52,897 bases of DNA from an uncultured Myxococcales bacterium. GTDB taxonomy: Bacteria; Myxococcota_A; Bradymonadia; REDH01. Every line of letters begins with the position of its first letter. The stretch's first letter is position 1. Both the position numbers and the translations under genes were made by a program. This document shows, piece by piece, positions 1 to 52,897 of this stretch. A model generated the notes under the pieces. It was not told the DNA's origin, made no database searches, and was given only the letters and a program-made list of their open reading frames with translations. The stretch spans positions 1 through 52,897 of the forward strand of contig CAZFPM010000009.1 in assembly GCA_964520965.1 (NCBI GenBank). The letters run 5' to 3'.

Positions 1-1
1 T

Positions 2-1948
<1,947 letters not shown>

Positions 1949-2057
1949 CGCGTAGGTTGTGCCGGGGCGTCCGCTCGTGCCGAGCCGGACCTCCCGATGC
2001 CGATTGAACACCACGGGCGCGCGTCGAGACGTGCCGGCCCGCTCGTCGAGGTGAACG

Positions 2058-4643
2058 ATGTCCGTCGAATATCGTCATGATCGCGGTTGCCTGGAGCGCA
2101 AGGTTCGGGGCGGTCCCTTCGTCGGCGCCGGAGCCGAGGATCACTATCCGCCCGATCTCCGGGCAGAGCCGGTCCACATGGCCCTCTCGCTCCTGGTCGA
2201 CATTCCCGGGGCGACCCTGGTCGGGACGAACCGTCTCACGGTCGTGGGGCACGGGGCCGGCACCGACACGCTGACCCTCGACGCCGTCGACTTCCTCGAC
2301 GTGGCTGTGACCGACGCCCGCGGCAAGGCCCTCGCGTTCGACTACGATGGCAGCAAGCTGGTCATCCACTGGGACAAGCCGCTCGGCGGTGGGTCGCGGC
2401 GACAGGTCGAGGTCGCCTGGCGTGTGCAGAAGCCCGCCTCGGGGCTCTACTTCTCCAGCCCGACCGGCGCCTATCCGAACGCCGCGACATACGCCGCCAC
2501 CGACAACGAGACCGAGCGCGCCCGCCACTGGATGCCGTGCATCGACCTCCCGAGCGTGCGGCCGACCCTGGAGATCGCCCTTCGCGCCCCAGACGGCCTC
2601 ACGATGCTCGCCAATGGCGCCCACGTCGGCGACGAGGTGCACGACGACGGAACCCGGACGGTCCGGTGGAAGCTCGATCAGCCCTGCCCGAGTTACCTGA
2701 CCTGCGTCGTCGTCGGCGACCTGCTGACCGTCGATGACGGGGCGTTCGGCGATGTGCCCGTCGCCTACTTCGCGAGCCACGAGTTCGACGAAGACGACGT
2801 CCGGCGTGCGTTCGGGAAAACCCGCGCGATGCTCGCCTGGATGGCGGAGAAGCTCGGCCACCCCTTTCCATATCCGAAGTACTACCAGTTCGCGCTGCCC
2901 GGCTTCGGCGGGGCGATGGAGAACATCTCGCTCGTGTCCTGGGACGATCGCTTCCTCCTGGACGAGTCCCTGGCCCGCGAATGGACCCGCCTGGTGGATC
3001 AGATCAACGTCCACGAGATGGCGCACAGCTACTTCGGCGACCTGATCGTCTGTCGCGACTTCGCCCACGCCTGGCTCAAGGAGTCGTGGGCGACATACAT
3101 CGAGCAGTGCTGGTTCGAGGACGTCCTCGGCGCCGAAGAGGGGAACTACGAGTTCTTCCTCAACGCGCAGGCCTACTTCTCCGAGGCCGACGAGCACTAC
3201 CAGCGCCCGATCGTGACGCGGCGTTTCGAGAGTTCGTGGCAGCTCTACGATCGGCACCTCTACCCCGGCGGCGCCTGCCGCCTGCACACCCTGCGCAAGC
3301 TGCTCGGCGACGACGTGTTCTGGGAGGGCGTGCGGCTCTACGTGAAGCGCTACGCCGGCCGCACCGTCGAGACGGACCACTTCCGCCACACGTTGGAGGA
3401 GGTCTCCGGGCGCTCCCTCGGCGCCTTCTTCGATCAGTGGTTTCATCGCAAGGGCTACCCCCGCCTGGCCGCGAAGTTCCGGTGGGACAAGAAGGCGAAG
3501 CTCGGCTTCTTCGAGATCGAGCAGGAGCAGATCGATGCGGAGCAGGGCGTCGAGGCGTTCGACTTCGATGTCGAGGTCGGCTGGACCGACGAGGCCGGCG
3601 CGTCGCACGTGCGGAGTGTGCGCCTGCATCTCGCGAAGCAGTCGGTCGCAGTGCCGATGGAGGCGGAGCCGGTGCGCGTCCGCATCGATCCCGGTTCGAA
3701 GGTCCTCTGCAAGCTGGACTTCAACCCGGGCGACGACAAGCTCCGGGCGCAGATCGCGGCGGCGGACGATGTGGTCGGGCGCATCCTCGCTGGGCGCGAG
3801 CTCGTGAAGACCGGCAAGCGGCGGAATGTCGAGGTGGTCCGCGACGCGACGATGAAGGAGCGTTTTTGGGGCGTGCGCGCGGAGCACGCGAAGACACTGG
3901 GTCGGGCGAGCAACGAAGCGGCCCTGGATGCGCTGGTCGAGCTGGTTGGCTGGGAGCGCGATCCGATGGTGCTGGAGCACCTGTACGCGGCGATCGGGCG
4001 CTACCGTGATCCGCGCATCGTCGAGGTGCTGAAGCGGCGCTTGGAGACGGGGGTTCCCCATCGCGCGACCGCCGCGGCCTATGTTGCGCTCGGTGCGCAG
4101 CGGGACCAGGCGCCGCTCGGCCTCCTGGTCGAGGCCGCCGAGCGCGAGGGGTTCGGAGGTTGGGAACAGAGCGGCGCGCTGAAGGGGCTGGCAGCCACGC
4201 GGCGCAAGAAGGCGATCCGCGCGGTGTCCCGGGCCACGGTGTACGGCCAGACTCCCAACCGCAGCGCACGCCCGGCAGCGGTCGCCGCCCTCGGCGAGCT
4301 GGCCGCTACCGTCGACGGGCGGAAGCGACGGGCCGAGGTGGTCGAGCGGCTCACCGATCTGTTGCGCGATCCCGTCGACCGGGTCCGACTCTCGGCAGCG
4401 CGCGCGCTATCGACCGCTGGCGCACACGAGGCGATCCCCGCGCTCCAGGCGTTCGCAAACACGGTCTCCCACCAGGAAGCCGTGATGGTCCGCACGTGGG
4501 TTGCCCGGCTACGCAAGAAGCGTGGGGCAGAACCGAGCGCGAAGGACGAGGTCTTGGACGAGCTGCGGGAGAAGGTCCGCAAGCTCGAAGAGGCAGTGGA
4601 CAAGCTCGAGGCGAGAGTCACGCCTGCCGAAGAAGAAAGATGA
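2058..4643 (+). CDS. M1-family zinc aminopeptidase (aminopeptidase N-like) with a C-terminal HEAT-like helical repeat region
   Basis: GAMEN exopeptidase motif (GFGGAMENISL). HEXXH-x18-E zinc site (VHEMAHSYFG ... WLKESWATY). The C-terminal ~250 aa are A/L/R-rich helical repeats. A GAGGTG RBS lies 4 nt before the ATG. Confidence 0.9.
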   Translation: MSVEYRHDRGCLERKVRGGPFVGAGAEDHYPPDLRAEPVHMALSLLVDIPGATLVGTNRLTVVGHGAGTDTLTLDAVDFLDVAVTDARGKALAFDYDGSKLVIHWDKPLGGGSRRQVEVAWRVQKPASGLYFSSPTGAYPNAATYAATDNETERARHWMPCIDLPSVRPTLEIALRAPDGLTMLANGAHVGDEVHDDGTRTVRWKLDQPCPSYLTCVVVGDLLTVDDGAFGDVPVAYFASHEFDEDDVRRAFGKTRAMLAWMAEKLGHPFPYPKYYQFALPGFGGAMENISLVSWDDRFLLDESLAREWTRLVDQINVHEMAHSYFGDLIVCRDFAHAWLKESWATYIEQCWFEDVLGAEEGNYEFFLNAQAYFSEADEHYQRPIVTRRFESSWQLYDRHLYPGGACRLHTLRKLLGDDVFWEGVRLYVKRYAGRTVETDHFRHTLEEVSGRSLGAFFDQWFHRKGYPRLAAKFRWDKKAKLGFFEIEQEQIDAEQGVEAFDFDVEVGWTDEAGASHVRSVRLHLAKQSVAVPMEAEPVRVRIDPGSKVLCKLDFNPGDDKLRAQIAAADDVVGRILAGRELVKTGKRRNVEVVRDATMKERFWGVRAEHAKTLGRASNEAALDALVELVGWERDPMVLEHLYAAIGRYRDPRIVEVLKRRLETGVPHRATAAAYVALGAQRDQAPLGLLVEAAEREGFGGWEQSGALKGLAATRRKKAIRAVSRATVYGQTPNRSARPAAVAALGELAATVDGRKRRAEVVERLTDLLRDPVDRVRLSAARALSTAGAHEAIPALQAFANTVSHQEAVMVRTWVARLRKKRGAEPSAKDEVLDELREKVRKLEEAVDKLEARVTPAEEER

Positions 4644-5455
4644 CCGACCGATCCGCCCTGATCGATTGCGACATCGACGACCGTGGCGTCGCCGACGTCC
4701 GCATCAACGTCCAGACGATGGCGCCGGCGTTCTTCGGTGCCGTCGGCGAGGTGTTCCGCGAGCTTGCCGAAGATGACGCGCTTCGTGTCGTCGTGGTGCG
4801 CTCCACGCAGAAGGTCTTCACCTATGGACTCGACCTGCCGGCGACGTTCCAGCAGTACGGCAACCTCTTCGTCGGGGCCGCGACTGCGGGTCCCCGGGCG
4901 AAGCTGCGCCAGCTGATCCGGCGCTGGCAGGCGGACTTCGACGCGATCGCTCGCTGTCCGGTGCCGGTGATCGCCGCGATCCACGGGTGGTGCATCGGTG
5001 GCGGCCTCGACCTGACGTCGGCCTGCGACATCCGGCTCGCCTCGGCCGACGCGAAGATCTCTCTGCGGGAGACCCGCGTCGCGATCGTCGCCGACCTGGG
5101 CACCCTGCAGCGCCTGCCGGCGATCGTCGGCCTCGCGAAGACCCGCGAGCTGGCCTACACCGGGCGCGACATCACCGCCGACGAGGCGCTGGCCTGCGGC
5201 CTGATCAACGCCGTGCATCCCGACCGCGAGGCCCTCTATGCGGCCGCGGAAGAGATGGCCGCCCAGATCGCCGCCAACCCCCCGTTGGTCGTGCGGGGCG
5301 TGAAGCAGGTGCTCGACTACGGCGCCGACAAGTCGATCGAAGACGGGCTCGAGTACGTGGCCGCCTGGAACTCCGCCTTCGTCGCGTCGGAAGACCTCGG
5401 CGAAGCGGTCAGCGCGTTCCTCGAGAAGCGCGAACCGAGGTACACGGGGCGGTAG
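4640..5455 (+). CDS. Enoyl-CoA hydratase/isomerase (crotonase) family protein
   Basis: The ATG at 4640 overlaps the upstream TGA (ATGA). Crotonase signatures are present (VVVVRS..KVFTYGLDL; AAIHGWCIGGGLDLTSACDIR). The part of tracked ORF 4160-5455 upstream of 4640 overlaps the aminopeptidase and is not coding. Confidence 0.85.
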   Translation: MTDRSALIDCDIDDRGVADVRINVQTMAPAFFGAVGEVFRELAEDDALRVVVVRSTQKVFTYGLDLPATFQQYGNLFVGAATAGPRAKLRQLIRRWQADFDAIARCPVPVIAAIHGWCIGGGLDLTSACDIRLASADAKISLRETRVAIVADLGTLQRLPAIVGLAKTRELAYTGRDITADEALACGLINAVHPDREALYAAAEEMAAQIAANPPLVVRGVKQVLDYGADKSIEDGLEYVAAWNSAFVASEDLGEAVSAFLEKREPRYTGR

Positions 5456-5469
5456 CGCGCCGCGCCCCG

Positions 5470-5485
5470 TCGAGAGCGCTCTCGA
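5470..5485. terminator. Perfect 16-nt palindrome between convergent genes (candidate bidirectional terminator hairpin)
   Basis: TCGAGAGCGCTCTCGA lies 15 nt after the crotonase stop and 14 nt after the metzincin stop. There is no U-tract. Confidence 0.35.
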
Positions 5486-5498
5486 GGCGCCTTCCGGG

Positions 5499-7294
5499 CT
5501 ATCGCACCAGTGGGTTCTTCGCGATCACCCAGGCCTGATCGTCGGTGATGTACACCTCGTCGGCGTCTCCACCGCTGGGGAACATCAGGTTGTAGCGGTC
5601 GGGGCAACTCGCAGACGGAGCGACATCACATTCGGGTGTGTCGGCAAGTGGGTCATGGCCGTCGTCGATCATCTCACTCGTGTGGAACAGGCCGAGGTAG
5701 TGGCCGATCTCATGGGCGAAGAGCACGACGGTGAAAGCGTGGATCCAGCCGTCTCCGCTCATGCTGATCCAGTCGGAGTCGACGTAGAGCGCGCTCGTAT
5801 CGGTGCCATGTACGCCCCCGGGACCGAGGATCGGTGACAGGCCCGCGGCGGACATCTCGGCGATCCCGTGCAAGACAAACACGTTCAGGCTGCGTTGCCC
5901 CTCGATGTCGGCGGTCGGGGGGCGGTCGTGAGTGCGAGCTCGTCGAGCTCGTCGTGGTTTCTGATGATGCCGTAGCGCTCGACCGTTTCGGGCTCGGCGT
6001 CGAAATACCGCACCGTGCCAAGCCGAACGTCCGCGGGCGCGAACACCCGGTCGACGCCCTCGAAGGCTGCCAGCAAGCCGGGGTGATGAGGGGCGAGCGC
6101 AGCAGGGATGGTCGGCGTCACCGAGATGACGTTCAGGTCGAGCTCCCCACCGCCTGGCGTGCCGAAGAGCAGGTCGATGCAGCCGCGACCGACTGGCGTG
6201 TCGAAGACGATGTCGTGGTTCCCCACCGCGAAGTCGGTTGCTCGCGTCGGGTAGGGCGGCAGCATGATCGTGTGCACATTCGTGCCGTACGTACCCATCG
6301 ACCCGAAATGCAACGAGGTGTCGAACGAGATGCGTGCCACCGCGTTGCGCACCGCGGACGCGCGGACGAACTCGCCGTCTGGCGAAAACGCATTGATCAT
6401 CAACGAGTCCACGCCGGTCGACGGGACGTCGAACGACCAACTCTCAGGCATGCGATCGAAGCACGCGCCGTCTGTCGACACCGCCTGGTCGAAGTGCGCG
6501 GGGACTGGGATATGGAGATCGGGGGAGAAGCAATACGGGTAGTGGACAGACTGCCCATCGATGCACCGATGTCCGTCTCTGCAATCGTCGTCTCCTTCGC
6601 AACGCACGGCGCAGAACGTGACGTCGTAGGCGGCCATGCAATAGGTCGCGCGACCGTCCGGACCCCGGCACTCGGCGTCCGAGAGGCAGTTCGTCCGCGT
6701 GCAGTACCCGCCAGGCACGGCAGTCAGGCACGTGCCGCTCGCGCACGCGGCATCCGAGACACACGGGCTCCCGTCGGGGGCACCGGGCGGTCGCGGGAGG
6801 CATCCGCCGTCACGGCATTCGTAGCCTTCGCGGCAATCGCCATCGCCTTCGCAACGAAGGGCGCAATCGGCGCCCTCTGCGAGCTGGGCGCACGTGCCGA
6901 TCGTCCGGCACTCGCGATCACACGGTCGGGAGCAGTAGCCTCCCGGGAACAGTGGGGCGGTCACGCAGACACCTTCGCCGCACTCGGCGTCGCTGACGCA
7001 AGGCGCCCCGATGCGCGACGGCGGTGCCCCGCGATCTTCCGGGACCGTCGCGTCGGCTGCGGTCACGACATCCGGGCGCAAGTCCACGCCCACGTCCGGT
7101 ACGGGAGCCATCGCCTCGTTGCACGCGCAGGCGAAGACCACGCTGATCACGAGCACCGCCCACCGCCGCCGGTGCGACGGGGCTGCGTCCGTCTCCGACC
7201 CGCGAGTGGAGCGCTTCGTGCGACGATCGAACACCGGTTCACTCCGGGACGATGGTGATGCACCCCTTCGGATCCTCTCGATCCGAACGGTCAC
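5499..7294 (-). pseudogene. M43/pappalysin-like metzincin lipoprotein, reading frame broken at a C6 run (true pseudogene or homopolymer assembly error)
   Basis: ORF 5885-7294 carries a lipobox (VISVVFAC) and Cys-rich modules. ORF 5499-6440, in another frame, carries HEIGHYLGLFH...DTPECD. The two frames meet at plus-strand GGGGGG 5917-5922. One extra base restores ...ELALTTAPPTADIEGQRSLNVFV... The start codon is uncertain. Confidence 0.6.
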
Positions 7295-7433
7295 ATAGTA
7301 ACGGATCGGTCTGGTGATGCCAGCGCGTGCCTGCTCTGTCGCAGACTCCGGCGCTACCCGGCTCCGCTGTGCCCCGCTCCGGAGAACGTGCCTGAGATAA
7401 CCCGCGCCGACCAGAACCGGCGTCGGGTTGATC

Positions 7434-7453
7434 TCATCGTTGGGTAGCGGACC
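7434..7453. repeat. Left copy of an imperfect 20-bp inverted repeat bracketing the low-GC cassette
   Basis: TCATCGTTGGGTAGCGGACC compared with the reverse complement of 9442-9461, CCATTGTTGGGTAGACCACC. The 9-nt core GTTGGGTAG is perfect and 15/20 positions match overall. Confidence 0.3.
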
Positions 7454-7460
7454 TTCGGAA

Positions 7461-7718
7461 TCAGGGAGGCGTCCCGGCGGGAAGCAGATACTTGATGGGA
7501 CGAGGATCGAGCCGCCGTTTCACTTGTGGGACCCGGAAGTCAGCTGCGATCACGCCTTCGCGCTTGAGCTTCGTGAGTACCCGTCTTGCGTGAGTTCCGC
7601 GAAATCCGTCTTCGAGGCACGCCTTGAGCAGGTCGAGTTCGTTCCGATACCGGCGTCCACGCAGCGCAGCCTCGAGCTCGTCTTCGAACGCACGGACCTT
7701 CTTCGGCCTGTCGTCCAT
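7461..7718 (-). CDS. Small (85 aa) helical / winged-helix-like protein. It is either a separate gene or the frameshifted C-terminal domain of TcmP.
   Basis: Protein-like composition (MDDRPKKVRAFEDELEAALRG...ARRVLTKLKREGVIAADF). There is no obvious RBS. It overlaps the compositionally odd S/R/T-rich tail of ORF 7550-8806. Confidence 0.5.
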   Translation of the reverse strand: MDDRPKKVRAFEDELEAALRGRRYRNELDLLKACLEDGFRGTHARRVLTKLKREGVIAADFRVPQVKRRLDPRPIKYLLPAGTPP

Positions 7719-8548
7719 GAAACCGAGAAGCAGATTGGGGTCGTCGCGAAGGCCGTCTCGGTGATGTCGAAGTTCGCCTCTCCAGTGCTTTCGTCTTGTG
7801 CCCAGGCCACGCTCAAGAACTTGTCGATTCCGAGCAGGTGACCGCTTCCGAAGATCAGGCCGTAGATGTTGGAGCCCTTCTTGAATGAGAACGGCGCAAG
7901 GTAGTACTCGAGGTTGTCAGGCAACAGCGAGCGGAAGTACTCCAACACAGCTCGATGGACGCTGTGGTAGTCATCGACCGGTCCCAGTTCTTGCTTGATC
8001 GCCGGGTGGTCGCGGAACCGGTGCAAGGTCGATGATGAAATGAAGAAGATGAAATCGCAGAACGGCGCGCGCACCAACTCCGCAAAGACGTCGTCGGTGA
8101 CGAGGCCGACTCCGAACTGATCGAGCAAGACCAACTTCGCTGTGTCTCGCGCCCGGAGCGTCGGCAGCGACTCGCGAAACGCGTCCCCGAACTCCAGAGC
8201 TTCGACTCGAGAGCCAGGCGGAAGCTCAAATCCCCGGCTTTCGATGTTGGCTCGTAGTTGGCGGACATTGAGGCCGTTCTTGTCCGTGAAGTGAACTTCG
8301 GAGGAGACCCCTTCGACGGTCCGGCTACCGTAGCGGCGCAACTCTTCAAGTAGGATGAGAGGGCTGCCAGGAACCCCCGCGTCGTCGCAACCCTGCCCTG
8401 CGAAGAAGTCGAAGAGGCAGACACGGCGGCACATGGGCTTCTTCGAAACAAGAAACACAGGAAGCCACTCCCGCGCATATGATCGGAAGATCTCGAGTTT
8501 CTTCCTGGTCGCGTCGTCGAATGTCCCGAAAAACTCCCCCGGAGTCAT
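7550..8548 (-). CDS. tcmP: Three-Cys-motif partner protein TcmP (TIGR04474-like). The last ~60 codons are probably out of frame.
   Basis: The ATG at 8546-8548 is preceded by GAGGTGGGA and lies 8 nt after the DUF5131 stop. The N-terminus FFGTFDDATRKKLEIFRSYAREWLPVF and the FDFFAGQG motif match my recollection of the family, as does its position directly after a PF07505 gene. The tracked ORF start at 8806 overlaps the upstream gene. Confidence 0.7.
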   Translation of the reverse strand: MTPGEFFGTFDDATRKKLEIFRSYAREWLPVFLVSKKPMCRRVCLFDFFAGQGCDDAGVPGSPLILLEELRRYGSRTVEGVSSEVHFTDKNGLNVRQLRANIESRGFELPPGSRVEALEFGDAFRESLPTLRARDTAKLVLLDQFGVGLVTDDVFAELVRAPFCDFIFFISSSTLHRFRDHPAIKQELGPVDDYHSVHRAVLEYFRSLLPDNLEYYLAPFSFKKGSNIYGLIFGSGHLLGIDKFLSVAWAQDESTGEANFDITETAFATTPICFSVSWTTGRRRSVRSKTSSRLRCVDAGIGTNSTCSRRASKTDFAELTQDGYSRSSSAKA

Positions 8549-8555
8549 TCCCACC

Positions 8556-9350
8556 TCAAGTGATGCCAGCGACAACAGCGGAGAGCATTGCGTGGCGTTT
8601 GGCTCTCGATGGCTGCTCCGCCGCAGTGAAGGCCGGAAACTCGCTGTACGTTCGTCCGTCCAACTCACGACCTGCGGCCTTCTTTCGAACGCCCCCCCAT
8701 TGCTTGAAGAAGAACGGAACTTCGGCTTCCTCGCACTGCCGTTGGATGGACCGGACCCAACCAGGCGCCATCGGCCGTGCGCCCCGTCCGCTCTCTCCGC
8801 CGACAATCACCCAGGCGATCCCAGAAAGGTCGACGCTACCGAGATCCTCCAGCAGCGGTTCGACCGACAGGAACCGAACCGACACCGGGGATTCCCTCAG
8901 CTGCTCGAGCCGTGGCAGCCCGTGCTTTCGGTTCTCGACGCTAACGCCCCACCATACATGCTCCGCGTCTCGCGCGAACGACAGGCGACCGGAAAGAAGC
9001 TCTTTCATGCGCTCAGAGCGCTTCGTTAGCACCTGATAAGTGTGCCAATTGGCGTCTGCCATGACGCGCACCACGCGCTCGATGTACTCGTCCGGAACAT
9101 CCTCGTGGAACAGATCGCTCATTGAGTTGACGAAGATCCGACGCGGCGCTTCCCAGCTCAAGGGCTCGCCCAACTTCTCCGGTACCAACGTCAAGTCGAA
9201 GCCGTGTTCGAACGGATGGCCAGGGACCCCGCGGAACCTCTCTGCTAGCGTTTCGGCGTAGCAATGCTTGCAGCCCGGACTCACCTTGGTGCATCCGCGC
9301 AACGGATTCCACGTGGCGTCGGTCCATTCGATTGCGGAGCGCTGGCTCAT
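8556..9350 (-). CDS. Phage Gp37/Gp68-family protein (DUF5131 / PF07505), the three-Cys protein
   Basis: IEWTDATWNPLRGCTKVSPGCKHCYAE (C-x6-C-x2-C). FVNSMSDLFHE. WHTYQVLTKR. FLSVEPLLEDL. IAWVIVGGESG. FFFKQWGG. All are typical of the family as I recall it. Confidence 0.85.
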   Translation of the reverse strand: MSQRSAIEWTDATWNPLRGCTKVSPGCKHCYAETLAERFRGVPGHPFEHGFDLTLVPEKLGEPLSWEAPRRIFVNSMSDLFHEDVPDEYIERVVRVMADANWHTYQVLTKRSERMKELLSGRLSFARDAEHVWWGVSVENRKHGLPRLEQLRESPVSVRFLSVEPLLEDLGSVDLSGIAWVIVGGESGRGARPMAPGWVRSIQRQCEEAEVPFFFKQWGGVRKKAAGRELDGRTYSEFPAFTAAEQPSRAKRHAMLSAVVAGIT

Positions 9351-9441
9351 CGACCTGTCGCGGGTGACATCCGTTCAGTAGTGGCAGGGCCTGGGGTTGT
9401 CAACGACAGGGAGTGTATTGGGCGAGCGGCTCAGGGGCGAC

Positions 9442-9461
9442 GGTGGTCTACCCAACAATGG
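9442..9461. repeat. Right copy of the imperfect 20-bp inverted repeat bracketing the low-GC cassette
   Basis: See 7434-7453. It lies between the SDR stop (9472) and the DUF5131 start (9350). Confidence 0.3.
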
Positions 9462-9471
9462 GTTGCCCAGG

Positions 9472-10191
9472 CTACAGGTCCTCGGACTCCAACATCTTTC
9501 CCGCGCCGGCGGGGTCGATCGTGGCCTCGACCAGGGCGCTGGCCAGCTCGGCTCCGGTGCGCGCGGTGTAGCGCCGCTCGAGTTTCTTCGCGCCGAGAGC
9601 CCCCAGCGCTCGCAATGCGCCGCTGACGACGATGGCACCGACACGCTCCCCCGGCCGCGACTCGGCGCGATCGTCACCGGAGATGAACGACGGGCGGGCG
9701 ATGGTGAGCGGAAGCCCGGTTCCGCGCAGATGTTCCTCGGTCTTCCAGCGACACTGCAGGTAGGCGCCGGCGGCCGACGGGCCGGTGCCGATCGACGAGA
9801 GGTAGACGAAACGGGGGGCGATGCCGGAGGCGACGCAGGCGTCGGCGAGGAGCACGGTCAGGCCGAAGTCGACCGAGTCGTAGCTGGGCTCCACGCCGGT
9901 TCGCTGTTCTTCCCGGCGCGCGCCCGCGCGCGTGATGCCCAGCAGGCCGAAGACGAGGGTGGGCCGGAAGTCCGCGAGCTTCGCGGCGAACGCTTCGGCC
10001 TCCCATGGCGTCGTGTCGACGCGCGCGCCGGCCTCCTCGAAGTGCGAGCGCACCTCGTCGAGACTGCGGGAACCCGGGCGCACGTGGGCGAGGGTCTCGA
10101 TGCCCCGCCGTCGCAACGCCGCGACCACCGCTCGGCCCGTGTATCCGGTCGCACCGGCGACGAACGCGCGATGCTCCGGCCCGCCACTCAT
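9472..10191 (-). CDS. NAD(P)-binding atypical SDR / NmrA-like protein
   Basis: Rossmann motif AFVAGATGYTGRAVV. The ATG at 10189-10191 overlaps the upstream TGA (ATGA). The tracked start at 10254 is upstream of this coupling site. Confidence 0.75.
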   Translation of the reverse strand: MSGGPEHRAFVAGATGYTGRAVVAALRRRGIETLAHVRPGSRSLDEVRSHFEEAGARVDTTPWEAEAFAAKLADFRPTLVFGLLGITRAGARREEQRTGVEPSYDSVDFGLTVLLADACVASGIAPRFVYLSSIGTGPSAAGAYLQCRWKTEEHLRGTGLPLTIARPSFISGDDRAESRPGERVGAIVVSGALRALGALGAKKLERRYTARTGAELASALVEATIDPAGAGKMLESEDL

Positions 10192-11048
10192 GCGCCGGGC
10201 GCTCCGCCGCCGGGCTTGCGGAAGTCCGGTGCGTCGATCGAGATGAAGCGGCACATCTCGGACAGCCGCGAGAACATCCGCGCGCCGACCCGCGACTCGA
10301 GCGTCGTCACCTCGAATCGTTCGCGAGACCTGCTGCGCGGCGCGGCCTCCGGTGCCTGGACCGGGTAGTTCGACGTGAAGAAGGTCGTAACGCGGCTGTT
10401 GTAACGCTTGGAGATCAGCTCATCGAGGATCGCGTTCTGCCACTCCGTGGTCAGCCCCTTGCCGAGCTCGTCGATCACGAGCACCGGCACCTCGACGACG
10501 TGGGCGATGATGTCCTGAGTGGGATTGCCGGATTCGAAGCCCGCCTTGAGCTCCGAGAGCAGGTGGGTGAACTCGACGAAGCGGGTCGCGACCCCGTCGG
10601 TGAGCGTCAGTTCGCGGACCAACGCCGCCATCAGGTGGGTCTTGCCGGTCCCGACGGGCCCGATGATGCCGAGCCCGAGGTCGCCGGTCTCGAATCCCCG
10701 CGTGGTCTTGAAGCAGGCGATCTTCGCGGCCCGGACGCTGTCGTTCACCTCGACCGTGCCGGTCTCCAGATCGGCGTGCGCGTAGCGACGGGGGATGCGG
10801 GCCTTGTTGAAGAGGCCGATGCGACGATCGATCTCCAGGCACTCGCAAGGGGCCGAGGCGGGAGATCCGGTCCAGTCCTTCGTGAGCACGTGCCCGGTGC
10901 CGCCGCAGCGCTCGCACTCGGCGAAGCAGTCTGGACAGCGGCTGGCGATGACATGGTGTTCGCCCTCGGTCGTCACGACGCGGCGGTCACGGCAATTGCG
11001 GCAGTGGTCGCTGTCGTCCCGGGACGCGAGTTGGCGGATCATTGACAT
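10188..11048 (-). CDS. DnaC/DnaI/IstB-like AAA+ ATPase with an N-terminal Cys-rich zinc-ribbon (DnaJ-type CxxCxGxG)
   Basis: Start MSMIRQLA at 11048. Cys cluster CRNC...CPDC..CERCGGTGHV...CEC. Walker A GPVGTGKTHL, Walker B VLVIDELG, sensor FFTSN. No IstA-like transposase is nearby. Confidence 0.75.
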   Translation of the reverse strand: MSMIRQLASRDDSDHCRNCRDRRVVTTEGEHHVIASRCPDCFAECERCGGTGHVLTKDWTGSPASAPCECLEIDRRIGLFNKARIPRRYAHADLETGTVEVNDSVRAAKIACFKTTRGFETGDLGLGIIGPVGTGKTHLMAALVRELTLTDGVATRFVEFTHLLSELKAGFESGNPTQDIIAHVVEVPVLVIDELGKGLTTEWQNAILDELISKRYNSRVTTFFTSNYPVQAPEAAPRSRSRERFEVTTLESRVGARMFSRLSEMCRFISIDAPDFRKPGGGAPGA

Positions 11049-11079
11049 GGCCGGAGCGTAATGGCGGGCGACGCGGCGA

Positions 11080-11778
11080 TCAATCGCCGAGCATCGACGG
11101 GATGGCGAAGCGTTCGGCGAGGTGTTCGCGGAGCGCGCGGTCCCAGGCGGAGTCACGCGAGCCGGAGGCGTGCCCGTGGTCGACCAGCACCCGCGCGACC
11201 TGCGCCTCGACGGCGCGCCGCGACTCCGGGTCGAGCCCGGCGAGCACCCAGCGTGCGACCGCGTCGTCGACCAGGGCGAGGATCGCGGCGTCGAGCTCAC
11301 CGTCGGTCGCGATGATCTCCTCGAGCTCCTCGCGGGTCTTCGCTGCCGCCGATCGAACCGCGTCGTGCGCGTGTTCCGAGGCGGTTCGGCCGAGCGCGGC
11401 GAGCACCCCCTCGGCGAGGGTCGGCGCCGTCGTCGTGGCGCCGGTGTCGGAGGTCGGCCGTCGAGCGGCCGGATCGGCGCCGGGCGGCGTTGTCGCTGGC
11501 ACGGAAACTGGGTCGGCGCTGGTGCCGTCGGCCTCCTCCTCGGCGCCGCGGCTCCACCGCTTGAATGCGTTGGTCACGAAGCGCCCGCAATCGGTCAGCG
11601 ACTTCGGCGGCTCCTTCCGCCGGTCGAACGCCCCGTCGATTCCCTCGAAGACCACCTCGAGCGGAATGTCCCGCGCCTCCCAGTTGCCGATCACGTGTTG
11701 ATCTGCCCCGGAGACCGCGGACCCCTTGCCGCGCCGCTCGACGAAATACTCGACGATGCTGCGGGCGAAGTCGGGCAT
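11080..11778 (-). CDS. Hypothetical protein (two helical domains joined by a P/T/A-rich linker)
   Basis: The ATG at 11776-11778 is preceded by an AAGGA RBS. GC3 is high and composition is real-protein-like (MPDFARSIVEYFVERRGKG...). I recognise no family. Confidence 0.6.
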   Translation of the reverse strand: MPDFARSIVEYFVERRGKGSAVSGADQHVIGNWEARDIPLEVVFEGIDGAFDRRKEPPKSLTDCGRFVTNAFKRWSRGAEEEADGTSADPVSVPATTPPGADPAARRPTSDTGATTTAPTLAEGVLAALGRTASEHAHDAVRSAAAKTREELEEIIATDGELDAAILALVDDAVARWVLAGLDPESRRAVEAQVARVLVDHGHASGSRDSAWDRALREHLAERFAIPSMLGD

Positions 11779-11938
11779 CGTACGGTCCTTCACTGAGTCA
11801 GCTCGCTTCTGGCTTGCCCGAACCGCCGCCGCCGGCGTTGCTCGCTCGCCACGGGCCACCGGCCCGCGACTCGTTCACGCCTTGCCGGCGACAATTCGTT
11901 CGGCGCCATCGAGCGATCCGTCTCAATGAAGGCCCGTA

Positions 11939-14509
<2,571 letters not shown>

Positions 14510-15877
14510 TCACTTTCCGACGCAGAAGTCGGCGAATATCCGCGCGAGCAGATCCTCGCTCGTCACTCCGCCTGTCATCGCGCCCAGCGCATCGAGGGCG
14601 GCACGAAGATCCACCGCCACCAACTCGTGCCCGGCACCGCTGTCCGCTGCCCGCAGCGCTCGCGACAAAGCCGCCCGCGACTCCTGCAGCGCCTCGCGAT
14701 GACGGGCGCGCGTGATCAGCGTCGACTCCGACGCCGGCCGCAACCCCGCAGAGCTCGCCAACTCCTCGATCAGCGGCTCCAGTCCGTCGCATCCGTCGCC
14801 GGTCGACAGGCTGATCAACAACGAGGGGACGCCCACCGGGGCCTCCGGCGGCGAGCCGCCGAGCCGGTCGGACTTGTTGAAGACGACCCCCAGAGGCCGA
14901 GGCGGGAGCATGCTGACGAGATCGACGAGACCCACGGGCTCGGAGGCGTCGACGACCACGAGCACCACGTCGGACCGGGTCGCCCGCTCGTGGGTCCGGT
15001 CGACACCCATCCGTTCGACCGGATCCTCCGTCTCGCGGAGTCCGGCAGTGTCGACGAGTCGGTAGAGGACTCCGCCGATGTCGATACCCTCCTCGATCCA
15101 ATCCCGCGTCGTCCCCGCGACTTCGCTGACCAGGGCGCGGTCTTCTCGCAAGAGGCGATTGAGGAGTGTCGACTTGCCGGCGTTCGGCGGACCGACGATC
15201 GCGACCCGAACGCCGTCGTGACGAAGACGGCCGGCATCGTAGGTGGCCAGCAAGCGGTCGATACCGTTGCCGACCGGGTCGGCGGCTTCGCGGATCTCCT
15301 CTGCGGAGATGCTGTAGACGTGCTCCTCGGCCGCGAAGTCGATCGCCGCCTCGACCAACGCGGCGAGCGCGGTCAGCTCTTCTTCCAGGCGGCCGATCTC
15401 CGCCGAGAGCACGCCGTCGAGGTGGGCGACGGCGAGCCGCTGCGCCGCCTCGCTCTGCGCGTGGATCACGTCGGCGATCGCCTCGACCTGTAGCAGATCC
15501 AACTTCCCGTTGGCGAGCGCCCGCCGAGAGAATTCGCCCGGCTCGGCCAGCCGGGCCCCCGCCGCGAGAAGGGCCTCGAGAACCGCATGCGGGGTCACCA
15601 GGCCGCCGTGGCAGTGGAGCTCGACGACGTCATCGCCCGTGAAGCTCGCCGGGCCGTGGAACGGGATGACCAACGCGCGGTCCAACATGGCGCCATCACG
15701 GGCGAGCGCCCGGACCGTTGTCTGCCGCGCCCGAAGCGCTTCGACCCGGCACCCGCAGAGCTCCGCCGCGATGCGCAGCGCGTCAGGTCCGGACACGCGG
15801 ACGATCGCGATCGCACCGACTCCGGCCGGGGTGGCCAGCGCGGCGATGGTGTCTCGACTAGCCACGGTTGCCGGCAC
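14510..15877 (-). CDS. mnmE: tRNA uridine-5-carboxymethylaminomethyl modification GTPase MnmE
   Basis: DTIAALATPAGVGAIAIVRVSG. G-domain GPPNAGKSTLLN, DTAG, NKSD. Family-typical C-terminal FCVGK. Confidence 0.95.
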   Translation of the reverse strand: MPATVASRDTIAALATPAGVGAIAIVRVSGPDALRIAAELCGCRVEALRARQTTVRALARDGAMLDRALVIPFHGPASFTGDDVVELHCHGGLVTPHAVLEALLAAGARLAEPGEFSRRALANGKLDLLQVEAIADVIHAQSEAAQRLAVAHLDGVLSAEIGRLEEELTALAALVEAAIDFAAEEHVYSISAEEIREAADPVGNGIDRLLATYDAGRLRHDGVRVAIVGPPNAGKSTLLNRLLREDRALVSEVAGTTRDWIEEGIDIGGVLYRLVDTAGLRETEDPVERMGVDRTHERATRSDVVLVVVDASEPVGLVDLVSMLPPRPLGVVFNKSDRLGGSPPEAPVGVPSLLISLSTGDGCDGLEPLIEELASSAGLRPASESTLITRARHREALQESRAALSRALRAADSGAGHELVAVDLRAALDALGAMTGGVTSEDLLARIFADFCVGK

Positions 15878-15930
15878 GGGCGCCGGTTCCCGCTCGTGTC
15901 GAGCGCGGGTCGCGGCGACTCACCGGCTGG

Positions 15931-17481
15931 CTAGCGTCGCCGCCGGTCGTTGCGTCCGCCTCGACCACGTCCGCCGTCCCTGCCGCGTCCGCCATCCCTT
16001 CCGCGTCCGCCATCCCTTCCGCGTCCGCGGTCGGGCCGGCGATTGGCGCGGTCCTTGTCGCGCTGTTCGTCGCTGCGCTCGTCGCTGTCGCTGCGTGCCT
16101 CGCTGTCGCCGCGTCCGCCACGCTCGTCGCGTCGCTCCCTCGCGGCGAACACGTAGCCGGCAGGAGCGATGCCGAGCATGCGGAAGATGCCGTCACCTTC
16201 GCTCTCGGAGTCCACGCCCTGGGTCTGGTTGGCGACGCGGTGGAACGCGTAGCGGTCGAAGGAGTTCATCGCCGGGAGTCGGACCGGCTTGCCGGAGCTC
16301 CGGACGAACTCCGCCAGGCGAGCACCGGCCGCGCGTAGCGCGTCGACGCGTCCGGCGCGGAACCCGTCGACGTCGACGATGACGGACCGTCCCCGCCCGC
16401 GGTCGCCGAACACGGCGCGGGTCAGCAGGGTCTGCAGCGCCTCGATCCGGCCGGGGTCGGCTGCGGCGTTGAGCGATCCGACGAGTCGGGGCAGGCCGAG
16501 ACCGGACAGGTCCACCCGCAGAGTGCGACCGTCGTACTGGCCGCTGACCCGCGGGCTCCGGAATCCCATGCCGTGGAGGATGGGCTTGAGGTACTCTTTG
16601 GCGGCTGCGACGGCGTCGAACCCCTCTGGATCCGCCTCTTCGGTGCGTCGCCGATCGTGGCGGACGTCGCGATCGCGCCGGGACTCGCCGTCGCGTTCGC
16701 GCCGGGACTCGCCGTCGCGATCGCGCCGGGATTCGCCGTCGCGTTCGCGCCGGGACTCGCCGTCCCGCTTCTTGCTCCGCGTGCGCCTCGGCTCGTCGTC
16801 GCCCTTCTGCGGGGCGCCGTTGCCGGCCTCTCGTCCGCCCTTCTGCGGGGCGCTGTCGCCGGCCTCTCGTCCGCCCTTCTTCCTGGAGCGCGTGCGCTTG
16901 GGCTCTTCGGCGTCCCGCTGCTTGCCGCGGCCCTTGGCGGCCAGCCGCTCTCGCGCCTCGGCGACCTGTTCGCCGTCGAGGAGCTTCATGTGATTGGAGA
17001 CGTCCCAGCCGAGCTTCCACTCATCGATCGCCGCGCGGAGGTCCTTCGACGAGAGTCCGAGCTCCTTGGCGAGCGCGTGGACCCGCAGCGGCTCTTCGGC
17101 CTTCTTGGGCGCTGCCTTCTTGGGCGCTGTCTTCTTTGTGGCCTTGGCCTTCTTGGGCTCTTCGGCCTTGGCCTTCTTTGTGGCCTTGGCCTTCTTGGGC
17201 TCCTCGGCCTTCTTGGGTGCGGCCTTCTTGGACGCCGTCTTCTTGGACGCCGCCTTCTTTGTGGCCTTGGCCTTCTTGGGCGCTGCCTTCGGCTTCGCGA
17301 CGCGCTTGCGGGCTTCGGCGATCTGGTCGGAGTCGAGCACCTTCATGTGGTTGGAGGTGTCCCATCCGAGCTTCCACCCGTCGATGGTCTCACGGAGCTC
17401 CTTCGAGGAGAGTCCGAGCTCTTTGGCGAGCTCGTGGATCCGCAGGGGCGCGGTCGATTCGGTCTTCTTGCGGGTGGCCAC
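15931..17481 (-). CDS. jag: Jag/KhpB-like RNA-binding protein (KH + R3H) with a duplicated IF2_N-like N-terminal module and long charged low-complexity repeats
   Basis: Positioned after yidC. KH-like region AAAKEYLKPILHGMGF... R3H-like region MNSFDRYAFHRVANQTQGVDSESEGDGIFR. Two copies of L-R-[IV]-H-x-LAKELGLSSK-[ED]-LR. AKK-rich, RDGESRRx and GRGRDG repeats. GTG start with an AGGAG RBS. Confidence 0.75.
   Translation of the reverse strand: MATRKKTESTAPLRIHELAKELGLSSKELRETIDGWKLGWDTSNHMKVLDSDQIAEARKRVAKPKAAPKKAKATKKAASKKTASKKAAPKKAEEPKKAKATKKAKAEEPKKAKATKKTAPKKAAPKKAEEPLRVHALAKELGLSSKDLRAAIDEWKLGWDVSNHMKLLDGEQVAEARERLAAKGRGKQRDAEEPKRTRSRKKGGREAGDSAPQKGGREAGNGAPQKGDDEPRRTRSKKRDGESRRERDGESRRDRDGESRRERDGESRRDRDVRHDRRRTEEADPEGFDAVAAAKEYLKPILHGMGFRSPRVSGQYDGRTLRVDLSGLGLPRLVGSLNAAADPGRIEALQTLLTRAVFGDRGRGRSVIVDVDGFRAGRVDALRAAGARLAEFVRSSGKPVRLPAMNSFDRYAFHRVANQTQGVDSESEGDGIFRMLGIAPAGYVFAARERRDERGGRGDSEARSDSDERSDEQRDKDRANRRPDRGRGRDGGRGRDGGRGRDGGRGRGGRNDRRRR
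16674..16765. repeat. Coding tandem repeat, 24 nt x ~4 (RDGESRRE/D), inside jag
   Basis: CGCGCCGGGAYTCGCCGTCGCGWT is repeated head to tail. Further coding repeats are 36 nt x2 at 16801-16872 and 18 nt x~4 at 15965-16036. Confidence 0.8.
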
Positions 17482-17496
17482 GGAGGAGCTCCTGGA

Positions 17497-19194
17497 TCAG
17501 GCCTTCGCCGGCTCGGGGGTCGTCCCGAACTTCCGGCGGATGTAGAGCATCTGGAGGATGGAGAGCAGCATGTTGACGAAGATGTAGAGCACCAGGCCGC
17601 TCGGGAGGAAGAGCATCATGACGGTGAACATCACCGGCATGATCCTGGTGACCATCTGCATCTGTGGGTTGTCCGTCTGCTGCGGCATCAGCCGCTGCTG
17701 GAAGAACATCACGAGGCCCATCGCGATGGGCAGGACGAAGTAGGGATCCGGCTGCGACAGGTCGTGCACCCAGAGCGCGAAGTCGGCGTTGTAGAGCTCG
17801 GCCGAGCCCCAGATCGCGCGGTAGAGCGCGATGTAGATCGGCATCTGCAGGACCATCGGCAGGCACCCGCTCATCGGGTTGGCCCCCTCGCGCTTGAAGA
17901 GCGCCATCTGCTCCTCGGCGAGCTTCATTTTGTCGTGCTCGTATTTCTTCTGGAGCTTCTTCAGCTCGGGCTGGACCCGCTTCATCTTCTCCATGCTCTC
18001 GTAGCCCCGCTGCGTGATGGGGAAGAGCACGATTTTCACGAAGACGGTCAGGAGGATCACCGCCAGGCCCCAGTTGACCACCCAGCCCTGGAAGAGCAGG
18101 AGCAGGAACCGAATCGGTACCGCCAGGAAGCTGAACCAGCCGAAGTCGATCGAGCGCTCGAGCGCCCCCGGGTGCGCCGAGAGATAGTTCTCGTTCTTCG
18201 GGCCCGTGTAGAGGACGAACGAGAAGTGCGCCGCGCCATCGGGGCCCGGGGCGACATCGAACTCCTGGCTCGACAGCGTCGTCACGACGTGGTCGACGTC
18301 GACGGGGTCGAACGAGCAGCGATCGAAGTCGGCCGCGGAGTCGCCCGCCGGCGCGACCGCCGTGATGAAGTAGCGCTCGTCGACGCCAGCGAAATCCACC
18401 AGCCCCTCGATGCCGCCGTACTCGCGGTGCTCTTCGATCTTACGAGCGGGCCGACGCTCGACGCCGAAGCCGCCGGCGCAGATCCCCTCGAGGATGCTGC
18501 CGGCCCGGTCGAGCATGCCGCCGCCCTCGGTGGAGAAGAAGCCCGGAATCAGGACGTCGAGGCCGCCGAAACGACGGGTCGCGGCGCCGAGGTTCTCGAC
18601 GGTGACTTCGAAGCTGGCCCCGAACGCGGGCAGCTCGTCGTCGATCGCGACGCGCTTCTCGATGCGGATCTGGCCGTCGGGAGACGTCCATCGGTAGGTT
18701 ACGCTGCGGTACGTGTCGCCGTCGCCGCGCTCGCTCTCCTCTTCGACCAGCGTGAACACCGACGTGGCCTGCAGGTCGGGGAGGCCGTCGATGTCGAGTG
18801 CGAGCGGCAGCTCGTCTTCGTCGGCCTCCGGGAACACCCCGCGGATCTCGTCGTGGGGGATGTACTGCTCGGGCCGGTCGATGGTCACGCTGACGAGCCG
18901 CGCACCGATGTTGGACACCGTCAGGGTGTGGTTGGCACCGGCCAGGATCTGGGGCGGCAGGGGCTCGGCCTCGGGTACCGCTGCCGGCGCCTCACCCGAC
19001 CCCTCGACGACGATGTTCTCGACCACCACCGGCTCCACGTCGTCTTCGACGGTCTCCGGCGTGACCTCGCCCGGGGGCGGGGGCGGCGGCACCATGAAGG
19101 ACTGCCACACCACCAGCACGCCCGCGGCGAGCACGAACGCGAGGAACAGGTTCTTCGTGTTGCCCTGTTCCGGGTTGTTGAGCATTCCGCTCAT
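17497..19194 (-). CDS. yidC: Membrane protein insertase YidC
   Basis: Start [10 protein letters not shown] at 19194 overlaps the yidD stop (ATGA). Large periplasmic domain, then the conserved C-terminal core ([45 protein letters not shown]). Confidence 0.93.
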
Positions 19195-19454
19195 GGTGTC
19201 GGCGCCTCCTCCTGGGACAGCGACTCTCGGGGGGGTTCTGCGAGGTCGGGGACCGGGTCGAACCCGCCCGGATTGAAGGGGTGGCACCGGCAGATCCGGC
19301 GCGTCGCGAGAAGGGATCCTCGCGCGAGGTCGTGCCGCTCGATGGCGATTCGCGCGTACTCCGAGCAGGTCGGGGCGAAGCGGCACGCCGACGGCAAAAG
19401 CGGCGAGATCGCGCGTTGATACAGACTGATTACACCGATGGCAAGCCGCTTCAC
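19191..19454 (-). CDS. yidD: Membrane protein insertion efficiency factor YidD
   Basis: [26 protein letters not shown]...[13 protein letters not shown]. The GTG at 19452-19454 overlaps the rnpA TGA (GTGA), so I prefer it over the tracked start at 19499. Confidence 0.88.
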
Positions 19455-19876
19455 GGTGTGGCCTCCGCGGGGCCGTCGGCGCGCACCTTGTCCGCCCATC
19501 GACAGAGGTCGGACAGGAGCTCGTCGTAGGAAGAGCGAGACGCCGAAGGCCTTGCAATCACGACGAAATCTACAGCGACGGGCCAGCGCTCGTGGTTGCG
19601 GCGAAACGCCTCGCGGAGCCAGCGCTTTACCCGGGCTCGCGTCGGCGCGTGGCCGACCTTGCGGCTGACCGTGATGCCGATGCGCGTGTGGTCGACCGCT
19701 GACGGCAGGTGAACCACCGTCAGCCGTGGGGATCGGAACCGGCGTCCGGTCGTCTGGATGCGCACGTAATCGGAACGCTTGCGGATCCGGTCGCGTTTGC
19801 GGAACCGCTCGTCCTGCGGTCGTCCCGGACCGGTGGACCCGGGCGTCCGCTCGACCGGATCCGAGCTGGGAGTCAT
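19451..19876 (-). CDS. rnpA: Ribonuclease P protein component
   Basis: Lies between rpmH and yidD. Basic protein with [28 protein letters not shown]. Confidence 0.88.
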
Positions 19877-19891
19877 CGGCGTCGCGACGCG

Positions 19892-20041
19892 CTACTTCTT
19901 GGGCGTCGTCGTCGCCAGGCGCAGGCGACCCTTGGCGCGGCGGCGCTTCAGGATCCGCTGACCACCCTTCGAACTCATGCGCTTGCGGAACCCGTGGGTT
20001 CGGCGGCGCCGGATATTGCTTGGCTGGTACGTCCTCTTCAC
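19892..20041 (-). CDS. rpmH: 50S ribosomal protein L34
   Basis: GTG-initiated [50 protein letters not shown] 6 nt upstream. The rest of tracked ORF 19892-20509 is non-coding. Confidence 0.93.
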
Positions 20042-20102
20042 GGCGATCCTTTGCGAGCTGCTGCGCTGCGGGGCCCGGAACCCGGGGCTCCAGGAGCGCG
20101 GC

Positions 20103-20130
20103 AACATAGCGAACGCGACCCGCATGTCAA
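20103..20130 (-). promoter_or_regulatory. Sigma-70-type promoter candidate for the rpmH operon
   Basis: On the minus strand: TTGACA (20125-20130), 16-nt spacer, TATGTT (20103-20108). It sits about 60 nt upstream of the rpmH start. Confidence 0.45.
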
Positions 20131-20226
20131 GCAAGGATCGGTGGTCGGGGATCCGGATCGGACCTTGCGCGGTCGCGGGGCGGTCGCGCGGGGCTGAGGA
20201 TCGAGGCGCGCGAAGACGGCGGCGAA

Positions 20227-20706
20227 TCAGCCGTCGCCGTCGACGGCGTTGGACCGAATGCCCCGGCGACGGCAGACCAGCACAAGGCCGATCAACGACA
20301 TCGCGAACCACCCGCCGGGTCCCCTCTGCGTGCTCGAGCAGATGCCGCGGTTGCGACGCGTCTGTCGGTCGGAATCGGCGTCGACGGGGACCGGGAAGGG
20401 AGCGGGCGCGTCGACCGGAACGCCGGCCGGGTCTTCCGGTCCGCCGCCATCGAACGGGTCTCCCGACAGGTCGGGTACGGCGAAGTCGCCCGGTTCGACG
20501 GGCTCCCACGCGTCGACCGGTCCGTCCGGGAGCGACTCCCAGAATCGATCCGCCTCTTGGGATTGCGCCACGAGCACCGCCTCGATCGATGCGGTGTTGT
20601 CGACCATGATCTCGGCGTCATCGCCGCAGCCACCCGTTCGGATGCGCCGAATCGCGGGCATGGCGTCGATCGCGATCGACAGCGTCCGCCAGACCGGGGG
20701 CGGCAC
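20227..20706 (-). CDS. Acidic Pro/Asp-rich protein with a MYXO-CTERM-like tail (Cys, TM helix, RRR). The start is uncertain (20706, 20661 or 20607).
   Basis: The composition is typical of a real frame (D/E/V/A/P), whereas the co-phased plus frame is S/T/G-rich shadow. The tail is [29 protein letters not shown]. No clear N-terminal signal peptide. Confidence 0.45.
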
Positions 20707-21202
20707 GTGCCGGCCATTCGTCTTCGAGGTCGACGAGCTCGCCGCGGAGCTCTTCGGATTCTGCTACGTCGACCAGGGCGCCGTCGATGCTGGCGCGCGT
20801 TGTACCACCGAGGGTTACCTGGGTGGCGACTGCGCGGACTTCGCAGCTTGCCTGGCGCGCGAGGAGGACGGGACCGCCGAGTGCATGCCGCTCTGTGAGC
20901 CGTTCAGCGGTGAGGACGAATGTGGCGATGGCTCCTGCTCGGGGGTCCCGCCCCTCGTTGGTGAGCAGAGTTACTCGTACTGTTGGCCCGACCCGCAGCC
21001 CGGCGAGATCGGCGACCGTTGCTCCGAACAGGGCGTACCCTGCGCCGCCGCCGACTCCGTCTGTCTCGACATGGGCGTGGGTGCCGAGTGCCTGGCCGTT
21101 TGCCGCGCGGGGCGGGGCGACTGCGCCGCGTACGGCACCGACTGCGCGACGGACCGGTTGAGCCCCAGCGTGGTCCCGAGCTTCATGGGCGTGTGCCTCT
21201 GA
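20642..21202 (+). CDS. Cys-rich hypothetical protein (start uncertain, 20642 or 20660)
   Basis: From about 20700 the plus frame has real-protein composition with ~17 Cys (...CTTEGYLGGDCADFAACL...CEPFSGEDECGDGSC...). Its TGA overlaps the ATG of the next gene (TGATG). The tracked N-terminal 130 aa are antisense shadow. Confidence 0.45.
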   Translation: MRRIAGMASIAIDSVRQTGGGTCRPFVFEVDELAAELFGFCYVDQGAVDAGARCTTEGYLGGDCADFAACLAREEDGTAECMPLCEPFSGEDECGDGSCSGVPPLVGEQSYSYCWPDPQPGEIGDRCSEQGVPCAAADSVCLDMGVGAECLAVCRAGRGDCAAYGTDCATDRLSPSVVPSFMGVCL

Positions 21203-23037
21203 TGCGAACCCTCATCGCGTCAGCTCGCTTCGGCCGGGCGCTTGCGGTTTCAGTGCTCACCCTTGCTCTCGCCGCTGCATGCGGCGACGTGGCCGAGGTG
21301 GTCGAGTCCGCCGCGGAAACGGTGCCGGAAGCGGTCGCGCACGCCGGGGCACCGCTCGTGCCGGTGCTGGAGTTCGAGGGGGTGTTCGACCCGGAGACGG
21401 GGATGTTGGAGCTGACGTCGCTGCCCTACCCGGAGCCTGTCGTGGCGGGTGACGAACATCGCACGGTCAGTCAGGCGATGTACTGCGAGGGCCGGGTGAC
21501 CAGTGGGGCGTTCGGGACGTTCTCGCTGTCGACCGTTGCCGAGCCGCTCGCGCACGTGGACCTGGGGTCGGCGCTGACGATCGGGACGCGACCGGACGAC
21601 TGCGTGTCGGACGCAGAGCTGAGCGATTGGCGGCGGACGGTGTACGACGTGACGGGGACGTTCTGCGCTCGCGTGCGGGTGACGTCGCGCTTCGACGTGC
21701 CGGTCTCCGACGTCGTGGCCGAGGTGGTGGCGATCACGCCGCCGGAGTTCTCGGCGTACGAGTACATCGACGTGTCGTCGGTCGACGGCGGACCGTGGGC
21801 GCCGTGTTGCGGCACGGGCGCGGACCCGGAGGCGCTGCCCGACGGCGCGGGAGAGCCGAGCGCGGCGGCCGGTGGGATGTTCCTGCACGGGGATCTCGGG
21901 CCCGGCGAGTCGGGTGCGCAGCAGTGGACGTTCCGGAATCCGGGCGGTGTGTTCCGCTTCCGGGGCCGGCTGATGGCGCGCTTCCCGGAGCTCCCGAACG
22001 GGGTCGACGACAACTGCGACGGCGTGGTGGACGACGGTCTCGGCCTCTTCGACGACGGAGCGACGTGCCGGGTCGGTGCGGACTGCGCGAGTGGCGCGTG
22101 CGTGGGCGGTGCCTGCGTGCCGGAGTGCGACGACGGGCTGTTCGGCGAGACGTGCGCGAGCACATGCCCCGGCGGTGCGACGACGCCGTGCAACGGGCAC
22201 GGGACCTGCGATGACGGCCGGGCGGGGAGCGGGGCGTGCATGTGCTCGGCGGACTTCGTGGGGGCTGCGTGCGACGACTGCGCGCCGGGGTACTGGGGCG
22301 CGACGTGCGCGGCATGCCCGGCGTGCCAGAACGGCGGGGTGTGCGCCGACGGGATCGACGGCGACGGGACGTGCGCGTGCCCCGAAGGGTACATCGGGGA
22401 CCTGTGCGAGACCGAGGGATCGATCGATTGGACGAACCTCATCGCCCAGGTCGAGGCCGGAGACGCCGCGACCCGCGACGAGTTCGGCTGTTCAGTTTCG
22501 GTGTCCGGCGACACGGCCGTGATCGGCGCGTGGCAGGACGACGACGGGGGGAGCGACAGTGGTTCTGCGTACGTGTTCGTTCGCGCTGGTGACACGTGGA
22601 CAGAACAGGCGAAGCTGACGGCGAGCGATGCTTCGGCCCTCGACGCGTACAGCGACGACGGCGGGGTGAGCGACAGCGGTTCTGCGTACGTGTTCGTTCG
22701 CGCTGGCGACACGTGGACCGAGCAGGCGCAGCTGACGGCGAGTGACGCCGCGCTCGGCGACCACTTCGGCTGGTCGGTTTCGGTGTCCGGCGACACAGCC
22801 GTGATCGGCGCGCACGGGGACGGCGACGCCGGGGTCGACGGCGGTTCTGCGTACGTGTTTGTGCGGTCGGGCGAGACGTGGACGCAGCAGGCGAAGCTTA
22901 CGGCGAGCGACGCCGCGGGGAGCGACCACTTCGGCAGGTCGGTTTCGGTGTCCGGAGCCACGGCCGTGATCGGCGCGCACTACGACGACACCGCCGCCGG
23001 CGGGAACGCCGGCTCGGCGCACTTCTTCGGGCGCTGA
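21202..23037 (+). CDS. Lipoprotein with one DNDCDG-type motif, EGF/laminin-like Cys-rich repeats and four FG-GAP-like repeats
   Basis: Signal and lipobox MRTLIASARFGRALAVSVLTLALAAAC. NGVDDNCDGVVDDG. CNGHGTCDD..CMC..F.G..CD.C..GYWG..C. Repeats of FG.SVSVSGDTAVIGA....D....SGSAYVFVR.G.TWT.QAKLTASDA. Confidence 0.8.
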   Translation: MRTLIASARFGRALAVSVLTLALAAACGDVAEVVESAAETVPEAVAHAGAPLVPVLEFEGVFDPETGMLELTSLPYPEPVVAGDEHRTVSQAMYCEGRVTSGAFGTFSLSTVAEPLAHVDLGSALTIGTRPDDCVSDAELSDWRRTVYDVTGTFCARVRVTSRFDVPVSDVVAEVVAITPPEFSAYEYIDVSSVDGGPWAPCCGTGADPEALPDGAGEPSAAAGGMFLHGDLGPGESGAQQWTFRNPGGVFRFRGRLMARFPELPNGVDDNCDGVVDDGLGLFDDGATCRVGADCASGACVGGACVPECDDGLFGETCASTCPGGATTPCNGHGTCDDGRAGSGACMCSADFVGAACDDCAPGYWGATCAACPACQNGGVCADGIDGDGTCACPEGYIGDLCETEGSIDWTNLIAQVEAGDAATRDEFGCSVSVSGDTAVIGAWQDDDGGSDSGSAYVFVRAGDTWTEQAKLTASDASALDAYSDDGGVSDSGSAYVFVRAGDTWTEQAQLTASDAALGDHFGWSVSVSGDTAVIGAHGDGDAGVDGGSAYVFVRSGETWTQQAKLTASDAAGSDHFGRSVSVSGATAVIGAHYDDTAAGGNAGSAHFFGR

Positions 23038-23304
23038 CCGGCGTGCGCGTGGTGCTCGTCCGCGCTCCGTCGGCTCGAGCGGCCGTTCGATGCCGCCGCA
23101 TCCCCTTCTTCGTACCGCCAACTGCCGCTACACCATGGATGGCGGCGGGACGGGTGTTCTCGAGGAGCGCGCGATCACCTTCGTATTCGATGTGTCGTCA
23201 GAGCGGCTCCATCCGATGTTTCGGGGGAAACCGTGTTGTCCCTTGGTATTCAGCGAAATGCGGGTCCATGCTAGGCTGCGAAGCCGTATTCGAGATCGCA
23301 CGAC

Positions 23305-24144
23305 ATGGCCGACTGGAAACCCAACATCTTCGGGTACCTCGACTACCGGGCGTACCTGCGCGACTACTACGAGGCCGCAAAGGCGGAGACCCGCGCGTTC
23401 TCCTATCGATACTTCTCCCGCAAGGCAGGGTACTCGTCGCCCAACTTCCTCAAGCTCGTCATCGACGGGCAGCGGAACCTCTCCGCCAACAGCATCGACC
23501 GGTTCGCCCGCGCGCTGAAGCTGACCGCCACCGAGAAGCGCTTCTTCGCCGATCTCGTCGCTTTCGACCAGGCGGCCGACCACGAAGAGCGGAACACCGC
23601 CTTCGAGAAGATCTCGGCCAGCCGGACATTCCGGAGTGCCCGGCGCATCGACGCCGCGTTCTTCGACTACCTCTCACACTGGTACTACCCGGCGATTCGG
23701 GAGCTGGCCGCGCGCCCGGACTTCCGCGCCGAGCCGGAGTGGGTGGCCCGGCAGCTGCTGCCGTCGATCAAGACCGACGAGGCCCGGCGCGCGCTCGACC
23801 TGCTCTTCGAGTTCGGCTTGCTCACCCGCGAGGACGACGGCACGATCGGCCGGGCCGACGTCGGACTGACCACCGGTCACGAGGTCCGATCCCTCGCCGT
23901 CGCCAACTTCCACCGCCAGATGCTCGCCCGGGCTGCGGACTCCATCGAGCTCGTCTCCGGCGACCGGCGCGACGTAAGCGCGATCACGGCGTGCATCTCC
24001 CGCGACACCGTCGCCGAGCTCAAACGACGCGTGCACGACTTCCGGGAGCAGGTCATGGACCTGTGCGCCCGCGAGGAGGCCCGCGAGGCCGTCTACCAGC
24101 TCAATATCCAGCTCTTCCCGCTCTCGAGGATCGACCATGACTGA
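23305..24144 (+). CDS. TIGR02147 / DUF4423-family protein (predicted HTH-type)
   Basis: N-terminus YLDYRAYLRDYYEAAKAE..AFSYRYFSRKAGYSSPNFLKLVIDGQRNLS matches my recollection of the family signature. Confidence 0.7.
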   Translation: MADWKPNIFGYLDYRAYLRDYYEAAKAETRAFSYRYFSRKAGYSSPNFLKLVIDGQRNLSANSIDRFARALKLTATEKRFFADLVAFDQAADHEERNTAFEKISASRTFRSARRIDAAFFDYLSHWYYPAIRELAARPDFRAEPEWVARQLLPSIKTDEARRALDLLFEFGLLTREDDGTIGRADVGLTTGHEVRSLAVANFHRQMLARAADSIELVSGDRRDVSAITACISRDTVAELKRRVHDFREQVMDLCAREEAREAVYQLNIQLFPLSRIDHD

Positions 24145-24715
24145 GTTCATCCGCGCCCTGCTCCTCCGACTGGCGACGCTGATCGTGGCCGCCCTCGCCG
24201 CAGGCTGCCTGTTCACCGATGTCGGAAACCCGAACTCGGGCCCGGACGACGACTTTGCGGACGGCGGCTGGCCGTGGGACGACACCAGCGGTGGGAGCGA
24301 CGCGGGCACTGACGCCGCCGACGCCGGCTCGCCGTTCGACGCGGAAGACGATACGGGCGCGTCCGAAGACACGGCCTCCGACGCCGTAAGCCCGGACGCC
24401 GAGCCGGATGCGGCTGCCGACGCCGCCGACGTCGCCGACATCGCGGGCGACGTGGCCGACGACGGGTCCGATGCCGACGTCCCGGGCGACGCAGCAGACG
24501 ACGTGCTGCCTACCGATGTCGGCGATACCGACGTCAGCGACACCGACGTCGGCGATACCGACGTCAGCGACACCGACGTCGGCGATACCGACGTCGGCGA
24601 TACCGACGTCAGCGATGCCGACGTCAACGTGGACCCGGACGTCTCTGACGCCTCTGACGTCGATGTCGATGACTTCGGGGACGCCGACACCGCCGACGTC
24701 GAAGGCCCGTGGTAG
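24137..24715 (+). CDS. Hyper-acidic Asp-rich lipoprotein with DV[GS]DT tandem repeats
   Basis: The ATG overlaps the last codons of the upstream gene by 8 nt (its TGA is at 24142-24144). Lipobox LAAGC. More than 30% Asp in the mature part. Confidence 0.7.
   Translation: MTEFIRALLLRLATLIVAALAAGCLFTDVGNPNSGPDDDFADGGWPWDDTSGGSDAGTDAADAGSPFDAEDDTGASEDTASDAVSPDAEPDAAADAADVADIAGDVADDGSDADVPGDAADDVLPTDVGDTDVSDTDVGDTDVSDTDVGDTDVGDTDVSDADVNVDPDVSDASDVDVDDFGDADTADVEGPW
24515..24619 (+). repeat. Coding tandem repeat, 15 nt x 7 (DVGDT/DVSDT)
   Basis: GAYGTCRGCGAYRCC units are head to tail and in frame with CDS 24137-24715. Confidence 0.9.
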
Positions 24716-24852
24716 ACGGGAGCGGCGACGCCGACGCTCCGGTCGACTGATCGCGAGCCCTGTGTGGTCGCCAACGTCCGGCTGCGGCTTCGCGTCGCCG
24801 GACATCACCTGGCTTCGTTCGGTCGCAGGACCTCGACGTACTGTCGGGTTCC

Positions 24853-25053
24853 CTACTCGACGAAGATCGCGAGGAGGAGCATCAGGCCGACGAGGATCAC
24901 CGCCGCCAGCACGATCCAACGGAGGACCTTGTCTTCACCGCCGGTCGCGCGGCGCATCTGCTGCCGGACGCCCACCATCGTGCCCGACGCCTCGGACGCC
25001 TCTTGGGTCTTGCGCTTCTTGTCGCGCTTCTTCTTCTGCCTGTTCTTGCCCAC
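24853..25053 (-). CDS. Small tail-anchored membrane protein (basic N-terminus, C-terminal TM)
   Basis: The GTG at 25053 is preceded by GGAGAAACGATC. VGKNRQKKKRDKKRK...VLRWIVLAAVILVGLMLLLAIFVE. I recognise no family. Confidence 0.4.
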   Translation of the reverse strand: MGKNRQKKKRDKKRKTQEASEASGTMVGVRQQMRRATGGEDKVLRWIVLAAVILVGLMLLLAIFVE

Positions 25054-25219
25054 GATCGTTTCTCCGGGACCTCGCCGCGCGGTGGGCGCGGCTTGCGCGG
25101 CGGGAGTATAGCGGACGACGCCCTCGACGCGAACCATTCCCGCTCTCCCCTGTCAATACCTGGATCCGCGTGCGTCGGCAGGGTAGTGACAATGACATAT
25201 TCTTCTCCCCGGGGCGTCT

Positions 25220-26374
25220 TTGACCGCCGATCGACTCCCACCTGAGGGCACGTCGCCCAGCGCCGACGGCAGAACGACCCGGTTTCTGCTGGGCGTGATC
25301 GCGTTGGTGGCGGCGTGCGCCGCGCTCAAGGCGGCCCAGATCGTCATGCTGCCGCTCGTCCTGTCGGCGTTCCTGACGATCCTGGTTCAACCGCCGCAGC
25401 GATTCCTGACGCGCTACGTCCCGCGCTGGCTGGGCCTGACGATCATCTTCATGGTGTTGGCGGCCACGATCGTCGGCATCTGGATGTTCTTCTCGCTCAG
25501 CGCCGAGGCGCTCATCGAGAAGGGGCCGGTGTACGCGGAGCGCCTCGAGCGGATCTTCGACGGCACCCTGAGTTGGGCCGAACGCTACGGGTTCAACCTG
25601 ACGGCGGTCGAGCTCGGGACTGACGAGCTGCTGACCTGGACCCTCCAATTCGCCGGGGCCAGCCTGGCGTCGGTCGCGACCTTCTTCGGCATGTCGACGC
25701 TGGTCACCTTCATGCTGGTGATGCTCCTGCTCGAGACCGAGAGCTTCCGGTCGAAGCTCCGCTCGGCCCTTCGCGCCGGGCAGTCGGCCGAGGTGTTCGA
25801 CACGATCCACGCGGTCACGAAGACCTTCCAGCGCTTCTTCTTCACCAAGACGGCGATCAGCGCGTTCACGGGGGCGTGCACGTCGATCTTCTGCCTCGCC
25901 CTCGGGATCGACTTCGCGTTCATCTGGGGCATGATCGCGTTCTTGCTGAACTTCATCCCGAACATCGGGTCGATGATCGCGGTCGTGCCGCCGGTGGTGG
26001 TCGCGCTCGTGCAGTTCGACGGCATCGGGACCGGCATCGCGACGCTGGTCTGTCTGTCGGCGATGCAGATGCTCATCGGCAATATCCTCGATCCGCGGAT
26101 CACCGGGCGAGCGGTGTCGATATCGCCCTTCGTCGTCTTCACCTCGATGGTGTTCTGGGGCTGGATGTGGGGCATCGCCGGCATCTTCCTGGCCGTGCCG
26201 CTGACGGCGCTCCTGAAGGCCATCGCCGAGCACGTCCCGGCGCTGCGCCCGCTGGCGATTCTGTCGGGCGGCGTGCCGAAGTCATCGGCGCTCGCCGTCG
26301 TGCCCATCGCCGAGGATCCCCTCGACCTGGACGAAGACCTGGAGCTGGACACGGCGCCCGAGGTCGAGCCCTGA
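25220..26374 (+). CDS. AI-2E family transporter (PerM / UPF0118)
   Basis: Multi-TM protein with FLLNFIPNIGSMIAVVPP and LIGNILDPRITGRAVSISPFVVF..VFWGWMWGIAGIFLAVPLTA. Confidence 0.88.
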   Translation: MTADRLPPEGTSPSADGRTTRFLLGVIALVAACAALKAAQIVMLPLVLSAFLTILVQPPQRFLTRYVPRWLGLTIIFMVLAATIVGIWMFFSLSAEALIEKGPVYAERLERIFDGTLSWAERYGFNLTAVELGTDELLTWTLQFAGASLASVATFFGMSTLVTFMLVMLLLETESFRSKLRSALRAGQSAEVFDTIHAVTKTFQRFFFTKTAISAFTGACTSIFCLALGIDFAFIWGMIAFLLNFIPNIGSMIAVVPPVVVALVQFDGIGTGIATLVCLSAMQMLIGNILDPRITGRAVSISPFVVFTSMVFWGWMWGIAGIFLAVPLTALLKAIAEHVPALRPLAILSGGVPKSSALAVVPIAEDPLDLDEDLELDTAPEVEP

Positions 26375-26433
26375 GCCGACCCGCCCCCTGAGACCGTCCG
26401 GGGGCCCGTCGACATCGTCCGGTCAGCGGCTCC

Positions 26434-29160
26434 TCAGTCTTCCTCGGGGAGCGCGTCGGGGCCGAGCCAACCCACTTTCAGCAGGGCGGGGAGCACGATC
26501 ACCGTCGCGAGGAGACACCCGGCGATCGTGATCGCGATCAGCTCGCCGAACCGGCGCACCGGGACGAAGGAGCTGGAGAGCATCACGCCGAAGCCGAACA
26601 TCAGCGACAGGCAGGTCATCAGGATCGCCTTGCCGGTGCCCCGCGCCGCGCTCACCAACGCCTCGTCGACGTCTTTCGTCCGTTGCACCTCTTCGCGGAA
26701 GCGGGCGAGGACGTGGATGGAACCGTCGACGGCGAGTCCGATCGAGATCGAGAAGATGATCGCCGTCGCCGCGTTGAGGGGCACGTCCATGAGGACCATG
26801 AACGCCATCGTTCCGATCAGCGGCAGCACGTTCGGCGGCACCGACAGCGCAGCGAGGCGGGCGCTGCGGAAGAGCAGCGTCATGAAGCCGAAGATGATGA
26901 AGACCGCGAGGGCCAGGGACTCGAGGAGATCGGAGATCACCGCGTCGAGGCCCTTGGAGCCGACGTACGCGTCCCCGGTGAGGCGGAACTCGATGTCGGG
27001 GAACTCGCCGAAGCTCTCCGCGAGCTCGCCCTCCAGGGCCTCCGCGAGCCGGATCGTCCCCTGGGCGCCGAAGTCGCGCACACCGATGTTCACGCGGGCG
27101 CTGCGGCGGTCGGTCGACACATAGGGGGAGAGCGGGTTGCGCTCGCCGGCGGCGAGCAACGCGGCCGAGGTCTCGACACGCGACCGGCTCTCGAAGGGGG
27201 CGTCGCGGGCGTCGGCGCCGCCACGAATCGCCTCGATCTCGTGGAGGAAATCCACGTAGGAGATCGCGTCGAGGACTCCCTCCTGGGTCATCGCCCACGC
27301 CTGGATCTCGTCCATGGCGTTGAGGACGGCCGGGTCGTCGAAGCGGCCCTCGGTCGCGCTCGTCAGGTAGACCTCCAGGGGTCGCACCCCGGACAGCTTG
27401 TCTTCGATGAGCCGTGTGGTCTGGTAGATCGGGTCCGAGGGCGAGAATTGGTCGAGCACCGCGCTGTCGATCTGGATTCCGGTCGCGATGCGCAGGGCGC
27501 CCGCGAAAATGAGGAGCGCCACGCCGAGCACGGGCAGGGGCCGATGCAAGATGGCCCGAGTCACCCGCTCGATGGTCCGCTCGAGCATGCCTTCTTCGGT
27601 CGCCCCCGAGTGGGTCCGGGGTGGGCGCACGTACATCAATGCCGCGGGCAGGAAGGTCAGGGTCACCACGTAGGCGATCAGCACGCCGATGGCGGCGGTG
27701 ATGCCGAAGCGGCCGAGCACCTCGGTTCGCGAGACGACGAGGGAGCCGAACCCGACCGCGGTCGTGAACGAGGTCAGGAAGCAGGCGACGGCCATGCGCT
27801 TCACGGCCTCGCGGGTCGCCTCCTCGCGGTCGCGTCCGGCGCGGATCTCCTCTCCGTACCTGCTGACCAGGTGAATGGAGTTCGAGATCCCGATGATGAT
27901 GATCAGGAGCGGAACGATGTTGTTGAGGATGTTGAAACTCTCGCCGATCGCCGACATGCCCCCGACGAGGATCAGGGCGGCGATGACCACCGCTCCGGTG
28001 GGGAGCACCATGGCCGGGAGCCACCGGAACGAGGCGAAGAGGATCAGGATGCAGACCATCAGCGACAGCGGCAGCATCACCGACTGGTCGGCGCGCATCT
28101 TGGCGATCACGTCACTGCGGACGTAGGGCAGCCCGCCGAGCAGGGTCTCGACCCCCTCCGGAGGCGGCCGACTCGCCAGCTGGCTCTCGACGCTGGCGAT
28201 GACACCGGCCACGTCGGCGTTCCGCGTCAGGTGGTCGGACAGCGAGACGGCGATCGCCGTGAGGGTGCCGTCGCGGCTGATCAGCCTTCCCTCGATGAGG
28301 CGCGAGCCGCGCAGGGCATCGCGGAGTATGCGCGCCTCGTCGTCGGTCACCTGGTCGCCATCGATGGCCGGCCGCACGGTGCCGGTGCCGAGGGCGAGGT
28401 TGATCACGACGTCCGGGACCCGGGTCGCGGCCTCGCCGTCGAGTCGCGGCTCGACGCCACGCATCGAGGCGGCGATCCGTGAGAGCTGCGTCGAGACGGT
28501 CGACCCGGTGATGTAGAGGCCGCTGAGAACGCTCTCGTCGGCCCGGTCGCGGTCGTCGTCGTCGGGCTCTCGGGGAATCGGCAGCACGGTGATCGCGTCG
28601 ACCCGCGCTGCGTAATCCTCGTTCGCCAAGGCCCGGGTGATGTCGTGCGTGAACTGGAGCACCTCGCGGTCGAGCACGTCGGGAGCGTGGACGAGCACCA
28701 GGAGCACGTTGTCCGTGTTGCCGAACTCTTCGCGGAACTCGGCTGCGACGGCCTCCTGGTCCTCGAACTTCGCGAAGAGGTCCGAGGGCGTGAAATCCGC
28801 CTGGATCTCGGGAATGCGCAGCGAGAACGCAGCGGCGAGGGCGACGATGACCACGAGCACCGGCAGCCGCTGTCGGGTGACGACCGAGGCGAGTGTGTCT
28901 AGCAGGCGGTCGATGGCTTCGGCGTTGTCGGGAGGAACTCGGGGGGAGCGCGCCCGGACGGCGTCGTTTCCGACCGGCCCGTCGGTTTTTCGGCAGCGTT
29001 GTGGCCGGATGTACCATTGACAGACGCGCGAGGATAGTGAGGTGAAGGAGGGAGGAGGGTCGTGTATACGGCCCTTGGTCACGCGGACGGTTTCCCCCCG
29101 ACCGATGTTCGATCTCGACACCCTGCGCCGTGCGTTCCGGATCCTGCTTCGGCCACGCAC
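26434..29160 (-). CDS. MMPL/RND-superfamily exporter (COG1033, HpnN-like), paralog 1. The true start is unresolved.
   Basis: Two 6-TM bundles with the SSD-type motif (IIIIGISNSIHLVSRYGEE and SISIGLAVDGSIHVLARFREE), each preceded by a large periplasmic domain. The first ~80 tracked codons are non-protein-like and contain no internal ATG. Confidence 0.8.
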   Translation of the reverse strand: MRGRSRIRNARRRVSRSNIGRGETVRVTKGRIHDPPPSFTSLSSRVCQWYIRPQRCRKTDGPVGNDAVRARSPRVPPDNAEAIDRLLDTLASVVTRQRLPVLVVIVALAAAFSLRIPEIQADFTPSDLFAKFEDQEAVAAEFREEFGNTDNVLLVLVHAPDVLDREVLQFTHDITRALANEDYAARVDAITVLPIPREPDDDDRDRADESVLSGLYITGSTVSTQLSRIAASMRGVEPRLDGEAATRVPDVVINLALGTGTVRPAIDGDQVTDDEARILRDALRGSRLIEGRLISRDGTLTAIAVSLSDHLTRNADVAGVIASVESQLASRPPPEGVETLLGGLPYVRSDVIAKMRADQSVMLPLSLMVCILILFASFRWLPAMVLPTGAVVIAALILVGGMSAIGESFNILNNIVPLLIIIIGISNSIHLVSRYGEEIRAGRDREEATREAVKRMAVACFLTSFTTAVGFGSLVVSRTEVLGRFGITAAIGVLIAYVVTLTFLPAALMYVRPPRTHSGATEEGMLERTIERVTRAILHRPLPVLGVALLIFAGALRIATGIQIDSAVLDQFSPSDPIYQTTRLIEDKLSGVRPLEVYLTSATEGRFDDPAVLNAMDEIQAWAMTQEGVLDAISYVDFLHEIEAIRGGADARDAPFESRSRVETSAALLAAGERNPLSPYVSTDRRSARVNIGVRDFGAQGTIRLAEALEGELAESFGEFPDIEFRLTGDAYVGSKGLDAVISDLLESLALAVFIIFGFMTLLFRSARLAALSVPPNVLPLIGTMAFMVLMDVPLNAATAIIFSISIGLAVDGSIHVLARFREEVQRTKDVDEALVSAARGTGKAILMTCLSLMFGFGVMLSSSFVPVRRFGELIAITIAGCLLATVIVLPALLKVGWLGPDALPEED

Positions 29161-30355
29161 GTTCTCGCTTCGGCGGTTCGCCGTCGTGATGGGATTCCTG
29201 ATCGCCGTCTGGGTGTTCTCGGTCGTCGTGATGGTCGGTCAGACGCTCGACCACATCTTCTTCCCGGGCTTCCGGAAGACCGAGGTTCGCGAGCCGATCT
29301 TCGTCATCGCGAACCCGCGCTCCGGCACGACGTTCATGCACCGGCTGATGTGTCTGGACGACGAGCGCTTCACTTATATGAAGCTCTACCAGACGCTCTT
29401 TCCGGCGGTGACCTGGTACAAGGCGATCGCCGCGTTGGCGTGGGTCGATCGGCATATCGGCCGGCCGATGGAGCGGCTGCTTCGGGTCTGCGAACGCGCG
29501 TGGTTCAAGGGGTGGGACGGTGTCCACGCCGTCGGGTGGACGCGCGCGGAGGAAGAGGAGTTCATCTTCATCATGACGCTGCTCGATCCGGCCGTCCTGA
29601 TGATCCTGCCGTCGCCGACGGAGATGACCCATCTCGATTTCCTCGACCGGCTCCCCGACGAGAAGCGACAGCGCGTGATGCGTTTCTACCGCGGGTGCCT
29701 GCAGCGACACATCTTCGCGACCGGTCGAGACCGGATCCTGTTGTCGAAGAACGTTTTCTTCGGCGGTCGGCTCCGCTCGGTGTGCGAGGCCTTCCCCGAC
29801 GCGCGCTTCGTCCAGCTCGTGCGGCACCCCTACAACGCGCTCGGCTCGATGATCAGCATGTTCTCGGGCCCGTACTCGATACACTCCCCGAAGCTCCCCA
29901 AGGACTCGCCGGAGTTTCGTTACTGGGCGCGGCTCGGCATGGACTACTACCTCTACGTGCTCGAGCGCGGAGAGGAGTTCGCCGGGGCGGAGCGCTTCGT
30001 CACATATCGCTACGACGACTTCGTCGGCGACCCGAAGGGCACGGTCGAAGACATCTACCGGCACTTCGACATCCCGATGACCGACGCGTTCCGGGCGCGA
30101 CTCGACCGCGAGGCGACCCGGGCGAGCAAGTATCGAAGCGTGCACGAGTACGACCTCTCGGAGTACGGACTCGACCGCGCCGAGATCTACGAGCGCCTTC
30201 GCCCCTACTTCGAGAAGTACGGGTTCGCCCGGGATCCTGGGGGTGGCGATACGCCGAGCGGCCCCGGGTTGGTCGAGGATCCGCCGCAGGATCCGGTTCC
30301 GTCGCCGGTGCGGGCGGGGCCGCAGAAGTCAGACGTGGCGGTGGAGCCGGCGTAG
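29105..30355 (+). CDS. Membrane-anchored sulfotransferase-family protein
   Basis: N-terminal TM helix FAVVMGFLIAVWVFSVVVMV. 5'-PSB loop IANPRSGTTFMHRLM. 3'-PB-like LVRHPYNALGSMIS. The start could also be the GTG at 29042. Confidence 0.7.
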   Translation: MFDLDTLRRAFRILLRPRTFSLRRFAVVMGFLIAVWVFSVVVMVGQTLDHIFFPGFRKTEVREPIFVIANPRSGTTFMHRLMCLDDERFTYMKLYQTLFPAVTWYKAIAALAWVDRHIGRPMERLLRVCERAWFKGWDGVHAVGWTRAEEEEFIFIMTLLDPAVLMILPSPTEMTHLDFLDRLPDEKRQRVMRFYRGCLQRHIFATGRDRILLSKNVFFGGRLRSVCEAFPDARFVQLVRHPYNALGSMISMFSGPYSIHSPKLPKDSPEFRYWARLGMDYYLYVLERGEEFAGAERFVTYRYDDFVGDPKGTVEDIYRHFDIPMTDAFRARLDREATRASKYRSVHEYDLSEYGLDRAEIYERLRPYFEKYGFARDPGGGDTPSGPGLVEDPPQDPVPSPVRAGPQKSDVAVEPA

Positions 30356-30379
30356 GGGGCGGCCGTCGATAGGACGTGC

Positions 30380-30410
30380 GCGGTAGAGTGAGGCTCCCCC
30401 CCTGCTTCGC
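30380..30410 (+). repeat. 31-nt direct repeat, copy A (123 nt upstream of the giant lipoprotein gene)
   Basis: GCGGTAGAGTGAGGCT(C7)TGCTTCGC. Copy B at 35379-35410 differs by one substitution and one extra C. Confidence 0.85.
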
Positions 30411-30532
30411 CGTTGTGGTTCCACCGAGGGTGGAGCAGAATTGGGGACTCCACCCCTACCGATGCTTCCCGACGCGACTGCGGCGTACCGTCCGGATCGG
30501 ATCCGCGGCTCGCACCCGTGCGGAGGCCGTGC

Positions 30533-31096
30533 ATGCTTTTCGTTTTTCGCCCGACCCGGTTCTCCGCCGCCGCACCGTCGGTATTCCTCGCGGCGACGCT
30601 CGCGCTGTCGTGCGGCAGCGGTCCGGAGTGTTCGGACGCTGTCGAGGTCGCCTGTCGCTGTCCCGACGGCAGCCTCGGGGTCGCACCATGCGGTGCCGAC
30701 GGGACCCGGGAGCGGTGCGTGTGTCCGGACACCGGCGTCGCCGATACGGGCGGCGACGTGGCGAGCGGCGACGTGCTCCCGGACGCTTCGCGCGACGGGG
30801 CCGGCGACACACCGGCCGCCGATACGCCGGCCGATGTCGGCCCAGGCCACGATGTCGGGCCGGGCAACCTCTGCGGAGGGGAGCTGTCTCTCGTCCACGA
30901 CGGCACGGTGGCATCCCCGGGCGGCACGTGCGGTGCTTGCGAGGACGGCGTGCTGCTCTGCGACGGCCCCGACGCGCTGCGCTGTGCCGGCGCGACCGAG
31001 CCGAATGCGTGCGGCGGTTGCGGTCTGCTCGCAGGCCAGCCGGATGCCTCGTGCGGACCCTGTGACGACGGGCGGCTCACCTGCGCCGGCGCGTAG
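30533..31096 (+). CDS. N-terminal segment of the giant Cys-rich lipoprotein (signal peptide plus first CGGC repeats), ending at an in-frame TAG
   Basis: MLFVFRPTRFSAAAPSVFLAATLALSC lipobox. N-x-CGGC...CG-x-C repeat modules. The TAG at 31094-31096 falls inside a repeat, and the same frame stays open into the next ORF. Confidence 0.7.
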   Translation: MLFVFRPTRFSAAAPSVFLAATLALSCGSGPECSDAVEVACRCPDGSLGVAPCGADGTRERCVCPDTGVADTGGDVASGDVLPDASRDGAGDTPAADTPADVGPGHDVGPGNLCGGELSLVHDGTVASPGGTCGACEDGVLLCDGPDALRCAGATEPNACGGCGLLAGQPDASCGPCDDGRLTCAGA

Positions 31097-31270
31097 CTCG
31101 CCTGCCCCGAGGCGTCGGAGACGACGTCGTGCGGAGGCTGCATCGAGCTTGCCGGCGAGCCCGGTGGCCTGTGCACCGCGGGCGGGCGATCCGACGGAAT
31201 CTGGGCGTGTGAGTCCGACGCAGCCGTTCGATGCGGCGGCGTCGGGGAGAACCCGTGCGGCGGCTTCAGT

Positions 31271-34200
31271 GTGCTGGCGTCGTACCCGAGCACGCCGTGT
31301 GGTGCCTGTCTCGGCGGGAGGGTCGTCTGCACCAGCGCGGACACCGTAGCTTGTGTGGGCGCCGACGACGGCTTGAACGCGTGCGGTGGCTGCGCGCCGC
31401 TCGGGGTGGAGCTGGGAGAGGCCTGTGGGACGTGCGCCGGCGCCTGGCAGTGTCACCCGAGCGATCCCGACCGGGCCGTCTGCGACGACCCCGCGGCCAA
31501 CGCGTGCGGCGGCTGCGCGCCGCTCGCCGGAAGTCCCAGCGAGGCCTGCCCTGGAGGATCCTGGTTCTGCGCCGACGCCGACACGGTCGAATGTGGTGAC
31601 ATCGCCACCAACCCGTGCGGTGGCGACGTTCCGTTGCTCTTCCCCCCCGGAGACCCCTGTGGCGCCTGCGACGACGGTCGGTACCTCTGCGCCGGACCCA
31701 ACCAGATCGCCTGCGTCGGTGGGACCGAGCCGAACATCTGCGGTGGCTGCGGACTGGTGGCGGGTACGCCCGGCGAGAAGTGCGTCATCGGACACGAGTG
31801 GGTCTGCGAAGCAGGCCACCTGCGCTGTCTCCTCGTCGCCTCGCCCCCCTTCCCATCGGAGGCGGGTGCGGTTTGCGAGACCGATAACGAGTGCGCGAAT
31901 CGACTGTGTGCCGCGGCGGACGACACCGCGTACTGTGCGTTCTACTGCGAGGCCGGCGCATGCCCGCTCGGGTTCGAGTGCTCGTCATCGCGCTCGTCGG
32001 GCGGGGTCGACGTCGAAGCGTGCCTGCCGATCATCGGGTGCCTGGACGCTGACGAAGACGGCTACGGGGTGGGACGGGATTGCCTCGCGCTCGACTGCGA
32101 CGACGACGCGCCGCGGGTCAACCCGGAGGCCAGGGAGCTCTGCAACGGAATCGACGACGACTGCGACGGCCGCATCGACCTGGCAGCGGCCGACGTGGAG
32201 ACCTGGTGGGCGGACGGCGATCGCGACGGGTATGGGTCGGATCTCGCCAGTGTCGAGGCGTGTGAGCAGCCGTTCGGCTACGTCGGTCCGAGCGGAGATT
32301 GCGACGACACGCGCCCGACGACCTGGCCCGGCGCCCCGGAGCTCTGCGACGGCGAGGACAACGACTGTGACGACGAGGTGGACGAGGGCATTCCGGGTGT
32401 CGGTGGACCCTGCACGGCGGGTGTCGGGGAGTGCACCGCGGACGGAGAGTTCGTGTGCACGCCTGACGGACGAGGCACGATCTGCTCGGTCCTGGTTGGC
32501 TTTCCGCCCGGCACTGAGGCGTGCGACAGCGGTGCGGACGATGACTGCGACGGCGATGTCGACTGCGACGATACCGACTGTGACCACGACGCCGCGTGCA
32601 CGGAACGGTGGTTCTCGGTGCGCTTTGCGGGCGCCGGCGAGGGGCTTCCGAACCAACGGCTCGTCGATGCCGTGACGCTCCAGCTCGTCGACGGCGACGG
32701 GGAGCCGCTGGCCGAGCTCGTCCCGGTCGTGTTCACGTCGTCACCTCCGATGCGCCTCGAACCGGCAGGCGCGACCACGGACGCCAGCGGGCTCATCACG
32801 CTCTCGGTAGTGCTCGGTCGTGCCTCGGGCACGTATGTCGTGACGGCACGCGCTGTAGGCGTGGCCGATGCGGAGGCGGCGTTCACGGCAGTGGTGCCAG
32901 AGTCGGGCACGCTGATCCCGATCTATGGGGCGATATCCCTGTCGGCCTGCCTCCTGGACGACCCCTGGGCGATCTGTCGCAACGAAGCCGGTTTCACCGA
33001 CGCGGTCGTCGCTTCCGACGGCACGATCTACGCGGCGGAGTCGGCGACGATCCAGCGGATCGCGCCCGACGGCACGCGCGAAGCGATCGCCGGGACCGGC
33101 ACGCCGGGTTCCACCGGCGATGGGGGTCCGGCGCTCGGTGCCCGCGTTGAGAGCCCGGATCGGCTGGCGCTCGACGAGGAGCGCCAGCTGCTCTATCTCT
33201 GGGAGCCTCCCATCATCCGGGTGGTGGACCTCGGTGCACCGGTGCCGACCATCGACCGGTTCGCCGGTGGCGGTTCCTTGGGCGGACCGGGTGACGGAGG
33301 ATACGCGCTGGACGCGACGCTGACGGACATCGGGGACATGACCGTCTTCCCCGACGGGTCGCTCGTCGTCCTCGACCCAGACATCCCACGGGTCCGTCGT
33401 ATTCGCCCGGACGGTGTGATCGAAGCGTGGTTCGACTCCGGCGACTGCGACGCGACGGAGCAGCTCGGTGTCGTGCTCGGGAGCGGGAGCTCCAGCTTCG
33501 ATGGGCTGGAAGCCCTGTCGGACGGTCGGCTCCTGGTCGCGGCGGAGAACGCCTGCGGAACGGAGCTGGTACTGTCCGACGCGGGTTCCGGCGGGCGGAT
33601 CGTGGCGGCCGAGGGAGTCGATGCGATCGTCCTCGTCGAGGACGGCCAGGCGACGCACGTCGTCGCCGGCAGCGAAGACGGGACGTCGGAGGAAGCGGAT
33701 TACGACGCGCGGTTCACGAACTTCGGCGGCCAGATCGGCCCGATGGCGCACGCGCCGGATGGCGGTCTCTATGTCTGGCGGTCCGCGAGCACCACAGGGG
33801 CCCGCGTCGTCCACATCGCGCCCGAGACCCGACATCTGCGAACCATCGCTGGTGAAGCGGCGGAGAACACGTTCCACGAGTACGCCGATGCCGCGACGGG
33901 TGGACTGCCGGCGCTCGACCCCCGCCTCGTCAACCTGGATGTCGACGGCGAAGGCAACGTGTACATCATCGACCGGTACAGTGCTCGGATAGAGATGATC
34001 GTGGCTCCTGTGCTGCCCGAGCCGGTGGAGCTGAGCCTCGGCCTGGTGGATGGCGACGGACAGGAGGTGGTCTTCCACAACATCGCGGCGCCCGTCGAGG
34101 TGTCGGTGACCGACGACACGGGGACCGGCGTTTCCCAGATGTGGGTGAGCGGCTTCGCGCAGGCGGTGGGCGCGTGGCCCCAGGTCCGCAGCGCCGTGAC

Positions 34201-35359
34201 CGACGCCGACGGGCCGGGCAGGTTTTCGTTCCGGACCTCGCGGACGCTCGGAGCGCAGACGTTCCGCATCGAGCGCACAGACATCTTCGGTGCTCACGTG
34301 ACGGGGAGCCCCTTGACGGTGACCTTCGACGTCGTCGCGCCGCCACCGGGGATGGTGGTCCCCCTCGTGAACGTCGGTGCGGCTCTCACCGTGCTTTCCC
34401 CCGCCGTGCTCGACGACCTCGCGGCGTTGTTTCCGGTGCCCGCGCTGGCAATAGACCCCAGCGGCTACCACATCTCGCTCGCCGTCGCCCCGGACGACAC
34501 GATCTACTTCAGCGCCTCGAACAGGACTCGGAGCGTCGTGTTTGCCATCGACCCCGACGGCGTGGTCCGGCATGTCGCGGGCGGCGACAGGTTGGGAGAT
34601 CCTGTGCTGGCGACCGTGGCGGCGCTCGGCGATGTGCGGACAATCTCGCTCGACGACGACGGCGGGTGGCTCTATCTGGGTCACGCGAATCCGGAAGGCG
34701 ACTGGGTGATCAGCCGGGTCGGGGTGCGGAGCGGGGCCCCGGAAGCCGGTCGGATCGAACGCGTCGCTGGCGGCGGGTCGGCCACGACGGAGCCTTGGGG
34801 TGACGGCGGTGATGCCGCGGAGGCGACCTTCGGGCGGCTGGGCGATATCGCCGTCGCCGCCGACAGCTCGGTGCTCGTGTTCGACATCGACCGCCGCCGC
34901 ATCCGGCGCATTCGATTCGCCGGTGACACGGCGACGATCGAGTCGTGGCTCGACGCGACGGCCGGGGCCAACTACACGAGGCCGTACGTTACGGTGGGGC
35001 CTGGCGGCGCGATCTATTTCGAGTGTGCGTTTCCGGGGCCCGTGTATGGAACCTGCGTGGCCGAGCTGGAATCGCCGGTGGCCGCGATTGTCGTGCGAGA
35101 ACAGGCGGGTGCCGGGATGGGCCTCGCTGTGCTCGATGGAGGAGTCGTCGTCCGAGACGGCCCGTCCCTCGGCATCGACCTCAGTCGCTACGATCCCGAT
35201 GAGGGCTTCGAGAGCGTTTGGATGGAGCCGGGGACGGCGCGGACCGGTGAGTTCGCAGACGTGGGCCGGGCGCACGCGGGATCGGTGCAGAGCATCGTCG
35301 CCTGGGGCGAGCACTTGATCGTGGCGTCGAGCCTGGGGCCGATTCGGTTGATCTGGTGA
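31271..35359 (+). CDS. Main segment of the giant Cys-rich protein: CGGC repeats, DNDCDG metal-binding-type motifs, an Ig-like region and NHL-like beta-propeller repeats
   Basis: Same frame as 30533-31096 and open from 31097. Five more N-x-CGGC modules. NGIDDDCDGRIDL, DGEDNDCDDEVDEG. Repeated ...I.G.G..G..GDGG.A..A.L..P..L..D... blades. Confidence 0.8.
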   Translation: MLASYPSTPCGACLGGRVVCTSADTVACVGADDGLNACGGCAPLGVELGEACGTCAGAWQCHPSDPDRAVCDDPAANACGGCAPLAGSPSEACPGGSWFCADADTVECGDIATNPCGGDVPLLFPPGDPCGACDDGRYLCAGPNQIACVGGTEPNICGGCGLVAGTPGEKCVIGHEWVCEAGHLRCLLVASPPFPSEAGAVCETDNECANRLCAAADDTAYCAFYCEAGACPLGFECSSSRSSGGVDVEACLPIIGCLDADEDGYGVGRDCLALDCDDDAPRVNPEARELCNGIDDDCDGRIDLAAADVETWWADGDRDGYGSDLASVEACEQPFGYVGPSGDCDDTRPTTWPGAPELCDGEDNDCDDEVDEGIPGVGGPCTAGVGECTADGEFVCTPDGRGTICSVLVGFPPGTEACDSGADDDCDGDVDCDDTDCDHDAACTERWFSVRFAGAGEGLPNQRLVDAVTLQLVDGDGEPLAELVPVVFTSSPPMRLEPAGATTDASGLITLSVVLGRASGTYVVTARAVGVADAEAAFTAVVPESGTLIPIYGAISLSACLLDDPWAICRNEAGFTDAVVASDGTIYAAESATIQRIAPDGTREAIAGTGTPGSTGDGGPALGARVESPDRLALDEERQLLYLWEPPIIRVVDLGAPVPTIDRFAGGGSLGGPGDGGYALDATLTDIGDMTVFPDGSLVVLDPDIPRVRRIRPDGVIEAWFDSGDCDATEQLGVVLGSGSSSFDGLEALSDGRLLVAAENACGTELVLSDAGSGGRIVAAEGVDAIVLVEDGQATHVVAGSEDGTSEEADYDARFTNFGGQIGPMAHAPDGGLYVWRSASTTGARVVHIAPETRHLRTIAGEAAENTFHEYADAATGGLPALDPRLVNLDVDGEGNVYIIDRYSARIEMIVAPVLPEPVELSLGLVDGDGQEVVFHNIAAPVEVSVTDDTGTGVSQMWVSGFAQAVGAWPQVRSAVTDADGPGRFSFRTSRTLGAQTFRIERTDIFGAHVTGSPLTVTFDVVAPPPGMVVPLVNVGAALTVLSPAVLDDLAALFPVPALAIDPSGYHISLAVAPDDTIYFSASNRTRSVVFAIDPDGVVRHVAGGDRLGDPVLATVAALGDVRTISLDDDGGWLYLGHANPEGDWVISRVGVRSGAPEAGRIERVAGGGSATTEPWGDGGDAAEATFGRLGDIAVAADSSVLVFDIDRRRIRRIRFAGDTATIESWLDATAGANYTRPYVTVGPGGAIYFECAFPGPVYGTCVAELESPVAAIVVREQAGAGMGLAVLDGGVVVRDGPSLGIDLSRYDPDEGFESVWMEPGTARTGEFADVGRAHAGSVQSIVAWGEHLIVASSLGPIRLIW

Positions 35360-35378
35360 GGTGCGCCGGGTGCGGGTG

Positions 35379-35410
35379 AGCGGTAGAGTGTGGCTCCCCC
35401 CCTGCTTCGC
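35379..35410 (+). repeat. 32-nt direct repeat, copy B (20 nt after the giant gene stop)
   Basis: GCGGTAGAGTGTGGCT(C8)TGCTTCGC, followed by (CTTCG)x3 and the hairpin at 35422-35441. Confidence 0.85.
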
Positions 35411-35421
35411 TTCGCTTCGCT

Positions 35422-35441
35422 GTCCCCCGCGAGCGGGGGAC
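35422..35441. terminator. GC-rich hairpin between convergent genes (bidirectional terminator candidate)
   Basis: GTCCCCCG-CGAG-CGGGGGAC: 8-bp stem, 4-nt loop. It lies between the stops at 35359 (+) and 35472 (-). Confidence 0.5.
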
Positions 35442-35471
35442 GGCTGTGTCTCCAACGCTGACGTGGGGTGA

Positions 35472-37370
35472 TCAGGGGGTGCGGCGGGCGGCGCCGCAGC
35501 GGGCGGCAAGGGCTGTGGCGACGGAGTGGGCGGGTACCTGGGCGAGCACTCTTTGGGCCTCGCGGGCGCACCGCTCGGTGTCGCCCCGAGCGACGGAGAG
35601 CTCGGCGATCTCCAGCCGGACGCTCACATCGGTCTGGTCGCGGTCGAGGGCGTCGGTCAGGTGGGCCATCGCTTCATCCACGAGGCCCATGCGCGCTTCG
35701 AGCCGGCCCAGGTTCACGAGTGAGCTGCGGTGCCCGGGGTCTACGATCAACGCCGAGAGGTAGGCGTTGCGTGCGGCGTCGCTCCGTCCGGAGGCGGCGA
35801 GGGCGATGCCGAGGTTGTACCAGGCGGAGACGTATCGCGGTTCGTCGCGCACCAGCGACTCGTAGACCGCGATCGAGCGTGCCGTCCTGCCGGTTCGGCG
35901 GTAGGCGACCGCCAGTCGCAGGCGGACGATCCGGTTGTCGGGATCGAGCTCCAGCGCCCGCTCGTATGCGTCGGCGGCCGGGGTGTAATCATCGAGCGTC
36001 GAGTAGAGCCGGCCGAGATTGCTCCATGCCGCCGCGTAGTCGTCGCGCAGCTCGATCGCGCTGTGGAACGCGATCTCCGCCTCTTCGTACGCTTCGAGGT
36101 CGAAGTAGACGAGTCCCAGGTTGTTCCATGCCGCCTCGTAGTCGGAGCGCAGCTGCAAGGCTCGGTCGTAGGCGACCATCGCCTCTTCCAACGCGCCGGT
36201 CTCTCGGTGCAGGATCCCGAGGTTGTACCAGGCCTCTGCGTACTCGCCCTCCCGGACCCGGATCGCCTCTCGATACGACGCCTCTGCGGCGTCGTATTGG
36301 CGGTTTCGAGCGGCCACCAGACCGTGCAGGAAGTGGTACTCCGCCTGTGACGGGTCGATCTCGAGAAGCTCGCTCGCCGCCCGGCCCGCGATCTCGAACT
36401 CCTCTTCCTCCAGGCCGAGCCGCACCAGTCGCGTGCGGATGTAGACGTATTCCGGATCGAGCTGCGCCGCCCGCTCGTAGGCTACGATCGCTTCGAGGCG
36501 CTGGCCGAGCTTCTCGTGTACGCGCCCGAGAACACTGTGCGGTGTGGCGAGCTCGGGAGCGAGGCGGCTCGCCCGCTTGGCGTGCTCGAAGGCGGTCCGT
36601 TGATCCTCTTCGTTGTCCGAGAGGAGGTAGGTTCGCGCCACCGACATCCAGATATCCACCGAAGCCGGTGCGCGTTCGATCGCCTCGGCCAGCACCTCCC
36701 GTGCGTGGGAGCGATTGCCACGCTCGAACAGGCATCGTCCGAGCTGCGCCAACGCCCGGGCGCGTTCGTCGTTGCTGCCGAAGTGGGCCGCCGGCTCCAG
36801 GATGCGGACCGCGGCGTCGAGATCGCCGGTTCGGCGCAGGTACTCCCCGTAGGCAATGCGGCTCGGGGAGTGGTTGGGCCGTGCGACCAGGGCGCGTTCG
36901 AACGCCTCCAGCGCCTCTGACTCGTCGCCGAGGCAGCGGTGCGTCAACGCGTGGGCGAAGTTGACACCGCCGTCTTCTGGCGCGCGAGCCAGCGCCCGGG
37001 CCGTGAGTTCCGCGGCCTCGTCGCACCGGTGTGCGCGCCGCATCGCGTACGCGTACTCCGTGAGGAGCGGCACCGGCGGGACGTCGATATTGGTCACGAT
37101 CTCGTAGAGGTCGAGCGCCGCGTCGAGTTCACCGCGGCGCATCAGCTGGCGCGCTCGCGCGTGTTCGGTGCTCGTCGGGTCCGTCGCCTGCCAGGCCTCT
37201 TCACCGGCGGTGTCGTCTTCGCCCCCGCCTTCGCTGCCTCCCGCGCCGCCTGCGACGAGGATGGTCTCGTAATGGGCGCCCTGGTCGCGCCCGGCGCGCT
37301 CCATCGCGATCACGAGGCCGAGCGCGAGCGCGAGCACGATCAACACCGGCCACAGGCGCCGCCCCTTCAC
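35472..37370 (-). CDS. Membrane-anchored tetratricopeptide (TPR) repeat protein
   Basis: The GTG at 37368-37370 overlaps the upstream TGA (GTGA). N-terminal TM helix LWPVLIVLALALGLVIAM, then at least 12 TPR units (AWYNLG..., A...Y..AL.LDP). Confidence 0.85.
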   Translation of the reverse strand: MKGRRLWPVLIVLALALGLVIAMERAGRDQGAHYETILVAGGAGGSEGGGEDDTAGEEAWQATDPTSTEHARARQLMRRGELDAALDLYEIVTNIDVPPVPLLTEYAYAMRRAHRCDEAAELTARALARAPEDGGVNFAHALTHRCLGDESEALEAFERALVARPNHSPSRIAYGEYLRRTGDLDAAVRILEPAAHFGSNDERARALAQLGRCLFERGNRSHAREVLAEAIERAPASVDIWMSVARTYLLSDNEEDQRTAFEHAKRASRLAPELATPHSVLGRVHEKLGQRLEAIVAYERAAQLDPEYVYIRTRLVRLGLEEEEFEIAGRAASELLEIDPSQAEYHFLHGLVAARNRQYDAAEASYREAIRVREGEYAEAWYNLGILHRETGALEEAMVAYDRALQLRSDYEAAWNNLGLVYFDLEAYEEAEIAFHSAIELRDDYAAAWSNLGRLYSTLDDYTPAADAYERALELDPDNRIVRLRLAVAYRRTGRTARSIAVYESLVRDEPRYVSAWYNLGIALAASGRSDAARNAYLSALIVDPGHRSSLVNLGRLEARMGLVDEAMAHLTDALDRDQTDVSVRLEIAELSVARGDTERCAREAQRVLAQVPAHSVATALAARCGAARRTP

Positions 37371-38263
37371 GCGAGCACCCGGTCGACCTTGGGTCCGAGG
37401 AACCGGCCGTTCACGTTCTGGATCTCCAGCCCGGGGCGCGCGTTCATCTCGAGCACGAGCGGTCCGCGGTCGGCGTCGAGCACGATGTCGACGCCGAGGT
37501 AACCCAGGGGCACGCAGCCGGCCGCCCGGCGTCCGACCTCCAGTGTCTGCTCCCAGTCCGGCAGGTCGTAGCCGACGAGCTCGGCGCCGGTGTCCGGGTG
37601 AACGTCGGTCACCTGTTCGCGCACGACGGCCCGGGTCGTGCGGCCCGTGGCCAGGTCGATCGCGACGCCGACGCCGCCCTGGTGCAGGTTCGCGCGGCCC
37701 CCCGACACCCTGGTCGGGACGCGGAGCATCGCCATGAGCGGCTCTCCGCGCAGGAAGAGTAGCCGCACGTCGCAGAGTCCGTCGGGCGACCACGACTGGA
37801 GCTTCGGGTGCGCGAAGATGCGCTCCTCGATGAACGCGCGGTCGTCGAGCTCCTTGGCGTATGCGCCGAACACGATATTCGCGAGGTGTTGTTCGAGGTC
37901 GTCGTCGGTGACGAGGCGCCCGCCGGAGGCTCTCCAGCCGTCGTCCTGCCGCGATCCGAGCACGAGAATGCCGTCGCCGCCGCTGGCATTCGCCGGCTTC
38001 GCCACGATGTCTCCGGTGTTCCGCACCTTCTCGACCACATCGGTCACGGCGTAGAGGCCGTCGCATATCGCCACGGTCTGCGCCACCGGCACACCCGCCG
38101 CCACCATCAGCTCCTTGCAGACCAGCTTGTCGTCGACGAGCGGGTAGTCTGCGCGCCGATTGTTCGCGTAGACCAGCTCGATGTTCCGCCGGTTGATCCC
38201 GACGAGCGCCCGCAGGCGGTCCCGGCCTCGAACCAGGCCGGCTACGGTCCGGAACGGATTAAT
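37367..38263 (-). CDS. RimK-related ATP-grasp 'alpha-L-glutamate ligase-like' protein (TIGR02291-like). There is no canonical start, so the 5' end is set at ATT 38261-38263 and is uncertain.
   Basis: ATP-grasp core (DIVAKPANASGGDGILV, RVPTRVSGGRANLHQGG, LGVDIVLD..GPLVLEMNARPGL). The family-like N-terminus LRALVGINRRNIELVYANNRRADYPLVDDKL lies upstream of the first ATG (38107). Confidence 0.8.
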   Translation of the reverse strand: MNPFRTVAGLVRGRDRLRALVGINRRNIELVYANNRRADYPLVDDKLVCKELMVAAGVPVAQTVAICDGLYAVTDVVEKVRNTGDIVAKPANASGGDGILVLGSRQDDGWRASGGRLVTDDDLEQHLANIVFGAYAKELDDRAFIEERIFAHPKLQSWSPDGLCDVRLLFLRGEPLMAMLRVPTRVSGGRANLHQGGVGVAIDLATGRTTRAVVREQVTDVHPDTGAELVGYDLPDWEQTLEVGRRAAGCVPLGYLGVDIVLDADRGPLVLEMNARPGLEIQNVNGRFLGPKVDRVLA

Positions 38264-39830
38264 GGGGCACCTCGCCGGCGGTCAGGAGACCGCGGAAACG
38301 GATCAGCTCGAGCAAGCGCACGCCGATCCACCGGCCGAGGTAGACGTTCGCGGCGACGGCCCAGAGAAGCACCTCGGGAAAGCCAGATACGAGCACCTGC
38401 ATCGCCGTGGAGTTCATCACGATGTAGCAACCAAACACGACGATCAGGGTGCCACCGAGGTCCCGCGCGGCGCGGGAGGCGCCCTGCTCGACCAGCGCGA
38501 GGTAGAAGCGCTCCGACGCGATCGCCATCACCGCGATCGGGAAGTACGAGATCCGGGTGAGCCCGACGATGCCGAGCCGCTCGGCCACGAGGGTCGCACC
38601 GAGCATCGAGAACACGACGACGGCCAGCAGGATCGCCAGTGTCGGTGAGTGCAGGAGCGCGAAACGCTGCAAGACGAAGCGCACGGTCGCGACCGACGCC
38701 ATGACGAAACAGATCGCGACCAGACCCCAGACGATGCCGGGCTCCGCCGTGGCGGCGGCGATCAGGGCGGGAAGGAACGTGCCGAAGGTAGGGACCCCGA
38801 GGACGTTGCGGAACACGACCACGATCAGTGCCCCGATCGGCAACATCAGCACCGTCCGCAGCAGTGAAAACGGCAGACCGAGCCGCTCGAAGAGCGCCCA
38901 CACGTTGAACGCGCGGAAGGTCTCCAACGCGCGTGCCGCCGGCACCTGTCGCGCGGTGGTGATGAAGGCGTAGTCGAAGTTGACGTCCGCGGTGTGCCGG
39001 AAGAGCGACCGGTCGTCGCGGTACAGGATCAGGTAGTTGGGCGGCAGGGCGGCGAAGTGTCCGTTGGTCGGATCGAAGGGGACCCAGTAGCCGCCGACGT
39101 ACGCCTCGACCCATTGGTGCGAGGTCCGTTTGCGTCCCGTTTCGAGGATCAGGCCCCCGACCAGGCGGGTCGGGATGCCCGAGGCGCGGGCGAGCGCGGC
39201 GAAGAGCCGGCTCTTGCCGTTGCAGCTCGCCTCGCCCAGGCGCAGCGCCGTGAGCGCGTCCGTGGTGCCCGTGAACGGGCGCGATTGCAGACTGCTGGCG
39301 TAGTCGAAGATCCGCTGCAGTCGCTCGGGCAGCGTGCCTTCGTTGCTCGACAGGGTCTCGACCTGCTCCAGGATCTCCGGGGCGTCCACCTGGATCGCCT
39401 CCTCGGGCCGCAGGTGGCGAACGACCGACGGCGGGTAGACCTCGGGGACGGTGATGGAGGGCGCGAACTCGTAGCGCTGGCCGAGCAGCCGGGCGGTGAA
39501 CGAATACGAGAACGACGTCCCGTCAGGCACCGACGTGCCGAACCATCTGCCGATCCGGTTGGTCCCCTCGTGCCGCTCGGAGAAGCGGAAGGTGGCGTCG
39601 GAGCTCGGGTGCGCCTCGGTGATCTCCTGGTGCCCGTCGCTGACGGGCAGGTAGGTCTGGGCCCGGGCACGGCTGAGGTTCCCGTCGAGGGACATCTCGA
39701 GGACGACCCGGTACTCGGTCTCCGGCAGCACGTCCTGGAGCCGGTAGTCGAGCACGAACACCTTGTACGCGCCCGTTCCGAGAGGGATCGCGAGCAGAAG
39801 GAGTACGAGCAGCCGATCGCTCCACCGCAT
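38259..39830 (-). CDS. Transglutaminase-like domain fused to a 7-TM domain (7TM_transglut type), with the catalytic triad apparently intact
   Basis: N-terminal TM helix. Transglutaminase core GEASCNGKSRLFAALARASGIPTRLVGG...SHQWVEAY...WVPFDPT (Cys/His/Asp). About 7 hydrophobic helices follow in the C-terminal 220 aa. Confidence 0.8.
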   Translation of the reverse strand: MRWSDRLLVLLLLAIPLGTGAYKVFVLDYRLQDVLPETEYRVVLEMSLDGNLSRARAQTYLPVSDGHQEITEAHPSSDATFRFSERHEGTNRIGRWFGTSVPDGTSFSYSFTARLLGQRYEFAPSITVPEVYPPSVVRHLRPEEAIQVDAPEILEQVETLSSNEGTLPERLQRIFDYASSLQSRPFTGTTDALTALRLGEASCNGKSRLFAALARASGIPTRLVGGLILETGRKRTSHQWVEAYVGGYWVPFDPTNGHFAALPPNYLILYRDDRSLFRHTADVNFDYAFITTARQVPAARALETFRAFNVWALFERLGLPFSLLRTVLMLPIGALIVVVFRNVLGVPTFGTFLPALIAAATAEPGIVWGLVAICFVMASVATVRFVLQRFALLHSPTLAILLAVVVFSMLGATLVAERLGIVGLTRISYFPIAVMAIASERFYLALVEQGASRAARDLGGTLIVVFGCYIVMNSTAMQVLVSGFPEVLLWAVAANVYLGRWIGVRLLELIRFRGLLTAGEVPH

Positions 39831-39922
39831 TGCGGCACCAGAAGGGAGTCGTTTCGGTACGCAGTTGGCCCGACCACGCAGGCCGCGAGGCTAGCCGAAC
39901 GCGGGGGAGACCGGAAGGTGAT

Positions 39923-42268
39923 TCACCGTGACCATATCTTCAGCATCGCCGGCAGAACGGCGAGATCGCCCACGACACAGGCCGCGATCGTCACGCACAG
40001 GAGCTCGCCGAAGAGCCGGACCGGCATGAACGTCGACAGCAACATCACCAGCATGCCGAAGCCGAGCATCAGGCTGGTGACGACGATCGCCCGCCCGCTT
40101 CCGCGCGCGGTGCGGAGCAGGGCCGTGTCCATGTCCACCCCCTCCCGGCGCTCTTCGCCGAATCGGGCCAAAAAGTGGACCGTGTCGTCGACGGCGAGCC
40201 CGATCGAGACCGAGAAGATAATCGCCGTCGTCGTGTTCAGCGGCACGCCGCGCACCGCCATGTAAGCCCACGTCGACAGGAGCGGCAGCACATTCGCCGG
40301 GACACTGATCAGCCCCATGCGCAGGCTGCGGAAGAGCAGGGTCATGATGCCGAAGATCACGGCGATCGCCAGCGCGAGGCTGTTGGTCAGGTCGCGGATC
40401 AACGAGTCGAGCCCGAGCGATCCGGTGTAGGCATCTCCCGTCAGCTCCCACGTCACGTCGTCGAGCCCGCCGAGGGCCGCCGTCAGCTGGTCCCGGAGCG
40501 CGTCGGCGAGGGCGAGCGCCGCGGTGGATCCGTCGTCGCTGAGCTTGATGTTCAGCCGCAGATGTCGGCGGTCGAAGCTGACGTAGGGCGCGATCGGGTT
40601 CGGACGTCCGCTCTCCAGCAGCGACGCGAGCTGGGCGACCTGTGCCCGGCTCCGGAAGGGGGTGTCCCGCATGGCTGGATCGTCGGACCATGCGACCCAC
40701 ATCTCGTGGAGCAGGTCACCGTAGCTCGTCGTCGACAGGACGCCGTCGCGTGTCTCCAACCAGGCCTGGACCTCGGCGACGGCGTTGAGCACTTCGGGGT
40801 CGTCGAAGCGGCCCTGCGTCTGCGCGGCGAGACTGATCTCGAAGGGCAATACGCCATCGAGTTCGCGCTCGAGTAACCGAGTCTGGATGTGCACGGGGTC
40901 CGATGGCGTGAACGCCTCGAGGAGCGTGGTGTCCACGATCACGCGGGCGCCGAGCGCGACCAGGCAGGCGCCGAGCACGGCCGCAATCGCCAGCGTCAAT
41001 CGAGGCCGACGGATCGACGCGCCGACCACGGCCTCCGAGAAGCGCTCGATGCGGTCGCTTCCGTCGCCGCCGAACCCACGCCCGGGTCGACGGACGAGCG
41101 TGAGCATCGGCGGAAGAAAAAGCACCGTCGTGACGTAGGCCAGCATCACCCCCGCCGCTGCCGTGAGCCCGAATCGCGCCAGGATCGTCGTCTTGGAGAT
41201 CACCAGGGACCCGAAGCCGACCGCGGTCGTGGCCGAGGTCAGAAGGCACGCTGCCGCCATCGCCACGAGGGTTCGGCGGCTCGCCTCGCGACGGTCGAAA
41301 CCGGCGGAGAGCTCCTCGCCGTAGCGGCTGACCAGGTGGATCGAGTCGCTCGTCCCGATGATGATCAGCAGCGTCGGGACGATCTGGTTGATGATGTTGA
41401 ACGGCTCCTGGACCAGGGCCATGCCGCCGACGACCATGCACACCGTGAGGCCGACCCCACCGACCGGCAGCACGACGCCGGGCAGCCAGCGAAACGCCAT
41501 CAGCAACATCAATCCGCACACCAGCAGCGAGAACGGGATCAGCTTCGTCTGGTCCGTCCGGAAGCGAACGACCATGTGAACACGAATGTGTGGGAGGCCA
41601 CCGACCTCTGCCGACGCGCCCGGAGGGAGGTCCAGCGCTGCCACCCGCTCCGCGATCTCGTCGACCAGCGGTTCAAGCACCGCGAGCTGCTCGAACTCGT
41701 CCTCGAGAAAGAGCGCCACCACCGTCGTCTGTCTTGCCTCGCTGACGAGCGAGCCGTCGAAGATCGTGCTCCGGGCGAGCGCCTGCCGAAGCTCCTCTGC
41801 TTCGTCGGCTTCGACCCGATCGCCCTCGACCGGTGAGTCGACGACCAGTGTCCCCGGACCCACGGTGCGGGGCACCGACGACCGGGTGATGCTCTCGATG
41901 CGCTCGATCCCGCCCACGCCGGCCGCCTCGTCACCGATCTGGTGAACGAAGTCGAGCACGTCGTGCCGGAGCACGTCGTCGGCCTGCACGATCACGAGCA
42001 GGATGTTCTCGGTATTGCCGAACGTGTCGACGAACCGGCGGTCGATCGCCTGCTGATCGCTGAACGTCGTGAAGAGGGCCTGGGGCGTGAAGTCCATCTT
42101 CACGCCGCGAACCCCGACGGCGACGAACGCGCTGATGACCAACGCCGCCACCAGCGCGAGCGGCGCGGCGCGCCTCGTGGTCACGAACCTGGCGAATCTG
42201 TGGAGCATGGGCGTCGCGGCGAGGGCTGTGTCGGGGCGAGCAGTAACCGGTGGAATCGTCGACGGCAA
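39923..42268 (-). CDS. MMPL/RND-superfamily exporter (COG1033, HpnN-like), paralog 2
   Basis: Same architecture and motifs as 26434-29160 (IIIGTSDSIHLVSRYGEE; SVSIGLAVDDTVHFLARFGEE). The start is the TTG at 42268 or, more likely, the ATG at 42208 (MLHRFARFVTTRR + TM helix). Confidence 0.85.
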   Translation of the reverse strand: MPSTIPPVTARPDTALAATPMLHRFARFVTTRRAAPLALVAALVISAFVAVGVRGVKMDFTPQALFTTFSDQQAIDRRFVDTFGNTENILLVIVQADDVLRHDVLDFVHQIGDEAAGVGGIERIESITRSSVPRTVGPGTLVVDSPVEGDRVEADEAEELRQALARSTIFDGSLVSEARQTTVVALFLEDEFEQLAVLEPLVDEIAERVAALDLPPGASAEVGGLPHIRVHMVVRFRTDQTKLIPFSLLVCGLMLLMAFRWLPGVVLPVGGVGLTVCMVVGGMALVQEPFNIINQIVPTLLIIIGTSDSIHLVSRYGEELSAGFDRREASRRTLVAMAAACLLTSATTAVGFGSLVISKTTILARFGLTAAAGVMLAYVTTVLFLPPMLTLVRRPGRGFGGDGSDRIERFSEAVVGASIRRPRLTLAIAAVLGACLVALGARVIVDTTLLEAFTPSDPVHIQTRLLERELDGVLPFEISLAAQTQGRFDDPEVLNAVAEVQAWLETRDGVLSTTSYGDLLHEMWVAWSDDPAMRDTPFRSRAQVAQLASLLESGRPNPIAPYVSFDRRHLRLNIKLSDDGSTAALALADALRDQLTAALGGLDDVTWELTGDAYTGSLGLDSLIRDLTNSLALAIAVIFGIMTLLFRSLRMGLISVPANVLPLLSTWAYMAVRGVPLNTTTAIIFSVSIGLAVDDTVHFLARFGEERREGVDMDTALLRTARGSGRAIVVTSLMLGFGMLVMLLSTFMPVRLFGELLCVTIAACVVGDLAVLPAMLKIWSR

Positions 42269-42382
42269 GCCGGGGCGCCAGCGACCTCGGCCACCTCGGC
42301 GGGAAGATCGGACCCGCTCAGACCCAAACCGCGTGCGCGCCGTTCAAGACGACATCGGCAACCCCCAACGACCGAGGTCGTC

Positions 42383-44674
42383 ATGACTCACCGACTGCTC
42401 CGAACCGCTCTCGTCGCTGCCCTGATGGTCGTCTCGACCGGCGCGTTCGCGCAGGGTCTGCTCATTCCCCGAGACGAAGCGGTCACGCCGCTGGCCCTGA
42501 CTTCACACCGCGTCGACTTCGAGATCCGCGAGCGCGGCGCGGTGACCCACGTCACCCAGATCTTCCGCAACCACACGTCGACGAACCTCGAGGCCACCTA
42601 CTACTTCGCCGTGCCGCCGGGCGCCGTGACGACGGATTTTGCGATCTGGATGAACGGCGAGCGCATCGCCGGCGAGGTGCTGCCGCGCGACCAGGCGCGC
42701 CAGACCTACGAGAACATCGTTCGCCGCATGCGCGACCCGGGGCTGCTGGAGTACATCGACGGGGAGCTCTTCCAGGCGTCGATCTTCCCGGTCCCCGCCA
42801 ACGGGGAGCAGACCGTCGAGATCGAGTACGCCACGGTCGTCGAGCGGCAAGGCACGATGCTCCACTACCGCTACCCGATCCACGAGTCCGCGAGCGCCGA
42901 GATCCCGTCGTTCGTCGTCTCCGGCGAGGTCGAGAGCTCGCACAACATCACGACCGTCTACGCGCCCTACCACGAGGTCGAGACCATCGAGGAGCGGGGC
43001 GGACGCCGTGTGCGCGTGTCGATGGAAGAGGTCGGCATGGGTACGGCGGAAGACTTCGAGCTCTTCGTCGGCCTCACCGGCGAAGACCTCGGCTTCTCGC
43101 TGCTGACCTTCGACGACGACGATGGCGAAGACGGGTACTTCATGCTCACGCTCGCGCCCTCGCCGGACCTCGAGGAGCTGGAGGTGCTTCCGAAGCAGGT
43201 GACCCTGGTCGTCGACACGTCGGGCTCGATGGCCGGCGACAAGATCGACCAGGCCCAGGAGATGCTCCGCTACTGCGTCGAGAACCTCGGTCGGGACGAC
43301 ATGTTCCAGATCATCGGCTTCTCGAGCGGCGTGAACCCGGCGTTCGATGAGCCGGTGCGCGCGACGCGCGAGAACGTCGACGCGGCGCTCGCCTTCATCT
43401 CCACGCTGCGAGCGCGCGGCAACACCAACATCTCGGGCGCCCTGGAGCGCGCACTCGACGACCCGGCGTCGCCCGAGCGTCCGCACGCGATCATCTTCGT
43501 CACCGACGGGCTGCCCACCGAGGGCGACACCGACGTCGACGACATCCTCGACATCGCCGGACGCGGAATCAGCGACGGCGATCGGCGCGTCTTCGCCTTC
43601 GGCGTCGGCTACGACGTCAACACGCGTCTGCTCGACGGCGTGGCTCGTCGCGGCCGTGGCGAGACCGGCTACGTGCGACCGAACGAAGACATGAGCGACG
43701 TGGTCGGCGAGTTCGTCGACACGATCGGTTCCCCGCTCCTGACCCACCTGGAGATCGACTTCGGCCGGGTCGATGTCGACGACGTCTACCCGAGCCCGCT
43801 CCCCGACCTGTACCGCGAGCGCGAGATCACGATCTTCGGGCGCTACGAGGCCAGCTCGAGCGACCAGGTCGTGGTCCGCGGCCAGGCAGCCGGTGGTCGC
43901 GACTGGACGATGGAGTACGGCGCCACCTTCATGGCCGACACCGACGCCAACACGAACTTCGTCGCCAATCTCTGGGCCCACCGTCGGGTCGACGCGCTCC
44001 TGACCGAGATCGAAGACCGCGGTGAGAGCCAGCGTCGCATCGACGAGATCGTCGAGCTGGCGACCGCGTGGGGCATCGTCACGCCCTACACGAGCTACCT
44101 GGCGATGGACCCGAACGAGCAGCTGTGGCAGCCGACCCCCGAGCCGATGTGGGAAGACGACTCCATCGCCGACCGCGAGATGCCGCGGGCCGGCGGTGGT
44201 CGGGCGACCCGTCGATTCGACATGGACGAGGAAGCCGAAGCCGCCGCCGAGCCGATGTGGGACGCCCCTGGCGACATGGGCGGATTCGACGGCCTGGCCG
44301 CAGGTTCGACCGGCTCGCGCTCGTCGTCCCGCAATCGCGGTCCGGCCAGCCGCCCGGCCCCCACGGTGCCGGTCGCCCAGGCGGAGACGGGGCGCGACGC
44401 GGTCGAGCGCTCGATCCAGCGCAACGAAGAGCGTTCGAGCCTGACGCTCACCGAGACCGACGCCCGCCGCGCCGCGGGCCGCAACTTCGAGCGCCTCGGC
44501 GGCGTCTGGGTGCAGACCGACATCGGCGGTCGCAGCGTCGACGAGCGAGTCGGCTACATGAGCGAAGAGTACTTCGCGCTGCTCCGAGACCACCCCGAGC
44601 TGCGTGACGTGCTCGCCCTCGGTGAGCGGGTTCGCTTCGAGCTCGGCGGCCGCATCTACGAGATCGTGCCCTGA
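42383..44674 (+). CDS. Secreted VIT + von Willebrand factor type A domain protein
   Basis: GAGG RBS, ATG at 42383, signal peptide MTHRLLRTALVAALMVVSTGAFA. VIT-like N-terminus (VTHVTQIFRNHTSTNLEATYYFAVPPGAVTTDFAIWMNGERIAGEV). vWA MIDAS motif VVDTSGSMAG. Confidence 0.88.
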   Translation: MTHRLLRTALVAALMVVSTGAFAQGLLIPRDEAVTPLALTSHRVDFEIRERGAVTHVTQIFRNHTSTNLEATYYFAVPPGAVTTDFAIWMNGERIAGEVLPRDQARQTYENIVRRMRDPGLLEYIDGELFQASIFPVPANGEQTVEIEYATVVERQGTMLHYRYPIHESASAEIPSFVVSGEVESSHNITTVYAPYHEVETIEERGGRRVRVSMEEVGMGTAEDFELFVGLTGEDLGFSLLTFDDDDGEDGYFMLTLAPSPDLEELEVLPKQVTLVVDTSGSMAGDKIDQAQEMLRYCVENLGRDDMFQIIGFSSGVNPAFDEPVRATRENVDAALAFISTLRARGNTNISGALERALDDPASPERPHAIIFVTDGLPTEGDTDVDDILDIAGRGISDGDRRVFAFGVGYDVNTRLLDGVARRGRGETGYVRPNEDMSDVVGEFVDTIGSPLLTHLEIDFGRVDVDDVYPSPLPDLYREREITIFGRYEASSSDQVVVRGQAAGGRDWTMEYGATFMADTDANTNFVANLWAHRRVDALLTEIEDRGESQRRIDEIVELATAWGIVTPYTSYLAMDPNEQLWQPTPEPMWEDDSIADREMPRAGGGRATRRFDMDEEAEAAAEPMWDAPGDMGGFDGLAAGSTGSRSSSRNRGPASRPAPTVPVAQAETGRDAVERSIQRNEERSSLTLTETDARRAAGRNFERLGGVWVQTDIGGRSVDERVGYMSEEYFALLRDHPELRDVLALGERVRFELGGRIYEIVP

Positions 44675-44680
44675 TCGTCG

Positions 44681-45436
44681 TCAGACGCGCCACGTGCGCA
44701 GGGCCAGTGGCCACCGAACCTCGCGCTCGCCTGAACCCCAGGCGGGCGCGAGTGCGTTGCGGAGGGCGACCAGCGGGTCCTCTCCGCGCTCGCGCTGATA
44801 CGTCTTCACGGCCGACCACGTGCCGACGAAGCCGAGCATCTGCTCCAACTCCCAGCGCACCGACATCGGCGGCGGCTCGAGCTCGACGCGCTCGAAGGGT
44901 GCCTCGATCGACGCGTACCCCTCGTCGACGAAGCGGCGCACCGGCGACCAGTAGGGGCCCGTCGTGTCGTCGTAGAAGTCGCGGACGATCGCGTCCACGG
45001 CGTCCGACACCTCGAAGAGTCGGTAGCACGACGCCGCGACGAGGCCGCCCGGTGCGCACACGCGCGCGACCTCGGCGAAGAAGCGCGGGTGGTCGAACCA
45101 GTGCAGCGCCTGGGACACGGTCACGAGATCGACAGTTGCCGGCTCCAACCCCGACGCCTCGGCCGTGGCGACCGCATACCTCACCCGCGGGTGTGCTCGC
45201 GCCGCGTCGATCTGTCGCCGGCTCGCGTCGGTCGCGACGACGGCCTCGAAATGCTTGGCGACGCCGATGGCGGTCTGCCCGTTACCGGTGCCACAATCCC
45301 AGGCGAGGCGCCGTGCGTTCGCGGCCCCGGCGAGCAGGGCGAAGAGCTCGGGGGGGTAGCCGGGGCGGAAGCGCGCGTAGTCGTCGGCATGCCCCGAGAA
45401 GTGGTCTTCGAAGCTCAACGTTCGCGCGCTCCCCAC
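44681..45436 (-). CDS. Class I SAM-dependent methyltransferase (Methyltransf_11-like)
   Basis: Motif I LAWDCGTGNGQTA, post-I VVATDAS, motif II/III DLVTVSQALHWF...APGGLVA. The more likely start is the TTG at 45416-45418, which overlaps the recD TGA (TTGA). Confidence 0.85.
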   Translation of the reverse strand: MGSARTLSFEDHFSGHADDYARFRPGYPPELFALLAGAANARRLAWDCGTGNGQTAIGVAKHFEAVVATDASRRQIDAARAHPRVRYAVATAEASGLEPATVDLVTVSQALHWFDHPRFFAEVARVCAPGGLVAASCYRLFEVSDAVDAIVRDFYDDTTGPYWSPVRRFVDEGYASIEAPFERVELEPPPMSVRWELEQMLGFVGTWSAVKTYQRERGEDPLVALRNALAPAWGSGEREVRWPLALRTWRV

Positions 45437-47340
45437 AGCGCCTCGCGGAGTCCCGAGGCGCGGCGGACCCGCCGCGAGACCGCGTCGACGAGCACACCGG
45501 GCGCGCCGAGGACCACTGCGGCGGTGCGGGCGCGGGTGACGGCGGTGTAGATCAGCTCGCCGGTCAACACCGGCGAGGGGCGGTTGGGCAGCACGACGGC
45601 GACCCGCTCGTACTCCGACCCCTGGCTCTTGTGCACCGTCATCGCCCAGCAGGTCTCGTGGTCCGGAAGCCGTGCCACCGGAACCCGTCGCAGCCCGCCG
45701 TCACCGGTCTCGAACCAGGCGCGCAATCGTGACGAATCGGTCGAGTCGGCGAGCACGATGCCCACGTCTCCGTTGAAGAGATCCAGCTGGTAGTCGTTGC
45801 GGGTGACCAGGAAGGGCCGGAACGGGTAATGACCTGGCCCGGGGCACAACCCCGCTGCGACGAGGGCTCGTTCGATGCGCCGGTTCAGGGTCTCGACGCC
45901 GAAGGGGCCTCGGCGGTGGGCGCAGAGCACACGAAAACGTCCGAAAGCCGCGAATGCGGCGCATGCGCGCTGCTCGTCGTCGCCATCGCCGGCGCCTTCG
46001 ATCATGCGCCGGTAGGCCGGCACCAGGAACTGCTCCAGGAACGTCGCGGGGACGGTGGGGCCCGGCGTGTCGACCGCGTAAACCCCGGGCTCGGCCCCGT
46101 CCGGCCAGCCCTCGCCGTCGCCGAGACGGGTGAGCGCGGCCTCGACGGCGTCTCCATCGCCACTGCGGACCGCGCTGGCGAGCTTCCCGATCGGGCTCTC
46201 GTCGTCGAAGCGACGGCTTCGGGTCAGCTCGACGATCCGATCGCCGAGGGGAGCGTCTCCGTCGTGCGCGGGAGGAAGATCGGGAGGCAGGGTACCGATC
46301 GCGTGCTCGGCCGCATCGAGCAGCGGGCGCGAGTGTCCCGGTCGCTCCTCTCCCGCCAGGCAGATGTCGCCGAGGATCGCCCCGGCCTCGACGGACGCGA
46401 GCTGGTCCTGGTCGCCGAGCAGGATGAGCCGGGCGTCCTTCGGGACGGCGTCGAGGAGGCGCCGCATCAGCCCGATGTCGACCATCGAGGCCTCGTCGAC
46501 CACGATCACGTCGGCGAGCAGCGGGTTGTCGGCATCGTGCCGAAAACGCGTCGGGTCGTCGAACCGGCTCCCGAGCCGACGGTGGATCGTCGCCGCGTCT
46601 CGCGGGATCGCCGCGACGATCTCCGGTGCCAGGCCGAGATCGCCGATGCTCTTCGTGATCGACTCGACCAGGCGTGCCGCCGCCTTTCCGGTCGGCGCCA
46701 GCAGCTCGATCCGCGGCATCCGGCGTCGTGCGGCGGCGGCCTGGGAAGCGAGGAGCGCCAACACCCGGACGACCACCGCCGTCTTGCCGGTGCCCGGTCC
46801 CCCGGTGACGACGGTGACCCGGCCGCGCACGGCGGCGACGGCCGCCAACGCCTGGCGTGCCTGCCAACCGGTCCGCTCGGGGAAGACCTTCGCGATGTCC
46901 TGTTTCAGCCGCTCGGCGTCGTAGTCCTCGACGGGAGCGTGCGCCCGCTCGTTCAACACCCGGGCGAGCGTGCGCTCGTGGTCGAAGTAGCGGGTGAGGT
47001 AGAGTCGGTCGCCAGCGAGCACCAGCGGGGTGAGCGATGTGCCGTCGCCCACCAGCGCCGACCCGCGCAGGGCCTCGGTCCACACCTCGACCTCGGGCCA
47101 GTCGAATCCCCCGAGAGCCGTGCCCTCCCGGTCAACCGGTGTCTCCCCGACGATCGCGCCGAGCTCCGCACAGATGTGCCCCTGGCCGACCGCCCGCGTC
47201 GCCACCGCGACGCCGAGCATGACCAGCGGGTCGTCGATCTCGGCGACGCGGGAGAGCGATCTCGCCATCTCCACGTCGAGCCGGCCGAGGTAGCCGCCGT
47301 CGAGCAGCACCTGCACCCGGTCGGGGAGTCGACCGCTCAT
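45415..47340 (-). CDS. recD: Exodeoxyribonuclease V alpha subunit RecD
   Basis: Walker A VVTGGPGTGKTAVV. Walker B VIVVDEASMVD. LILLGDQDQLASVEAG. MTVHKSQGSEYERVAVVLP. The ATG overlaps the recB TGA (ATGA). Confidence 0.93.
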   Translation of the reverse strand: MSGRLPDRVQVLLDGGYLGRLDVEMARSLSRVAEIDDPLVMLGVAVATRAVGQGHICAELGAIVGETPVDREGTALGGFDWPEVEVWTEALRGSALVGDGTSLTPLVLAGDRLYLTRYFDHERTLARVLNERAHAPVEDYDAERLKQDIAKVFPERTGWQARQALAAVAAVRGRVTVVTGGPGTGKTAVVVRVLALLASQAAAARRRMPRIELLAPTGKAAARLVESITKSIGDLGLAPEIVAAIPRDAATIHRRLGSRFDDPTRFRHDADNPLLADVIVVDEASMVDIGLMRRLLDAVPKDARLILLGDQDQLASVEAGAILGDICLAGEERPGHSRPLLDAAEHAIGTLPPDLPPAHDGDAPLGDRIVELTRSRRFDDESPIGKLASAVRSGDGDAVEAALTRLGDGEGWPDGAEPGVYAVDTPGPTVPATFLEQFLVPAYRRMIEGAGDGDDEQRACAAFAAFGRFRVLCAHRRGPFGVETLNRRIERALVAAGLCPGPGHYPFRPFLVTRNDYQLDLFNGDVGIVLADSTDSSRLRAWFETGDGGLRRVPVARLPDHETCWAMTVHKSQGSEYERVAVVLPNRPSPVLTGELIYTAVTRARTAAVVLGAPGVLVDAVSRRVRRASGLREALWGARER

Positions 47341-50300
47341 GGCGTCCCCCCGGCGAAGAGGGCGTCGACGGCCTCGACGACGGCGAACGGAACACGGGTC
47401 TCGTAGACGCCGGTGATCGGCCCGCGCGCCGGCGCCATGCCGCGGACGAAGAGGTAGAGCGCCCCGCCGACGTGCCGTTCGTACGCGTAGTCAGACAGCC
47501 GCACGGAGAGGAAGCGGTGCAGGGCGACGGTGTAGAGCAGGGCCTGCAGGTCGTATTGCCCGTGGCGCATCGCTTCGGCCAGCCGCCCGGTGCGATAGCG
47601 GTCGACCGTATCGCCGAGCCGGTTGGTCTTGTAGTCGGCCACCCACCACCGCCCACCGTGTTCGAAGAGCAGGTCGATGGAGCCCTTGAGGTAGCCTTCG
47701 AACGCCGCGAACCCCAGTTCGGCCGTGCGCTCGGCGAGGCCGGTGAATTCGTCGCCGCCCGCCGTGCGCAACACCGCAGCGAGCCGCGCCGGACTGACGG
47801 GGAGCGAACCGCGGCGTCGCACCGGGAACACGAAATCGAGCTCGTTGAGGCGGCGGCCCGCTGCGATGTCCGCGAGGCGCATGCCGCTGTCGTTCAGCGG
47901 GGTCGCGACGGTGTCGGCGACCATCTCGTTGACGGTGGTCGTCCAGCGCTTCGCGTCGAACCCGAATCGGCCGAGCTGCTCCTCGATGATCGGCAGGCCG
48001 GCGTCGACGTCGGCGAAGTCGAGCTCCTCGAAGATCCGGTGGATGCAACGTCCGGCCCGTCGTCCGGCCGGGAAGTCGGCAAAGGGCACGCGCTCACCGC
48101 CCTCGATGTCCGGCGGCAGATCGTCGGGCGTGGTCTCGTCGTCGCCGGGCCGGTCGCCCGCCGGCTCTCCGGGGTCGCGGTGGCGGATCAGGCCCGAGTA
48201 GCTCGACACCCGCCACGGGAACGCGTGCCGGGAGAAATGCCGCGCGCGGAGCTCCCCCTCGCGGCCCTCGGTCGCCTCGTAGGGCGGCACGTCCTTGTCG
48301 TACGTCTTGCAAGCCTCGATCGCGCCGTCGCTGCGGGTCGTCAACGCGTCGAACGTGGCCCACATCGGCCCCGACCCCAGGTGGTGCACATGATCGCGCA
48401 CCTCGCCGGGCGTCGCCCGTGCGTCGTCGGGGTGGAAGAGGAGCCACGCCAGCGGCGATCGTGCGTAACGGTCTGCCCTTGCGGAGGTGTCCCAGATCAG
48501 GCTGCAACGGTATTGCGCACGGGTGATCGCGACGTAGAGCAGGCGGACGTCTTCGGCGAACGACTCCTCGGCGGCGACGTCGGCGTGCGTGCCGTGGTCC
48601 TCGGAGCCCATGTCGAGCTTCGTCCGCCGTTCGTCCTCGGGGTCGTGGAAGCGGATCGGTGTACCGGCGCTCGCTGCACCCCGCGAGGCCTTGGACGCGA
48701 ACGGGACGTAGACGAGCGGGAACTCGAGGCCCTTGCTCTTGTGCACGGTCATCACGTGCACGGCATCGTCGTCCTTCTCCATGCGGAGCTCGGTCGCGTC
48801 GTCATCCCCGCCCGTACGCTGGCGGGCGATCAACCAGCGAACCACGCCGGGCGGGCTGAGGCGCTCGTTCGCCTCGGCTTCGTGCAGCAGCTCGGAGAGG
48901 TGGAGCAGATTGGTCATGCGCCGCTCGCCGTCCGGTCGGCCGAGCAGACGCGCGGGGAGACCGCCGGGTCGGGAGTCTGCGCTGTCGGGGGCCGCCGGCA
49001 GGGGCTCGTCGAGCAGCGAGCGGAACATGCTGGCGAAGCCCCGGGTCAGCCAGGTGTCGTGCCACCCGCGGAAGCGGTCGATCGTCTGCTCCCACGTGTC
49101 CGGGTCGCGCTCCATCGCCGCGAGCTCGTCACCGGTGCGGCCGAAGAGGTGGGTCGTGATCGCGGCGCGCACCCGGTCGATGCGCGTCGGCTCCATGACC
49201 GCCTGGAGGATCTGGCGCAGCTCCTCGGCATCGCCCGACGTGAAGACGCTCGTACCGTCGCGGATGACCGCCGGGACCCCGGCGTCGAGCAGCGCCCCGT
49301 GCACATCGCGACCCTCGCGGTTCGAGCGGGTCAGCACCGCGATGTCACCCGGCCCGACCCGGCGACCGTCGACGAGCGTCTCCGCCTGCAGCAGACGACT
49401 GATCTGACGGGCGACGCGCGCCGGGAGCGAGATTCGAGGGCCCGGCCCCGACTCGGGCGGCTCGACGACGAGGATCTGGAGCGGCGGTCGCTCCCGTCCG
49501 TTGACGACGAGCGGCCCCCGCGCGTCGTCGGGCGTGCTGACGTCCGGGTGGTGGATATCGTCGAGCACGAAGACGCCCGGCGCGCGGAAGAGGGTGTTGA
49601 CCGCCGCGACCAGTCCGGGCGTCGACCGCCGGTTCGTATCCAGGGAGAAGGGTTCGCCCGCCCGCCGTGCGGCGCCGAGATAGGCGAAGATGTCCGCGCC
49701 CCGGAACCCGTAGATCGCCTGCTTGGGATCGCCGACCAGGAAGAGCAGCCCGTCACCATCGGGGCGGCTCGCGAGCGCGAAGAGTCGCTCGAAGATCGCG
49801 TACTGCACCGGGTCGGTGTCCTGGAACTCATCGATCAACACCGCGTCGTAGCGGCGCCGGATCGCGTCGGCGAGCCGATCACCGCCGTCGCCGCGGAGGG
49901 CGCGGTCGAGGTCGTGCAGCAGGTCGTCGAACGACTGGACCCGCGCCCGACGTTTGCGGGCCGGGACCTCGCGCCGGGCGAAGCGAACGAGCTCGCGCTC
50001 GAAGGCGAGCCGCCATGCCGACAAGACGGTCTCGGCCGCGTGCCACGCAGTGAGCAGAGAGTCGATCTGCTCGAGCAGCGGGTGTTCCGGCGTCGTCTTC
50101 CCCTTGTTGGTCCGTCCGACGACGTGCGCGCGGCCGAACACGTCGACCCGGTCGATTTTGAGCAGAAGCGAGGGGTCGGCCGCGAACCATGCGGTCGTCT
50201 CGCGTCCTCGCTTCTCGATGCGGTCACGACGGTAGGTCCCTCGGTTCAGGGTTCCCCGATCGGCGGCTGCGGCCAGCTGCTCTACGAGCTCCATACCGTC

Positions 50301-50999
50301 GCGGTGCCACGCCTCGCGCGCGGCCTCGAACTCCACGAAGAGCGCGTCGAAGTCGAAGTCGGGCTTGCTCACGGTGTCTGGCAGGACCGGCATCTCCGGG
50401 TCCTGGCAGACCTGCCTCACGAGGGGGACCAGCGCCCGCGGCGTCAGCTCCTGCCGCTGCAGGTAGCGCAGGAATATCGGCGGCGCCTGGTGCTGCGCGT
50501 CGACCCAGTAGTCCTCGACGACGCCGACGATCACGTCGGCCGGATCGCCGATCAGCTCCGTATCGAAGACCAGCCCGCTCTCGAAGGCGTTCTCCTGCAG
50601 AACCCGCTGACAGAATCCGTGGATCGTCGAGATCGACGCCTCGTCGAAGAGCGACAGCGCGTGCTGCAGCCGTCGCCGTCCCTCGTCGCGGAGATCCTCT
50701 GCCCGAGCGCGCGCGAGGAGGGCGGCGATCGTCAGATCGTCCGGCGGGTCCTCGTCGCGGGCGAACGCCTCGTACGCACGTCGGATTCGGCCGCGCACCC
50801 GGGCTTGGAGCTCGGCGGTGGCGGCCTCGGTGAACGTCACGACGAGGAGGCGCTCGATGGGGAAGCCCCGCTCGACGATCAGCCGCAGGATCAATGACGT
50901 GATCGTGTAGGTCTTTCCTGTCCCCGCGCTCGCCTCGACCAGCGTGACGCCCGGCTCCATGGGCGCGTCGATGCCGATGTCCTTGCCGGGAGCCTTCAC
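47337..50999 (-). CDS. recB: Exodeoxyribonuclease V beta subunit RecB (UvrD-type helicase + PD-(D/E)XK nuclease)
   Basis: VEASAGTGKTYTI, IDEFQDTDPVQY, MTVHKSKGLEFPLVYVP. C-terminal nuclease GSIDLLFEHGGRWWVADYKTN. The GTG at 50997-50999 overlaps the recC TGA. The tracked N-terminal 154 aa overlap recC. Confidence 0.93.
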   Translation of the reverse strand: MKAPGKDIGIDAPMEPGVTLVEASAGTGKTYTITSLILRLIVERGFPIERLLVVTFTEAATAELQARVRGRIRRAYEAFARDEDPPDDLTIAALLARARAEDLRDEGRRRLQHALSLFDEASISTIHGFCQRVLQENAFESGLVFDTELIGDPADVIVGVVEDYWVDAQHQAPPIFLRYLQRQELTPRALVPLVRQVCQDPEMPVLPDTVSKPDFDFDALFVEFEAAREAWHRDGMELVEQLAAAADRGTLNRGTYRRDRIEKRGRETTAWFAADPSLLLKIDRVDVFGRAHVVGRTNKGKTTPEHPLLEQIDSLLTAWHAAETVLSAWRLAFERELVRFARREVPARKRRARVQSFDDLLHDLDRALRGDGGDRLADAIRRRYDAVLIDEFQDTDPVQYAIFERLFALASRPDGDGLLFLVGDPKQAIYGFRGADIFAYLGAARRAGEPFSLDTNRRSTPGLVAAVNTLFRAPGVFVLDDIHHPDVSTPDDARGPLVVNGRERPPLQILVVEPPESGPGPRISLPARVARQISRLLQAETLVDGRRVGPGDIAVLTRSNREGRDVHGALLDAGVPAVIRDGTSVFTSGDAEELRQILQAVMEPTRIDRVRAAITTHLFGRTGDELAAMERDPDTWEQTIDRFRGWHDTWLTRGFASMFRSLLDEPLPAAPDSADSRPGGLPARLLGRPDGERRMTNLLHLSELLHEAEANERLSPPGVVRWLIARQRTGGDDDATELRMEKDDDAVHVMTVHKSKGLEFPLVYVPFASKASRGAASAGTPIRFHDPEDERRTKLDMGSEDHGTHADVAAEESFAEDVRLLYVAITRAQYRCSLIWDTSARADRYARSPLAWLLFHPDDARATPGEVRDHVHHLGSGPMWATFDALTTRSDGAIEACKTYDKDVPPYEATEGREGELRARHFSRHAFPWRVSSYSGLIRHRDPGEPAGDRPGDDETTPDDLPPDIEGGERVPFADFPAGRRAGRCIHRIFEELDFADVDAGLPIIEEQLGRFGFDAKRWTTTVNEMVADTVATPLNDSGMRLADIAAGRRLNELDFVFPVRRRGSLPVSPARLAAVLRTAGGDEFTGLAERTAELGFAAFEGYLKGSIDLLFEHGGRWWVADYKTNRLGDTVDRYRTGRLAEAMRHGQYDLQALLYTVALHRFLSVRLSDYAYERHVGGALYLFVRGMAPARGPITGVYETRVPFAVVEAVDALFAGGTP

Positions 51000-52897
51000 A
51001 GCTTCTCCTCGCGGGCGTCGATCAGCGGCCGGAACACCCGGTCGGCCAATTCCTTGAACGAAGCGTCCGCCGCTGTCGGGAGCCCACCCCGCGGGAAGTC
51101 GGTGTCGAGGGGGCTCTGGCGGCCGAATACCCGGGCGACATAGGGGTCTGCGCTCTCGCCCGGCGGTCCGTTGAACGTGCCGAACCACGCGTCGCGCGTC
51201 GGCCGATCGGCCTTCCACGCGTCGCGCTCGATGTGGCTCATCAGCGCGCTCTGCCACGCGTACGACGTCCGCGGGAAGAGCAGGAGCGGCTCGGATCGGC
51301 CGATCGCCCGCAGCCGGACGAGGCGCGCGAGCACCTCGTTCGCCTCCGGCATCGGGCCGAAGCGAACCACCTCGACGGTGCGGGGCGAGCTGTGTCCGCC
51401 GGCGTGGGCGGCCCGGCCGATCAACACGCTCGAGAACTCCCGCTCCGGAGACGCCGCGCACGCCGCGAGGTGCTCGATCCAGAGGGAGAGCAGCCCCCGG
51501 GCGCTGACACGGGCGTATTGATGGCGCACGAGGCGGCCGGCGAACACGTCGCGGATGCGGCCGACGACGCGGCCATGACCGGTGTCGATGTCGACCTCCA
51601 GCGCGCTGTCCGCTCCGGCGCTGCGGTAGTGCTCGACGAAGCGATCGAGCGGCGCGACCTGCTGGGCGAGCCAGGCGTGGGTCGTGCGTCCGGGCTGGCC
51701 GAGCGGGAGCACGCCCTCGGCGCGCACCGGCTCGTAGGTGTCGGGCAGGGCCTGGCCGTCGACCGCGCGGGCGAGAAGCTCGCCGGCGATGATCGCCTGC
51801 TCCAGGCGGTCGAGGACGATCGGCTCGCGATCGAGAAGCGGGTCGTCCGGATCGGTCAGCGTCAGACCGAGCGTCTCGCGGCAGAAGGAGCGGACGGGGT
51901 GGCGGAAGAAGGCGATCAGGTCGGCCAGCGGGACCACCGGCTCGGGGTCGACGTCGAGCGGTCGATCGATGAACACCGGCGGCTCGGCGCGAGACCCGAG
52001 CGCCGAGCGCGCCGACGCGACGTACGCCTCGGCGAAGCTGAACAGCGGTCCCTCGCCGTGGAAGTAGCGGTGTGAGAAGGGTTGCAGGGGGTGGTTGACG
52101 ACCCAGGGCGCGTGCGGCCTCTCCTCACCCACGGTGTCGTACGTCTCCGCCAACGTATCGAGGAGCTCGGTGACGACGACGGAAGGCGGCAGCGGCTTGT
52201 TGTCGCGGATTCCGTGGCCCCGGTAGGTGATTAGCAGGCGCCGGCGAGCCGATAGCAGGGCCTCGAGGAAGAGGTAGCGATCGTCGTCCCGGAGCGAGCG
52301 GTCCCCGACCAGCGGCATCTTGACCGCGAGGTCGAACTCGAGCCGCGTGCTCCGGCGCGGAAACGCCCGCTCCTCCATGCCGAGCAGGCAGACGACCTCG
52401 AACGGGATCGCCCGCATCGGGAGGCTCTGGCAGAAGGTGACCCCGCCCGAGAGGAAGCCGTGGGGGGCGGCATCGCGCTCGAGCGCCCCGTCGAGCGCGA
52501 CCCGGGCAACGTCGAGGGGCACGGATTCGCTCGCGCCGGCCGCCTCGGTCTCCGCCTCGATCTCGGCCAACACGCCTCGCACGTGCTCGTGCTGCCACGC
52601 GTTGTCGTCGGTGGCCGCCGCGACGGTGCCGAGCGCGTCAGCGATGTCCCGGCACCACCGTGGCATCGACCGCGGCTCGGAGAGGCGCTCCGCGAGGCCG
52701 AACATCGCCTCGGCGAAGCCTGCCAATCGCCCAGCGAGCCGCGCGTCGTCGCCTTCCAGGGGGTCGTAGGGCCGCACGCCGCAGAAGAGGGCGTCGTCGT
52801 CCCCCCGCATCGCCACGCCGAGCATCATGCGATCGAGGCCGAACCGCCAGGTGTTCTGATCGTACGCCGGCTGGTCGCAGCGCGCGCGGTGTGCAGC
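50996..52897 (-). CDS. recC: Exodeoxyribonuclease V gamma subunit RecC (C-terminal ~630 aa; the N-terminus lies outside the window)
   Basis: The frame is open to the window edge (AAHRARCDQPAYDQNTWRFGLDRMMLG...). It sits immediately upstream of, and translationally coupled to, recB. Size and composition are consistent with RecC. Confidence 0.8.
   Translation of the reverse strand, partial: AAHRARCDQPAYDQNTWRFGLDRMMLGVAMRGDDDALFCGVRPYDPLEGDDARLAGRLAGFAEAMFGLAERLSEPRSMPRWCRDIADALGTVAAATDDNAWQHEHVRGVLAEIEAETEAAGASESVPLDVARVALDGALERDAAPHGFLSGGVTFCQSLPMRAIPFEVVCLLGMEERAFPRRSTRLEFDLAVKMPLVGDRSLRDDDRYLFLEALLSARRRLLITYRGHGIRDNKPLPPSVVVTELLDTLAETYDTVGEERPHAPWVVNHPLQPFSHRYFHGEGPLFSFAEAYVASARSALGSRAEPPVFIDRPLDVDPEPVVPLADLIAFFRHPVRSFCRETLGLTLTDPDDPLLDREPIVLDRLEQAIIAGELLARAVDGQALPDTYEPVRAEGVLPLGQPGRTTHAWLAQQVAPLDRFVEHYRSAGADSALEVDIDTGHGRVVGRIRDVFAGRLVRHQYARVSARGLLSLWIEHLAACAASPEREFSSVLIGRAAHAGGHSSPRTVEVVRFGPMPEANEVLARLVRLRAIGRSEPLLLFPRTSYAWQSALMSHIERDAWKADRPTRDAWFGTFNGPPGESADPYVARVFGRQSPLDTDFPRGGLPTAADASFKELADRVFRPLIDAREEKL

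Follow-up and report, generated by a model that had tools for sequence, protein, structure and literature searches.

The lower-GC cassette on the minus strand of the window (the entire 52,897-nucleotide stretch of DNA analysed here) is best read as one horizontally acquired two-gene operon, in which a DUF5131 gene is followed by tcmP; we put the probability of this explanation, taken as a whole, at about 70%. The original prediction described a three-gene module of DUF5131, TcmP, and a winged-helix (wHTH)-like protein. Its tight DUF5131–TcmP pair stands, and its separate third gene does not: judged from the reading frames and profile matches, there are two genes rather than three, and the ‘wHTH ORF’ is the C-terminus of TcmP, severed by a 1-nt deletion.

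Both genes are co-oriented, with tcmP starting at 8548 (Table 1). A Shine–Dalgarno sequence of the GAGG type overlaps the DUF5131 stop codon, which suggests translational coupling of DUF5131 and tcmP; the tight coupling described earlier is kept, with the 8 nt then given between stop and start corrected to a 7-nt spacer. A promoter and terminator scan returned nothing exceeding background, and its consensus search gave no sigma-70-like site in the presumed promoter region upstream of DUF5131.

Table 1. Features of the DUF5131–tcmP cassette and its flanks (positions in the window).
Feature	Position	Strand	Basis
Inverted repeat, left arm, 12/13 (CATCGTTGGGTAG)	7435..7447	.	right arm 9448-9460
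3' part of tcmP in the other frame: linker and C-terminal winged-helix domain	7461..7760	-	PDC-M30A, PF22560, model
Out-of-frame tail of the 332-aa tcmP ORF, ~69 codons, without TcmP homology	7550..7759	-	translation, profile
Frameshift site, 1-nt deletion in ...TTC GAC ATC AC/C GAG ACG...	7760..7763	-	three-frame translation, homologue alignment
5' in-frame part of tcmP, ~residues 1-263, Rossmann methyltransferase-like domain	7761..8548	-	TIGR04474, PDC-M30A, AF2/Foldseek
Spacer GGTGGGA, 7 nt, DUF5131 stop to tcmP ATG	8549..8555	-	sequence
DUF5131 (phage Gp37/Gp68 family), 264 aa, apparently intact	8556..9350	-	PF07505, PDC-M30B matches
Spacer upstream of DUF5131, 121 nt, past the stop of the SDR/epimerase gene	9351..9471	-	sequence

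The foreign composition first noticed in sampled lines of sequence proved to be a strong signal once GC, GC3, and 4-mer deviation were all computed. Cassette GC is 60.5%, against 69.0% in the remaining window, and GC3 is 0.732 for DUF5131, 0.748 for the N-terminal part of TcmP, and 0.670 for the wHTH frame, against a host value of 0.875±0.032 (23 host genes), so that the cassette genes lie at z of about -4 to -6. Of 500 equally sized host segments, none has a tetranucleotide distance to the window as great as that of the cassette. The bacterium that carries it is an uncultured marine member of the Myxococcota. Neighbours of the cassette are genes for an SDR, a DnaC/IstB-like AAA protein, gyrB, and an M1 peptidase, and this neighbourhood is syntenic in one Myxococcota relative (L102, found via GyrB homologues), which keeps MnmE-GyrB-AAA-SDR ... 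M1 peptidase without the cassette. A comparison of presence and absence among relatives, as called for earlier, has thus produced one syntenic genome that lacks the cassette. In two other loci reached by the GyrB route (L103, L104), synteny with the window ends at gyrB; searches for an empty site gave no match in genome contigs with the adjacent AAA protein as query, and in metagenomes with the SDR as query gave only two contigs, both non-syntenic, at 48% identity. The composition and the syntenic relative support a compositionally foreign, horizontally acquired cassette, although a relative this distant (GyrB 73%) does not date the acquisition. The closest cassette (61% and 73% identity) adjoins Planctomycetota-type PSD/PSCyt-domain genes. 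At the window locus itself, the neighbours are core genes conserved in a relative and do not form a defence island.

A rival reading makes the cassette a small mobile element with terminal inverted repeats, given that an imperfect repeat in both flanking spacers (7435-7457 and 9438-9460, 18/23 overall, 12/13 in the core) brackets the cassette exactly, but this idea is effectively refuted. Shuffled sequence equals or beats the score of the repeat in 3.3% of cases, real segment pairs from the window do so in 13.8%, and the repeat motif was not found in the flanks of ~80 homologous cassettes; on these grounds, we judged the repeat to be a chance occurrence. Additionally, no transposase or integrase was found, and a tRNA scan of the window found none.

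The frameshift in tcmP shows in the profile matches of its two ORFs. The 332-aa tcmP ORF matches the PADLOC profile PDC-M30A over positions 10-275 of 368 (E 5e-80), and its PDC-M30A/TcmP match stops at about residue 266-270; ORF 7461-7718 (ATG at 7718, 85 aa), which lies within the 3' part of tcmP and overlaps the out-of-frame tail across 7550-7718, matches positions 287-351 of the same profile (E 6.4e-9). When the two frames are joined at ~7760-7763, the resulting 362-aa protein aligns end to end with homologues of ~358 aa. Because of these profile halves and the joined-frame alignment, we take the third ORF to be the wHTH domain from the C-terminal end of TcmP, whose gene is frameshifted. 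The same C-terminal part matches PF22560 (GMT-wHTH) with 21.8 bits, a family that 41 of 49 homologues also match, and the structure model has helices and strands across residues 284-354. Homologues carry FDI(N/D)RE(N/G)I at the frameshift site, and the ancestral sequence there was probably ATC (A/G)AC CGA GAC, which would encode FDI(N/D)RD. Frames, homologue alignment, and structure model concur on the position of the lesion, which falls at the border of the methyltransferase-like domain and a disordered linker (residues 266-279, pLDDT <50).

It is very improbable that an error of sequencing or assembly produced the frameshift and that the organism has an intact gene. The same deletion occurs in seven sibling metagenome contigs, the exact junction 31-mer recurring in 7 contigs that come from different samples and assemblies, and no long homopolymer lies at the site (ATCACCGAG). 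One sibling contig (L005) has an apparently intact 360-aa tcmP call, but this allele was rejected as itself artefactual, as 10 N stand there in place of 15 bases, which shifts the frame.

Alternatively, the split might be functional, in which case DUF5131 would cooperate with two further components, the TcmP methyltransferase-like domain and an 85-aa wHTH protein translated on its own, much as the original prediction assumed. The deletion sits exactly in the interdomain linker, the whole wHTH is contained in ORF 7461-7718, every family-invariant residue is retained across both tcmP halves, and each of the 7 assemblies with coverage of the site has this allele. We nevertheless regard such a functional split as unlikely: tcmP is a single continuous match in 80 of 80 homologous GTDB loci, almost all family representatives are likewise fused (full-length members have ~355-395 aa), the N-terminal product would bear ~69 out-of-frame residues, and no Shine–Dalgarno-like sequence precedes the ATG at 7718 (CTTCTCGGTTTCATG). 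Decay of a single partner is also known elsewhere, DUF5131 being broken in L012 and L042. The window copy thus departs from the single fused polypeptide of ~358 aa that is typical of the TcmP subfamily, and, because the 1-nt deletion falls between the methyltransferase-like and wHTH domains, it is probably inactive or crippled; since all invariant residues are kept, the split gene could conceivably retain some residual function.

DUF5131, the apparently intact partner, matches Pfam PF07505 with 335.8 bits (cutoff 28.9, E 2e-100) over residues 5-239, i.e. profile positions 2-243 of 243, and PADLOC PDC-M30B with E 1.5e-103. The C-x6-C-x2-C motif originally pointed out in this protein was confirmed as C20-x6-C27-x2-C30 and is invariant in a 45-sequence alignment that includes the window protein, as is VGGESG at residues 183-188; indeed, the window protein keeps all invariant columns of that alignment and is 67-77% identical to homologues across phyla. 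The canonical radical-SAM spacing, CX3CX2C, is absent, and the CX6CX2C variant stands in its place. RadicalSAM.org assigns DUF5131 to radical-SAM Megacluster-5-2 and lists the CX6CX2C motif for it (PMC9477430). Even with E relaxed to 10, Pfam Radical_SAM matched no protein of the 45-sequence alignment, and the match to NCBIfam TIGR04471, ‘radical SAM mobile pair protein A’, has E 9e-23 but, at 80.9 bits, falls far under the 355-bit cutoff. The AF2 model (pLDDT 80) has alternating beta/alpha elements that appear to form an alpha/beta barrel; its best Foldseek matches in the PDB have TIM-barrel folds, with lipoyl synthases 5exj and 8trw among them, at weak values (E 0.02-0.03, all E >=0.019; TM 0.36-0.42). 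PDB sequence searches with single sequences and profiles gave no meaningful match for DUF5131 or TcmP.

TcmP matches NCBIfam TIGR04474 with 123.6 bits (cutoff 53, E 1.3e-35) over residues 13-251, corresponding to profile positions 2-262 of 263. The proposed SAM-methyltransferase motif I, FDFFAGQG, is present at residues 46-53, past strand 42-47, with F48, F49, G51, and G53 invariant in 49 homologues, and the invariant D89 lies at the end of strand 82-89 (beta-2); motif I and the acidic residue are thus placed as in the class I fold. The AF2 model has a pLDDT of 86.7, and Foldseek relates it with probability 1.0 (E 4e-6 to 1e-4) to the class I methyltransferases TYW4, TomG, RlmJ, SpeE, and CmoA. 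Together with the wHTH, this model supports a SAM-methyltransferase-like (class I) fold plus winged helix for TcmP. Motif IV, at the end of beta-4, reads IDQxGV, which is neither (D/N/S)PP(Y/F) nor any known catalytic motif, and Pfam methyltransferase models gave no significant match, with weak Methyltransf_25 matches in 4 of 49 members (best E 0.063; scan to E 10). TcmP might bind SAM without transferring a methyl group. Modification of RNA (tRNA or rRNA) by the pair, with TcmP as an RNA methyltransferase-like enzyme, is quite unlikely: the best structural neighbours do include TYW4, RlmJ, Trm5a, CmoA, and MnmM, but matches of this kind reflect the generic class I fold (TM 0.3-0.5, 9-16% identity), and the wHTH, embedding in restriction–modification (R-M) loci, a site in a prophage immunity region, and phage DNA methyltransferase and replication neighbours favour DNA.

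The genomic context of the pair was surveyed in 80 GTDB genomes with homologous tcmP loci. TIGR04474 had been named as the catalogued partner of PF07505, and their adjacency is confirmed: of the 78 loci that allow the test, 77 have DUF5131 immediately ahead of tcmP on its upstream side, with a median gap of 5 nt (a crude value from 61 homologous pairs). No third recurrent gene was found around the homologous pairs. At 65 of the 66 loci compared, the flanks are richer in GC than the cassette; the distribution is patchy, and the neighbourhoods vary. The type I R-M gene hsdR lies upstream of the pair in 11 loci and hsdM downstream in 13, and in 10 of the 41 loci with >=5 kb of flank on each side the pair is enclosed by both; further neighbours of the homologous pairs are toxin–antitoxin, DUF4411/ImmA, and DUF1016 genes. 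The suspicion of a defence-type system thus gains from the recurrence of homologous pairs in type I R-M loci and finds no counterpart at the window locus, which is without defence neighbours.

Phage genomes contribute a related pattern. In the temperate Gordonia phages PantheRoc and BaxterFox, the pair lies between integrase and immunity repressor, and PantheRoc gp41 matches TIGR04474, whereas gp38 of phiE125 is not TcmP-like and a TcmP homologue (P0002), used as tblastn query, gave no match in phages. Phages Bakery and RcapNL carry a solo DUF5131 adjoining DNA methyltransferase and HTH genes. DUF5131 homologues (PHROG 2045) occur in 181 of 50,697 phage genomes, mostly at <60% identity to the window protein (60-80% in 6 of the 181 records). 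The families as a whole are large, with 2,471 TcmP clusters at 50% identity and at least 8,000 DUF5131 matches, the latter ~70% identical across phyla. Better intact candidates than the window copy are a Nitrospiraceae locus (L018) and phage PantheRoc.

We infer that intact copies likely constitute a SAM-dependent, DNA-directed modification or defence module. DUF5131 would be a radical-SAM-type enzyme whose CX6CX2C motif binds a [4Fe-4S] cluster, the Rossmann domain of TcmP would bind SAM, and its winged helix would bind nucleic acid, most likely DNA. Acting as one unit, the two proteins would introduce a non-canonical modification into nucleic acid, or process one, and this mark would serve self/non-self discrimination. 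Such a role would explain both the frequent embedding between hsdR and hsdM and the location beside a temperate-phage repressor. A bolder proposal, which we offer as tentative, is that intact pairs represent a new kind of module for DNA modification or immunity, built on SAM radical chemistry, which cooperates with type I R-M or provides a back-up for it and writes or erases a novel DNA mark, with the solo DUF5131 of phages as a counter-measure or the phage's own version of the system, and the split tcmP possibly a working three-piece variant.

The same enzymatic folds could also serve repair. As a DNA-damage repair or tolerance module, DUF5131 would reverse a lesion by radical chemistry, in the manner of spore photoproduct lyase, and TcmP would target DUF5131 to DNA. 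DUF5131 shares Megacluster-5 with spore photoproduct lyase and an MJ0683-like subgroup (PMC9477430); Mycobacterium tuberculosis Rv2734 is mitomycin C-induced with Rv2735c, recX, and recA (PMC5057432), and phiE125 gp37 is similar to Rv2734 according to a GenBank note, on which the family link of Rv2734 rests. In three loci (L055, L060, L093), LexA-like genes lie divergently beside the pair, but S24 repressors that resemble LexA are frequent in prophages and other mobile DNA too, and patchy distribution, steadily low GC, variable neighbourhoods, and type I R-M embedding are atypical of core repair genes. We consider a repair role unlikely, though less so than a functional split, and retain the modification or defence reading for intact pairs.

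The DUF5131–TcmP family is large and completely uncharacterised, it unites two folds related to SAM, and some one in four of its well-flanked copies lie inside type I R-M operons. Its chemistry, once solved, could reveal a new modification of nucleic acids or a new principle of defence. The window locus adds little to this, as a frameshifted copy in an uncultured bacterium of a pair already flagged in databases, and serves instead as a worked example of how a seeming three-gene system resolves into a broken two-gene system. The survey also sets PDC-M30 in a context specific enough to be tested.

The lesion that spore photoproduct lyase repairs is a defined thymine dimer. With radical-SAM Megacluster-5, the window DUF5131 shares three Cys residues in an N-terminal motif and, judging by its model, an apparently barrel-like alpha/beta fold; unlike spore photoproduct lyase, its subgroup is without a characterised member. 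The pair is already catalogued as TIGR04474/PF07505 and, in PADLOC, as PDC-M30. Consequently, the earlier suggestion of an undescribed system has to be withdrawn, for PADLOC-DB v2 models the pair as a phage-defence candidate and RadicalSAM.org lists DUF5131. The accompanying remark that no function had been assigned experimentally holds, as the literature on DUF5131, TcmP, and PDC-M30 yielded catalogue mentions only and no experimental test of any of the three was found in the searchable literature; searches with GMT-wHTH, PF22560, and InterPro identifiers found no papers. TIGR04474 and PF07505, both matched above cutoffs by the window proteins, are naming models with no activity assigned, and the window TcmP differs from TIGR04474 proteins in being split from its wHTH. 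As in PDC-M30 (A = TcmP-like, B = DUF5131), the window genes are adjacent, co-oriented, and strong matches to both profiles (PDC-M30A at E 5e-80, plus 6.4e-9 for the severed C-terminus; PDC-M30B at 1.5e-103); unlike PDC-M30, the copy in the window carries a frameshift in its A gene and lies outside any defence locus. In PDC-M41, DUF5131 has a different partner: its B component belongs to the same family (E 3.7e-103 for the window DUF5131), but the window partner matches PDC-M41A with only E 0.0096, against 5e-80 for PDC-M30A.

PDC sets were derived by guilt-by-embedding (bioRxiv 10.1101/2024.01.29.577857), and homologues of the window pair are likewise embedded in type I R-M loci. The publications found on PDC-M30 give prevalence statistics only, e.g. 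32 of 100 P. aeruginosa strains (PMC10855318), and other PDC systems that were put to the test gave mixed results. The R-M-embedded PrrC, cited as the paradigm of such systems (Payne et al. preprint, bioRxiv 10.1101/2024.01.29.577857), is a further point of comparison. Homologous pairs resemble it in lying between hsd genes (10/41 loci) and differ in having no sequence or domain similarity to PrrC. PrrC is an anticodon nuclease, and the pair combines two SAM-related enzyme folds with no nuclease domain. The solo Gp37/Gp68 proteins of phages (PHROG 2045), finally, are homologous to the window DUF5131 and almost always without TcmP, the exceptions found being PantheRoc and BaxterFox; their genes lie in early, replication, or lysogeny modules, sometimes beside DNA methyltransferase and HTH genes.

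The minus-strand cassette (7434-9461) consists of a DUF5131 gene followed by tcmP, whose open reading frame (ORF) starts 7 nt past the DUF5131 stop with a GAGG-type ribosome-binding site in front; the original prediction had this ribosome-binding site right but gave the spacing as 8 nt. In a profile search, the TcmP ORF scores 123.6 bits against TIGR04474 (cutoff 53). Both motifs pointed out earlier were found again and are conserved: in alignments, C20-x6-C27-x2-C30 is invariant across 45 DUF5131 homologues, and F48, F49, G51 and G53 of the TcmP motif FDFFAGQG are invariant across 49 TcmP homologues. The proposed third gene, a wHTH-like ORF at 7461-7718, did not survive, being instead the severed C-terminal part of tcmP. 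It lies in a different frame from the 332-aa tcmP ORF, whose 3' end it overlaps, and covers positions 287-351 of the 368-position PADLOC PDC-M30A (TcmP-like) profile, of which the 332-aa ORF covers positions 10-275. Three-frame translation places the switch of homologous reading at ...TTC GAC ATC AC|C GAG ACG... (7760-7763), and because homologues carry FDI(N/D)RE(N/G)I there, the missing base belonged to an AAC or GAC codon. With the frame restored, TcmP has 362 aa and can be aligned over its full length with homologues of ~358 aa (49-61% identity).

Coordinates of features in the window and in the loci and phages compared with it
Feature	Location	Strand or orientation	Remarks
118-aa ORF	window, 5499-5855	minus	match limited to the C-terminal third of reprolysin/metzincin profiles (HEIGHYLGLFH; positions 135-183 of 203)
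449-aa Cys-rich ORF	window, 5885-7234	minus	no Pfam match; downstream of the cassette
DUF5131 gene	window, 8556-9350	minus	264 aa; PF07505 match, E 2e-100
DnaC/IstB-like AAA+ gene (284 aa, Cys-rich N-terminal region) and 232-aa gene without Pfam match beside it	window, 10188-11778	minus	both just downstream of gyrB
DUF5131 fragmented, tcmP intact	L012, 9153-9756; L042, 9176-9959		loci with homologous pairs
LexA-like gene (HTH + S24 peptidase)	L055, 4868-5680; L060, 8430-9164; L093, 8437-9105	divergent, just upstream of pair	putative, called from sequence alone; three Verrucomicrobiota genomes
Segment with gp37	Burkholderia phage phiE125 (L098), 996-2319		gp37 similar to M. tuberculosis Rv2734 according to the GenBank record
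gp40 (DUF5131) and gp41 (TcmP)	Gordonia phage PantheRoc (L100), 3501-5233	tail to tail	between integrase and immunity repressor

The 31-mer spanning the junction recurs in seven sibling contigs, which come from different marine metagenome assemblies. An apparently intact 360-aa tcmP call in one sibling contig (L005) was rejected, as a run of N shifts the frame: a scaffold gap at ~3057-3066, with 10 N in place of 15 bases, yields the spurious call in the public assembly, which is a warning for automated comparisons. With the junction present in seven contigs and the L005 call explained, the frameshift is a real allele, present in every assembly covering the site. The AlphaFold model (pLDDT 86.7) puts the break immediately ahead of a disordered linker (residues 266-279), which has the Rossmann domain on one side and the C-terminal winged helix (residues 284-354) on the other. 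The tcmP match is unbroken in 80/80 homologous loci from GTDB species representatives, and family representatives are overwhelmingly 355-395 aa long. The alternative is that the split tcmP is a functional variant; most likely, the module is inactivated in the window.

The compositional anomaly of the cassette, already noticed from the sequence alone, is real. GC content is 60.5% against 69.0% for the remainder of the window; GC3 of the three coding segments is 0.732, 0.748 and 0.670 (0.875±0.032 for 23 host genes); and the tetranucleotide distance between cassette and window exceeds that of all 500 equal-length host segments. Across homologous loci, the cassette has lower GC than its flanks in 65/66 cases (mean difference 5.8 points), so what is seen in the window is characteristic of the whole family, a module that moves horizontally.

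GyrB shares 70-73% identity with its counterparts in metagenome-assembled genomes that bear the label Myxococcales, Deltaproteobacteria or Bradymonadia, and 57% with that of Lujinxingia, which makes the host an uncultured Myxococcota bacterium. The gene order in the window is yidC-mnmE-gyrB-232aa-AAA-SDR-[cassette]-metzincin-ECH-M1 peptidase. The insertion between chromosomal genes that had been suggested is supported by a syntenic Myxococcota relative (L102), which retains MnmE (52%), GyrB (73%), AAA (60%), SDR (53%) and M1 peptidase (52%) and has neither DUF5131 nor TcmP in the SDR-to-peptidase interval. Together with the Planctomycetota-type PSD/PSCyt-domain genes that adjoin the closest cassette, this supports acquisition into a variable spot, L102 being too distant for dating. 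An inverted repeat exactly bracketing the cassette was considered and dismissed as no more than chance level, and no integrase, transposase or tRNA was found in the window.

Downstream of the cassette (segment 5499-7294), the 118-aa ORF begins 30 nt past the 449-aa ORF in a different frame. The former is called in all sibling contigs covering the segment and the latter in three of four (L001, L004, L005), with L002 calling 250 aa instead. This gene looks split; it, too, may have been frameshifted, within the variable segment that also contains the cassette. On the other side, the AAA+ and 232-aa genes, whose order is conserved in L102, look like a lineage-specific core pair by the yidC-mnmE-gyrB cluster.

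The N-terminal domain of TcmP folds like a class I SAM methyltransferase (Foldseek probability 1.0, E 4e-6 to 1e-4; matches include TYW4, TomG, RlmJ, SpeE, CmoA and many more), with motif I, an invariant aspartate ending beta-2 and an atypical motif IV (IDQxGV). No curated methyltransferase HMM gave a significant match to it; at the C-terminus, PF22560 (GMT-wHTH) was matched in 41/49 members. For DUF5131, sequence searches detected no solved structure; it was modelled as an alpha/beta barrel (pLDDT 80), the closest structural neighbours of which are weak (TIM barrels, lipoyl synthases among them, E 0.02-0.03). RadicalSAM.org places DUF5131 in radical-SAM Megacluster-5-2, explicitly naming the CX6CX2C motif, alongside spore photoproduct lyase and an MJ0683-like subgroup (PMC9477430). 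The match to NCBIfam TIGR04471 ('radical SAM mobile pair protein A'; E 9e-23) lies far below cutoff, and Pfam Radical_SAM did not match. Our data are consistent with the published radical-SAM classification and are not proof of it. The module is a two-gene operon of a Cys-motif barrel protein classed as a radical-SAM variant and a methyltransferase-fold partner with a wHTH domain. We suggest that the pair acts on DNA, with TcmP binding SAM and DNA and DUF5131 performing radical chemistry, and that together they may introduce or process a modification by which self is told from non-self; modification of RNA is an alternative.

The tight coupling claimed for the two genes held across 80 surveyed loci (Verrucomicrobiota, Nitrospirota, Acidobacteriota, Planctomycetota, Actinomycetota, Myxococcota and other phyla): DUF5131 lies immediately upstream of tcmP on the same strand in 77/78 testable loci, with a median gap of 5 nt, and clustering of all flanking ORFs revealed no third recurrent gene. 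The pairing is obligate, and the pair behaves as an accessory, horizontally transferred unit. DUF5131 is broken in two loci and tcmP in the window, so each gene can be lost to decay without the other, a point against a strict toxin-antitoxin relationship.

Embedding in type I restriction-modification (R-M) loci is frequent. EcoEI-type HsdR is the most frequent neighbour (11 loci), hsdM comes after tcmP in 13 loci, and among the 41 loci flanked by 5 kb or more on each side, the pair sits between hsdR and hsdM in 10. In L042, L050 and L070, hsdM starts almost directly after tcmP (~3-13 nt past its stop), and in several genomes the pair is therefore apparently transcribed together with the type I methylase gene. 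Further neighbours are ParE, PIN and MNT toxin-antitoxin genes, DUF4411 with ImmA/IrrE, DUF1016, a HerA-like ATPase and an IS200-type transposase.

DUF5131 occurs in 181/50,697 phage genomes (PHROG 2045, function given as unknown), mostly as a solo gene within early, replication or lysogeny regions. It has DNA methyltransferase and HTH genes next to it in Gordonia phage Bakery and Rhodobacter phage RcapNL. An initial tblastn reading that TcmP is missing from phages was overturned by PantheRoc gp41, which matches TIGR04474 at 174.5 bits; the same pair is found in Gordonia phage BaxterFox. Both PantheRoc genes are annotated simply as hypothetical proteins. In these two temperate actinobacteriophages, the pair lies in the prophage immunity region, the integrase-repressor interval being a typical position for prophage-encoded defence genes.

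A role in DNA repair is the other alternative to self/non-self discrimination, and DUF5131's kinship with spore photoproduct lyase speaks for it. The LexA-like neighbours at three loci point the same way and hint that regulation is of an SOS or prophage type in some lineages. M. tuberculosis Rv2734 is induced by mitomycin C along with recA and recX (PMC5057432), a lead to a possible connection between the DNA-damage response and solo DUF5131 genes, with the family link running only through the GenBank note on phiE125 gp37. In phiE125, an ISBt3 insertion lies two genes upstream of gp37.

The original prediction, which knew the pairing as catalogued (TIGR04474 as partner of PF07505), took the module for the best candidate in the window for an undescribed system; the pair is already listed as a defence candidate, matching the PDC-M30 profiles of PADLOC-DB v2 (A at 5e-80; B, for DUF5131, at 1.5e-103). 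PDCs are 'phage defence candidates' nominated by guilt-by-embedding in BREX, DISARM and R-M loci (bioRxiv 10.1101/2024.01.29.577857). A literature search found no experimental test of PDC-M30 and turned up prevalence data instead: PDC-M30 is present in 32/100 P. aeruginosa strains, of which 68.8% are phage-resistant (PMC10855318), and in two copies in PA14 (PMC11878078). In S. meliloti, tcmP (SMa2243) is listed beside hna (SMa2245) and co-upregulated with it (PMC12445080). The cassette was rightly recognised as foreign and, set against this catalogue, is an ordinary, damaged member of a known, functionally uncharacterised pair.
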